The position numbers and the translations under genes were made by a program. A stretch of DNA of 38,890 bases, taken from the NCBI GenBank assembly GCA_016839705.1, contig JAEOTR010000045.1, positions 1 to 38,890 of the forward strand, written 5' to 3'. Source of the stretch: Promethearchaeota archaeon. GTDB lineage: Archaea > Asgardarchaeota > Lokiarchaeia > Sigyniarchaeales > SOKP01. Below, in pieces: positions 1-38,890 of this stretch; the first letter of the stretch is position 1; each line of letters opens with the position of its first letter. The notes under the pieces are model-generated. The model searched no databases. It saw nothing but the letters and a program-made list of their open reading frames with translations, and had not been told where the DNA came from.

Positions 1-848
1 TCTTTGAGGAAGATTAGATCTTCATTTTTTAAGTCCTTTCCATTACCCGAATCTTTGTTAACGTTAAGATAGATTCCTGTCTCCTTTAGAGCTTTTTTAC
101 ATTGTGAAGCCGGAATCTTGTCTACTGTATCAAAAATAACGTCATAAAGCTCACCACGTTGAGTAAAATCCTCTTTAGTGTAATCAATTACCTTGTTAGC
201 TCCCAGAGATTTCACCATTTCTAAATTAGTCGTACTGCATACTCCGGTAACTTCTGCCCCAAAGTGCTTAGCAAGCTGTACCGAAAAAGTACCTACACTT
301 CCAGAAGCACCATAAATGAGAACCTTCTGTCCACTCTGGATGTTTGCCTTTCTAATTACAACTAATGCTGTTATTCCCCCACCCGCAACAGGAGCGGCTT
401 CCTCAAAGGTCATATTAGCTGGTTTTAGTGCCACCATCCCATCTTTTGGGAACCTTCCTTTGCCAGTCTCTTCAGGTAGACATATATACTCAGCATAACC
501 ACCATAACGAAAACCGGGAGAAGCGAAAATCGGGTCACCTTTCCTGAATAGTTTTACATCTTTACCTACGGCCTCAACTTCTCCGGCTAACTCAAGACCT
601 AGTATGTTTACTTTTTTAGGTCCCCTAAGACCAAAATTCAATCTCGCAAAGAACCGTATCAAGGGATTGAATCTTTTAAAACCATCTCGAAATGTCACAT
701 CCCCTTTTGTTACTGTTGTCGCATGAATTTTCACGAGTAATTCATTGTCCTTGGGAGTAGGTTTTTCTACCTCTTTCATCTTCAAGACTTCAGGGGGACC
801 GTATCTCTCATACACAATTGCCTTCATCATTTTACTTTTATTTTCCAT
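1..848 (-). CDS. NAD(P)-dependent alcohol dehydrogenase / quinone oxidoreductase (MDR family), 3' end runs off the window
   Basis: Missing from the ORF track. Manual translation from ATG at 848: [50 protein letters not shown]..., later [18 protein letters not shown] and the nucleotide-binding [30 protein letters not shown]. Confidence 0.9.
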
Positions 849-1014
849 TTTTTCATCATTTTAGTTTTATATTGTGAGTTATTAATCATTAAGAATTGAA
901 AAATATTAGCTGTGGGATGATGACTGAATACCACAATAGCCATCCTCCCAAGACTACTTCAAAAAGAAAATTTTTTTTTTTTATTTTTTGTGTGATAATT
1001 GTCACCTTTGGGGT

Positions 1015-1770
1015 TTACCTATCATATAATTTTAACCCAATAACATATATTATAAAGCTTATAATTACAATTACTAAAAGGTCAAGCCAAATAAATATAT
1101 CTGTTAAAGTACCTCCAAAGAAGATTCGATATATGCCTTCAGTAACATATTGACTTGGCATAACAACTCCGATTACTCTCATTGCGTCTCCCATGTATAT
1201 GAACGACCCAAAGAGCTGTTGTGGCACGATAAAGATGAAAGCTAAACTACCTGCAGCTCTAGCATCTTTAGCAATAGTAGCAGTAATCAATCCAAGCCCT
1301 ACTGAACAAAAACTCAGAAAGATCATAAAAATAAACACCATTATTACCCCCTCAACCGTAAGTATTGGATTAAAACCCATAAGTAGCGCGGTTATTAAAA
1401 TTATAACTGTTTGAAAGAGTGGTATAATGGTATATGATAACATTTGACCTATTATTACTTCTCCAGAGGTTATTGGAGTTGTTTTCATTCTTCTTTGCAC
1501 TCCATTATCGCGGTCTCCAGTAACAGATGAAGCGAAAGTAAATATTATCATAATACCTGAATAAGCAAATAATCCTGGTACCATATGTTCAAAAATGCTT
1601 CTTGGAGTTCCATATGCATCAGGTCCCCATCCATAAGTACTACTTAGCGCTAGTCCTAGTATTACAACAAGCATCGCTACAAAAAATAGGGAAAAAAATA
1701 GATACATCGGTGTTCTTATCAGTTTCTTTATTTCCATCCTAAAAACTGTTAGAATTCTTTGTCTTTTCAT
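1015..1770 (-). CDS. ABC-2 type exporter permease
   Basis: About 6 hydrophobic segments, 'MVPGLFAY' and 'RRMKTTPITSGEVIIGQ' typical of ABC-2 permeases; 2 bp downstream of the ATPase gene. Confidence 0.9.
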   Translation of the reverse strand: MKRQRILTVFRMEIKKLIRTPMYLFFSLFFVAMLVVILGLALSSTYGWGPDAYGTPRSIFEHMVPGLFAYSGIMIIFTFASSVTGDRDNGVQRRMKTTPITSGEVIIGQMLSYTIIPLFQTVIILITALLMGFNPILTVEGVIMVFIFMIFLSFCSVGLGLITATIAKDARAAGSLAFIFIVPQQLFGSFIYMGDAMRVIGVVMPSQYVTEGIYRIFFGGTLTDIFIWLDLLVIVIISFIIYVIGLKLYDR

Positions 1771-1772
1771 TT

Positions 1773-2591
1773 TTAAATCCCCTCCAAAATTCTTCTTCCG
1801 GTAATTTTCAAAAAAACTTCCTCTAAATTTTTAGATTCATGTTCTTCCATCAATTTTTTAGGGGATCCCAGTGCTACTAACTTCCCATAATCAACAATGG
1901 CAACTCTATCGCAGAGGGCTTCTGCTTCTTCGATATAATGGGTTGTTAATATGATAGTTCTATTTTGGTTTTTTATAGAATTGATAAACTCCCATGTTGT
2001 TCGTCGAACTCGAGGGTCCATTCCCACCGTTGGCTCATCTAAGAAGAGGATGCTGGGTTCGTTTATCAACGAAATTATCAAATTTAGTTGTCTTTTCATT
2101 CCTCCACTATATGCTTTTGCTTTCCGCGTATTGGCTTCAAATAAACCTAATAACTTTAATAGTTTTTCTGCTCGCTCATTTATTTTTTCTTTTGACATAA
2201 GGTGCATGTTCCCGAAATACTCAATATTCTCTCTACCTGTAAGAAATGGAAATACTGCCGCTTCTTGTGGGCATACACTAATTAATTCTTTAACCTCATT
2301 AAGATTCTTCCTTACATCATAACTTCCAACTATAGCAGTCCCTTCTGTAGGTTTTAATAAACCACATAACATATTTATTGTGGTTGTCTTACCAGCTCCA
2401 TTAGGTCCTAAAAGTCCAAAAAGCTCCCCTTTTTTTACATTAAAAGATATTCCATCAACAGCTTTAACGTCTTTAAAACGATTTTTCCCTGTAAAATATT
2501 TCTTTAAATCCTTAACTTCAATTGAGTCTGAATTATCAATACTCTCATTAGAGTTGATTTTTTTTTTACTAATTTCTTCCAATAAATTCAC
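1773..2591 (-). CDS. ABC transporter ATP-binding protein (DrrA/NodI-like)
   Basis: Walker A GPNGAGKTT, signature YSGGMKR, Walker B LFLDEPT, H-loop TTHY. Confidence 0.95.
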   Translation of the reverse strand: MNLLEEISKKKINSNESIDNSDSIEVKDLKKYFTGKNRFKDVKAVDGISFNVKKGELFGLLGPNGAGKTTTINMLCGLLKPTEGTAIVGSYDVRKNLNEVKELISVCPQEAAVFPFLTGRENIEYFGNMHLMSKEKINERAEKLLKLLGLFEANTRKAKAYSGGMKRQLNLIISLINEPSILFLDEPTVGMDPRVRRTTWEFINSIKNQNRTIILTTHYIEEAEALCDRVAIVDYGKLVALGSPKKLMEEHESKNLEEVFLKITGRRILEGI

Positions 2592-2885
2592 CTTTTTTTT
2601 TTAAATCCATAATTAATATTTAACTTTATGATTATAATATAGAGGGGTTGTCTAATAAGAGCATGTTCTCTACTACAGAAAAAAATACACAATGGGGGTC
2701 TATAGTCATTAAATAGAAAAAAAGGTAATTTCTTGTTGAAATCACATAATCTTAAGATGAAAAAATAATCTAAAAAATCAAAATAATTCACTTCTTTACA
2801 CTGAATTGGATAGGGATCAATACAAAAAATTCCAAATTTTTTTCTATTTGGTTGAGAAATGGGAAAGCAATCTGATCTATTTTTT

Positions 2886-3767
2886 TTATATTGTTCTAAG
2901 TAATTGATCAATCCAACATTCATACCACTTTGCAGATAAAAAAATACGTGGAATTATATCCTTGAATCCTTCATTTTGCAGTTCTTCCTGAATTCTTTGG
3001 GATTCTTGAGCATTTAATGCCCATGTGTGCAATGTAATAAAGTTGGGAATATTACTATAGCTTAAGCAATAGACAAGATTTTTAGAATACTTCTCGTTAA
3101 TACGTTGAATTATAGAGTTCATATCGGTTCCTTCGTTTAAATATACATGAAATACTGTTATATAAATAATTTTATGTATTATTAGTTCTATGGTAAATGT
3201 AGCTAGTTTATTTTCAATCATTCGATCTAACCGTTTTCTTACGGTTTTAGCAGAGATCCCTACATCATCTGCTATATCTGTAATAGGTTTCCTTGCATCT
3301 CTATTTAGAGTCTTCAATATTTTATAATCAATACTTGTTAGTGGTTCTGGAAAAGTCATGTAAGGCAAATTTACAATTCCTATTGTTGGTTCACTAATAT
3401 GAGCCGTTTTTGTGACATAACTTCCAAATTCTTGAAGTTCCGATATATCCCTTAAAATGCCGGAAACTTGGAGATATTTACCCCCTGATATTCCGACATA
3501 GTGAATATTCTCATGTTGTCCTAGTTCTTTACTAACTTCATCCATTGATTTTGCATTAGATGTACCAAAAATTAAAACCATTAAGCTTTTTAATGCGATA
3601 TAGCTTGGTCGTGCAATAAAAGCAGTGATAAACCCATCATCTATAAGTGTTCTTATACGTTTATGAACGGCGCTCACAGATATATCAGACATATCAGCTA
3701 ATTCTCTATATGTCACACGCGAGTTTTCTAATAGCTTTTTTAGAAGTAAATAGTCCGTCTCATCCAT
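2886..3767 (-). CDS. Lrp/AsnC-family transcription regulator with two tandem HTH+RAM units
   Basis: Two AsnC-type HTHs: MDETDYLLLKKLLENSRVTYRELA...AVHKRIRTL and LTSIDYKILKTLNRDARKPITDIADDVGISAKTVRKRL. Confidence 0.85.
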   Translation of the reverse strand: MDETDYLLLKKLLENSRVTYRELADMSDISVSAVHKRIRTLIDDGFITAFIARPSYIALKSLMVLIFGTSNAKSMDEVSKELGQHENIHYVGISGGKYLQVSGILRDISELQEFGSYVTKTAHISEPTIGIVNLPYMTFPEPLTSIDYKILKTLNRDARKPITDIADDVGISAKTVRKRLDRMIENKLATFTIELIIHKIIYITVFHVYLNEGTDMNSIIQRINEKYSKNLVYCLSYSNIPNFITLHTWALNAQESQRIQEELQNEGFKDIIPRIFLSAKWYECWIDQLLRTI

Positions 3768-4073
3768 ATTTCTAACAAGAAATTAAATAATTTTTATTTA
3801 TTATAATTTTCTCATCAAATTTTTAAAAATTTGTTACCAAATTTTCCCATTGTTACAAAAATGAATTGGATTATGATTATAATGGATTGAATTGATTCTC
3901 TGAAATAGAACTGGATAAAGGATTAACTCAATTGTAAATTTGGGTAAAAATTATTTTAAGATTATAAAAAAAAAGATAAGAGTTGATAACAATTGCAAAA
4001 CAGATTTTTACTAATTATTATTTATTTCTTATGATATTTTATTCCTTTGTATTGCTTTTTTCGATTCATAAAA

Positions 4074-4346
4074 CTAGAAGCGGAAATCTCCTCTTCTTCC
4101 TCTATTATAAGGACTAGGAGGTGCTTTTTCGGTTACGACAACGTTGCTTGCTTGAGGTCCTTTTTGTCCCTCGGTTATTTCAAATTCAACTTTGTCATTT
4201 TCATTTAAGGTTTTATATTCGTCATCTCTCCCACTTAATGCAGAGTAATGTACAAATACATCAGTTCCTTCTTCAGAATTTATAAATCCATAGCCTTTTC
4301 GGCTATTAAACCATTTTACTGTTCCTTTTACCAATTTTATAACCAA
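4074..4346 (-). CDS. cspA: Cold-shock domain protein
   Basis: [15 protein letters not shown] (RNP1), DVFVHYSAL (RNP2), [10 protein letters not shown]. Confidence 0.93.
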
Positions 4347-4540
4347 TTTATTAATTTTTGATACAAATACTTTAATTCTAAAGTACTAATTTTAAAAAGA
4401 TACAAGAAATAATAAACTTTGACCTTTTTGAGATATTTTTAAAAAAGTTTTCATTATTTTTCATTTAATGGAAGCGAAAAGAAGAAAGTTGATCACAAAT
4501 TACATATAGATATAGATATTAAATTCTTCCTTATCTCTGC

Positions 4541-5491
4541 ATGACTAAATTAGAATTTTACAACATAGTCGAAACTGATGATTTACAAGTATCAATACCG
4601 CGTACTAGTCATTTCACTGTAGGAACCTCCCCTTATTATGCACACCAGCATGCCCTGGGGATTGATATCTATCACTCACTATTTTTAGATAACTATGAAG
4701 TGCTTAGTCCCATCTCAGGGGAAATTTTAAAAGTGAAGACTTTAATCGCCCCAAAACCAAAGTTTGTGGGTGGTATTGATAAGGATTACCTTATTTTGGT
4801 AAAAAACCCTCAAAATCCGGAAATTACGTATAAAATCCTGCATGTTAAATCTGATGATATTCAGGTTGGTGATCAAATTAAAATAGGAGATCCACTAGGT
4901 ACGACGATTCGCAATGGGTATTTTGCTAAATGGTCAAGTCCTCATTTGCATCTTGAAGTTAGACCCTCTCACGACGCAATTCGGGCAAGTGGGGGTAGAC
5001 CATTTTCTTTAGCATTTAAAAAGAGGAAAAATAAGAGTTATAAAAAGTATGGAAAATTTCAAGAGATTTCCATCAAAATTCAATCAATTTTCCCCGAATT
5101 CTTACTTGGGAATTTTTCTGAAGACCTATATAAGAAAATTGATCCCATTTGTGGTGTTAAGGTTAGTATTAATCAAATGGAATATGTACTAGATGGGGGC
5201 ATGCCCCACTATAAAACGGGTACCATTATTTCCTCTCATAAGCTCATAAAAGAAATAGATCATTCCATATATTTAGGAAATTACAAAATTGGGAAATTAA
5301 ACAAGTCACGCGGTCATTTTGGTTTTTTTAAATTTGATTCTTCACTAAAATTTCTTCTAAATGATCAGAAAATTAGAGGAATATCTCTATATCTGGCAAA
5401 TTTTACACCTTTAATAAAAATAATTCCATTTAGCGATGGTCAAACTAATTTAGATACTAATTCAACAGCACGATTAACTATTATTACTTAA
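4541..5491 (+). CDS. M23-like (LytM fold) metallopeptidase-related protein
   Basis: HxxxD-like 'HALGID', 'VLSPISGEI', 'VGDQIKIGDPLG' and HxH motif 'PHLHLEVR'; no signal peptide visible. Confidence 0.65.
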   Translation: MTKLEFYNIVETDDLQVSIPRTSHFTVGTSPYYAHQHALGIDIYHSLFLDNYEVLSPISGEILKVKTLIAPKPKFVGGIDKDYLILVKNPQNPEITYKILHVKSDDIQVGDQIKIGDPLGTTIRNGYFAKWSSPHLHLEVRPSHDAIRASGGRPFSLAFKKRKNKSYKKYGKFQEISIKIQSIFPEFLLGNFSEDLYKKIDPICGVKVSINQMEYVLDGGMPHYKTGTIISSHKLIKEIDHSIYLGNYKIGKLNKSRGHFGFFKFDSSLKFLLNDQKIRGISLYLANFTPLIKIIPFSDGQTNLDTNSTARLTIIT

Positions 5492-5499
5492 AATCTCAT

Positions 5500-5577
5500 T
5501 TAGTTAGTTGACTCTAGAACTGAAAGATCTGATTCTCTTTCTGCTTCAATTGCTTTACTATTAATATTTTTATTCAT
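5500..5577 (-). CDS. Putative 25-aa small protein MNKNINSKAIEAERESDLSVLESTN
   Basis: Open frame ATG(5577)..TAA(5500) preceded on the minus strand by purine-rich AGGTGAAAGGGGATAAGAAG; below the ORF-track size cutoff. Confidence 0.35.
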   Translation of the reverse strand: MNKNINSKAIEAERESDLSVLESTN

Positions 5578-5750
5578 GATCTTCTTATCCCCTTTCACCT
5601 AAGTTTATGAAATTTTGCAAGTTAATTAAGATTTGATTTTTAGAAGATAGAAATAATATTTAACAATTTACATTACAAAAAATATTAATGGGGTTATGAT
5701 TAATATCTCAGAAATCTTTTAATATCAGAAAGTATATATTTTCAATAACA

Positions 5751-5834
5751 ATGATTTCAAATAAAACTGCTGTAGTTATCAATCTAAAAGCGAAATTACT
5801 TTTAGTGAAGCTTAAAACAGTTTTATTATTATAA
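5751..5834 (+). CDS. Putative Leu-rich leader peptide of leuS (MISNKTAVVINLKAKLLLVKLKTVLLL)
   Basis: 27-codon ORF with 8 Leu codons, including LLL at codons 16-18 and 25-27; ends 135 nt before leuS; about 30 nt downstream of a BRE/TATA-like gaaatcttttaatat. Confidence 0.55.
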   Translation: MISNKTAVVINLKAKLLLVKLKTVLLL

Positions 5835-5919
5835 GCGATACAAACCGTTTTGCCCTTATTCTTTTAAAAACTTCGGCAGGCTTGTTCGCTTTACCGGCAT
5901 TATTAATCGAAGAAGGGCA
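5787..5919 (+). promoter_or_regulatory. Structured leuS leader RNA (candidate attenuator)
   Basis: Nested pairings tgccctt(5851-57)/aagggca(5913-19) and cttcg(5871-75)/cgaag(5908-12); alternative pairing of aaagcgaa(5787-94) or aagcga(5833-38) with ttcgcttt(5885-92). Confidence 0.45.
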
Positions 5920-5969
5920 TAATAGGCTCAGATTCAAAATTACAAACAAAAAAAAATGTGGAAATTTAG

Positions 5970-8822
5970 ATGATTCAAAATACTTACAACTACAAGAAAA
6001 GTGAAAAAAAATGGCAGAAGAAATGGGTCGAAGCACAACTTTTTGAGGCGGATAGAGATGAAAGGGAGAAATATTTCATCAATTTCCCTTTCCCTTATCT
6101 GAATGGACCCCCGCATTTAGGTCATGGTTATAGTTTATTAAAAGCCGATGTAATGGCTAGATTTCAAAGAATGATGGGGAAAAATGTATTGTTTCCATTC
6201 GCTTTTCATGCAACGGGTGAACCTATCGTAGGTGTTGCAAAAAGAATCAAAGCAGGTGATGAATCTCAAATAAGGATTTTAAAGATATCAGGGGTTCCTG
6301 AGAAAGAAATTCCTAAATTTAAAGATGCCGAATACATTGTTAACTATTTCAAAAATAAATGGATTGAGACAACGACAACATTAGGATTAGCTATCGACTG
6401 GCGAAGGCAATTTGTCACTACACAGTTGACTCCTACTTTTTCGAAATTTGTAGAATGGCAATATAGGAAATTGAAAAAAGATGGTTATGTAATTCAAGGG
6501 TCACATCCTGTAATTTGGTGTCCAGCAGATCAAAGTCCAACTGGAGACCACGATCGATTGGAAGGCGAAGGCGCTCGTATAGTGGATTATGTTGTTATTA
6601 AATTTTATTCTGAGGCACTTAATGCTTTTTTCTTGCCTGCCACATTGAGACCTGAAACAACATATGGGGTCACTAATATGTTTGTGCACCCTGAAGCATC
6701 ATATGTAAAAGTAGTTATTAATGGTGAAAATGTAATCATTTCTAAAGATGTTGTCATTAAGTTTCAAGATCAGAAATTTAAAGTTGGAGATATCGAGGAA
6801 GTAGCCACTAACGAGTTAATCGGGACCTATCTTACTAATCCAGTTAATAATGAGCAGATAATAGTTTTACCTGGTGATTTCATAGATACAGCCGGTTCAA
6901 CGGGAGTCGTTATGTCTGTACCCGCACATGCACCTATGGATTGGATTACTTTGAAAAATTTACAAGAGAATCCTGATAGTTTGAATAATTGGGGTATAAA
7001 CCTGGATGAAGTAATGTCAATTAAGCCAATTGCTTTGATCAAAGTGGAAGGATATGGTGAATTTCCCGCAGGTGAGGAAATTGAAAACCGTAATATCACT
7101 TCTCGTGATGATCCAGAAGTAAACGAAGCAACTAGAATAATTTACAGAAAAGAGCATAATTCTGGAATACTATTAGCGATAACTGGAAAATACAAAGATA
7201 TGACGGTTGAGTTTGTAAAAGACAAGATTATTGATGATTTTATTCATGATAATATTGCGTTTATCTTAAAAGAACCTGGAGAACCTGTTGTTTGTAGATG
7301 CGGTACTAGAAATCATGTGAAATATCTTGAAAACCAATGGTTCTTAAAATTTTCGGATACAGTTTGGAAAGACAAAACTCACAAACTTTTGGATAAAATG
7401 GATGTTTTCCCTATTGAAGCTCGAAAAGCGTTTCATAACACAGTTGATTGGTTAGAAAATAAAGCGTGTGCACGTAGATCAGGTTTGGGAACCCCTATGC
7501 CTTGGGATACTGATTGGATAATAGAAACATTGTCAGATTCGGTCATCTATATGGCATATTATATAATATCTAAATATGTCAATGATGGACGATTTACACT
7601 AGAATATTCAACGGATGAGGTTTTTGAATTTATATTATTAGGTAATGGTGATCCAAAAACTATTAGTGATGATGTTGGTATTGATCTTTCATTGTTAGAA
7701 GAAATTCGAGAAGAATTAGTATATTTCTATCCTTTTGATTTAAGAACATCAGGTAAGGATCTCCTAAATAATCATTTGACTTTTATGTTAATGCATCACA
7801 CAGCAATATTTCAAGAAGAATTTTGGCCTTTGGGTGTTGCTGTTAATGGCTATGTTGCAATTGAAAATATAAAAATGGGTAAAAGGTATGGAAACTTCAA
7901 AACAGTTGAAGATGTTGTCAATGTTTTTGGTGTAGATGCCGCAAGATTGGGATTCTTAATCGCTGGAGAGGGATTGAAAGATGCTTCTTTCTCATTAGCT
8001 GAAGCTGAAAGTTATGTCAAATGGATCCAAAATTTGTATGAAATGGCTTTAGAAAATATAGATGATGCGGAAGAAAAACAAATTGATCAATGGTTAGTTT
8101 CACGTATTCAAAATCATATTAGAACAACTATAAATTCTCTATCTAAAATGGAAACAAGATCTGCTTTTCAATCGGCATTTCACGCAACACTGCAAGATAT
8201 TCGTTGGTATTTGAAAAGACGAGGATCAAAAGGACCCGCTTATTCCTATGCGCTGGAAAATATTATATTGCTAGTGTGCCCTTTTATTCCCCACGTTGTT
8301 GAAGAAATCTGGGCTGTTAAAGGAAACCTTGGTTTTGCTTCAACCGCCCCATATCCTATTATCGATCAAACCAAAATTATCAAGGATTCAGAATATGCTG
8401 AGAAATTTCTTGATTCGTTTATTGATGATATAAAAAACTTGAAGAGTATCTTGTTAGAAAAGGAAAACAAAAAATTGGAAAAGATTGAAGTATTTATAGC
8501 CCCAAAATGGATGTACTTAATTTACTCTGAAGCATGTGAAAATGGGTTAAATGAGTTAATAAAGCGAATTATGCAGAATCCTGATATTAGAAAAGTTGGA
8601 CAGAGCGCCGTTAAATATGCCCAGAATTTGGTGAAAGATAGAGCTCCTCCTGATTTTCCATGGACTCAATCCTCTGCGATCAAAATATTGAATGAAGCAA
8701 AAGAATACATTGAGAAGCAAGTAAATACATCGATTGTAATCATCGAAGCTGAAAATTCCTCCCATATAAAAGCAAAAGCAGCAATACCTAGGAGACCAGG
8801 TATCAACTTTATTATGCAATAA
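5970..8822 (+). CDS. leuS: Leucine--tRNA ligase, archaeal/eukaryote-type
   Basis: FPFPYLNGPPHLGH (HIGH motif), HATG, IDWRRQF, ATLRPET, GSTGVVMSVPAHAP (editing domain), SGKDL..NHLTF, C-terminal AIPRRPGI. Confidence 0.95.
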   Translation: MIQNTYNYKKSEKKWQKKWVEAQLFEADRDEREKYFINFPFPYLNGPPHLGHGYSLLKADVMARFQRMMGKNVLFPFAFHATGEPIVGVAKRIKAGDESQIRILKISGVPEKEIPKFKDAEYIVNYFKNKWIETTTTLGLAIDWRRQFVTTQLTPTFSKFVEWQYRKLKKDGYVIQGSHPVIWCPADQSPTGDHDRLEGEGARIVDYVVIKFYSEALNAFFLPATLRPETTYGVTNMFVHPEASYVKVVINGENVIISKDVVIKFQDQKFKVGDIEEVATNELIGTYLTNPVNNEQIIVLPGDFIDTAGSTGVVMSVPAHAPMDWITLKNLQENPDSLNNWGINLDEVMSIKPIALIKVEGYGEFPAGEEIENRNITSRDDPEVNEATRIIYRKEHNSGILLAITGKYKDMTVEFVKDKIIDDFIHDNIAFILKEPGEPVVCRCGTRNHVKYLENQWFLKFSDTVWKDKTHKLLDKMDVFPIEARKAFHNTVDWLENKACARRSGLGTPMPWDTDWIIETLSDSVIYMAYYIISKYVNDGRFTLEYSTDEVFEFILLGNGDPKTISDDVGIDLSLLEEIREELVYFYPFDLRTSGKDLLNNHLTFMLMHHTAIFQEEFWPLGVAVNGYVAIENIKMGKRYGNFKTVEDVVNVFGVDAARLGFLIAGEGLKDASFSLAEAESYVKWIQNLYEMALENIDDAEEKQIDQWLVSRIQNHIRTTINSLSKMETRSAFQSAFHATLQDIRWYLKRRGSKGPAYSYALENIILLVCPFIPHVVEEIWAVKGNLGFASTAPYPIIDQTKIIKDSEYAEKFLDSFIDDIKNLKSILLEKENKKLEKIEVFIAPKWMYLIYSEACENGLNELIKRIMQNPDIRKVGQSAVKYAQNLVKDRAPPDFPWTQSSAIKILNEAKEYIEKQVNTSIVIIEAENSSHIKAKAAIPRRPGINFIMQ

Positions 8823-8836
8823 AATTTTAGTAAAAC

Positions 8837-10030
8837 TTATAACTTATTTTTTTGTATTGCTTTTAAAATATCCAAATATTTTATCATTTCCTTCGTATCA
8901 CTTTTACCTATACAGAAGTCTAATTGTTTAGTAAAGTAATTATTAAATAATTTCAATTGGGGGCTAGAAATTATAAATTGAGAACCATCTTCAATCGTTT
9001 TATCGAATATTGAGTCTTTAACCTCTTCAATATTAATATTGATGATTTGTAGAGCAATCCATTCAAATAATTCCCCGACATTTTCATTTGTTTTTGCAGA
9101 GGTCTCCATATAATAAACTCCCAATTCTTTTGCTAAGCTCAAACCTTCTTCTGTAGATACTTGTCTTTCATCCTCCAAATCAACTTTATTTCCTACAAGT
9201 ATTAGAATAATATTTGGTTCCGTGACTTTATCGATAATGTCATACCATTTTCTGACATTTTCAAATGATTCTTTATTTGTTAAATCAAAAGTAATGATAC
9301 CTGCCCGTGAATCAGTTAAGTAATCTGGCCACAAGCGTTGGAATTGGTTTTGTCCTGCTAAATCCCAAATCATAAACTTTACAGAAGTATTTAATTCCTT
9401 AAATTTACATTCTTTCTTGGAGATAAAAGTTCCTATAGTTGCTTTATAATCTGCTTTAAATATTCCGTGAACATATCTTTGAACCATACTTGTTTTGCCT
9501 ACTCCACCATCTCCGATTAAGGATAGTTTGTATACATAATCTGGAGAATGTGATTTTTTCTGATAGTAATCCAATTTACGCCTTAATCTTTCAATTTCAG
9601 TATCCCGTTTAATTGTAGGAATAACTGGGCTCACGGGTAGTTCTCCATCAATAATTCGTGCTACCTTGTCAGCTGCTAAAAATGCATATGGAAAAACATC
9701 ATCTACAAATGTTGCAGGATGCAGAATAGATACTAATACATATTCTGATCCAGATTCACAAAAAATAAATCTATACTTATCAGTATCAAATGTTCCAGCA
9801 CCAAAAGTACCTAAATCAAAGTCTTGTGTTAATTTTTTAAGTATAACTTCAACTAGAGAACTGAATGCGCCTACAAATTTTTTTTCTTCGAGTTCATTAG
9901 AATCTCTTGTTAAAATATCGACTACTAAGCCATCCCTCCCGACAACAAGAACAGAAACTAATGAATCTCCTACTTCTTGCATATACCACTTGAATAATGC
10001 CATCAACCTTTCTTTATCTATGTATGTCAT
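8837..10030 (-). CDS. Roadblock/LC7 domain-Rab-like small GTPase fusion
   Basis: N-terminal roadblock-like 'SLVSVLVVGRDGLVV...'; Rab-like G1 GDGGVGKTS, ATIG, WDLAGQ, GNKVDL, ETSAK. Confidence 0.88.
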   Translation of the reverse strand: MTYIDKERLMALFKWYMQEVGDSLVSVLVVGRDGLVVDILTRDSNELEEKKFVGAFSSLVEVILKKLTQDFDLGTFGAGTFDTDKYRFIFCESGSEYVLVSILHPATFVDDVFPYAFLAADKVARIIDGELPVSPVIPTIKRDTEIERLRRKLDYYQKKSHSPDYVYKLSLIGDGGVGKTSMVQRYVHGIFKADYKATIGTFISKKECKFKELNTSVKFMIWDLAGQNQFQRLWPDYLTDSRAGIITFDLTNKESFENVRKWYDIIDKVTEPNIILILVGNKVDLEDERQVSTEEGLSLAKELGVYYMETSAKTNENVGELFEWIALQIININIEEVKDSIFDKTIEDGSQFIISSPQLKLFNNYFTKQLDFCIGKSDTKEMIKYLDILKAIQKNKL

Positions 10031-10316
10031 TAAACATCAGCCTCTTATTTTCATAACTTCCCTTATTTACTCAAAGGTATCTGATTTTTTCTAGACTACA
10101 TTACTAATAGTCTTCGAATATTTGAATTCTTTTAAATGGATAGAAGAAAAAAGGATTTAATATATAGAAAAAATTTAGTTTGAACACAAGGGATTTTTTA
10201 CTTCTTTATTATTGGTAAGGAGAAATAGAAAGTTGAACCTTTATCTCTTCTTTTAGATTCCATCTTAAGGAAGATATTTTTTTAAAAATATAAAAAAATC
10301 ATAAAAAGTTTAATTC

Positions 10317-11222
10317 TTAATCTAATCCATATACTTGTCTTGGGGCAAGGTATTTTGGAAATTTTTCCAAAAGCTTTAAACGAGTGAGATAACAGAGATG
10401 GCATTCATCAACATATTCATTTTCATGTTCAAGATTATACTCTTTCACTAATTGAGCTGGACCACCTCTAGTTAATGGTCCGCATATAGGATGTGCTTCA
10501 GCATCATATTTCATAATTAAATCTGATAATGGTGTCTCCCAAAAATTTCCTATGCTTAATCCTTGACAAATATGAGCATTTCCAAAAGAATCCACATGAA
10601 TTCTCCCAAGAGCTTTAAAATCTTCATATGGGCACTCAATGAATTCTTCCCATGATCTTTTTGGTAGATCGTGAATCAATCGTTCCACAGCTCTACCTTT
10701 AAACATAGCTCCACCACTAATTACGGGTTCTCCTTTTTCTTGGTCTTTTTTAACTGTCGGTTCTTCAATACAAATAGTCATTGAAGGTAATTTCAGATTA
10801 TCAGAAGCCTTTTTGGCAATTTTTGACAGGCTTTGATCCACATTTTCATAATGAAATGTGTCATCACTTATGCTAATATCATCAATACCTATCTCAGAAA
10901 ATGGTTGTAGCCATAGTTCTGCATCCTCAATACTAGTTGCCCAGTAAGAGTTTGTGACTATCCCAACTTTAAATCCATGCTCTTTAGCTAATCTTATTCC
11001 TTCAAGCAATAAAGGATAATAAAGAAACGGTTCCCCACCCTCAAAATAAATCCATTCCACGGATTGTATTTTTTTTGCTTCATTAAGAACTTCTTTAATT
11101 TGTTTTACAGTGAAGGTTCCATGAGAGCTTGGGCTACAATATAAAAAACAGTGATCACAGGAATAATTACATGTATAGGTTAACAAAAAATGGATTCCTT
11201 TCAACATTGTTAAATCCCTCAT
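10317..11222 (-). CDS. Radical SAM protein
   Basis: CNYSCDHC motif, GGEPFL, C-terminal Cys cluster (DECHLC). Confidence 0.9.
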   Translation of the reverse strand: MRDLTMLKGIHFLLTYTCNYSCDHCFLYCSPSSHGTFTVKQIKEVLNEAKKIQSVEWIYFEGGEPFLYYPLLLEGIRLAKEHGFKVGIVTNSYWATSIEDAELWLQPFSEIGIDDISISDDTFHYENVDQSLSKIAKKASDNLKLPSMTICIEEPTVKKDQEKGEPVISGGAMFKGRAVERLIHDLPKRSWEEFIECPYEDFKALGRIHVDSFGNAHICQGLSIGNFWETPLSDLIMKYDAEAHPICGPLTRGGPAQLVKEYNLEHENEYVDECHLCYLTRLKLLEKFPKYLAPRQVYGLD

Positions 11223-11321
11223 TAATCAAGGTTTATCATAAGGAACAATTTTTAATCTTAAATAAAATTAATTAATTAAAATTCATTGTTCTCTATTAAA
11301 TTTCGAATAAAGTGAGTTAAA

Positions 11322-12668
11322 ATGACTGAACCAATTAGTATTTATGAAAAGTACTTCAAAGACCCTAGACGTGAACCTGTATTAGTGGATTATGTAAGAA
11401 CACCTATTGGTAAAAGAAGTGGCACTATTATGAGGCATAGGGGAGATGATCTTGTGGTTCACTGTTATCGTACAATTGTGGAACGCAATGATTTTGATAT
11501 AAACATTATCGGAGATTCTATAGTGTCTTGTAATAGTCAAATTGGTGATTGTGCATTAGACATTGGAAGAACTTCGGCACTGGCAGCTCATCTACCAGTA
11601 AGTGTTCCCGGATTTTCAATTAACCGTCAATGCGCAGGTGGGGCACAGGCAGTAATTTCAGCATGGCAGGCGATTGCTTCAGGAATCCATGATTGTGTGA
11701 TCTGTGGGGGAGTGGAAGTCCAAAACAAATATCCCATCATGTCTGATGCATACGTATTTGATAAAGAACAAAATAAGCCAATTATGATTTCGCCAAATAA
11801 AAAAATAGGATCTCATCCTGAAATAATTCAAAAAAAAGAAGAGTATAACTCCCCATTTGCAGACCAAATTACATCTGCTCATGCAATTGGCGCGGTATGG
11901 ATGAAAAAATCGAATAAACCTTTAGAAGATTTTAGGCATGATGTTGATAGCTTATCTTTAATTTCTCACAAAAAAGCATGCTCAACCTGGGAAGAAAGAG
12001 GAAAGGAAATTGAGCCGATTTGGTGCCCTAAACTTGATGAAAATGGAAAGCCAACTTTAAATGAAAAAAAAAATATCACTAAAGATCCTAGTTTATCAGT
12101 TTTAACTGAAAATGATGAAACTCCTCGCCCTGGCACATCAATGGAAAAATTGACAAGCCTAAGGACCATTGCAGGGAGAAAGAGCACAGCTTTTCTCACA
12201 GCGGGTAATAGTTGTCCTACAAGTGACGGTGCTGCCGCCCAATTATGGATGACAAGAGGACTTGCTGAAGAAATTGGACTTAAAGCAAGAGCCACAATAG
12301 TAAACTTTTCTATAATTGGATCTGATCCTGTGTTACAACTCACAGGACCAATTAGGGCGATACCTGAAGCTTTAAATAGAGCTAATATGAATTTTGATAA
12401 CATGGATTTTATAGAAATAAATGAAGCCTTTAGCTCAGTGATATATGCATGTTGCTATGACTTAGGGTTAGATTGGGAAGAAGATCGATTTAATCCATGG
12501 GGCGGAGCAATTGCACTAGGTCATCCCACAGGAGCTACAGGTTGTCGACTTATAGGATCGAACATTCACCAATTAGAAGAATCCAGAAAGGAATATGCAA
12601 TTTCCAGTATGTGCGTAGGATTGGGAATGGGGATGGCTACAATAGTAAGGAATGAAAATCCAAAGTAG
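11322..12668 (+). CDS. Acetyl-CoA C-acyltransferase (thiolase)
   Basis: RTPIG, catalytic NRQCAGG, TAGNS..SDGAAA, INEAF, GHPTGATG, MCVGLGMG. Confidence 0.93.
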   Translation: MTEPISIYEKYFKDPRREPVLVDYVRTPIGKRSGTIMRHRGDDLVVHCYRTIVERNDFDINIIGDSIVSCNSQIGDCALDIGRTSALAAHLPVSVPGFSINRQCAGGAQAVISAWQAIASGIHDCVICGGVEVQNKYPIMSDAYVFDKEQNKPIMISPNKKIGSHPEIIQKKEEYNSPFADQITSAHAIGAVWMKKSNKPLEDFRHDVDSLSLISHKKACSTWEERGKEIEPIWCPKLDENGKPTLNEKKNITKDPSLSVLTENDETPRPGTSMEKLTSLRTIAGRKSTAFLTAGNSCPTSDGAAAQLWMTRGLAEEIGLKARATIVNFSIIGSDPVLQLTGPIRAIPEALNRANMNFDNMDFIEINEAFSSVIYACCYDLGLDWEEDRFNPWGGAIALGHPTGATGCRLIGSNIHQLEESRKEYAISSMCVGLGMGMATIVRNENPK

Positions 12669-12786
12669 TAACTTGTATATTTTTTTTCTTTTTTTTCTGA
12701 TAGTGTTAAATTGACAAAATTTATAGTTTAAGCTTTAATTTTATTTATATTGAAACTTAAAAAATCAATTTAGAGGTATCAATACT

Positions 12787-13977
12787 ATGATAGAATTTAC
12801 TGAAGAGCAAGAATTAATCAGAGAGAGTGTAAAAGAATTTGCCCAAAAGAAAATTGCTCCAATTGCGCTTGAGATGGAAGTTAATAAAAAAATTCCCGAT
12901 GATGTTATTAAGGGAATGGCAGAATTAGGAATATTGACTTGTACTGCAGATCCTGCATATGGAGGATCTGGATTAAATGCAGTTACCGCAGGTGTTATTG
13001 CAGAAGAATTAGCCAAGGGAGATTGCACCGGCTCAACATGCGTATTTTACTTGGTTCAAGCTGCATGGGGGTATTTACTGAATAAATACGGAACTGAAGA
13101 AGCAAAAAAAGAAATATTTCCAAAAACAAGTGCGGGAGATTGGTTTTTAGGAATAGCTACAACAGAAAGCGGTGCTGGTTCTGATGTTGTTGGTGGAAAG
13201 ACTCAAATTAGGAAAGATGGAGATTCTTTTATCGTTAATGGAGAGAAAATGTATATCAGCGGCGTTAGAGAAGCTGCAACTAATGGAGGTGGTCATGTTA
13301 CTATTGCTCATCAATCTCCTGAGTTGGGTTCAAGAGGCATGACTGTATTTTACTTACCTTTAACTGCTGATGGAATTACACCAACCTATATAGCTGATTT
13401 AGGCCGTGAAGGTATTTCTTGTGGAGGGTTTTCTATAGATGACGTAAAAATTCCTAAGCATTACATAATAGGGGAAGAAAATAAGGGATTTTATATTATT
13501 CATGAAGGCTATGAGTATGCTCGAGCATTAATTGCTGTGATATGTGCTGCTGCTGGGTTGAAGTCATTAGAGAATGGTATGAATTATGTGAAAGAGAGAA
13601 AAGTATTTGGACAACCATTAGCTAAATTCCAAGAAATAAACTTTAGATTAGCAGAACACTATACAAGACTAGAGATGCTGAAGAGGTTGGGTTATGAAGC
13701 GTTAAGAGCCATAGATTTGGAACAGGAAGGAAAAGGAGACAGATTTGAAACCAGTAAAATCGTAGCTATGTCAAAAATGTTTGCTTCCGATTGGGCTTGT
13801 GAAGCAATTAATGATGTTATCCAATGGCAAGGAGCTTTTGGCTATTCTAGAGAATGTCCTGATCAAGCTGCTTGGCGTGCTATTAGGTCATTTTCATTAG
13901 CTGAGGGTACACGTGAAGTTATGAAGATGATTGTGGCTCGTGAGTTGCTGGGTAAAGAATTAACGTCTTATAAATAA
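12787..13977 (+). CDS. Acyl-CoA dehydrogenase
   Basis: TESGAGSD, NGEKMYIS, ERKVFGQPL, GAFGY, AEGTREV. Confidence 0.93.
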   Translation: MIEFTEEQELIRESVKEFAQKKIAPIALEMEVNKKIPDDVIKGMAELGILTCTADPAYGGSGLNAVTAGVIAEELAKGDCTGSTCVFYLVQAAWGYLLNKYGTEEAKKEIFPKTSAGDWFLGIATTESGAGSDVVGGKTQIRKDGDSFIVNGEKMYISGVREAATNGGGHVTIAHQSPELGSRGMTVFYLPLTADGITPTYIADLGREGISCGGFSIDDVKIPKHYIIGEENKGFYIIHEGYEYARALIAVICAAAGLKSLENGMNYVKERKVFGQPLAKFQEINFRLAEHYTRLEMLKRLGYEALRAIDLEQEGKGDRFETSKIVAMSKMFASDWACEAINDVIQWQGAFGYSRECPDQAAWRAIRSFSLAEGTREVMKMIVARELLGKELTSYK

Positions 13978-14064
13978 TATCATAAAATTTTTTTTATATT
14001 TTTAATAGATTTTATAATAATCCTCAAAGGATTTTTTGAACTTAGTATAGAGTTTTTTATAATT

Positions 14065-14850
14065 ATGAAATTTATCGTATGTGTTAAACAAGTTCCTGAA
14101 ACAAACGACCTTAAATTTGATTCGGGTGCGAATAGAGTTTTAAAAGAAGGAGTTTCAACAATAATAAACCCGTTCGACCAGTTTGCTTTAGAGGAAGCAA
14201 TTAAAATTAGACAAGAAGGGGATGAAATAATTGCTATTTCTATCGGGGATGCTGAAACAAAAATTACCTTGATGAGATGTTTAGCTTTAGGTGCTGATAG
14301 GGGAATACTATTAGATGATGAGAAATTTCAAGATTCTGATACATTTGCAACTTCCAATATATTAGCAGCAGCTATAAAGAAAATAGGTGAGTATCATATG
14401 ATTTTTTGCGGAAATTCATCCTTTGACACCGGCTCGAGTCAGGTTGGACCCGAATTAGCCGCATTATTAAATATTCCTCAGTTCACATACGCAGAAAGCG
14501 TTGAGAAAGTTGAAAATGGAAAAATTAAAGTTAAAACTCAAACAGATGAGGGTTATAGGATTGTTGAATCTGAGCTTCCTCTACTTGTTACAGGAATTCC
14601 TCCATCATCCTTTCAACCTCGCATCCCACCACTACCAAAAATATTAGCAGCACGGAAAAAACCATTTGAAGTGTGGAAAACGGAGGATATTAAAGGTGAT
14701 GAGAATAAATTTGGTTCAACAGGTTCATTGATAAAGATTATAAAACTATATAAACCACCAAAAAGAGCAGAGGGGATAGTAATAACAGAAGACCCAAATA
14801 CAGCAGTAGAAAAATTAATGGAGATACTGAATAAAGATAAGGTGATTTAA
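14065..14850 (+). CDS. etfB: Electron transfer flavoprotein beta subunit
   Basis: VCVKQVP, INPFDQFALEEA, ALGADRG, DTFATS, QVGPELAALL. Confidence 0.95.
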   Translation: MKFIVCVKQVPETNDLKFDSGANRVLKEGVSTIINPFDQFALEEAIKIRQEGDEIIAISIGDAETKITLMRCLALGADRGILLDDEKFQDSDTFATSNILAAAIKKIGEYHMIFCGNSSFDTGSSQVGPELAALLNIPQFTYAESVEKVENGKIKVKTQTDEGYRIVESELPLLVTGIPPSSFQPRIPPLPKILAARKKPFEVWKTEDIKGDENKFGSTGSLIKIIKLYKPPKRAEGIVITEDPNTAVEKLMEILNKDKVI

Positions 14851-14852
14851 TT

Positions 14853-15854
14853 ATAGCTGAGTATAAAGATATCTGGGTATTTGTAGAAATTAAGAAAGAA
14901 AACATTAGGAGTGTTACTTTTGAATTACTTGGTAAAGCCAAAGAATTAACAAAAAGTACTGATGAAAAGGTTTGTGCTGTTCTTCTTGGAAAAGGAGTAT
15001 CGAAATTTTGTGAAGACTTGTCTTATCATAATATAGATAAGATATATTTGTGTGAAAATGACATTTTAGGAGAGTATCTTACTGAAACTTATTCAGTACT
15101 ACTTATTAATTTAATAAAGAAACATCTACCGAACATTATTTTATTCCCTGCAACTAAAATTGGAAGAGATTTAGCTCCAAGAGTTGCAGCAACCTTAGAA
15201 ACGGGTTTAACAGCAGATTGTATCGATTTAAAAATTCAAGATGGGAACTTGATACAAACACGTTCTGTTTATGGGGGTAATTACCTAGCAGATATCATTT
15301 GCCCTCAAACCAGGCCTCAAATGGCCTCAATAAGACCTAATATCATGGAAAAATCTGAACAAACTGACAAAAATCAACCCGAAATAATTCAATTTTCATC
15401 AGATTTAGATCCAGCTCAACTTAAAACTAAGGTAATAGAATACATTGAAACAACAGTATCTAATAAAAAACCAATTGATGAAGCTGATATTATAGTATCT
15501 GGGGGTAGAGGAATAGGAAGCAAAGAAAATTTCAAAATAATTGAAGACTTAGCTGACGTTTTAAATGCATCAATAGGTGCTAGTAGGGCAGCTGTGGAAG
15601 CGGGATGGATCTCAAAATCATGTCAAGTAGGACAAAGTGGTACTGTGGTATGCCCTAATATTTATATAGCATGTGGAATATCTGGAACAACACAACACCT
15701 AGTTGGTATGAAAAGTAGTAAAAAGATAATAGCTATTAATAAGGATCCTAATGCTCCGATCTTTGAAGTATGTGATTACGGTATAGTGGGTGATTATAAA
15801 GTAATAGTACCCTTATTAAAAGAGGCATTGGAAAAGAAATTATCTCACATATAA
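14853..15854 (+). CDS. etfA: Electron transfer flavoprotein alpha subunit (N-terminus extended upstream of the ORF-track call at 15018)
   Basis: Frame open from 14853 (ATA GCT GAG TAT AAA GAT ATC TGG GTA TTT GTA GAA..: AEYKDIWVFVE...VTFELLGKAKEL); GRDLAPRVAA, GLTADC, VSGGRG, GASRAAV, QVGQSG, GISG, AINKDPNAPIF. Confidence 0.92.
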   Translation: MAEYKDIWVFVEIKKENIRSVTFELLGKAKELTKSTDEKVCAVLLGKGVSKFCEDLSYHNIDKIYLCENDILGEYLTETYSVLLINLIKKHLPNIILFPATKIGRDLAPRVAATLETGLTADCIDLKIQDGNLIQTRSVYGGNYLADIICPQTRPQMASIRPNIMEKSEQTDKNQPEIIQFSSDLDPAQLKTKVIEYIETTVSNKKPIDEADIIVSGGRGIGSKENFKIIEDLADVLNASIGASRAAVEAGWISKSCQVGQSGTVVCPNIYIACGISGTTQHLVGMKSSKKIIAINKDPNAPIFEVCDYGIVGDYKVIVPLLKEALEKKLSHI

Positions 15855-15899
15855 ATATTTTTTAGATCAAAATTAATCCTTGAACGTCTCTCTAAGTTC

Positions 15900-15927
15900 T
15901 TTTAGGATTATAATTATAATCCTAAAA
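15900..15927. promoter_or_regulatory. Perfect 28-bp palindrome, probable operator upstream of the TauE gene
   Basis: ttttaggattataattataatcctaaaa equals its own reverse complement; ends 32 bp before the start at 15960. Confidence 0.55.
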
Positions 15928-15959
15928 TTTTTTAATTTTATCTCTTTATTAAAAATACC

Positions 15960-16784
15960 TTGCCATTAGGGGAAGAATTTATTGTACTTGCATTAATCTT
16001 TGGGATACTAATCGGCATTATTTCATCGATTGTTGGAATTGGGGGGGGTATTTTATTTATACCAACTTCAATATTTATTTTTGGTTTTTCTTTAAAAGAA
16101 TCTATCGTAATATCACTTTTTTCTATGACTGGATTGAATATAAGCGCTTCAATTCGATACATGAAAATGAAATTAATCAATTACCGGCTCTCGATAATAT
16201 ATAACATATGGGATTTCCCTGGTGTAATTGTTGGTGCTTGGGTCACTACTATAATAACACAGAATATTTTATCCGGTATTTGTGGAGCCCTAATTATATC
16301 TTTAAGCATAATTCTTTTCCGTAGGAATAATAAAGATAATCTAGAAAAAGAAATAACTCCGTCTTCAAAAAAAGGAGAAATCAACCAAAAAAAAAATAAA
16401 TTAGGAGTCAATAATCCCGTAATTGCATCCATAAGTTCTTTTTCTGGAGGATTCATCTCAGGTCTTGGTGGTGTGGGTGGGGGAACAGCAGATACAACCA
16501 CTATGATAATACTAGGCTTAGATCCTAAAGAAGCAGCAGCTACTTCTGAATTTGCTATGGTCTTTACTTCCCTATCAGGAGTAATAATTCATTTGCTTTT
16601 TGGTACATACAGTGGTTCTTTACTTTGGCCAATTATCATGACTTTAGGTGGAATTATCGGCGCTCAAATAGGGACCTATTTAACTACTAAAATCGAAAGT
16701 AAAATTGTCAGAAAACTTTTGGCTGTTTTCGCTTTTTATACTGGGGTGTTACTGATTCTTTTAATGTTTAATATTGGTTGGTAA
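15960..16784 (+). CDS. TauE/SafE (TSUP) family transporter
   Basis: GIGGGILFIP and GLGGVGGG repeats, 'PKEAAATS', about 8 TM segments. Confidence 0.88.
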   Translation: MPLGEEFIVLALIFGILIGIISSIVGIGGGILFIPTSIFIFGFSLKESIVISLFSMTGLNISASIRYMKMKLINYRLSIIYNIWDFPGVIVGAWVTTIITQNILSGICGALIISLSIILFRRNNKDNLEKEITPSSKKGEINQKKNKLGVNNPVIASISSFSGGFISGLGGVGGGTADTTTMIILGLDPKEAAATSEFAMVFTSLSGVIIHLLFGTYSGSLLWPIIMTLGGIIGAQIGTYLTTKIESKIVRKLLAVFAFYTGVLLILLMFNIGW

Positions 16785-16898
16785 CTCTTGTGTTGTAAGC
16801 AGTTATAAGATAAGTGTTCCAATGTTAAAAGCATCTTTAAAGAAAAAATAAGCTTAAGACTGAAATTATTTTGATTTTAAAGCGATATTAGTTATAAG

Positions 16899-18314
16899 TT
16901 AAGAGTGATAGTTCTGACCATTATCTCTATGAATTTTTTCTTTTTTTATTAAATATATCAACATCATGAGCGCAATACCGATAAGAAGTATTATTTCGTA
17001 TCCAGGTATACTAATATTATTATCTCCGGGGTGCGGTACTGGGCACTGATCAAGAATAAATTGCACTAAGCATAAGTCACCGCCACCCGCGCCATAACTA
17101 AAAGTAGTCCCCCCAACGAATGCAGTTCCATTGGTGCCCAATGATACCCCCATACAGACTTCCGTTTCACTTCCACCCCAGGTACAGTACCAATCTGCAA
17201 CACCAGTAGAATTGAACTTCACCAAACATATATCGTAATCTGCTAAACCATCAGAATTTGTGTAACCTGCAACATATACGTTTCCTGATTGGTCTATTTC
17301 CATCCCAAAGGTATAATCTAAATATCCTTCTTCCCATGTGCTATTCCATTGATAAATCCCTTCAGAATTGAACTTTACTAAGCATATATCATATTCTGGG
17401 TAAGTACCTTCAGTAATTCCAGAAACGTATAAATCATTAGATGAATTGATGATTATATCTGTGCCGTGATCTTTTTCGATTCCCCCCCATGTTTGAGTCC
17501 ATACCACACCAGATGAATTAAACTTAGCTAGATATACATCCCACTTCCCGGCTCCAAAACTTTTAGTATCTCCTACAACATAATAATTTCCTAGTAGATC
17601 TGTTGCCACGCCATATCCTTCATCTTGATTGATTCCTCCACATGTATAGTTCCAAACCACGCCTGTAGAGTTGAACTTTACCAAACACATATCAGATTCA
17701 CCTAAGCCAAAACTGTGAGTATATCCCGCAACATATACATTATTAGATGAATCTAAGGTGATGCTCTTTCCTTCTTCCTTATCATTTCCCCCCCACGTAT
17801 GATTCCATTCCACAGCCCCTGTCGTGTTAATCTTTAACAACCACATATCAGATTCGCCAGCCCCGAAACTTTCAGTCTTTCCTGTAATATAAATATTATC
17901 AAGTGAATCTAATATAATACTATTTCCAACATCCCTGTTGACTCCACCATAAGTTCGATTCCATTCCACCCCAGAAGAGTTGAACTTAACTAGGCATAAA
18001 TCAGCATCTCCTACCCCAAAACTATAAGTTTCCCCCACTAAATAAGAATTGTTAAATGAGTCTTTAGCGATGTCATACGTACGTTCCGATTCGTTTCCTC
18101 CCCATGTGTAAAAGGAAAGTTCAGTTGGGGCAATCGAATTATGAACATTATTAAAAGTCTTGTCGATTTTCATTCTACTCTGGTTAGGTATTATCGAACC
18201 CAGTATGAAAAGAACGAAAATCCCCACAACCAAAACTAATCCAAACTTTTTTTTAATTTTTCCCATTATGCACACAATTTTCGAAATCGTAATTGGATCT
18301 GCGTTACTATTCAA
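16899..18314 (-). CDS. Surface beta-propeller (SBBP-like repeat) protein with Loki-CTERM-type C-terminal anchor; start probably at 18266
   Basis: Signal peptide MGKIKKKFGLVLVVGIFVLFILG; about 7 repeats of 'DxCLVKFNSxG.xWNxTWGG'; C-terminal IPGY + TM helix + basic tail. Confidence 0.8.
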   Translation of the reverse strand: MNSNADPITISKIVCIMGKIKKKFGLVLVVGIFVLFILGSIIPNQSRMKIDKTFNNVHNSIAPTELSFYTWGGNESERTYDIAKDSFNNSYLVGETYSFGVGDADLCLVKFNSSGVEWNRTYGGVNRDVGNSIILDSLDNIYITGKTESFGAGESDMWLLKINTTGAVEWNHTWGGNDKEEGKSITLDSSNNVYVAGYTHSFGLGESDMCLVKFNSTGVVWNYTCGGINQDEGYGVATDLLGNYYVVGDTKSFGAGKWDVYLAKFNSSGVVWTQTWGGIEKDHGTDIIINSSNDLYVSGITEGTYPEYDICLVKFNSEGIYQWNSTWEEGYLDYTFGMEIDQSGNVYVAGYTNSDGLADYDICLVKFNSTGVADWYCTWGGSETEVCMGVSLGTNGTAFVGGTTFSYGAGGGDLCLVQFILDQCPVPHPGDNNISIPGYEIILLIGIALMMLIYLIKKEKIHRDNGQNYHS

Positions 18315-18428
18315 ATATATTATTTTATCATATTAAATACTTACTTTCAAGATAGAAAATAATTCCAAATAACCATCCAGTTTAGCCCAAAATTCTTCTT
18401 TGTAATTAGCAAATTAATCTGATCTAGT

Positions 18429-20147
18429 TTAGTCATTCGAAAAAGAAACATTTCTATAGTTTTTGTTCGAATTATATGCCCACATTGCTGTTTGAAAGCT
18501 TCTACAGTGAATCCATGTTTTTAAGAATTTTTTATACAACGTCCACCTGGAATACAATTTTCTTGAGCATTTTCTATGATGATCTAAGAATTGTTCATTT
18601 TCCATATTATTAACATGATAAGTTAAATGTCCCATATCATAGAACTTCCAATCTTGAGGAAAATTAGTATATATGAGTCTTTCATTTTGCTGTAATTCTT
18701 TGAATAATCTTGTGCCTGGTAAAGGCGTTAAAGTGGTAGTTTGAATAACATCAATACGATTTTTTAAAATATACTTGACTTTTCTATACATACTTTTTTC
18801 TGTTTCTGAATCAGAACCAAAAATGAATGCTCCTAAGACTGCGATTTTATATTTATTGATATTTTCGAAAGCCTGTTTATATTCCAGTTGAAGGTTCAAT
18901 TTTTTATCCATTACTTTCAGTTCTTCTGGATCAGCAGATTCTAACCCAAGAAACACCATTTTGCATCCTGCTCTTGCCGCCCATTTAATTACTTCTTCAT
19001 TGCTCCCAAAATTTAAGGAAGCTTGACAAAACCATGTTTTGGTTAGTTTTCTATCAACCATTCCCTTAAAAAGTTGGATAGCTCTCTCTTCAGCACCTTT
19101 ACCATAGCCAAGAATATTATCGTCAACAAAGAAAATCATTCTTTGATGCATTTGTTCCAATTCATCTAAGACTTCCTTATAAGGACGTTGTCGATATTTT
19201 CTTCCATTGAAAGCACTGACAGAACAGAAATAGCAATCCATAGGACAACCTCTTGAAGTTTGTAAAGTTCCAAATAAATATTTGTTGCTAAATAGATCTC
19301 GATTAGCGATTGTACTATTTTCTAAATCCAGATGAACTCCATTATATTTTTGTTTTAATGTATTATTTAAAAAATCATCGATAACAGTTGACCATACACT
19401 CTCTGCTTCCCCTACGACTACAGAATCTACATACTTTAAAGCCTCTTCAGGAACCATTGAAGCGTGTATTCCTCCCATAATCACAGGAATATTATCTTTT
19501 CTGTAATGAGCAGCAATTTCATAAGCTCTATTTGCCACTGAAGTAAATGCTGTTATTCCAACAAGATCAGCGTTTTCATATTCGAAATCCTCAAAATTCT
19601 CATCGATTATTTTAACTTGAAAGGTCTCGGGAGTTAACGCCGCCACTATCCCTAATCCCAATGGAGGAAAAGTGGAGGAGGGATTAATTGTCAATCCTGC
19701 AATCTCTTTATTAACAGGATTTATTAATAAGAGTCTCTTTTTGGTTTGGTCTTCTTTAATTTCAATAGCTTTATCCTCAATTTCAAACTGTTTTTTTAAA
19801 TCTCGAATTAGGATGTATATTCCTAAGAAGTAAAACACTACGCTAATTATGTAAACCATAAAAAATAGGATTAAAGCAAAAAGATCGGTAAAGAGAAAAA
19901 TGAGGTTGATTATTATTGTAGGTAAAGAAAAGAACAACATCGGGATAATATAAGGGGATTTATTTTTAATTTTAATAACTACATTTTTGTTTTTTGCCGT
20001 TTCTTTCAATCCAGAAAGATATGGCATAGGATAAAATACTATAAAAGAAGGGATTATTATCCAACTATAATCCAGTAAAAAAAAAATTGTTATTAGTAAC
20101 ATAGATGCTAGAAATAGAAACAAGGGGAAGATATATTTTAATCTCAA
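18429..20147 (-). CDS. B12-binding radical SAM protein with N-terminal membrane segments
   Basis: PPLGLGIVAALTP, GGIHAS, VVVGEAE (B12-binding domain); TSRGCPMDCYFC; hydrophobic first ~115 aa. Confidence 0.85.
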   Translation of the reverse strand: MRLKYIFPLFLFLASMLLITIFFLLDYSWIIIPSFIVFYPMPYLSGLKETAKNKNVVIKIKNKSPYIIPMLFFSLPTIIINLIFLFTDLFALILFFMVYIISVVFYFLGIYILIRDLKKQFEIEDKAIEIKEDQTKKRLLLINPVNKEIAGLTINPSSTFPPLGLGIVAALTPETFQVKIIDENFEDFEYENADLVGITAFTSVANRAYEIAAHYRKDNIPVIMGGIHASMVPEEALKYVDSVVVGEAESVWSTVIDDFLNNTLKQKYNGVHLDLENSTIANRDLFSNKYLFGTLQTSRGCPMDCYFCSVSAFNGRKYRQRPYKEVLDELEQMHQRMIFFVDDNILGYGKGAEERAIQLFKGMVDRKLTKTWFCQASLNFGSNEEVIKWAARAGCKMVFLGLESADPEELKVMDKKLNLQLEYKQAFENINKYKIAVLGAFIFGSDSETEKSMYRKVKYILKNRIDVIQTTTLTPLPGTRLFKELQQNERLIYTNFPQDWKFYDMGHLTYHVNNMENEQFLDHHRKCSRKLYSRWTLYKKFLKTWIHCRSFQTAMWAYNSNKNYRNVSFSND

Positions 20148-20286
20148 TTAAAAAACCTCCTTTAGGCAAATTGGTATTAGATTTCCCTTTCTTATAATAT
20201 AAAATAATTTAAAACAATCTTAAGATAACAAAATTTTAGGGGATTAAAAAAGTCTAAGAAAATTTTTTAAATACCCATAATTCTTA

Positions 20287-21516
20287 ATGACTATGAATAA
20301 AGTAGCGATAATAGGAGTAGGACATACCAAATTTGGTAAGATTCAAGATAAAGGATTAATGGATTTGTTATGTGAAGCATCTTTAACTGCGATTGAAGAT
20401 TCCAATACAAATGACAAAGATTTTGATTCTGTATATGTTGGAGCAATGAGTCCAGAAATTTTGAACAAAACCGCAGGTGTTGCAAGCGCTCTTGTTGATA
20501 GAATTAGTTTAATTCCTGCCGCTGCCGATGATATTAAAAATGGACCCGCCAGCGGAGGATCCGCAATTAAAGCAGGATTCCAGGCAATTGCTTCAGGAAT
20601 GAGTGAGTTAGTACTAGTTGTGGGGGGTGAAAAAATGACTCATATCACAACACCGGGGTATGTGACTTCTACTGTAGCCACATTAACTCAACCAGAAGCG
20701 GAAAGACCTCATGGGGTTTCATTACCCTCATTTGCAGGATTACTTACTCGTGCCTATCTTGAGAAATATAATGCGAAACTAGAATGGATTTCTGATATTG
20801 CTATTAAAAATCATAAAAATGGAGCATTGAATCCAAACGCCCATTTCCAGAAAACAATTGAAGATTTCATGAAAATTGCTATTGAAAAAGGGAGAGGTAG
20901 TTGGGATAATATTTATGAGTTTCTTAGTGATGATAAAACTAATCCTATAATTGCTGATCCATTGCGACTCTTCCATATATGCCCTATTTCTGATGGAGCT
21001 GCGGCATTAGTTTTATGTAATGCTGAGAAAGCTAAGCAGTACAATGATATGCCGATTATGATTTCTGGTGTCGGACAAGCAACAGATACTCATATCGTTT
21101 TTGAACGAGAAGAAATAATTACATTGAAGGCGTTAAAAATTTGCTCAAGTCAAGCTTATCAAATGGCAAAAAAAACACCAAAGGACATAGATGTTGCAGA
21201 ACTCCATGATGCTTTTGAGATTCTTGAAGCTGTTCAAAGTGAAGATATTGGATTCTTTAAGAAAGGTGAAGGTGCTAAAGCAGCTCATGAAGGTTTAACT
21301 GAAATTGGGGGAAAGATTCCTATTAATCCCTCGGGTGGATTAAAGGCACGTGGTCACCCTCTTGGTGCTACAGGAGTTGCTCAGGTTATTGAATTATATT
21401 GGCAATTAAGAGGGGAAGCAGGAAAAAGACAGGTAACAAGCGCAGAGACCGGGATTACTTGTAATTTTGGAGGATTTGGAAATAATATTATATCAATATT
21501 AGTTGAAAGGATGTAA
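20287..21516 (+). CDS. SCP2-type thiolase-family protein (nucleophile Cys absent)
   Basis: VAIIGVGHTKFG, GGEKMT, KNHKNGALNP, CPISDGAAA, ELHDAF, NPSGGLKARGHPLGATG; NGPASGG at the usual CASG position. Confidence 0.88.
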   Translation: MTMNKVAIIGVGHTKFGKIQDKGLMDLLCEASLTAIEDSNTNDKDFDSVYVGAMSPEILNKTAGVASALVDRISLIPAAADDIKNGPASGGSAIKAGFQAIASGMSELVLVVGGEKMTHITTPGYVTSTVATLTQPEAERPHGVSLPSFAGLLTRAYLEKYNAKLEWISDIAIKNHKNGALNPNAHFQKTIEDFMKIAIEKGRGSWDNIYEFLSDDKTNPIIADPLRLFHICPISDGAAALVLCNAEKAKQYNDMPIMISGVGQATDTHIVFEREEIITLKALKICSSQAYQMAKKTPKDIDVAELHDAFEILEAVQSEDIGFFKKGEGAKAAHEGLTEIGGKIPINPSGGLKARGHPLGATGVAQVIELYWQLRGEAGKRQVTSAETGITCNFGGFGNNIISILVERM

Positions 21517-21565
21517 TACTTAGGATTAATTTGGTATAATAAAGAAGTAATAGAAAGAAGTTAAA

Positions 21566-23473
21566 TTAGAAATTAGAGGATTCAATTTCTGCGATAAAAA
21601 GATTTCCAATTGAAAGCCATTTTTGCTTTGTTTCCAAATCATCAACTTCCTTTTCTGTAATCTCGATTCCTTGTTTAAGATTTTTCATTGCTAAATCGTA
21701 ATTATTAAGTTCCTTATAGCAAATTCCTAACTTAATATACGTTTGGTGAATATACCAATCCTCACTCGCTAATTCTAAGGTTTCTAAAAAATGATCAACT
21801 GCTTGTTCATAATCCTCAAAATACATTAAAATTTCTCCGTAGGTATCATGATATGTCCCATTTTCAGGAAATTTAGTAACAAGATCTTGCATTATATCTA
21901 GAGATTCATCTTTTTTATCTAAATATTGTAACCAATACGCTTTATAATTGAGAAGATCGGAATCTTCAGGATATTCTTTGATCAAATCATTAATTATCTC
22001 CAATCCCGCTTCAATTTTTTGCATTCTTCGAAGTATAGATGCTTTTTTGATTTGAATATCTTTAACATTTTCTGGAAAATTTGCATACATTTCATCAATA
22101 GTCACCAAGATTTCATTATAATCCTCATAATAAATCAAAATTTTAATTTTTGAATAATATAATTCAATATTTCCTGGATTGAGATTAATTTCTTCTGTAA
22201 TTTCTGTGACGTCCTGCTCATATTGCCCTCTTATTCCCTCAATACTCTTTGGTTGAAAAATATCCGCCAGGTCTTGCCAGATTATTCCTTCTAATTTATC
22301 AAACGTTTCTTTTAGTTCTACTTTCGCCTCGATCTTATAAGCTAAGTATTTGATGTAATCAGGTATAAAATCTCGTAGAGCATTTTTTAATTTTTTATCA
22401 AATAATATTTCACAGGCATCCTCAATAATATCGTCAACTTTATCCATAATGTTTATCGTTCGTGAAAACAGTTTATTTAAATAAGTAAACTTAGTAATAT
22501 GGTCTTCCGTAATTGCTTCAAGCATTACCTCTAATCTTTCATTTTCTTGAAAGTAAAAATGCATATCTGAAGGTAATATTAATTTAAAAAATTTAATTGG
22601 ATAAATATTGCTTTCAACAATTTCATCGACATAATACTCCAATTTTGTTTCCTTAATCGCATAAGTTTTTGAAAAATCTTCCATAGAAATATAATCGGGA
22701 TACCGATCAGGATGATTAGTAGATAGAAACAGCAAGATCTTATTAAAATCGTCCTCTTTTGTGAGCATGGATTCAACTCGGGAATAATCTAACTTTAGCA
22801 CATTGTTGAGGAATCTAAATTGTATGTCCTCATCTTTAATCTTATATTTATTGAAAAATTTAATGGTATTTTGAGTAACCTCTTCAATTCTCTTACTTTC
22901 TTCATCTAATATTGATTGACGATCCAAATTATAATCTCGTAGAATTATTGAATATTCTGCTTTACCGGATCGAGTGATTCTATATTCTTTTTCCTCTTTT
23001 TTTACAAATCCTTGATCTTGTAATAAATTTAGATTTTTTGATAATGAAGATTGGTTAATTTTAAGGGGCTCTGATAAAAAATCTGCCCACTTGCAATGAT
23101 TATTATTATATAGCATCCATAAAATCCAATGGTTGTAGTTTCTCTTTCTTCTGATGATCATTGGGGGATAACTTAGCTTTCTCTTTTTTTCATCTGAACT
23201 TGATAATTCTAAAAATCTCTTTCTACCCTCCGAAGTAATTTTATAGTGCCCTCTTGATATATTTTCGACTAGATGTTTACCCTTTAATAAGGATAAATAT
23301 TTTGAGAGAGTAGATAATCGAAGTTCGAGAGGCTCATCTGTAAAATTAGCCCACTCGCATTCTTCATTATTAGATAACATCCAGAGAATGATATGCTCAA
23401 AATTTTTCTTCTCCATTACCGGAGGATTATATATCTCATGGGGAGGATAATTGATTTTATTCATGGTTCTCAT
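21566..23473 (-). CDS. Tandem winged-helix + TPR protein (putative transcription regulator), paralog 1
   Basis: Two wHTH repeats (ILWMLxNNxxCxWxxF...STLSKYLSLL/SSLSKNLNLL...YxITxxG); C-terminal TPRs (NGTYHDTYGEILMYFEDYEQAVDHF; TYIKLGICYKELNNYDLAMKNL). Confidence 0.8.
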   Translation of the reverse strand: MRTMNKINYPPHEIYNPPVMEKKNFEHIILWMLSNNEECEWANFTDEPLELRLSTLSKYLSLLKGKHLVENISRGHYKITSEGRKRFLELSSSDEKKRKLSYPPMIIRRKRNYNHWILWMLYNNNHCKWADFLSEPLKINQSSLSKNLNLLQDQGFVKKEEKEYRITRSGKAEYSIILRDYNLDRQSILDEESKRIEEVTQNTIKFFNKYKIKDEDIQFRFLNNVLKLDYSRVESMLTKEDDFNKILLFLSTNHPDRYPDYISMEDFSKTYAIKETKLEYYVDEIVESNIYPIKFFKLILPSDMHFYFQENERLEVMLEAITEDHITKFTYLNKLFSRTINIMDKVDDIIEDACEILFDKKLKNALRDFIPDYIKYLAYKIEAKVELKETFDKLEGIIWQDLADIFQPKSIEGIRGQYEQDVTEITEEINLNPGNIELYYSKIKILIYYEDYNEILVTIDEMYANFPENVKDIQIKKASILRRMQKIEAGLEIINDLIKEYPEDSDLLNYKAYWLQYLDKKDESLDIMQDLVTKFPENGTYHDTYGEILMYFEDYEQAVDHFLETLELASEDWYIHQTYIKLGICYKELNNYDLAMKNLKQGIEITEKEVDDLETKQKWLSIGNLFIAEIESSNF

Positions 23474-23520
23474 GTATTTATAGTTTATTAACCTATTTAA
23501 AATTTTATAATTTTACATTA

Positions 23521-23562
23521 GTTCGAACTTCGCGGAAAGTCTGTATAAATAAACTATATATG
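23521..23562 (+). promoter_or_regulatory. Operator (ACTT-N6-AAGT) plus BRE/TATA of peptide gene A
   Basis: gttcgAACTTcgcggaAAGTc ... aaactatatatg; near-identical copy at 23885-23925 with the same spacing. Confidence 0.65.
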
Positions 23563-23615
23563 AAAATAAAATAATAATAAAATTAACAAAAAAAAAAAAT
23601 TAAACGGTAAAAAAA

Positions 23616-23693
23616 ATGAAGAGAAAAGAAGGAAAAGTAGTAAGTAAAGTCTCTGCCGGATATAATCCAGTTTTCCAAAGTTTTGTTCGTTAA
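23616..23693 (+). CDS. Small peptide A, 25 aa: MKRKEGKVVSKVSAGYNPVFQSFVR
   Basis: Unannotated ORF with its own promoter and a downstream T-run; paralogous to 23976..24056. Confidence 0.65.
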   Translation: MKRKEGKVVSKVSAGYNPVFQSFVR

Positions 23694-23760
23694 AATATTA
23701 TTTTTTTTTATTTTATATTTTTTTCACGATTATTTTTCATTTCCATATTATAGAAATTAA

Positions 23761-23789
23761 CCTCCTAGTAGACTGAAACTACTAGGGGG
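23761..23789. other. GC-rich hairpin between the two peptide genes
   Basis: cctcCTAGTAG-actgaaa-CTACTAGgggg; cctagtag/ctactagg is a perfect 8-bp stem, extendable with G-C/G-U pairs. Confidence 0.5.
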
Positions 23790-23884
23790 TTTAAAATTTC
23801 TTTTACAGGGTTTTTAGGATAAAATACTCCAATAACCACCTTAAAATGATGTTTTTTGTATTCAATCAAAAACTTTTTCTATAA

Positions 23885-23925
23885 TTCAAACTTCGCAAAA
23901 AGTTCATATAATAAAACTATATATG
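23885..23925 (+). promoter_or_regulatory. Operator (AACTT-N6-AAGTT) plus BRE/TATA of peptide gene B
   Basis: ttcaAACTTcgcaaaAAGTT ... aaactatatatg; 25-nt operator-to-TATA offset, the same as in copy 1. Confidence 0.65.
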
Positions 23926-23975
23926 GCATTGTATAAATATATTATTTAGAACACCCTTAAAGAGGTTAAAAAAAA

Positions 23976-24056
23976 ATGAAGAAAAATGCCAAGGAAGGAT
24001 TAATAAAAATAAATAACTATGGTCAAAATCCATTATTTCGGGATTTGCTTAAATAA
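23976..24056 (+). CDS. Small peptide B, 26 aa: MKKNAKEGLIKINNYGQNPLFRDLLK
   Basis: Unannotated ORF; SD-like gaggt upstream, T-run downstream; shares MK..KEG...GxNPxF with peptide A. Confidence 0.65.
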   Translation: MKKNAKEGLIKINNYGQNPLFRDLLK

Positions 24057-24197
24057 CTTTTTTTTAATTTTGTTTTATTCTTGATTTTGGATATTTTACT
24101 TATTTTGAAATCATTTTACCTAAAATTTTAAATTTCAAAAATTATAATCATTCATTAAGAAAAATTTTGATCATTTTGATAACTTTTTTATGTCTCG

Positions 24198-24743
24198 ATG
24201 AGTGATCCTCAGAAATATAGATTTAAGATAACCGTCATCGGTGATGGTCAAGTGGGTAAAACTTCCTTGATTAAGAAGTTTACTCAAGGTTCATTTGTTA
24301 AAGATTATGTGAAGACTTTGGGAGCTCAATTTTCAAAATTTGAGAAAATAATAGAAGGGGATGAAACTCGATTGATCTTCTGGGATATAGCAGGTCAAGA
24401 TGATTTTCGTTTTTTACTCCCTACATTTTATAGAGAAAGTAATGCGGCAATTATCGTTTATAGTCTTGAAGAAAATGAGCTAGGAACGCGAAGTTTTGAG
24501 CATGTACGAAATTGGTATGAAAATATTAAGAAGTTTTGCGGGGAGATTCCGATGATACTTTTTGGTAATAAAGTTGATTTAATTGAGGAAGATGAGCTCG
24601 AAAATTCTGAGGCCCATGATTTTGTAGAGAAAAACGGATTTCTCGGATATTATTTAACCTCAGCAAAAACGGGGAAACGAGTTCATGATGCGTTTAATAC
24701 AATAATTAACGAACTATACTACAAATCCAAGGCTTTATCATAA
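24198..24743 (+). CDS. Rab-like small GTPase
   Basis: GDGQVGKTS, YVKTLG, WDIAGQ, GNKVDL, TSAKTG; no C-terminal prenylation Cys. Confidence 0.93.
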   Translation: MSDPQKYRFKITVIGDGQVGKTSLIKKFTQGSFVKDYVKTLGAQFSKFEKIIEGDETRLIFWDIAGQDDFRFLLPTFYRESNAAIIVYSLEENELGTRSFEHVRNWYENIKKFCGEIPMILFGNKVDLIEEDELENSEAHDFVEKNGFLGYYLTSAKTGKRVHDAFNTIINELYYKSKALS

Positions 24744-24780
24744 GTATAGTAATTAAAAAATATAAAATTTGAAAAAAATT

Positions 24781-27273
24781 TTAAAAATCAGCTTCCATTT
24801 CAGCAATTTCAGCTAGAAAGAGCTCTGCTATTGTGAGCCAATTTCGTTTTGTATCGAGATCACAAAAACATTTATTTGTGAATTCTTTCCCTTTTGAAAG
24901 GTTTTCAATAGCTGAATCTTGATCTCCCATTTCTTTATAACATATTCCTAGTTTAATATATGTTTGGTTAATATACCATTCATTACTCTCTAGTTCTATT
25001 GCCTTTTGGAACTCGTTAATAGCCTTTTCATATTCTTCAAAATTCATTAAAATTTCTCCATAAGTATCATGGAACATTCCATTATCTGGTTCCCGCTTGA
25101 GTAAGCCTTCTATGATCTCTAAGACATTCTCTTTTTTATCTAAATATTGTAACCAATAAATCTTGTTAAGTAAGAGATTATTATCCTCTGGATATTTTTC
25201 AATTAATTCATTAATGATTTCTAATCCTTCTTCAAGATTTTTCTTTTCTCTCAGAATATAGGCTTTTCTAATTTTTAGGCTTCTTTCACCTTCAGGAAAT
25301 TCTTTAAGTAAATGATCTAGAATATCTAATATTTCATCGAACTTATCAAAATAAAGCAATATTCGATTCTTTGAATTATAGAAATCAAGATTTTTGGGAT
25401 TTAATGTAATAGCATTGTCAATTGACTCAAGAGCTTCTTCATAGTTATTTGATTCCAATAAAAATTGACTTTTTAATTGATGATATCTTGCTTTATTTGA
25501 GTCATAGGCGTCTAATGCAATGGCATCTTCAATTTCAGTTAGTCGATCTTCTCTTTCGGAGTCAAACTCATACATCCGATTATAACCTTCTACTAATGCC
25601 ACTAGAGCGTGGGATAAAGGGTGATCAGGATAAAATTTCTGTCCTTTATCCACTATTTCAAATGCATTTTCATATTCTCCAAGTGCCATAGAAGAAAATC
25701 CCAAGACAAAATAATAAAGAGCATATAATGGATTATCTTTATCAACTTGGGTTGATTTTATGCGCTTATTCAGAAAATCTACAGATTCTTTATTGCGATT
25801 TAAATAAGCGAGAGTCATAGCTTTATAGATAATAATATCTAAGTCCTTCTTACCAGACTTAATAACCGAATTAAGAAGTTCCAATGTACTACCATATTTT
25901 TTTTCATCTAACGAGTGGATAATCTTCTTATACACTGAATCTGGTTTTGATGCCAGATACGGCCTTATTACCTCTAAAATACCTGTATCTAAATAATAAT
26001 TCATTTCATTTTCACCGATAAATTGATATTGCGAGGTCATTGAGAGACCCTCTTGTAATATTTCAGGGATATTCTGCCAAATTATACCTTCTAACTTACC
26101 AGAAATACCTAATAATTTCTTTTCTTTTTCAATTTTATATGCCAGATAATTAATATATCCTGGCAAGAATTTTAGTAATGAACTTTTCAAATCCTCATGG
26201 AAAACATATTGACAAGCTTCTTCCAAAATAGCATTTACAGTAGAATTCATGTCGAGGGGAAGTATTAGATTTGATGATTTTTCAAATAACTTATTCAAAT
26301 AGGTGAATTTTGTAATATGTTCTTCGGTAATAACTTGAAGCATCATTTCTAATTTCTCATCTGACTGAAAATAATAAATTCTGTCAGGAGGAATTTCTAA
26401 TTTGAAAAATTTTGTTGTAAAGATTTGATTTTCGACGATTTCATCAATATAATAATCAAGCGTAGTTTTTTTAATATCATACTTTGACGAAAATTCCTCA
26501 GGAAAGATATATTTCGGATACTCACTGGGATGATTAATAGAAAGAAAGAGTAAAATTTTATGAAAATCTTCTTCATTTCGTAATACATTTTTAATTTTGG
26601 AGTATTCTAGTTTTAAAACACTGTTAAGAAATCTAAACTGAGTATCTCTATCTCTTATGTCAAAATCTCTAAAAAATTTGAGCGTTTTTTGCGTTAACTC
26701 TGTAATTCGTTTGCTTTCTTCTTCTAAAATTGATTGCCTGTCTAGATCATATTGTGTTAACATTTTAGAATATTCCGATTTACCCATTTGAGTAATCTTA
26801 TATTCCTTTTCCTCTTTTCTTACAAAATTTTTACTAATTAAATCATTCAGATTTTTCGATAACGATGATTGATTTATTGACAAAGGCTCATCAAGAAAGT
26901 CTGCCCATTTGCAATAGTTATTATTATACACCATCCAAAGAATCCAGTGATCATAGTTTCGGCGGGTAAGTATTACTTTTGGAGGATAACTTAATTTCCT
27001 TCCCCCTCTTTTAGCTTGGCCCAATTCATAATATTTTTCACGTCCCTTAGATGTTATTTGGTACTGATTGAATTCACTTTTTATAATATATCCATCACGT
27101 TTAAGTCTGGATACATATATTGAAAGGGTGGATTTATTAATTTTTTCCTTTAATTCTGACCAAGAACAAACTTTATTATTGCTTAACATCCAAAGGATAA
27201 TATACTCCCAATTGGGTTTACCAATAATTGGGTTTAAAATTTCCTCAGGGGGGAAATTGCACGTGGTATCCAA
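24781..27273 (-). CDS. Tandem winged-helix + TPR protein (putative transcription regulator), paralog 2
   Basis: Same architecture as 21566..23473 (shared LSYPP..I...NY.HWILWM.YNNN.CKWADFL.EPL.INQSSLSKNL; YDLDRQSILEEESKRI; TYIKLGICYKE) with about 195 extra residues of TPR-like repeats. Confidence 0.8.
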   Translation of the reverse strand: MDTTCNFPPEEILNPIIGKPNWEYIILWMLSNNKVCSWSELKEKINKSTLSIYVSRLKRDGYIIKSEFNQYQITSKGREKYYELGQAKRGGRKLSYPPKVILTRRNYDHWILWMVYNNNYCKWADFLDEPLSINQSSLSKNLNDLISKNFVRKEEKEYKITQMGKSEYSKMLTQYDLDRQSILEEESKRITELTQKTLKFFRDFDIRDRDTQFRFLNSVLKLEYSKIKNVLRNEEDFHKILLFLSINHPSEYPKYIFPEEFSSKYDIKKTTLDYYIDEIVENQIFTTKFFKLEIPPDRIYYFQSDEKLEMMLQVITEEHITKFTYLNKLFEKSSNLILPLDMNSTVNAILEEACQYVFHEDLKSSLLKFLPGYINYLAYKIEKEKKLLGISGKLEGIIWQNIPEILQEGLSMTSQYQFIGENEMNYYLDTGILEVIRPYLASKPDSVYKKIIHSLDEKKYGSTLELLNSVIKSGKKDLDIIIYKAMTLAYLNRNKESVDFLNKRIKSTQVDKDNPLYALYYFVLGFSSMALGEYENAFEIVDKGQKFYPDHPLSHALVALVEGYNRMYEFDSEREDRLTEIEDAIALDAYDSNKARYHQLKSQFLLESNNYEEALESIDNAITLNPKNLDFYNSKNRILLYFDKFDEILDILDHLLKEFPEGERSLKIRKAYILREKKNLEEGLEIINELIEKYPEDNNLLLNKIYWLQYLDKKENVLEIIEGLLKREPDNGMFHDTYGEILMNFEEYEKAINEFQKAIELESNEWYINQTYIKLGICYKEMGDQDSAIENLSKGKEFTNKCFCDLDTKRNWLTIAELFLAEIAEMEADF

Positions 27274-27428
27274 AGTTCATCCATTGTAAAGCAATTGTAA
27301 TAATTAATATAAGAAAAGGGTTTATATATATATTTTTGGTTTGAACTCTAATTAGACTTCAAATTGTGTTATTTTGGCTAGACAAATCAAACAAGCTTAA
27401 AGCAATTATCTATCTGACTATCTAAAAG

Positions 27429-27472
27429 TAGTCTAAGAGTCCATTCAGAGTTCCTAAAATTAAACTATATAT
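27429..27472 (+). promoter_or_regulatory. Putative operator (TCTAAGAnTCCA) plus BRE/TATA for the 27514 small gene
   Basis: tctaagagtcca starts 30 nt before aaactat; same arrangement at 27934-27970. Confidence 0.5.
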
Positions 27473-27513
27473 TAAACCATTCCGTTATATTATTTAATAA
27501 AAAAAAAATAAAA

Positions 27514-27708
27514 ATGTTGAAAAAAATGACCCTAATATATGAAGAAGTAATGGTTGAAAAAGTCGAAAAGATTGAAGAACCTGAAAATCTTGGGGATTTG
27601 AATCCACAATATTTTGAGGAAGCCTCTTATCTTAAAGAAGCTCAAGAGAGAATTCAGGCTTCAGATATATATGCTGGCTCCAAATTCAATTTTTTTAGTG
27701 CTTTTTAA
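27514..27708 (+). CDS. Small acidic hypothetical protein ending ...GSKFNFFSAF
   Basis: ORF divergent from wHTH-TPR paralog 2 with its own TATA; protein-like composition. Confidence 0.65.
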   Translation: MLKKMTLIYEEVMVEKVEKIEEPENLGDLNPQYFEEASYLKEAQERIQASDIYAGSKFNFFSAF

Positions 27709-27933
27709 AACACTTATCTAATTTTTTAATTCTTAAATTTATATTCTGCTTGATTCTTATTTTGTATAATATTCTTTTCAATAATTTCTCCTCCATATTT
27801 AATAAGAAAATTCAGGAGTTATAATAACTTAAAATCTATTACTACTTCCAAGATTTAAACTTTTGCTAAATCTTATAAAATCAATTGAATTTCAATTAGT
27901 TTTGTTATTTACAAAAAAAGAATCTATAACAAA

Positions 27934-27972
27934 TCTAAGATTCCACGTAAACTTTTCGAAATAAAACTATTA
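27934..27972 (+). promoter_or_regulatory. Putative operator (TCTAAGAnTCCA) plus BRE/TATA for the 28010 gene cluster
   Basis: tctaagattcca starts 30 nt before aaactat. Confidence 0.5.
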
Positions 27973-28009
27973 AACGAACCTTGATCTAACTAATTACAAG
28001 AAAAAAAGT

Positions 28010-28270
28010 GTGAGTGTGATAAAAAATATGAATCAATTATTAGTTAAAGAGGATGCCTCTTTCGAACTTGAGGATCTACATTTGATTTTAATAAAAAGTA
28101 TCAAAAAAGATAGTGAAAAGACTAAAACCAATGCTAGAATGCTGTATGAGATATACAGTAGTTTGATGAATCCTAAGTACTCTGAGAATAAGATTACACC
28201 TGAAGACGCACAAATCAAGTTAGATGCAATGATGCCAAGAAATAATCAGGGCCTCATCAGAACTTTTTAA
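28010..28270 (+). CDS. Small hypothetical protein ending ...NNQGLIRTF
   Basis: First of three co-oriented small ORFs. Confidence 0.65.
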   Translation: MSVIKNMNQLLVKEDASFELEDLHLILIKSIKKDSEKTKTNARMLYEIYSSLMNPKYSENKITPEDAQIKLDAMMPRNNQGLIRTF

Positions 28271-28281
28271 GAACTTCAAGT

Positions 28282-28554
28282 ATGCTATGGAGGATAATAA
28301 AATACCAAAAGAGGTGGTTTAATCTGACAGAAAGTATTCGAATAATAACTCCCGATTTAAGGGGAGTGATTTATGTACCACGAGAAGAATTGATTGAGTT
28401 TGAGCCAAAAAAAATATTTAAAGAGGCTCTATCTGACAGGAATGAACTAGACTTAATAGAACGTAAAAGAGACCTGAAAAGATGGAAACAATCTTTGGGT
28501 TATTATAGTTTGCATCCTGATAAATTCAGGTTTGGTTTAAGAGATTTAAAATAA
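28282..28554 (+). CDS. Small hypothetical protein (possible CTG start at 28324 after GAGGTG)
   Basis: Co-oriented small ORF; SD-like gaggtg at 28311-16 sits 7 nt before an in-frame CTG. Confidence 0.6.
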   Translation: MLWRIIKYQKRWFNLTESIRIITPDLRGVIYVPREELIEFEPKKIFKEALSDRNELDLIERKRDLKRWKQSLGYYSLHPDKFRFGLRDLK

Positions 28555-28571
28555 AATGTATAAAAAATGGG

Positions 28572-28838
28572 GTGATAACAAAAATGGTAGAAGTATTATT
28601 AAAGAAAAATGCTCTTAAAGCACCAATCGAATTTGAGGATTTAATAATTTTTGAAGAGCTCCCCACGGTTGAAGAAGATTATGAGATAGTTAAGGTCAAA
28701 TTAGAAGAGAAACCACTCAAAAAAGCATTATCAAAATTATTGAAGAGGGCTAAATATAATGCTAAATATTTGGAGGAGATGGTTGATGTGAATAAAGTCA
28801 AAAGAGATATACATTACAGGAGGTATGGACTTTTCTAA
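28572..28838 (+). CDS. Small hypothetical protein ending ...HYRRYGLF (probable ATG at 28584)
   Basis: SD-like ggggtga before the ATG; charged helical composition. Confidence 0.65.
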   Translation: MITKMVEVLLKKNALKAPIEFEDLIIFEELPTVEEDYEIVKVKLEEKPLKKALSKLLKRAKYNAKYLEEMVDVNKVKRDIHYRRYGLF

Positions 28839-28859
28839 TATTTTTATTTCCTTATCAAA

Positions 28860-28950
28860 CTGATTTTATTCTGAGTTCAAATTTCAGGGAGAGATAAAAT
28901 CAGGGGGAGGGGGACCCTTTCCAGCCCCCTCCTATTCTATTATTTTTTTT
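28860..28950 (+). terminator. Double hairpin followed by a T-tract downstream of the small-gene cluster
   Basis: ctgattttat(28860-69)/ataaaatcag(28894-903); ggaggggg(28906-13)/ccccctcc(28925-32); then tattctattatttttttt. Confidence 0.5.
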
Positions 28951-29103
28951 TATTCTGGTATATAATTTTACATTTTTGTTTATAGTCTAAGATATCATAT
29001 ATTCAGAGTAAACCAAAATTTTAAATTTAAGAAAAACTGATATTAGTTTAGTTACGAATTTTTGAAAATCATATATAAAATCTGATTTCTTGGAATTAAC
29101 TCT

Positions 29104-29664
29104 ATGAGTGATAATGGGCGTAAGTTTAGATTCAAGGTAACCGTAATTGGGGATGGTAGGGTTGGGAAAACATCCTTAATAAAAAGGTTCACTCAGGGCT
29201 CTTTTAAAAAAGACTATGTTAAAACAATCGGAGCACAATTCTCGGTATACGATGAAATCATCAAGGGAGATAAAATTAGATTATTGTTTTGGGATATTGC
29301 GGGTCAGGACACATTCCACTTTTTGCGACCAAATTTTTTCAAAAATAGTAGAGCGGCGATCATTGTTTACAGTCTTGAAGATAATAAATTTGGGAAAGAA
29401 AGTTTTGATCATATAATAAATCCTTGGTATAAAGACATCACAAAATTCTGTGGTGATGTCCCTATTGTAGTATTTGGAAACAAGGTTGATTTGGTTGATA
29501 AAGATAAAATAAACGATTCTAAGATCCAAGAATTAATCGAGAGTAATAATTTTCTAGGACACTACATAACTTCTGCAGAAACAGGGGAAGGTGTCATTGA
29601 AGCATTTAACGCAATCATAGAAACACTATATAGCAAATTTAAATCTATGTCTGCCGAATTATAA
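29104..29664 (+). CDS. Rab-like small GTPase
   Basis: GDGRVGKTS, YVKTIG, WDIAGQ, GNKVDL, G5 variant TSAETG. Confidence 0.93.
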   Translation: MSDNGRKFRFKVTVIGDGRVGKTSLIKRFTQGSFKKDYVKTIGAQFSVYDEIIKGDKIRLLFWDIAGQDTFHFLRPNFFKNSRAAIIVYSLEDNKFGKESFDHIINPWYKDITKFCGDVPIVVFGNKVDLVDKDKINDSKIQELIESNNFLGHYITSAETGEGVIEAFNAIIETLYSKFKSMSAEL

Positions 29665-29770
29665 AGCACTTAATTCCAAAGATTACCCACAAATTTTATA
29701 ATGTAGAATATCTGATTATCTTTCATAAAATAATTATTTAAATTGGTAATTTGATCTTACTGAAAATTCA

Positions 29771-30322
29771 ATGAATGATAGCGATTATGTTTTTAAAGTT
29801 GCCGTAGTTGGTGATGGGAGAGTTGGTAAAACCTCTTTAATTAAAATGTTTACTCATAGTTCTTTTGAGAAGGAATATATCAAAACGATTGGTGCCCAAC
29901 TCTCTTCTTATATTAAAGAAATAGATGGAGATAAGATTAAATTGCTATTCTGGGATATTGCCGGTCAAGACAGCTTCCATTTTCTGCGACCATCATTTTA
30001 TAATAATAGTAGAGCTGCTATTATTGTATATAGTCTTGAAGAAAACAAACTTGGTAAAGAGAGTTTTAAACATATTCAAGATTGGTATGAAGAAATTACT
30101 AAATATTGTGGCGATTTACCTATTGTTGTTTTTGGAAATAAAGTCGATTTAGTACATGAAAAAGAAATAGATAATTCAGTATTACAAGGAATTATTAAGG
30201 AGAATAATTTTCGTGGTTCCTATCTAACCTCGGCAAAAACAGGAAATGGAGTTGTTAAAGCATTCAATGCAATTATAGAAGAACTCTACGTTAAATTTAA
30301 ATCAATATCTCCAGAATTATAA
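29771..30322 (+). CDS. Rab-like small GTPase (tandem paralog)
   Basis: GDGRVGKTS, YIKTIG, WDIAGQ, GNKVDL, TSAKTG. Confidence 0.93.
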   Translation: MNDSDYVFKVAVVGDGRVGKTSLIKMFTHSSFEKEYIKTIGAQLSSYIKEIDGDKIKLLFWDIAGQDSFHFLRPSFYNNSRAAIIVYSLEENKLGKESFKHIQDWYEEITKYCGDLPIVVFGNKVDLVHEKEIDNSVLQGIIKENNFRGSYLTSAKTGNGVVKAFNAIIEELYVKFKSISPEL

Positions 30323-30388
30323 AACAAAGTTAGGATTGAAACTATAATCTTATATGTAACTGAAATTTAACTTATAATTAGGTGATAT

Positions 30389-31438
30389 TTGAATATGCTT
30401 CTATTAATAGTTGATGGTTGGATTAACGGGATAACAGCATCATTTTCATTTCTTTTAGGAAGCATTCTAGGGTTAACTATAATTAATCAAGCTAGAAAAA
30501 TCGATGCTAGACTACTTTTAATTATGGGATTTAATATATTTATCAGTGCATTTTTTTGGCTGGCCAATTTTAGTGATTTTATTTCAGTTATCTTCACTTC
30601 TACTAATCTACCTAATCCAAATGGTTGGCTGGGAATCTTTTATCTGATGTGGGGTCCCTTGGGATTTTTAATTTCATTATACATTGGTGCGGAACTCTTC
30701 TTCCCCGAGAAAAAGATGTATTTCATTGTACCATTTCTGATTTTAGCTATTTTTTATGAACTGGTAATTTTCATTAATCCATTAAACAGTTTTATTTTTG
30801 AATACCCTGCAATTTCGGGTGAAAATTTAATTCAGACAAATTTTATTCGATTTGGTATCCCATTTATTCTAAATTATTTCTTTATAATTTCAGGATTAAT
30901 TTTTCTTGGATTTGGATATTTAATTAAAGGTATTAGCTCGAAAGGTATAATAAGGAAAAAATTTTTCCTATTGTCAGTAGGTTATTTTCTCTTCATTGGA
31001 TTTCCTATATTAGCAATTTTTGTACAAAGTTTTTATACCTACTTTGTAAGATTAGGAATGGTGAGTGGTTTTTTCTTTTTTTATTTTGGTCTAAGAGAAG
31101 CACCGGTTGAAAAAAGGAGACAAAAACCAATTAAAAAGGAATTACAGGTAAAAGAATCATTATTTAGATTGTATGAAAGACCTGATCATATCACTGAAGA
31201 AGAGGTAACCTTTCATAGAGAGAGGAAGATTTGTTTGATTTGTAAGAATGATTTATCCAGATTAAATTACATTTGCCCTAAATGTAATGCTCTTTATTGT
31301 AATAAATGTTCTGAAGAGTTAAGTAACTTGGAAAATATGTGTTGGGTCTGTGACGAACCTTTTGATGAAACAAAACCGATAAGACCATATAAGAAGGTAA
31401 AACCTGATAAAGATATGGATGTACCTAGAAAGACATAG
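30389..31438 (+). CDS. Polytopic (~7 TM) membrane protein with C-terminal RING-like C4C4 zinc finger
   Basis: About 7 hydrophobic segments, then CLICK...ICPKC..LYCNKC...MCWVC. Confidence 0.75.
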   Translation: MNMLLLIVDGWINGITASFSFLLGSILGLTIINQARKIDARLLLIMGFNIFISAFFWLANFSDFISVIFTSTNLPNPNGWLGIFYLMWGPLGFLISLYIGAELFFPEKKMYFIVPFLILAIFYELVIFINPLNSFIFEYPAISGENLIQTNFIRFGIPFILNYFFIISGLIFLGFGYLIKGISSKGIIRKKFFLLSVGYFLFIGFPILAIFVQSFYTYFVRLGMVSGFFFFYFGLREAPVEKRRQKPIKKELQVKESLFRLYERPDHITEEEVTFHRERKICLICKNDLSRLNYICPKCNALYCNKCSEELSNLENMCWVCDEPFDETKPIRPYKKVKPDKDMDVPRKT

Positions 31439-31514
31439 AAAAATTGCGAAAAACACGAAATCTTAAAAATTTATCTGACTTAATTCGCTGAGGATAAAAG
31501 TATTAGCAGAAATA

Positions 31515-33038
31515 ATGAATAAATATAAAATTGTGTTTCTTAAAATTCTTTCACCATTAGATAATAAATTTCCCCTTAGAGTTCGTGATAATCATATATA
31601 TGATAACCATCCATTAATTAACAAAGAAGCTATCGATGAAGCAATTGAAGAATACGATCAAAAATTGCATTATACCAAAAGCAGAAACTTCTTTGATATA
31701 TCGAATTTAAGCTTGAATATTGAAGGAAGATTTTTAGCTGAAAATATTCCTGAAATTCCCTCAATTGTCATCGATAAGATATGCACTAAAAAGATTTTAT
31801 ATAAAACTCTAAAGAAGCACGATATTACACATATTGCATTAAGCACATATGCCAGTGGATTAGATAAAACTATTGAATTGATAAAAATTATACAATCGGA
31901 ATTTAAAGAAAAAGAATTGTATATTGGGGGCGTAGGAGCAGTTTTTCCACATGTACAAGAATTAGTCGAGTCCAAAAACATTTGCATTGGAAACGGAGTA
32001 AACTGGTTACGTGATAAATTTAATTTAAAATTACTTAAAAGCAATGAATTTAATATTCCCAAGATATTTGGAAACTTCCCTGGATTTCCAATTCCACTAA
32101 AAACGGCTTATCTTATAACTCAAATCGGATGTCCATATAATTGTGATTTTTGTATTACTACTAATATGTTACAATATAATCCCTTTTCAAGGCATGAGAA
32201 AATTATTGAATTTTTCAAAGACCTAAGTTCCAATTCCAAAAGGGATGTTTTTCTTTTCATGAATGAACCTAATGCCTTTTTTCCTGAACTCACTTGGAAG
32301 AGGGTATTTGAATATTTTATAAATAACCCAAAAGATATTGATAATAATATTTTTATTGCCTTTGATGGTTCACTTAATCATATAAATAAGTTTAATTTAG
32401 AAGCGATTCAAAATAAATCCCGCATTAAATTTTTACTTATCAGTTATGGGATTGAAAGTACATTAAAAGGGGGGTATCCCAAAAACCAAGGTAATCCTAA
32501 AAAAGTTATTGAAAGACTAAATCAACTTGGTATTATTACAAAACAAAATTACATAATTGGTTTACCATTTCACACAAGAAAAACAGTGGATATTGAAATA
32601 AATAATAATTTAAAATATAATCCTGATCTCTATGCAATTTCTAATTATATTCCCATTCCTCTTACTCCTATATATAATCAACTAAAAATAGAAAATCTCT
32701 TATATGACAGAATTTTACCTCCTGAATTTTTATATTCCTATGGATTCCAAGCATTTAATCATGAGCATCTAGGAGGAGGGTTCAAGATCTTAAAGTATCT
32801 ATTTAAAGCTCTTTATGAAAGTGAAAAAAAACTTATTAATATTTATGGTAATTTTGCTAATAAACTCATGGATTTGTTTAATATTTCAAATTCTCGAAAA
32901 ATTAAATGGATCGCAAAAGACTTTTTGAAATTAGATAAATTATACTTAGAATCTTTTCAAACGAAGGTGAACTATGATTTGATAACTGAATACCAAAAAA
33001 GAATGGAAAACTCCAGACTTAGGTTTAGAAACCTCTAA
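31515..33038 (+). CDS. Radical SAM protein (divergent B12-binding-like N-terminus)
   Basis: QIGCPYNCDFC; LYIGGVGA; YGIES; YIIGLPFH. Confidence 0.8.
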   Translation: MNKYKIVFLKILSPLDNKFPLRVRDNHIYDNHPLINKEAIDEAIEEYDQKLHYTKSRNFFDISNLSLNIEGRFLAENIPEIPSIVIDKICTKKILYKTLKKHDITHIALSTYASGLDKTIELIKIIQSEFKEKELYIGGVGAVFPHVQELVESKNICIGNGVNWLRDKFNLKLLKSNEFNIPKIFGNFPGFPIPLKTAYLITQIGCPYNCDFCITTNMLQYNPFSRHEKIIEFFKDLSSNSKRDVFLFMNEPNAFFPELTWKRVFEYFINNPKDIDNNIFIAFDGSLNHINKFNLEAIQNKSRIKFLLISYGIESTLKGGYPKNQGNPKKVIERLNQLGIITKQNYIIGLPFHTRKTVDIEINNNLKYNPDLYAISNYIPIPLTPIYNQLKIENLLYDRILPPEFLYSYGFQAFNHEHLGGGFKILKYLFKALYESEKKLINIYGNFANKLMDLFNISNSRKIKWIAKDFLKLDKLYLESFQTKVNYDLITEYQKRMENSRLRFRNL

Positions 33039-33218
33039 AATCTTGTAGTTATTAATTAGTAAAACTAATTCCTGTTTGAGTTCTTATAAGTTTTAAAAGT
33101 CATTTCCTAATTCAATTAAGATTTAGATAAAACAAAATGTACGATTACGATAAAAATGTTTAAATAATATATCATTTTCTATCACACTAATCCAATAAAT
33201 TATATTAATGATGAGAAA

Positions 33219-33503
33219 ATGAATATAAACCCCGATAGAAAAAAAGAATATTTCATTGTTGGGATACTAGGATTAATTTTAGTAATTACTGGAATAGTCT
33301 TTCTTTTCTTTAATTGGATCATATCTTTAATCTTATTTTGTACTGCATTTGGGATCCATACAATATATTATTACTTCTTTCTAATAAGAGCTAAAAAGAA
33401 AGTATGGACACTTACCCCAGGTGCCCCCCAACCCTGTCTAATATTCGGAGCATTAATAGTGGCTGCAATAGTTATAGTAAGTACCGTCAGTGTAATTTTT
33501 TAA
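33219..33503 (+). CDS. Small membrane protein (3 TM)
   Basis: Three hydrophobic helices; AT-rich promoter-like sequence upstream. Confidence 0.6.
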   Translation: MNINPDRKKEYFIVGILGLILVITGIVFLFFNWIISLILFCTAFGIHTIYYYFFLIRAKKKVWTLTPGAPQPCLIFGALIVAAIVIVSTVSVIF

Positions 33504-33514
33504 TTTTTTTTTTT

Positions 33515-34195
33515 TTATAGATTTTTTTCTTCTGAGGGAATCTTGGCATTTCTAGTACCCCAAGGAGATATTGATGGACCTTTTAAACGTTCTAGATTTT
33601 TTTTTAAGCCAAAAGTGAGGTACTCTGAATTTCTTGCATTCAACACTCTAATTGTATCTTTATAAAATTGCACAGCACTCTCATAAGCTTCTAAAGCAGT
33701 TTTACCATCTGCTATTGCATAATCAATTGCAGAATCACAGACTGAATATATAGGGTTATAATCAGGATCTAATTGCACTACTTCATCATAACCAAGAAAT
33801 GCTTTACAACCCTTATCAACAAAATCTATTCCTAAAATCTTGGCTGAATTACATGAAAGGAAATGTACGATCTTACCTTCTACTTCCTTCTCTAAATATC
33901 CTTTTCTACTAAACCAACCCTTCTTTTTTTTTTTAAATAAATCATGACCTTTATGACCTTGAAAGGATGCATCAGAGCCATGACCAGATCCGGTAATGTA
34001 TACAACCTCATCATCCATCGCTAGCTTACTAACGTTATTCCGGTTAGCGTCTTTACCTTGTGCAAACACGCATTGAAATCCTTTTTCTTCAAAATAGGTA
34101 TAAACTGGTTCACGACCTTCCTTAAAGGATTTAACTACATCATCATAGTCTGTATCAATACAAAGAATTTTTTTAGTCAATTGATAACTCACCAT
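33515..34195 (-). CDS. Clan CD (gingipain C25 / caspase-fold) cysteine peptidase-like protein
   Basis: 'VVYITGSGHGS' His-Gly and 'IVHFLSCNSA' Cys motifs after hydrophobic strands; 'KGCKAFLGY'. Confidence 0.6.
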   Translation of the reverse strand: MVSYQLTKKILCIDTDYDDVVKSFKEGREPVYTYFEEKGFQCVFAQGKDANRNNVSKLAMDDEVVYITGSGHGSDASFQGHKGHDLFKKKKKGWFSRKGYLEKEVEGKIVHFLSCNSAKILGIDFVDKGCKAFLGYDEVVQLDPDYNPIYSVCDSAIDYAIADGKTALEAYESAVQFYKDTIRVLNARNSEYLTFGLKKNLERLKGPSISPWGTRNAKIPSEEKNL

Positions 34196-34673
34196 TAGCT
34201 ATTTTTATTCTAGATTTTTCTAAGAAAGCCTTAATAACAGAAAATTCACGTTCAATTAAACTTTCCGCTATTTTTATCTTCCTTTTAGCTTTTCTTAATT
34301 TCTTAAATTTAAAATTTTGATCCAGAAGTTCTACTTCTCTTATTTGTTTTTTTGATAATTCCTTTAAAGCTTTTTCTTTATTTACATAAGTTTGGCCAAT
34401 ATACATTTCAAACCTTCTTTGTTTTTTAATTCTATCTCTTGTTATTTCTGCTTTTTGTTTATAATTCATTTTAGAAAAGTTAATAGCAATTTTATTTTTG
34501 AGAACTTCTCTCAATGTTACCTTTTTTTTTTCCTCATCCGGATCAAAACCAATAGGCAAGTCTAATTGAGCTTGAAGTCTTTGTTCAGGAGTTTTCGGTT
34601 CTATTCCTTTGTTTTTCTTTTTTGCTTCAATTTCTTTTAGAATCTTTAATATTATCTCTTCATTACTTGTCAT
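34173..34673 (-). CDS. Basic hypothetical protein overlapping the start of the peptidase-like gene
   Basis: Lys-rich 166-aa ORF whose 3' end overlaps the peptidase 5' end by 23 bp. Confidence 0.6.
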   Translation of the reverse strand: MTSNEEIILKILKEIEAKKKNKGIEPKTPEQRLQAQLDLPIGFDPDEEKKKVTLREVLKNKIAINFSKMNYKQKAEITRDRIKKQRRFEMYIGQTYVNKEKALKELSKKQIREVELLDQNFKFKKLRKAKRKIKIAESLIEREFSVIKAFLEKSRIKIANGELSID

Positions 34674-34805
34674 TTAAAATCATTGTGAATTTCTATAATA
34701 CTCAAAAACTAATTTGAAAACTAATTAAGTATTTTAATAAAATCATATTTAAATTTTTACAATTATATCAGTTTAAATTAGGTTTTAATTAATCTACTAA
34801 ACAAA

Positions 34806-34858
34806 CCACGATTTTATTTTTATCTAAGAATAAACATCGTGGGTCTTATACAAGGACC
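34806..34858. other. Two adjacent hairpins in the divergent intergenic region
   Basis: ccacgat-tttatt / aataaa-c-atcgtgg and ggtctt / aggacc. Confidence 0.35.
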
Positions 34859-35029
34859 TCTGAAGAAAAAGAGCCTAAATAAATCGAAAAACCATAAAAT
34901 TTCTATCAAAGAAGAAGTAACCCTTATATTTAATAATAAAAGAAATATTCATCTAAAAACTGAAATTTAAAAGTTAGATTATAATTATTTTAAAATAAGG
35001 AAAAAATTATAAAAAATGGATAATGTTAT

Positions 35030-35287
35030 ATGAGAATATCAGTAGAAGATACGAGAACAGGAAAATTGATAAAATTAGATGTGAAAGAACAACATATAAT
35101 TGAACATATTATAGATATAGTTATTAAACATATGGGTATCATTAGTGCTGAACAACGTTCTTATACCTTGGTTCTTCATGATGCAGAATTACCAAACTCA
35201 ATAACTATTGAAGATGCTATACATAAATTTGGATTAAAAGAAGAAGATAAGTTAGCACTTTGGGCAAGAGTTATCGGAGGATTGTAA
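35030..35287 (+). CDS. Ubiquitin-like (beta-grasp) modifier, C-terminus ...RVIGG-L
   Basis: MRISVEDTRTGKLIKLDV resembles ubiquitin MQIFVKTLTGKTITLEV; ends LALWARVIGGL; adjacent to E2/E1/JAB genes. Confidence 0.85.
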   Translation: MRISVEDTRTGKLIKLDVKEQHIIEHIIDIVIKHMGIISAEQRSYTLVLHDAELPNSITIEDAIHKFGLKEEDKLALWARVIGGL

Positions 35288-35294
35288 TATTTTT

Positions 35295-35873
35295 TTAATC
35301 ATCGATAATGATTATCTCCTCATCATCCTTTTCTTCTTCTAACTCTTCAAGATCATAACGTTCTTTAAGAGTGTCTATTGGATTCTTCTTAAAAAATTCA
35401 GCGGATTTAAGACAGATATCATATTTTAGAGGATCATCCGGATTAGGATTTTCTACTAATTTCCGTAAGGCTTTAATCGTAGATTTTAAATCTGAAAGTC
35501 TTGACCATTGTTTAAGAATATTTAAACAGATATATCCCGTTCCTCTATCTTCTCTAGTTGTCAATTCAACAGGATGAATATTTGGGTGGAAAATATTTGA
35601 ATTCCAAGTAAAATCTATACCCCCTGGGTAGGGAAAAGATCTTTTTATCTTCAAAAATATCCTGTGTGTTTCTATAGGTGTTAAATCAATAGGTTCTTCA
35701 TCTGTTTTTAAAGTAAATCCAATTGCTTTTAGGTACAAAGTCATTACTACATTATCCTCATGCCATTCTATTGAATCTTCTTCTATTACATTTAGATTCT
35801 TTAAATTTCTAAGTTCATTACTTATCCTATCTTTCCATATTTCAATTGGTAATTCAGGCATAATTAATAACAC
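35295..35873 (-). CDS. Ubiquitin-conjugating enzyme E2 (probable ATG at 35861)
   Basis: FPY, IFHPNIHP...GYICLNILKQWS (catalytic Cys), LVENPNPDDPL; acidic tail. Confidence 0.92.
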   Translation of the reverse strand: MLLIMPELPIEIWKDRISNELRNLKNLNVIEEDSIEWHEDNVVMTLYLKAIGFTLKTDEEPIDLTPIETHRIFLKIKRSFPYPGGIDFTWNSNIFHPNIHPVELTTREDRGTGYICLNILKQWSRLSDLKSTIKALRKLVENPNPDDPLKYDICLKSAEFFKKNPIDTLKERYDLEELEEEKDDEEIIIIDD

Positions 35874-35888
35874 TCCTTTAGTTATATT

Positions 35889-36773
35889 TTATTCATTTTC
35901 TTTTATAAACGAACATGTCCAACAATTTGGATCTTTAATTTTGTTAATTATATTAAATTTATTTGTGAGACCATTATAATTTAATTGCTTACCAACGAGT
36001 GGTTCTCCTATTTTGGGATTCCATTTTTTATATTTATCAAAATAATCTGTACCCAGTATGAATTTAAGCACTTGTTGCGTTTGGATTCCTCCAATAATCG
36101 ATGTTGTGGTTATGAGAGTAGCCATTTTTTCCATGGTTTCTCCATTTTGCGAATCTATTTCTTGTCCAGTGCAAGAAAATTTTCTCCACATTAAATCTAA
36201 ATCAACATTAGAAATTCCACATTGTAAACATGAAGAAGTTTGCATTTTTGAATATACTGCTTGTACCGTTCCAAAGTATCCGTCAATTCCAGAATCTATA
36301 AACGGAATGTTATAATAATATGCATAGTTATTTGCTTCAAGTCGAGCTTCAATATTATCTAAACAAGAACATACAACATCATATTGTTTATACAGATCTT
36401 TATCTATATTGTTTAAATCTTCCTTTATCGTGATGATTTCTACATCTGGATTCAATATTCTACAAGCCTCTTTAACCACATCAACTTTATATTTTTTCTT
36501 TTTAGCAGCTTTTGCATTAAATAATATACAACGATTTAAATTGGAGGTTTCAATTAGATCATAATCAATTAAGAGAATTGTCCCTACCCCTGCCATGACA
36601 AGATTTTTCACAAGTTCATTTCCTGTTGCTCCGACACCTATTACCATGATTCGGGCATTCGTAATTTTCTTTTGATCCCAGCCTCTAATTCTTTTTTGGC
36701 GATCATATTTATCCGATTCTATGGAATCAAACCCAATTATTTCAATTTCAGACGGATCTTTTTTTTCTGCCAT
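35889..36773 (-). CDS. Ubiquitin-activating E1-like (ThiF/UBA family) adenylyltransferase
   Basis: YDRQ, GVGATG, DYDLIETSNLNR, CLDNIEAR, CLQC and CWTC zinc pairs, candidate catalytic Cys in FSCTG. Confidence 0.92.
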   Translation of the reverse strand: MAEKKDPSEIEIIGFDSIESDKYDRQKRIRGWDQKKITNARIMVIGVGATGNELVKNLVMAGVGTILLIDYDLIETSNLNRCILFNAKAAKKKKYKVDVVKEACRILNPDVEIITIKEDLNNIDKDLYKQYDVVCSCLDNIEARLEANNYAYYYNIPFIDSGIDGYFGTVQAVYSKMQTSSCLQCGISNVDLDLMWRKFSCTGQEIDSQNGETMEKMATLITTTSIIGGIQTQQVLKFILGTDYFDKYKKWNPKIGEPLVGKQLNYNGLTNKFNIINKIKDPNCWTCSFIKENE

Positions 36774-36787
36774 TATTAATATTTAAT

Positions 36788-37303
36788 TTAAGTTATTTTC
36801 GTTAATTTAGGTGATTTTGAGGAAAGCACGGCATGACTTATTTCTTTGTACTTCATCGGTGTGTTTATATCTAAAGTAAAAAATTTATATTTTTTGTTGA
36901 TTTGGTCAACTACTAATGCTACTTGAAAGGACTCAGGAAAAAAAAATTCCTGGGTTTTTAGATCAACTGGTGATAGGAAGCACCCTAATCCCGGATGAGA
37001 ATGCCACCACCCAACAATTCTCAAATCGCTGTTGTTTTTATTCTTTTTCAACTTCTGAAATTCTCTTTCATACTCACCAGCTTTTCCTTCTAATTGGAAA
37101 GTTGAGTATTGGTCACTATGAATAGCTCCCCTAATGAATAGTTGTTCTTCAATTGTAACATAGACCTCTTCTTTCCATTTTAGAATATTCCCGATTAAAT
37201 ACCCAAAAATTTCCTGAATAGAACTTTCACATGTATTTAATATTTTATTTAGAGCCACACTTTCAATATACACAGGGAATACTAGATCTTTACTAATAGG
37301 CAT
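36788..37303 (-). CDS. JAB1/MPN+ (JAMM) metallo-isopeptidase
   Basis: EIFGYLIG, VGWWHSHPGLGCFLSPVD (HxH-x7-S-x2-D). Confidence 0.93.
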   Translation of the reverse strand: MPISKDLVFPVYIESVALNKILNTCESSIQEIFGYLIGNILKWKEEVYVTIEEQLFIRGAIHSDQYSTFQLEGKAGEYEREFQKLKKNKNNSDLRIVGWWHSHPGLGCFLSPVDLKTQEFFFPESFQVALVVDQINKKYKFFTLDINTPMKYKEISHAVLSSKSPKLTKIT

Positions 37304-37313
37304 ATTCTTTCTT

Positions 37314-38207
37314 TTATTTTAAATAATTTTTTTTCTCTTCTACTAAATCTCTTAATAAATCTTTTAGAATATCTAGTATTATAAGATTCGATTCTTTCTC
37401 GATTGCAGTTAAGCCAAAAGTTTTAATATTAAACGATTCTTCAATTTCTTTAGGTCCAAATGCAACTTCCTCCATATCTTGGAAATTGGCTATAATATAA
37501 AAATGTGTATTTCTATTTTTAGTTTTTAAATTTGAAATATAATCATTAATTCTTCCTAAATTACTTCCAGCTGAGTTACTGACAACAAGAACTATGTCTG
37601 TGGAATTTACTAAACGTCTATATATATTTAAATTTTTGATTAAATTTTCTATGTCAAATTCATATAAAATGCATTGTTTTATGCTATTTACATCAGTTAA
37701 ATCAATTTTCTTGAGTAATATCTCATTTAAGTTATCATCTATTTCTAAAATGGTTTCTCCAGGTAATGCATTTAGAATTGTTGTTTTTCCTACACCTCTT
37801 TCTCCAGTTATTATAATTTTTGGAGGAATATATATATTATCTTCAATAAAATTCTTAAAATCTTTAAAAACACTAATATTATCATTCCAATTTTTTAAAA
37901 TAGGCCTAAATCTGTTTATAAATTCATTTTTCAGTAATTTAATTTGTGTTTTAGCTTCTTCCTCTAAATCATCCTTTTCGATGACTATTACAAACTTAAA
38001 TCCAAACTCTAAAGAATAAGAATAAACTACGTTGAAGTTACCAAAGTTTAGGGCTCTAATTTTCCCTCCTTTAATTTCACTAGCAAAATCACTAATGCCC
38101 GTAAGGAATCCACTAACAATTTCTTTATCTGCATCAATTTGTCCAAAATATTCCTTAGAACAACACAAAATCCCACCAGGACCGATAATAAAAATTTTTA
38201 ATATCAA
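37314..38207 (-). CDS. Longin-like domain-small GTPase fusion (divergent G motifs)
   Basis: N-terminal IFIIGPGGILC...IVSGFLTGISDFASEI (longin-like); G1 GERGVGKTT; ANFQD at G4; LTAI at G5. Confidence 0.75.
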   Translation of the reverse strand: MILKIFIIGPGGILCCSKEYFGQIDADKEIVSGFLTGISDFASEIKGGKIRALNFGNFNVVYSYSLEFGFKFVIVIEKDDLEEEAKTQIKLLKNEFINRFRPILKNWNDNISVFKDFKNFIEDNIYIPPKIIITGERGVGKTTILNALPGETILEIDDNLNEILLKKIDLTDVNSIKQCILYEFDIENLIKNLNIYRRLVNSTDIVLVVSNSAGSNLGRINDYISNLKTKNRNTHFYIIANFQDMEEVAFGPKEIEESFNIKTFGLTAIEKESNLIILDILKDLLRDLVEEKKNYLK

Positions 38208-38319
38208 TTTGGATTTCCTTTTTATTATCTATTCATTATTAATATATATTAGATAAATAGATTAATTAAAATGATTATCGAAATTCAAATTAAATCTTTC
38301 ATATAAATAGAGTAATAAT

Positions 38320-38460
38320 ATGAATGAGAAAAACACAAATTCAGAAAAAGATCACCACCCAATTATAATCGAATCAGAGGAAAAAGAGATACAAGAACAA
38401 AAACCACCAAATGATAAAATAATTTCATTCAACCTTATCAACAAGGATTCAGAGGATTGA
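38320..38460 (+). CDS. Putative 46-aa acidic small protein (MNEKNTNSEKDHHPIIIESEEKEIQEQKPPNDKIISFNLINKDSED)
   Basis: Unannotated ORF about 20 nt downstream of TATA-like atataaa; divergent from the longin-GTPase/ubiquitin operon. Confidence 0.4.
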   Translation: MNEKNTNSEKDHHPIIIESEEKEIQEQKPPNDKIISFNLINKDSED

Positions 38461-38636
38461 ACAAAATTTCCGAACACTAGATTCTCCTTCTAAACCTTTC
38501 TGAAAAATTATTATTAAAAAGAACGAGATTAATTTCTCAACGACCTCAATTATTTTTGAATACTTTATTTTACTTCTTGCTTTATTATTTTTTATGGATA
38601 TTTAGATTTTTTTAATAATATCTTGGAACTAATTCT

Positions 38637-38890
38637 ATGGATAAGGCAACGATGAATAATGAAAAGACAATTAAATGGAAAAAATGCAGAAAATGTAATT
38701 TCTTACAACATGAATCTCATTTAAGATGTTTACAATGTAAAAATGAAACTTTTGAAACTATTACACCCTCAGGAACATGCAAACTTTTATCTTATACAAT
38801 CCTAAAAGCACCCCCTGCTGAATATCGCGACAAAACTTCATATGCATTAGGAATTGTCGAATTTGAAAATGGAGTAAAGGCTCTTGGTCA
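38637..38890 (+). CDS. Zn-ribbon/OB-fold (DUF35-type) protein, truncated by window end
   Basis: Manual translation: KKCRKCNFLQHESHLRCLQCKNETFE...GTCKLLSYTILKAPPAEYRDKTSYALGIVEFENGVKALG. Confidence 0.85.
   Translation, partial: MDKATMNNEKTIKWKKCRKCNFLQHESHLRCLQCKNETFETITPSGTCKLLSYTILKAPPAEYRDKTSYALGIVEFENGVKALG

Follow-up and report, generated by a model that had tools for sequence, protein, structure and literature searches.

The leucyl-tRNA synthetase gene (leuS) of a Promethearchaeota archaeon is preceded by a short leucine-rich open reading frame (ORF) and an RNA with alternative folds, which we interpret, at a probability of roughly 0.8, as a ribosome-read leucine switch, that is, leader-peptide attenuation of leuS. 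We infer this function from the window (the whole stretch of 38,890 nucleotides analysed here) and from its relatives, comparison with which indicates that the leader is under selection both as a reading frame and as an RNA switch. On the best reading of these sequences, the leuS leader is one of several cognate-codon leaders in Promethearchaeia/Lokiarchaeia, a lineage assigned here from the database labels of relatives. The elements of the leader are listed in Table 1.

Table 1. Elements of the leuS leader and the gene that follows it (positions in the window)
Feature	Position	Strand	Basis or remark
TATA-like box	5717..5724	+	T-run invariant in alignment A1; 31–34 nt before ATG in 35 of 37 loci
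Leader ORF	5751..5834	+	27 codons, 8 of them Leu, with the Leu run directly before the stop; kept in relatives
Helix P0, 5′ strand (codons 4–7)	5760..5769	+	Consensus helix, alignment A1 columns 53–63
Helix P0, 3′ strand (codons 23–26, overlaps Leu run)	5818..5827	+	Consensus helix; a ribosome on the Leu codons would open it
Segment 1, 5′ strand of helix A, overlaps stop codon	5833..5847	+	Covariation; footprint folding has it under a ribosome that sits at the stop or on the last Leu codon
Segment 2, pyrimidine/U-rich tract, U4 at 5848–5851 and 5862–5865	5847..5865	+	In the loop when helix A forms, in the 5′ arm when helix B forms; candidate aCPSF1 site
Segment 3, 3′ strand of helix A, otherwise in apical part of the B fold	5878..5891	+	Covariation, consensus folding
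Segment 4, purine-rich 3′ arm of helix B (nested stem)	5909..5923	+	Covariation
leuS, archaeal-type leucyl-tRNA synthetase, 950 aa; presumed regulated gene	5970..8822	+	Above NCBIfam leuS_arch cut-off

The leader ORF has Leu codons at positions 12, 16–18, 21 and 25–27, with TTA-CTT-TTA inside and three TTA codons directly before the TAA stop, in agreement with a previous sequence-only reading, which had described 27 codons with all 8 Leu in the last 16. Leu-rich short ORFs might simply abound between genes, given that TTA is the commonest Leu codon of this AT-rich genome (46.5%). They prove to be uncommon: among 2755 intergenic short ORFs of this genome, 5 have at least 7 Leu among the final 12 codons, and 6 have LLL at the C terminus. 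Such chance ORFs mean that the leader ORF, taken alone, is uncommon and not decisive, and that conservation decides. The distance of the TATA-like box from the ATG places the likely transcription start at or near that codon, so the ORF is probably leaderless.

A first search recovered the leader upstream of leuS in 19 of 19 same-genus genomes with an archaeal-type leuS. The ORF is alignable at 37 distinct genus-level loci (alignment A1), and the leader is also present at 18 of 18 further leuS loci of the same family, 17 of which lie in three other genera. No Leu leader was found upstream of leuS at 4 loci of other families, nor at the roughly 75 leuS loci examined from more distant archaea. 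Across the 37 loci the ATG is invariant, the leader frame is always open, the remaining two sense frames are always closed, indels within the ORF are exclusively multiples of 3 nt, and the stop codon is TAA or TGA (TAG in some other genera). None of the 146 non-majority codons is a stop, against about 12 expected from a rough model applied to related loci that are not independent. Leu18, Leu21 and Leu22, which lie outside any conserved helix, exchange TTA, TTG, CTA, CTG, CTC and CTT synonymously. Judged by these comparisons, the leader ORF is a selected open frame with a selected Leu run. The alignment thus bears out what the sequence-only reading had proposed to look for in the leuS upstream regions of relatives: a conserved ORF and Leu run, synonymous Leu changes and compensatory changes in the helices.

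The RNA around and after the stop codon is conserved as two competing helices. In helix A (5833–5847 with 5878–5891), 94% of alignment cells are paired, with two-sided changes at 3 pairs; in helix B (5847–5861 with 5909–5923), 85% are paired, with two-sided changes at 8 pairs. None of 500 shuffles matches either helix in cells paired or in covariation score, and both helices beat slid registers, in a test in which relatedness inflates the scores and the structures derive from the same sequences. Because their pairings cross and one base belongs to both, A and B are mutually exclusive. The nested stem previously noticed after the ORF is the minimum-energy fold (about 5848–5922; z −2.6, 2 of 200 shuffles as good) and corresponds to conserved helix B. 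Its loop segment had been given two alternative partners, and both complementarities are present (5787–5794 and 5833–5838), but only the stop-proximal one is conserved, at −12.9 to −20.2 kcal/mol across homologues. We rejected the in-ORF partner (5787–5794) as a conserved switch: its pairing reaches −9.7 kcal/mol in the window and −0.6 to −7.3 in 36 homologues. Helix P0, which did not figure in that earlier description, pairs codons 4–7 with codons 23–26 in nearly all loci, and because it includes the terminal TTA run, conservation of the run is partly structural.

Natural exchanges of the run were found by building an RNA model from the post-stop scaffold and searching it in genomes of the family and of other families, which gave matches in 55 of 81 family genomes and in 0 of 19 other-family genomes. 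Scaffold-linked ORFs before leuS have 6.6–7.7 Leu and 0.1–0.2 Ile in their last 14 codons, and those before an FrhB-like gene have 3.4 Leu and 5.3 Ile, in a run of Ile, Leu and Val. Other copies carry a Val/Leu run before an ORF of 45–56 residues, and in genus g16, for which no archaeal-type leuS was found, two genomes (L303 and L305) have a Leu-run copy before a bacterial-type leuS. In the Ile/Val, FrhB-linked copies, P0 is re-formed with other letters. As the run varies by downstream gene on one scaffold, codon identity tracks the gene while the fold is kept.

The genes behind these copies have features of their own. The FrhB-like gene behind the Ile/Leu/Val scaffold carries a TrmB-type domain (L315:160-3030, L287, L289, L294 and L297-L301), and a MeaB GTPase gene follows it in two loci. 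The Val/Leu copies (L316:140-850, L317 and L319) have two small acidic ORFs downstream, of 45–61 aa, for which no Pfam match was found.

Cognate leaders also stand before other genes. An unbiased scan of the genome for short ORFs of biased codon content in front of genes brought up poly-Cys, Trp-rich, Ile-rich and Leu-rich ORFs before a cysteine-synthase-like gene, trpB2, ileS and leuA, respectively. Within the genus, the leaders recur at 20 of 20 leuA loci, 29 of 30 ileS loci and 30 of 30 trpB2 loci (here L145, G000:C49). The Cys leader is present at 6 of 6 close orthologues of the cysteine-synthase-like gene (here L144, G000:C73), whose name rests on an identity match below the cut-off, and is absent at two distant paralogues. 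In the leuS, leuA, ileS and Cys leaders, the codon run nearly always extends right up to the stop. Beyond the genus, the leuA leader occurs in 9 of 9 other genera of the family and at 4 of 11 loci of other families; none was found in 7 genomes of other orders. One single-contig genome of another family carries a leuA leader together with candidate Ile and Trp leaders. The suggestion that other aminoacyl-tRNA synthetase genes might have cognate leaders holds for ileS and not for the eleven others of this genome: no cognate ORF was found before the Ser, Thr, Gly, His/Pro, Tyr and Trp synthetase genes, nor before those for Met, Arg, Val, Glu and the bacterial-type Leu enzyme, several of these ORF starts being crudely called.

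Several of these loci can be described further. At leuA (L147, G000:C82), the Leu-run leader and a long post-stop hairpin are followed by two leuC-/leuD-like genes. At ileS (L146, G000:C97), the Ile-run leader has a GTG/ATG start and its first codons pair within the ORF or downstream; a cysS-like gene lies 75 nt after ileS. In single-contig genomes of another family (L284 and L281 in G083; L283 in G032), ileS has candidate Ile leaders and trpB a short Trp-Pro-Trp one.

This wider pattern bears on two readings in which leucine is not sensed through the run. In the first, a structured RNA bound by a protein or ligand does the work; the ORF would have no role of its own, and the TTA run would be maintained solely for its pairing in P0. 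The pairing of codons 4–7 with 23–26 in nearly all loci would fit, as would the ease with which AT-rich DNA yields TTA. An incidental ORF would not account for the invariant ATG, the lack of stops, the triplet-only indels or the synonymous Leu changes outside P0, nor for a codon identity that follows the downstream gene, including the GC-rich Trp and Cys codons. Moreover, searches against Rfam (T-box, riboswitch and leader families) gave no match, the best scores being 10–19 bits, far below gathering scores. The comparison largely refutes this reading, which we consider the least probable of those discussed here. Hardly more probable is an activity of the encoded 27-residue peptide, be it as a small hydrophobic protein or by arresting the ribosome from within the exit tunnel. 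The conserved length (27–29 codons) and hydrophobic C terminus of the peptide are what it predicts; its middle part is very variable among homologues, its conserved N terminus is explained by P0, and the run changes with the controlled gene.

We therefore return to the leucine switch and to how the position of the ribosome might set it. A ribosome would start at the 5′ AUG of the leader and trail the RNA polymerase. When Leu-tRNA is scarce, it would stall on Leu16–25 and leave segment 1 free, so that helix A could form once segment 3 emerges, and transcription would continue into leuS. When leucine is plentiful, the ribosome would reach the stop and cover segment 1, helix A would be blocked, and the U-rich segments 2 and 3 would remain single-stranded behind the polymerase until B closes. 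These exposed segments would allow the transcript to be ended early, most likely by the nuclease aCPSF1/FttA.

Footprint folding, which uses equilibrium models and an assumed ribosome footprint, gives helix A a probability of about 0.9 with the ribosome absent or on Leu18–25, 0.6 with the ribosome on the last Leu and 0.03 with the ribosome at the stop, and helix B 0.74–0.92, taking over on longer RNA. The choice between A and B is thus predicted computationally to depend on ribosome position. In the ileS leader, the same approach places a ribosome on the Ile codons with a post-stop hairpin at 0.05 or below, against 0.33 when free, and the 5′ end released for downstream pairing; because the hairpin is suppressed by a ribosome on the Ile codons, it fits the replete state. 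Folded singly, leuA leaders form a post-stop hairpin, and in the trpB leader the terminal hairpin showed no switch. The early formation of A under stalling and the ileS folding both fit the classical polarity, in which a stall means read-through and a ribosome at the stop means off, and we lean towards helix A as the ON state over the reverse.

The reverse polarity keeps the same leucine sensor and, like a translational or stability output, is counted as a variant within the probability given to the main reading. Here, with leucine plentiful, the ribosome would leave, helix A would keep the two-U4 tract open and aCPSF1 would cut; in starvation, a ribosome on the last Leu codons would block A or shield the tract, B would hide it and transcription would continue. 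The U4 tracts match the aCPSF1 signal, helix B lowers the unpaired fraction of the two-U4 tract from 0.89 to about 0.25–0.35 in footprint folding, and the abutment of run and stop noted above would also suit this arrangement. Stalls on most of the conserved Leu codons (18, 21, 22 and 25), however, keep A and would turn the gene off in starvation, and the ileS leader folding points the other way, which makes the reverse polarity a possible but unlikely account. We note that FttA might already bind segment 2 while A and B are still unformed, and neither polarity fully explains this.

The output that we propose is premature termination by aCPSF1, to which we give an even chance. The sequence-only reading had noted that no hairpin with a U run follows the ORF, and a terminator search agrees, with no such terminator in the leuS leader and no U run after helix B; it is because of this lack that aCPSF1/FttA is the likeliest effector. 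Of the leuS leaders, 73% carry at least two U4 tracts no further than 40 nt from the stop; the figure for ordinary gene ends is 22%. The aCPSF1 of Loki reads two-U4 tracts in Methanococcus maripaludis terminator reporters (PMC8716108), so that the leaders themselves are testable there, and FttA contacts the RNA trailing the polymerase, from −1 to −36 (PMC11616081). Full-length aCPSF1 is encoded in 5 of 5 relatives and was not found in this assembly, which is 93% complete.

A second variant with the same sensor has the fold set ribosome loading on leuS or cleavage of the finished mRNA. It would fit the lack of a bacterial-type terminator and the A-rich sequence after B in leuS and leuA, and the leaderless poly-Cys attenuators of mycobacteria provide a precedent (bioRxiv 10.1101/834739). 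Helix B, however, ends 46 nt before the leuS ATG, and in the consensus fold no conserved pairing was found within 45 nt of the start; with this spacer poorly conserved and unpaired, the Shine–Dalgarno (SD) sequence of leuS is left unsequestered. We regard this output as improbable, more so than the reverse polarity.

Leader-peptide control of this kind is well described in bacteria. Escherichia coli leuL, trpL and pheM-pheST are classical transcription attenuators, and the leuS leader resembles them in having a short cognate-codon-rich ORF before biosynthesis or synthetase genes and mutually exclusive helices, one of which overlaps the stop region. It differs in its archaeal host, its TATA promoter and its probable leaderless start, and in having no hairpin with a U run, the U-rich tract lying instead in the 5′ arm of the last helix. 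The bacterial leaders tnaC and mgtL are factor-dependent and work with Rho; the model proposed here is similar in that ribosome position would gate access of a factor to single-stranded RNA, with alternative helices, and differs in that the factor would be the nuclease aCPSF1/FttA rather than Rho. Among archaea, Xie and Reeve reportedly proposed in 2005 a two-codon Met-Trp leader for the Methanothermobacter trp operon and suggested attenuation; that leader, which is said to concern a single locus mainly under repressor (TrpY) control, shares with ours the archaeal host and a cognate codon in the leader.

Predicted attenuators precede leuS and trpS in Streptomyces (PMC1262725). The actinobacterial LEU element before leuA likewise lacks a terminator and has a Leu-run upstream ORF together with alternative or pseudoknot folds; its Leu run pairs with the leuA SD, whereas here the run pairs with the 5′ end of its own ORF (PMC1262725). 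Closest in form is the mycobacterial poly-Cys 'ribulon' (bioRxiv 10.1101/834739), which also has (probably) leaderless short ORFs with a C-terminal cognate run and independent leaders at several loci, and a stalling-based reading, inferred in our case. The Asgard leaders differ in that no SD-sequestering duplex was found and in that they involve four amino acids (Leu, Ile, Trp and Cys) rather than one. The leuS leader stands apart from both the classical and the mycobacterial systems, because tests for an intrinsic terminator and for SD sequestration were negative.

A 2021 paper stated that no transcription attenuation was known in archaea, and our literature search, in which subscription journals were thinly covered, found no report of archaeal or Asgard leader-peptide attenuation. 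We hypothesize that Promethearchaeia have attenuation for several amino acids (with leaders for Leu, Ile, Trp and Cys and for branched-chain mixtures), in which leaderless mini-ORFs, together with switchable RNA, control the CPSF73-like nuclease aCPSF1, a proposal whose chances we put at about half. If true, bacterial attenuation logic would be wired to eukaryote-like termination, and this would be the first transcription attenuation known in archaea. Selected cognate leaders with covarying alternative helices would also provide genetic evidence for a regulatory use of coupling in Asgard archaea, the group most closely related to eukaryotes.

The gene behind the leader has a separate history. 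The LeuRS of the window is 32–36% identical to the usual enzyme of the genus and 62–66% identical to Heimdallarchaeia/Kariarchaeota enzymes, among which it nests in a quick tree. Contamination was rejected as the source, given that 3 other genomes of the genus share this type and carry the leader. In one relative (L274:591-655, G069:C21), the decayed first ~60 nt of the usual genus leuS lie between the leader and a Heimdall-type leuS, which suggests that the leuS coding sequence was swapped in place, a Heimdall-type one replacing the usual one while the leader and its scaffold stayed. The KMSKS motif of the window LeuRS (around residue 635) reads KMGKR, and KMSKR in close relatives.

The genome encodes a second LeuRS, of bacterial type and without a leader (L148:920-3706, G000:C49), so the leuS leader may control an inducible second enzyme. 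The leader-free protein matches leuS_bact over residues 4–785 and archaeal models over 610–929, and is possibly a bacterial–archaeal chimera; most relatives have matches similar to it. Around the leader and leuS, the window encodes a cold-shock-domain-like protein that starts at TTG and has a tail rich in Arg and Gly (4074–4346, minus strand) and, convergent with leuS, a 397-aa protein whose N-terminal part is roadblock/longin-like and whose C-terminal domain is a small GTPase (8837–10030, minus strand). Upstream of the leader lies a gene for a 316-aa protein with a weak Peptidase M23 match (4541–5491, plus strand), and a similar gene (DUF8155) is located near leuS in L113.

Follow-up and report, generated by a model that had tools for sequence, protein, structure and literature searches.

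The regulators T1 and T2 encoded in the window (the whole 38,890-nucleotide stretch of DNA analysed here, from genome G000) are, in our moderately confident reading, inducible activators whose outputs are microproteins. One family of Loki-type Asgard archaea has expanded a regulator that seems to turn on sets of tiny conserved genes. To our knowledge, almost nothing has been established about gene regulation in Asgard archaea or about the roles of their many Rab-like GTPases, and this module offers a defined regulator, a linked clade of GTPases and, across the genome, a regulon of unannotated microproteins that are under selection.

T1 and T2 would each be a one-component activator of transcription, from a family that is peculiar to a single Lokiarchaeia family. 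The winged helices, arranged in tandem, would bind an ACT-N8-AGT dyad 10 bp 5' of the BRE/TATA box and may aid the recruitment of TFB/TBP, with wHTH1 setting operator specificity and the TPR array acting as the sensor of some ligand. The regulon would comprise 22–31-aa basic peptides, LNPRY/NAKY microproteins, zinc-knuckle peptides and, at some loci, a non-coding hairpin. The small products would be intracellular effectors and, given that the deep homologues lie opposite NYN-RNase operons carrying viperin or HerA, would probably serve a stress or antiviral programme. The Rab-like GTPase would be a neighbour with separate transcription, duplicated with the regulator. That T1 and T2 bind DNA is very probable, and it is likely that they act by activation; that the small genes are output rather than signal is reasonably probable, and stress or infection is proposed as the trigger only tentatively.

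Small genes of the two units

As a preliminary description of this DNA had stated, the layout occurs twice, with two wHTH-TPR genes each facing small ORFs and Rab-like GTPases, and the ORFs are as it gave them:

21566..23473, minus strand: T1 regulator, 635 aa; tandem winged helices, helical middle and TPR array (Pfam HTH_45/HTH_34 twice, and TPR)
23526..23560, plus strand: predicted T1-type operator and box of p25, between T1 and p25 (AACT-N7-AAGT at 23526-23540, BRE/TATA at 23551); rank 3 of 699 boxes
23616..23693, plus strand: p25, 25-aa basic peptide of the IIIxN..GYN family, with a T-tract past the stop
23889..23923, plus strand: predicted T1-type operator for p26 at 23889-23903, with the box at 23914; the highest-scoring of 699 boxes
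23976..24056, plus strand: p26, 26-aa basic peptide
24198..24743, plus strand: G1, Rab-like GTPase of the EENxLG-insert clade
24781..27273, minus strand: T2 regulator, 830 aa; in the predicted structure, wHTH1 22-85, wHTH2 107-174, wHTH3 ~258-329 and TPR superhelix 430-830
27343..27360, minus strand: dyad resembling an operator, within the promoter of T2 itself; none of 200 shuffles attains its score of 8.2
27420..27471, plus strand: predicted T2-type operator and box of p64 (core 27437-27451, box 27462)
27514..27708, plus strand: p64, acidic LNPRY-family microprotein with an aromatic C-terminal residue
27939..27971, plus strand: predicted T2-type operator for the o86-o90-o88 operon at 27939-27953, with the box at 27964; read from sequence
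28028..28270, plus strand: o86, microprotein of the LNPRY family; ATG at 28028, in a frame that is open from GTG 28010
28282..28554, plus strand: o90, HPxK..FGLKDL family, start uncertain
28572..28838, plus strand: o88, NAKY-family microprotein
28885..28940, plus strand: purine-rich hairpin between o88 and G2 (fold of -26.8 kcal/mol for the covering 80-nt stretch)
29104..29664, plus strand: G2, Rab-like GTPase
29771..30322, plus strand: G3, Rab-like GTPase, tandem paralogue of G2 (69%)

The small ORFs are genuine genes, conserved and maintained by purifying selection, with a dN/dS of 0.15-0.37 in the well-sampled families: 0.15-0.17 for the 22-28-aa peptides (0.17 for the p25 family), 0.28 for NAKY and 0.37 for LNPRY; the HPxK value of 0.57 comes from 2 pairs only. 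Across 100 homologous loci, they lie on the divergent strand upstream of the regulator in 29/29 NAKY, 12/12 LNPRY and 22/26 HPxK cases, the remaining 4 HPxK copies belonging to the next unit. Matches to the short-peptide motifs numbered 40, 16, 8 and 7 on the divergent strand versus 0 on the control strand. The conserved linkage to small ORFs at these loci, and to the Rab clade at 53 of 124 regulators, is what the preliminary description had asked homologues to display.

Its term "small peptides" fits unit 1 (25 and 26 aa) but not unit 2, which encodes microproteins of 64-90 aa. The p25 gene has a paralogue with the same operator on contig C37, p26 has orthologues (73-77% identical) with the same operator upstream at loci L176, L179 and L181, and p64 has 8 more copies in the genome. 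The NAKY family, homologous to LNPRY (hhalign of the alignments, 91%, E 9e-7), occurs in 80 of the 134 genomes of the family and in 0 of 25 from families f2, f4, f5, f6 and f33. Conservation of o90 is confined to its last 30-60 aa, most relatives being a 24-31-aa peptide.

For the microproteins there was no match in Pfam or among solved structures; PDB profile searches with LNPRY and NAKY gave nothing below E 0.1, the best ESM Atlas match of p64 (PaREP1, 0.83) fell under the lead threshold, and microprotein profiles had no meaningful match among the NYN RNases or neighbouring large proteins. The hairpin at 28885..28940, possibly a terminator or an RNA element, was included in an Rfam search that gave no match. 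The idea of RiPP precursors was rejected, there being no modifying enzyme among the conserved neighbours.

Operators and regulators

The dyad lies 10 bp 5' of the BRE/TATA box AAACTATA at 31 training sites and at the targets in G000. Archaeal activators bind upstream of BRE/TATA (PMC5937170), and the position of the dyad is typical of them. The upstream motif thought to be common to the promoters holds as to the ACT-N8-AGT core and the AAACTATA box, but the rest differs between units. Likewise, the promoters ascribed to the small ORFs exist for p25, p26, p64 and o86 but not for o90 and o88, so that 2 of the 4 microprotein genes of unit 2 have their own. The promoters of the two unit 1 peptides form a 52-nt direct repeat (77%), and sites equivalent to the o86-o90-o88 operator occur at loci L031, L032, L033 and L048.

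Operator models, one per subclade and trained on other genomes only, were used to score 699 G000 boxes; with four subclades, the predicted operator carries built-in specificity controls. The T1 model ranks p26, a C37 27-mer and p25 first, and the model of the 850-aa subclade ranks a C37 NAKY gene first. The T2 model gives 18-28 to p64 and five orphan LNPRY genes and 2 to a sixth, against a mean of -36. With the model of a subclade that G000 lacks, none of the 699 boxes matched. The six orphans, on contigs C17 (2), C20, C21, C52 and C85, are preceded by the p64-type operator and lie far from any regulator. Three other TCTAAGA.TCCA matches in G000 are within genes or have no box. From these subclade-matched predicted operators, the adjacent small genes are almost certainly under regulator control, as had been proposed. 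T2 is likely to regulate itself through the dyad in its own promoter.

T1 and T2 are 47.5% identical, and family members are mostly 630-1340 aa long. The recognition helix of wHTH1, a domain variable between subclades, co-varies with the operator class; wHTH2 is nearly invariant and its helix constant. The AlphaFold model of T2 (mean pLDDT 85, pTM 0.52) makes visible a third winged helix. The N-terminal profile led to PadR-like wHTH structures only (the single-sequence fold of the N-terminal 410 aa has a pLDDT of 38), and fold searches, run with the entire model, returned TPR proteins only. The C-terminal part is TPR (TPR_2, E 5e-17), with no WYL match in Pfam or NCBIfam. Its leading fold matches are OGT/BBS4 (Z ~24), with PlcR (Z 16.4), NprR (Z 14.4) and RapH at ranks 23-44 amid generic TPR matches; BBSome-ARL6 and p67phox are also among them. 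We found no description of the family in the literature, of which our coverage fell short of most subscription papers.

The preliminary description had proposed the peptides as candidate ligands in an RRNPP-like circuit. One form of this idea, compatible with the DNA binding proposed above, is intracellular feedback, in which the small proteins would attach to the TPR of the very regulator that induced them and adjust its activity, making a timer or bistable switch, with an oligopeptidase clearing them. The resemblance of the superhelix to PlcR and NprR, the C-terminal aromatic residues and conserved short motifs of the small proteins (N-[PA]-[RK]-Y-x-E, [HN]P.K[YF] and GYN), the operator predicted within T2's own promoter and the presence of oligopeptidase F (PepF) beside 19 of 100 regulators, in 14 genomes, are consistent with it. 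However, the PepF link is largely one ancestral locus, and PepF is absent from the window. One-to-one pairing is also absent, NAKY serving the T2, 850-aa and 990-aa subclades and HPxK serving T1 and T2. Moreover, the same microproteins accompany 636-aa orthologues (L048, L052) in which ~200 aa of TPR is missing, and the slot facing the regulator is exchangeable: it may hold a peptide, a microprotein, a secreted 240-300-aa protein, in deep relatives an RNase operon and, at ten T2-type loci, a non-coding hairpin without a shared ORF. Finally, the six orphan copies suggest that the dose of the product matters. The claim of cognate ligands is thus not supported, and feedback itself is unlikely.

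A true RRNPP equivalent with secreted peptide quorum sensing is highly improbable: an HTH+TPR gene does adjoin short genes, and the basic N-termini of the peptides resemble those of SHP propeptides, which exit via a non-Sec route (PMC10075063), but the receptors have 635-830 aa, no peptide exporter or Opp is conserved among the frequent regulator neighbours, and over the first 35 aa the 8-residue Kyte-Doolittle hydropathy peaks at 0.36-1.65 (net charge -6 to +7) versus 3.1 for a signal-peptide protein of a sister subclade, which bears out the lack of a hydrophobic signal core noted earlier.

The Rab-like GTPases

G1-G3 belong to the Ras family (E 1e-39 to 1e-42; mutual identity 59-69%) and are called Rab-like because they lack the C-terminal Cys for geranylgeranylation while the G1-G5 boxes are intact. 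The preliminary description had cast the GTPase as partner or output. Output is unlikely because the Rab has its own conserved, operator-less promoter and because no Rab of this clade adjoins the 850-aa, 990-aa and deep regulators; membership of the regulon was rejected for the missing operator. Degenerate operator words are present at 28983-29009, ahead of G2.

Another possibility is a GTPase-gated transcription factor, in which the Rab, GTP- or GDP-bound, would dock on the regulator as input and the microproteins would be outputs. TPR proteins elsewhere bind small GTPases, p67phox-Rac being an example. The clade lies within 5 kb of the 53 regulators mentioned, and 62 of its 135 members adjoin a regulator (~2% by chance); the Rab tree is congruent with that of the regulator (Mantel rho 0.60, 31 pairs), and in the genus the clade has grown to 2-12 copies per genome versus 0-2 in other families. 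However, tandem duplication alone would give this congruence, the Rab promoter is independent of the operator, insert-bearing members exist in the regulator-less genomes G036 and G038, and more than half of the clade is found away from regulators, in many cases with long TPR or 7TM-type genes as neighbours. Gating therefore seems improbable, a shade more so than feedback; if true, it would connect a Ras-superfamily switch to transcription in one step. On the best reading, the Rab is a neighbour that has its own transcription and was duplicated with the regulator. A complex prediction for the G017 orthologues (636-aa regulator, Rab and LNPRY protein, the microprotein being scored) gave 0.00 and is not used as evidence. 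The 7TM gene after G3 was rejected as a fixed partner (2 partial matches in 100 loci).

Distribution, defence and known systems

The regulator is nearly restricted to one Lokiarchaeia family, where it occurs in 105 of 134 genomes; the closed genome G006 has 13 matches. Two closed genomes (4.3-4.4 Mb) of the sister family, to which the cultured Lokiarchaeal strains presumably belong, lack it, so the test in a cultured Lokiarchaeon proposed earlier probably cannot work.

Deep homologues face antiviral-type genes. A PF11977 NYN (regnase-like) RNase is faced by 8 of 11, and likewise by the three best deep matches in GTDB genomes; it is followed by pVip (viperin; E 1e-75 to 1e-49) or HerA/DUF87, and NOV_C and PD-T4-1-like genes are also found. 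Loci L271, L275 and L286 are examples of a deep regulator with an NYN RNase and viperin or HerA. In E. coli, viperins of Lokiarchaea have antiviral activity (PMC11291487). The viperin cases are a single lineage of three close kin. The NYN-linked regulators do not form one clade (monophyly in 0% of bootstrap trees), and since the tree is unrooted, with long branches, the RNase linkage is not proven as the ancestral state. The core operator before the deep RNase operons is weak at best (uncorrected p 0.01-0.02 in 2 of 18 effector-facing loci). No NYN RNase lies near the 100 core regulators and no viperin is found in G000, so the units of the window need not be defensive.

This association with defence, new here, suggests how Asgard antiviral genes may be induced and bears on the origin of inducible innate immunity; the family possibly derives from a defence regulator. 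Because distant relatives face such operons, the peptides look like stress or defence outputs more than quorum-sensing signals. A broader proposal, which we rate as doubtful, is that Asgard factors sensing infection or stress via the TPR array or a bound Rab-like GTPase activate an inducible immunity regulon: the deep members would induce regnase-like RNase and viperin, the vertically inherited ones new microprotein and small-RNA effectors. If true, this would parallel, in archaea, the induction of interferon-stimulated genes, and might be the first case among Asgard archaea of a Ras-superfamily GTPase linked directly to a DNA-binding factor.

RRNPP(A) systems are recognised by a propeptide of 10-100 aa with a Sec signal or SHP-like hydrophobic region, and a receptor of ~250-500 aa with TPRs, encoded by adjacent genes (PMC10075063). 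The conserved ORFs here (25-90 aa) are within that size and the regulators carry TPRs by Pfam, predicted structure and fold search; the hydropathy and receptor lengths given above lie outside, and adjacency holds except for the six unlinked operator-bearing copies. As in PlcR-PapR, NprR-NprX, Rgg-SHP and AimR-AimP of the Bacillota, an N-terminal DNA-binding part precedes a C-terminal TPR, divergent adjacent small genes are under (here predicted) control, and paralogues have expanded across the lineage. In contrast, the Asgard protein is larger, with three winged helices instead of one HTH and a TPR closer to OGT/BBS4; its peptides lack signal peptides and a one-to-one receptor code, and one regulator has several unrelated small-gene families.

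Ptr2 is an archaeal BRE-proximal activator. Others, TFB-RF1 and EarA, share with T1 and T2 a palindrome at a fixed distance 5' of the target BRE/TATA, their own promoter included (PMC5937170); stimulation of TFB/TBP would be a further likeness. Unlike them, the Asgard protein is large, with several wHTH domains and a TPR array, and its regulon is mostly microprotein genes.

BrxR/CapW of the WYL family are wHTH regulators with a sensor domain beside a defence operon (PMC9122589, PMC13622015), as are the deep homologues beside their NYN RNase, viperin, HerA or NOV_C genes. The putative Asgard sensor is TPR rather than WYL, the site position suggests activation where the WYL proteins repress, and the units of the window, beside which no known antiviral effector operon lies, would control microproteins and not nucleases. 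Lastly, G1-G3 share a Rab-like G-domain without C-terminal cysteines with Thor-Rab (PMC10933270), but their clade is distinguished by TIGAQF/WDIAGQ motifs, the EENxLG insert and its tie to a transcription regulator locus.

The divergent module and its distribution

The two units of the window, in which a wHTH-TPR regulator faces small open reading frames (ORFs) accompanied by Rab-like GTPases, form a real and conserved regulatory module that is undescribed in the literature searched. ORF calls and domain searches confirmed this layout as given in the preliminary description. The regulator is probably an activator, and the divergent slot that it would activate would hold effectors, which would be microproteins in vertically inherited members and, in the deep ones, nucleases and viperin. 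The features of the window referred to here are as follows:

8837-10030: a further Ras-family GTPase, from another clade (37-38% to G1-G3) and extended N-terminally by 165 aa
18429-20147: B12-radical SAM gene
20287-21516: thiolase-fold gene convergent with T1, with the nucleophile motif GPASG and without the usual Cys
21566-23473, minus strand: T1, regulator of unit 1 (635 aa), with small ORFs p25 and p26 and GTPase G1
24781-27273, minus strand: T2, regulator of unit 2 (830 aa), with small ORFs p64, o86, o90 and o88 and GTPases G2 and G3
30389-31438, after G3: multi-pass membrane protein of 349 aa that carries a zinc ribbon at its C-terminus, of an unnamed Promethearchaeota family (Atlas 0.98) whose homologues are often near Rab-clade genes

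T1 and T2 are 47.5% identical, with some 200 additional TPR residues in T2. In the AlphaFold model of T2 (pLDDT 85, pTM 0.52), three winged-helix domains and a helical middle precede a TPR superhelix that starts at residue 430 and for which a fold search gave OGT and BBS4 as best matches (Z about 24), PlcR and NprR ranking lower. The source genome (G000; 3.36 Mb, 31% GC) contains five paralogues. The one on contig C13 is truncated (458 aa, little or no TPR) and has downstream of it an 84-aa ORF that ends in a ubiquitin-like GG. Some LRR proteins (P0075, P0090, P0072, P0139-P0146) carry this wHTH pair C-terminally; in them the LRR replaces the TPR as putative sensor.

The regulator family is present in 56 of 68 same-family genomes versus 1 of 232 others across the phylum; a deeper profile found it in 105/134 family genomes, in the one genome of family f3 and in 1/25 others of the class. 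Homologous records mostly carry Promethearchaeota/Promethearchaeia titles, i.e., Lokiarchaeia. Hod-, Thor-, Hermod- and Odinarchaeota titles were not taken as a wider range because at least several of the contigs so titled are those of same-genus genomes.

On sequence evidence, the small ORFs are genes. Clustering of short ORFs from 100 homologous loci in 25 genomes gave the families NAKY (28 loci; o88 in the window), HPxK (22; o90), C2C2 zinc knuckles (14) and LNPRY (8; p64 and o86), with HWVTAG and CPxC families also recurring. Nearly all lie upstream of the regulator on the divergent strand, which bears out the proposed adjacency of small ORFs to regulator homologues; motifs of the 22-31-aa peptides had 40, 16, 8 and 7 matches on that strand versus 0 on the other. 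LNPRY and NAKY are homologous (profile comparison 91%, E 9e-7), and their C-terminal residue is usually aromatic. In the well-sampled families dN/dS is 0.15-0.37 on disjoint pairs, and p26 orthologues are 73-77% identical, with the same operator upstream. Moreover, the range of NAKY is that of the regulator (80/134 family genomes; 0/25 outside f1 and f3).

Predicted operators and the contents of the slot

Upstream of the promoter-proximal small genes stands a AAACTATA box, and 10 bp before it an ACT-N8-AGT dyad whose flanks vary with regulator subclade. Each subclade has its own, internally constant recognition helix in wHTH1; that of wHTH2 is almost invariant. Operator models trained on other genomes only and run on all 699 AAACTATA boxes of G000 ranked the expected promoters at the top: p26, a 27-mer on contig C37 and p25 for T1; the C37 NAKY gene for the 850-aa subclade; and, for T2, p64 and five unlinked LNPRY genes (scores 18-28 versus a mean of -36), a sixth unlinked gene scoring 2. 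The model of a subclade missing from G000 gave nothing above 0 among the 699 boxes.

Upstream of BRE/TATA is the usual binding position of archaeal activators (PMC5937170); since the predicted operator lies upstream of the box, we infer that the regulator would activate its small genes. A dyad also lies within T2's own promoter, which suggests autoregulation. The LNPRY expansion is confined to G000 (10 matches versus 0-5 in relatives). The operator is retained by six of the eight unlinked genes (C17:43186-43859, C85:106629, C20:9122, C21:11275, C52:50416, C32:77329, C18:193), the C32 and C18 copies lacking it. A T1-like operator and box also precede a 67-aa ORF at C93:2324(-) and a 249-aa ORF resembling a histidine-kinase fragment at C86:7250(+), both possible regulon members.

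In ten T2-type loci the slot holds no shared ORF; a purine-rich leader is followed by a conserved non-coding hairpin with GAGAGCTC/GAGCTCTC arms. Loci with this element are L053, L056, L057, L060-L062, L065, L073, L079, L082 and L111; in L065 it lies upstream of the regulator by about 215-260 bp. The outer stem hardly varies apart from one G-C/A-U swap (6 versus 4 sequences), and the element is possibly a small RNA. In a sister subclade (L063, L086, L105, L106, L108), the operator drives a 240-300-aa signal-peptide protein with no assigned function.

Peptides and GTPases as possible signals

Feedback of the peptides on the regulator, which could coexist with activation, would fit the short conserved motifs and aromatic C-termini of the small proteins and the oligopeptidase F gene at 19 loci. 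However, the receptor-ligand logic is weak because a single peptide family serves several regulator subclades, because the same small genes persist beside orthologues in which about 200 aa of TPR are missing, and because the slot can hold the hairpin or the signal-peptide protein; such feedback is unlikely. Other frequent neighbours of T1/T2-type loci are 600-690-aa MalT-like TPR proteins (27 loci) and a B12-radical SAM gene (8 loci); loci with neighbours of these three kinds include L057, L064, L067, L070, L077, L082 and L100.

Gating of the regulator by the GTPase, equally compatible with activation, is distinctly unlikely. The expected adjacency was found, a Rab-clade member lying within 5 kb of 53/124 regulators versus about 2% expected; together with the congruence of the two trees (rho 0.60), this indicates that the pair duplicated as a unit, the congruence not being read as co-evolution because kin share labels. 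However, the Rab is served by a conserved promoter of its own that lacks the operator, no clade member was beside 850-aa or 990-aa subclade regulators in the loci compared, and the clade, with its diagnostic insert, also occurs in genomes that lack the regulator. Within the genus this clade has expanded, and it also forms the C-terminal end of a 660-680-aa fusion protein (G000 C53:340-2316, G006 C1:2776760, G016 C59:223), the start of which resembles CDC48 N-domains by eye.

Secreted quorum sensing is very improbable, and the RRNPP-like circuit first proposed was not upheld: judged by the five criteria of PMC10075063, the system departs from RRNPP on secretion and receptor length.

Deep homologues and defense-type operons

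A profile of the regulator's N-terminal 400 aa, searched against 1.84 billion representatives, gave 234 matches, among them divergent wHTH-TPR proteins of 780-1340 aa. Length and divergence guided the choice of eleven, of which the first three were picked when no neighbours had yet been seen. Eight have a regnase-like NYN RNase as their divergently transcribed neighbour (PF11977; E 1e-8 to 1e-13 for those rescored), and the other three face, respectively, a NOV_C nuclease, a ubiquitin-like gene (L277:214-510) and a 72-aa ORF. After the RNase comes viperin in one lineage (pVip E 1e-75), HerA/DUF87 in three loci, whether or not a nuclease accompanies it, or else an RNase H-like gene. For the three best deep matches in GTDB genomes, which are patchy in the genus, the facing gene is again the RNase; for another deep subclade it is a zinc-ribbon gene of 65-80 aa.

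In the maximum-likelihood tree, the longest inner branch splits the RNase-linked members into two sets; in bootstrap trees they are never one clade, and the microprotein-linked core is a 92/92 group. The RNase linkage would be ancestral if the root, which the tree does not fix, lay outside the core. The core operator can be detected only weakly in the deep RNase-linked loci. No PADLOC model matched their NYN RNase, and neither viperin nor a linked RNase was found in G000.

The arrangement of regulator divergent from NYN RNase plus viperin (L271, L280, L286) or HerA-nuclease (HerA/DUF87: L275, L282, L285), to which L283 may be added, is a candidate undescribed Asgard defense operon. Viperins of Lokiarchaea are protective against T7 in E. 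coli (PMC11291487).

Follow-up and report, generated by a model that had tools for sequence, protein, structure and literature searches.

The window, a 38,890-nucleotide stretch of DNA, is contig C30 in a Promethearchaeota archaeon genome of 3.36 Mb and 93% completeness. Between a divergent regulator gene and the gene of a small GTPase it holds two micropeptide ORFs, each headed by a promoter cassette, and the features of the locus are as follows:

21566..23473, minus strand: regulator A, 635 aa, with two winged-helix domains, a third wHTH-like unit and a C-terminal TPR array (Pfam)
23494..23501, minus strand: TATA-like TTTAAATA of the regulator A gene, on the opposite side of the common operator
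23522..23560, plus strand: promoter cassette 1, with palindromic operator (23522-23541), 9-nt spacer and BRE/TATA-like AAACTATATA; start site predicted at ~23585
23616..23693, plus strand: micropeptide 1, 25 aa, subtype A, with G-Y-N-P and, behind it, an amphipathic tail that ends in R; net charge +5
23701..23709, plus strand: T-run after peptide 1, a putative archaeal-type terminator
23759..23791, no strand assigned: GC-rich hairpin between the two peptide units (z −3.2)
23885..23923, plus strand: promoter cassette 2, of the same design as cassette 1; start site predicted at ~23948
23962..23966, plus strand: Shine-Dalgarno-like GAGGT before peptide 2
23976..24056, plus strand: micropeptide 2, 26 aa, subtype B, with an IKI strand, G-x-N/H-P or a variant of it, and an amphipathic tail that ends in K; net charge +4
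24058..24065, plus strand: T-run after peptide 2
24198..24743, plus strand: Ras/Rab-like small GTPase downstream of the peptides (Pfam Ras, 1e-42)
24781..27273, minus strand: regulator B, an 830-aa paralog with a longer TPR array and a different operator
27430..27708, plus strand: operator-B cassette and 60-aa acidic microprotein (ORF 27526-27708) with an L-N-P-x-Y/F motif
28282..28554, plus strand: 90-aa protein whose C-terminus matches subtype C peptides (E 1e-5)

The original prediction described two short, unannotated plus-strand ORFs with a common upstream block and a T-tract behind each, and all of these elements were recovered: the ORFs lie at 23616-23693 and 23976-24056 with the translations as quoted, their starts are exactly 360 bp apart, the upstream block is a 52-nt repeat (D3; 77% identity, copies 363 bp apart) and the T-runs occupy the two positions listed. 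The 360-bp spacing itself was dropped as meaningful, tandem promoters elsewhere being 312-496 bp apart. Neither peptide was found in a collection of 15 billion proteins, which does contain two 30-aa relatives as well as the products of the 84- and 90-aa genes of the window, a pattern that would fit a gene-caller cut-off at about 30 aa. Judged by its sequence elements, each ORF is a self-contained unit of operator, TATA box, ribosome site, ORF and T-run; the ribosome site of peptide 1 is just a weak CGGT (23605-23608), its orthologs carrying AAGGT or GAGGT, and T-rich tails lie downstream of nearly all members of the peptide family. The intervening hairpin has one further copy in the same genome (contig C37, ~7121), likewise downstream of a peptide cassette; it also occurs at locus L019, with weak DNA matches in neighbouring-family genomes that lack the regulator.

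The block shared by the two units consists of the palindrome GAACTT-N6-AAGTT, the spacer and AAACTATATA, which we read as a BRE/TATA element, and the spacer measures 9 nt in all exact-pattern matches and in the 48 training sites. At three loci (L017, L049 and L053) the leaderless ATG of a longer gene lies 24 nt past the TATA block, which therefore suggests the position of the start site; the peptide genes have an A-rich leader of 25-45 nt, mostly with GAGGT or AAGGT. On the regulator side, most homologous loci retain the TATA-like box at a variable distance of 12-22 nt from the operator. A promoter matrix trained on other genomes gave six sites in the genome studied here and none in the reversed genome that served as control; besides the two in the window, these were a site on C37 heading a third subtype A peptide, behind which a subtype C peptide comes next, a site on C93 heading a 67-aa gene, and two weak sites opposite other regulator paralogs. 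GxNPxF occurs in 3 of the 12,858 ATG ORFs of 20-32 aa in this genome, two of the three being the neighbouring pair in the window, and this rarity, together with the matrix result, argues that the pair did not arise by chance. Orthologs of peptide 1 were found in five other genomes, as a third copy in its own genome and at eight metagenome loci, and peptide 2 has near-identical relatives at loci L006 and L243. The operator pattern had no match in the viral contigs searched, and matches from a sigma-70 scan were discarded as the wrong promoter type.

When metagenomes were scanned with the promoter, blind to any ORF, 28 of 37 evaluable sites led into a short ORF, 7 into a longer one and 2 into none, against a background of 10%. 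In related genomes 48 of 64 promoters headed an ORF of ≤35 aa, nearly all of 22-32 aa, random A-preceded ATGs giving 10%; this set is partly biased, as the DNA search that supplied some of its loci had used the ORFs too, whereas the promoter-only scan of the metagenomes is unbiased. Locus counts are accurate to one or two, the ORF having been picked wrongly at L090, L231, L095, L109 and L131. At four loci (L091, L106, L161 and L147) the operator and TATA box were followed by purine-rich DNA with no or a doubtful ORF, and these may represent small non-coding RNAs.

Selection on the peptide, which had been claimed from the persistence of the amino-acid pattern, was borne out by substitution ratios. 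In frame, pN/pS was 0.47, 0.44 and 0.59 for subtypes A, C and E (other frames, 0.8-1.9), with a weak value of 0.74 for the four sequences of subtype D. A separate computation for the two subtypes in the window yielded 0.38 (A) and 0.43 (B); after removal of the motif codons, because these had been used for grouping the subtypes, the ratios were 0.43 and 0.38 with codon-bootstrap intervals of 0.21-0.72, below 1, and all such values are estimates from few and related sequences. Loci that keep the promoter and lack the frame, as expected of non-coding RNAs or decayed duplicates, formed a minority (4 of 64 and 2 of 37). In all likelihood, therefore, both ORFs are real regulon genes under selection. 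That they are leader peptides (uORFs) tuning the downstream GTPase, or incidental ORFs in non-coding RNAs or decayed duplicates, appears most improbable: in 11 of 26 loci the next gene on that strand is indeed the GTPase gene, a few promoters lack an ORF and a stable hairpin separates the two units, but purifying selection is confined to the frame, the T-runs come right after the stop codon, the downstream gene is often unrelated or on the opposite strand, and an Rfam scan returned chance-level matches only, none near the gathering score.

We collected 58 distinct peptides of 22-32 aa, with further ones from the metagenome scan, and these fall into seven or more subtypes. Subtypes A, B, D and G align with one another, sharing a basic start, a hydrophobic strand, often a Gly, and an amphipathic tail ending in K or R; among these four, N-P or H-P is common only in A and B, and subtypes D to H mostly do without N-P. 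Subtype C is distinct and tightly conserved, and its sequence is also found as the C-terminal part of proteins of 74-94 aa, such as that encoded at 28282-28554. The median net charge is +4, and the helical moment of the C-terminal part exceeds that of shuffled sequences (p 0.04-0.05). Of the motifs proposed to unite the pair, GxNPxF is present in both window peptides, but in most of their orthologs I or L replaces the F, and orthologs of peptide 1 lack KEG; both were consequently rejected as family signatures and kept as features of subtypes. The description of the two as paralogs fares better, since the alignment of the subtypes makes it plausible that they are old paralogs, although the motif is not family-wide. 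Profile searches with both peptide groups, the homology check proposed at the outset, gave credible matches only in the same family of genomes. A Pfam scan of 36 peptides returned nothing credible (one Paratox match, E 0.04, was dismissed), nor did Pfam and NCBIfam for the peptides and the 60-93-aa proteins, and an ESM Atlas search gave no usable match. The two ORFs very probably belong to a large family of micropeptide genes, with products of 23-30 residues, in one family of Loki-type Asgard archaea.

The peptide 1 and regulator A genes are divergent and 142 bp apart, and the distribution of the regulator is similarly narrow. Its relatives come from Promethearchaeota (Loki-type Asgard) assemblies: at E 1e-20 it was detected in 56 of the 68 genomes of this family, with one to seven or more copies each, and in none of the 232 others searched; for the neighbouring family f2 the count was 0 of 7. 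Members measure ~610-1000 aa, with Pfam TPR families in 58 of 58, and the AlphaFold model of a 68%-identical ortholog (pLDDT 84) predicts helical repeats at residues 400-622. In a tree of 109 regulator copies, clade A comprises 30 rows (SH-aLRT 99). The full operator adjoins 27 of the 28 clade-A regulators with upstream DNA, the remaining copy being degenerate (two rows lack upstream DNA), and in the proximal slot it is found in clade A only. In the other clades the same TATA block is preceded by repeats that resemble the operator without matching it, and the targets are 73-86-aa proteins with further peptides, the GTPase or secreted proteins. The first recognition helix differs by clade and the second is constant. 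A large clade (L150, L138, L097, L142, L154, L132 and others) faces ~200-400-aa secreted proteins with clear signal peptides and has a different operator variant; the idea that the micropeptides are truncated signal peptides of these proteins was discarded, as they have no hydrophobic core. A fifth regulator paralog in the genome studied (C13:39291-40508) is short (~440 aa), has no match to the TPR array and sits on a long branch.

At the DNA level the proposed link to the TPR regulator is thus supported, since presence of the operator tracks a single regulator clade. This co-variation makes the case that regulator A binds the palindrome, and the peptides are most likely outputs that this regulator activates. 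In the archaeal TrmB/Ptr2 regulators, TrmBL1/Tgr and TFB-RF1, a site upstream of BRE/TATA indicates activation (PMC4158304), and since the palindrome lies at a fixed 9 nt upstream of this element, comparison with these systems argues strongly that regulator A binds it through its winged-helix domains and activates these promoters in cis and the dispersed copies in trans. As in TrmBL1/Tgr, Ptr2 and TFB-RF1, winged-helix DNA-binding domains are combined with an operator just upstream of BRE/TATA and a dispersed regulon; unlike in those proteins, which have a sugar- or amino-acid-binding domain, the tandem wHTH is joined to a TPR array, and the targets are mainly microproteins.

The peptides had further been proposed as ligands or effectors of the regulator. 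The operator-regulator link fits the effector part, and the targets of the operator bear on the ligand part. Clade-A operators head a peptide in 19 of 27 cases and a 242-247-aa histidine kinase, a 73- or 199-aa protein or no ORF in the other 8; in one sub-clade (L095, L102, L109, L131, L212 and L217) the operator heads a 242-251-aa HisKA/HATPase histidine kinase with no peptide. The same operator also heads leaderless 79-93-aa proteins (L017, L049, L053, L206, L208 and L225) and related 71-aa proteins (L040 and L052), with a ubiquitin-like gene near some of these loci (L053:3441-3770). Sister regulators face different subtypes (C versus B, H versus D, E versus D), two or three subtypes can share a locus, and several occur within one genome. 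In the ORF-blind set, 10 of 22 cassettes are not faced by a regulator, and stand-alone copies lie among unrelated genes on either strand. A strict one-to-one pairing of cognate ligand and receptor is hence doubtful, because subtypes are shuffled among near-identical regulators, some operators head no ORF or a kinase, and roughly half of the cassettes are isolated, all of which disfavours a private code. Across clades, also those that face secreted proteins, many TPR residues do not vary; together with the shuffling this points to outputs with possible feedback on a common site.

The locus resembles known peptide-receptor systems in its layout. RRNPP pairs are recognized by a propeptide of 10-100 aa, a Sec or SHP-like export region, a receptor of 250-500 aa, TPRs and gene adjacency (PMC10075063), and RRNPPA is known from Bacillota and their mobile elements (PMC12700828). 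The sizes of the peptides (25 and 26 aa), the TPRs of the receptor and the adjacency of the genes (142 bp) agree with this description, and the 635 aa of the regulator lie outside the receptor range. No signal h-region was found in the 58 peptides: the maximum 9-residue hydropathy is 0.8 and −0.02 for the window peptides and above 2.0 for none of the 58, signal peptides from the same genomes reaching about 3.3 (mostly 2.8-3.5). No RRNPP-specific family was among the 25 commonest Pfam families in the regulators, and the best 50 Foldseek matches listed included no RRNPPA structure. Like Rgg/SHP and RRNPP(A), the module sets a small peptide gene beside, here divergent from, a DNA-binding TPR regulator, its peptides have a basic N-terminus and a genome carries several paralogous pairs. 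It departs from them in its archaeal host and promoters, in peptides without a Sec or SHP-like hydrophobic region, in regulators of 635-1000 aa with two or three winged-helix domains instead of 250-500 aa and one HTH, in a peptide subtype independent of regulator phylogeny, in the many cassettes that stand alone and in the Ras-like GTPase often found in the locus. On these sequence features the layout is like that of Rgg/SHP, but the module is not an RRNPP member, because no peptide carries an export signal.

A quorum circuit of the Rgg/SHP kind would need Sec-independent export, a cut near the conserved Gly, re-import and binding to the TPRs, with the subtypes as strain codes. The divergent gene pair at 142 bp with its common operator would suit such a circuit, as would the basic N-terminus, the Gly about ten residues from the end with a variable tail behind it and, more generically, four oligopeptide-binding proteins in the genome. 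In the structural comparison based on the predicted model, PlcR and Rap can be superposed on the TPR part at Z 16.5-16.6 (rmsd ~5, 200-207 residues), but they score no better than generic TPR proteins, which are tied with them, and OGT and BBS4 reach 18.7. Given also that none of the 58 peptides has a hydrophobic region, that a C39 exporter was not found in the 93%-complete genome, and that sister regulators face different subtypes with several subtypes in one genome, we regard this explanation as quite unlikely. Our literature search, of incomplete coverage, found no description of the module or of an archaeal RRNPP case.

The original prediction offered precursors of processed peptides as an alternative, for which we see no support: the peptides show no signal h-region, and around 47 cassettes the only conserved neighbours were the regulator, a TPR protein and the GTPase, with no conserved peptidase, exporter or modifying enzyme. 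A variant in which a basic leader and a variable core are post-translationally modified by an unlinked maturation enzyme could draw on the leader-like first half of the peptides, on a variable second half with aromatics, Asn and sometimes Cys, and on the B12 radical SAM genes of the window together with the genome's four SPASM domains, which are generic. It seems very improbable, with no modifying enzyme, protease or transporter among those conserved neighbours, no PqqD/RRE domain found in the 93%-complete genome, and the window's radical SAM proteins far under the RiPP family cut-offs.

The GTPase occupies the same position in 11 of 26 clade-A loci and in 8 of 25 metagenome cassettes, which makes it a second candidate target. 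Among 52 matches in its own genome it belongs to a distinct group of nine copies with 44-63% identity to it; copies of this group lie in the window (24198, 29104 and 29771) and on C13, C53, C97 and C82. An N-P or H-P with an aromatic or hydrophobic residue near the C-terminus recurs in subtypes A and B, in subtype C and in the operator-B microproteins, and its presence in three separately regulated families hints at a common binding site. Together with the invariant TPR residues, which suggest a common groove, this motif was counted in favour of feedback, although the groove may bind other things, since clades facing secreted proteins keep the same residues. A complex prediction for the ortholog regulator of L039 with its 30-aa subtype C peptide, both entered as alignments, scored 0.01 and counts neither way.

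The reading we favour, with a probability of about 40% for the chain as a whole, is that the peptides are intracellular feedback peptides of the wHTH/TPR module. Regulator A, bound at the palindrome upstream of BRE/TATA, would switch on the peptide genes in cis and in trans; the peptides might then stay in the cytoplasm, where their C-terminal turn and amphipathic helix could bind one conserved partner of the module, the likeliest candidate being the conserved TPR groove of the regulator family and otherwise the co-located Ras-like GTPase. The result would be feedback on the circuit and not a cell-to-cell signal with a private code. Adjacency of the GTPase in under half of the loci counts against feedback, as do the near-absence of N-P from subtypes D to H, the 8 clade-A operators with other targets or none, and the weak ratio of subtype D.

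Possible, if on balance unlikely, is that the peptides are pure regulon outputs acting outside the module, produced in quantity from several gene copies once the regulator is active, for example as basic amphipathic peptides that bind membranes, ribosomes, nucleic acid or an unlinked enzyme. Bacillus SASPs and staphylococcal PSMs are dispersed multi-copy small-protein regulons, and PSMs are amphipathic peptides of 20-25 aa without a signal sequence. The parallel lies in several short monocistronic paralogs switched on by one regulator; sequence matches are lacking and the peptides here are far less hydrophobic than PSMs. Outside targets would suit the cassettes without an opposite regulator and the stand-alone copies among unrelated neighbours, a regulon that also includes 62-93-aa proteins and a kinase, the seven dispersed paralogs that regulator B likewise appears to drive, and the net charge and helical moment of the peptides. 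They sit less well with the fact that in two genera about half of the loci keep a peptide gene opposite the regulator, often with the GTPase, and with the exact-residue conservation of subtype C, which suggests a specific protein site and not bulk binding.

Feedback on the module has a bolder version, improbable in our judgement, in which Asgard archaea possess a peptide-gated circuit independent of bacterial RRNPP, with double-wHTH/TPR factors switched by their own micropeptides and a dedicated clade of Ras-like GTPases wired in; that the subtypes then give cross-talk between paralogs or between cells is likewise speculative. If the peptides do gate the regulator, this would be an archaeal peptide-TPR circuit, of which our literature search, incomplete as its coverage was, found no published case. 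Gene regulation and signalling in Asgard archaea are, to our knowledge, poorly understood, and their many small GTPases mostly lack an assigned partner. The locus supplies a defined regulator, a predicted operator, peptides of synthetic size and a GTPase, so that in vitro work is feasible without culture, and it points to a class of conserved genes hidden below the 30-residue annotation limit.

The neighbouring regulator B offers a second instance of such a regulon. A scan for its operator gave seven matches in the genome and none in the reversed control, each heading a dispersed 59-74-aa acidic paralog; besides that in the window, these lie on C85, C17 (two), C21, C52 and C20, with an L-N-P-R-Y/F motif and mostly a Y-G-F end, and an eighth, longer homolog on C32 is without the operator. 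Farther along the window, 28028-28838 holds three small genes (80, 90 and 84 aa) with no Pfam or NCBIfam match, the 84-aa type recurring opposite clade-B regulators (C37:8301-8555 in the same genome; L022, L023 and L203). On C37 a thiamine-pyrophosphate enzyme-like gene (5929-6947) appears to be broken into two ORFs with its middle missing, through an assembly error or a deletion, and on the minus strand of the window, at 35295-36773, a ubiquitin-conjugating (E2) gene and a ThiF/E1-like gene lie side by side.
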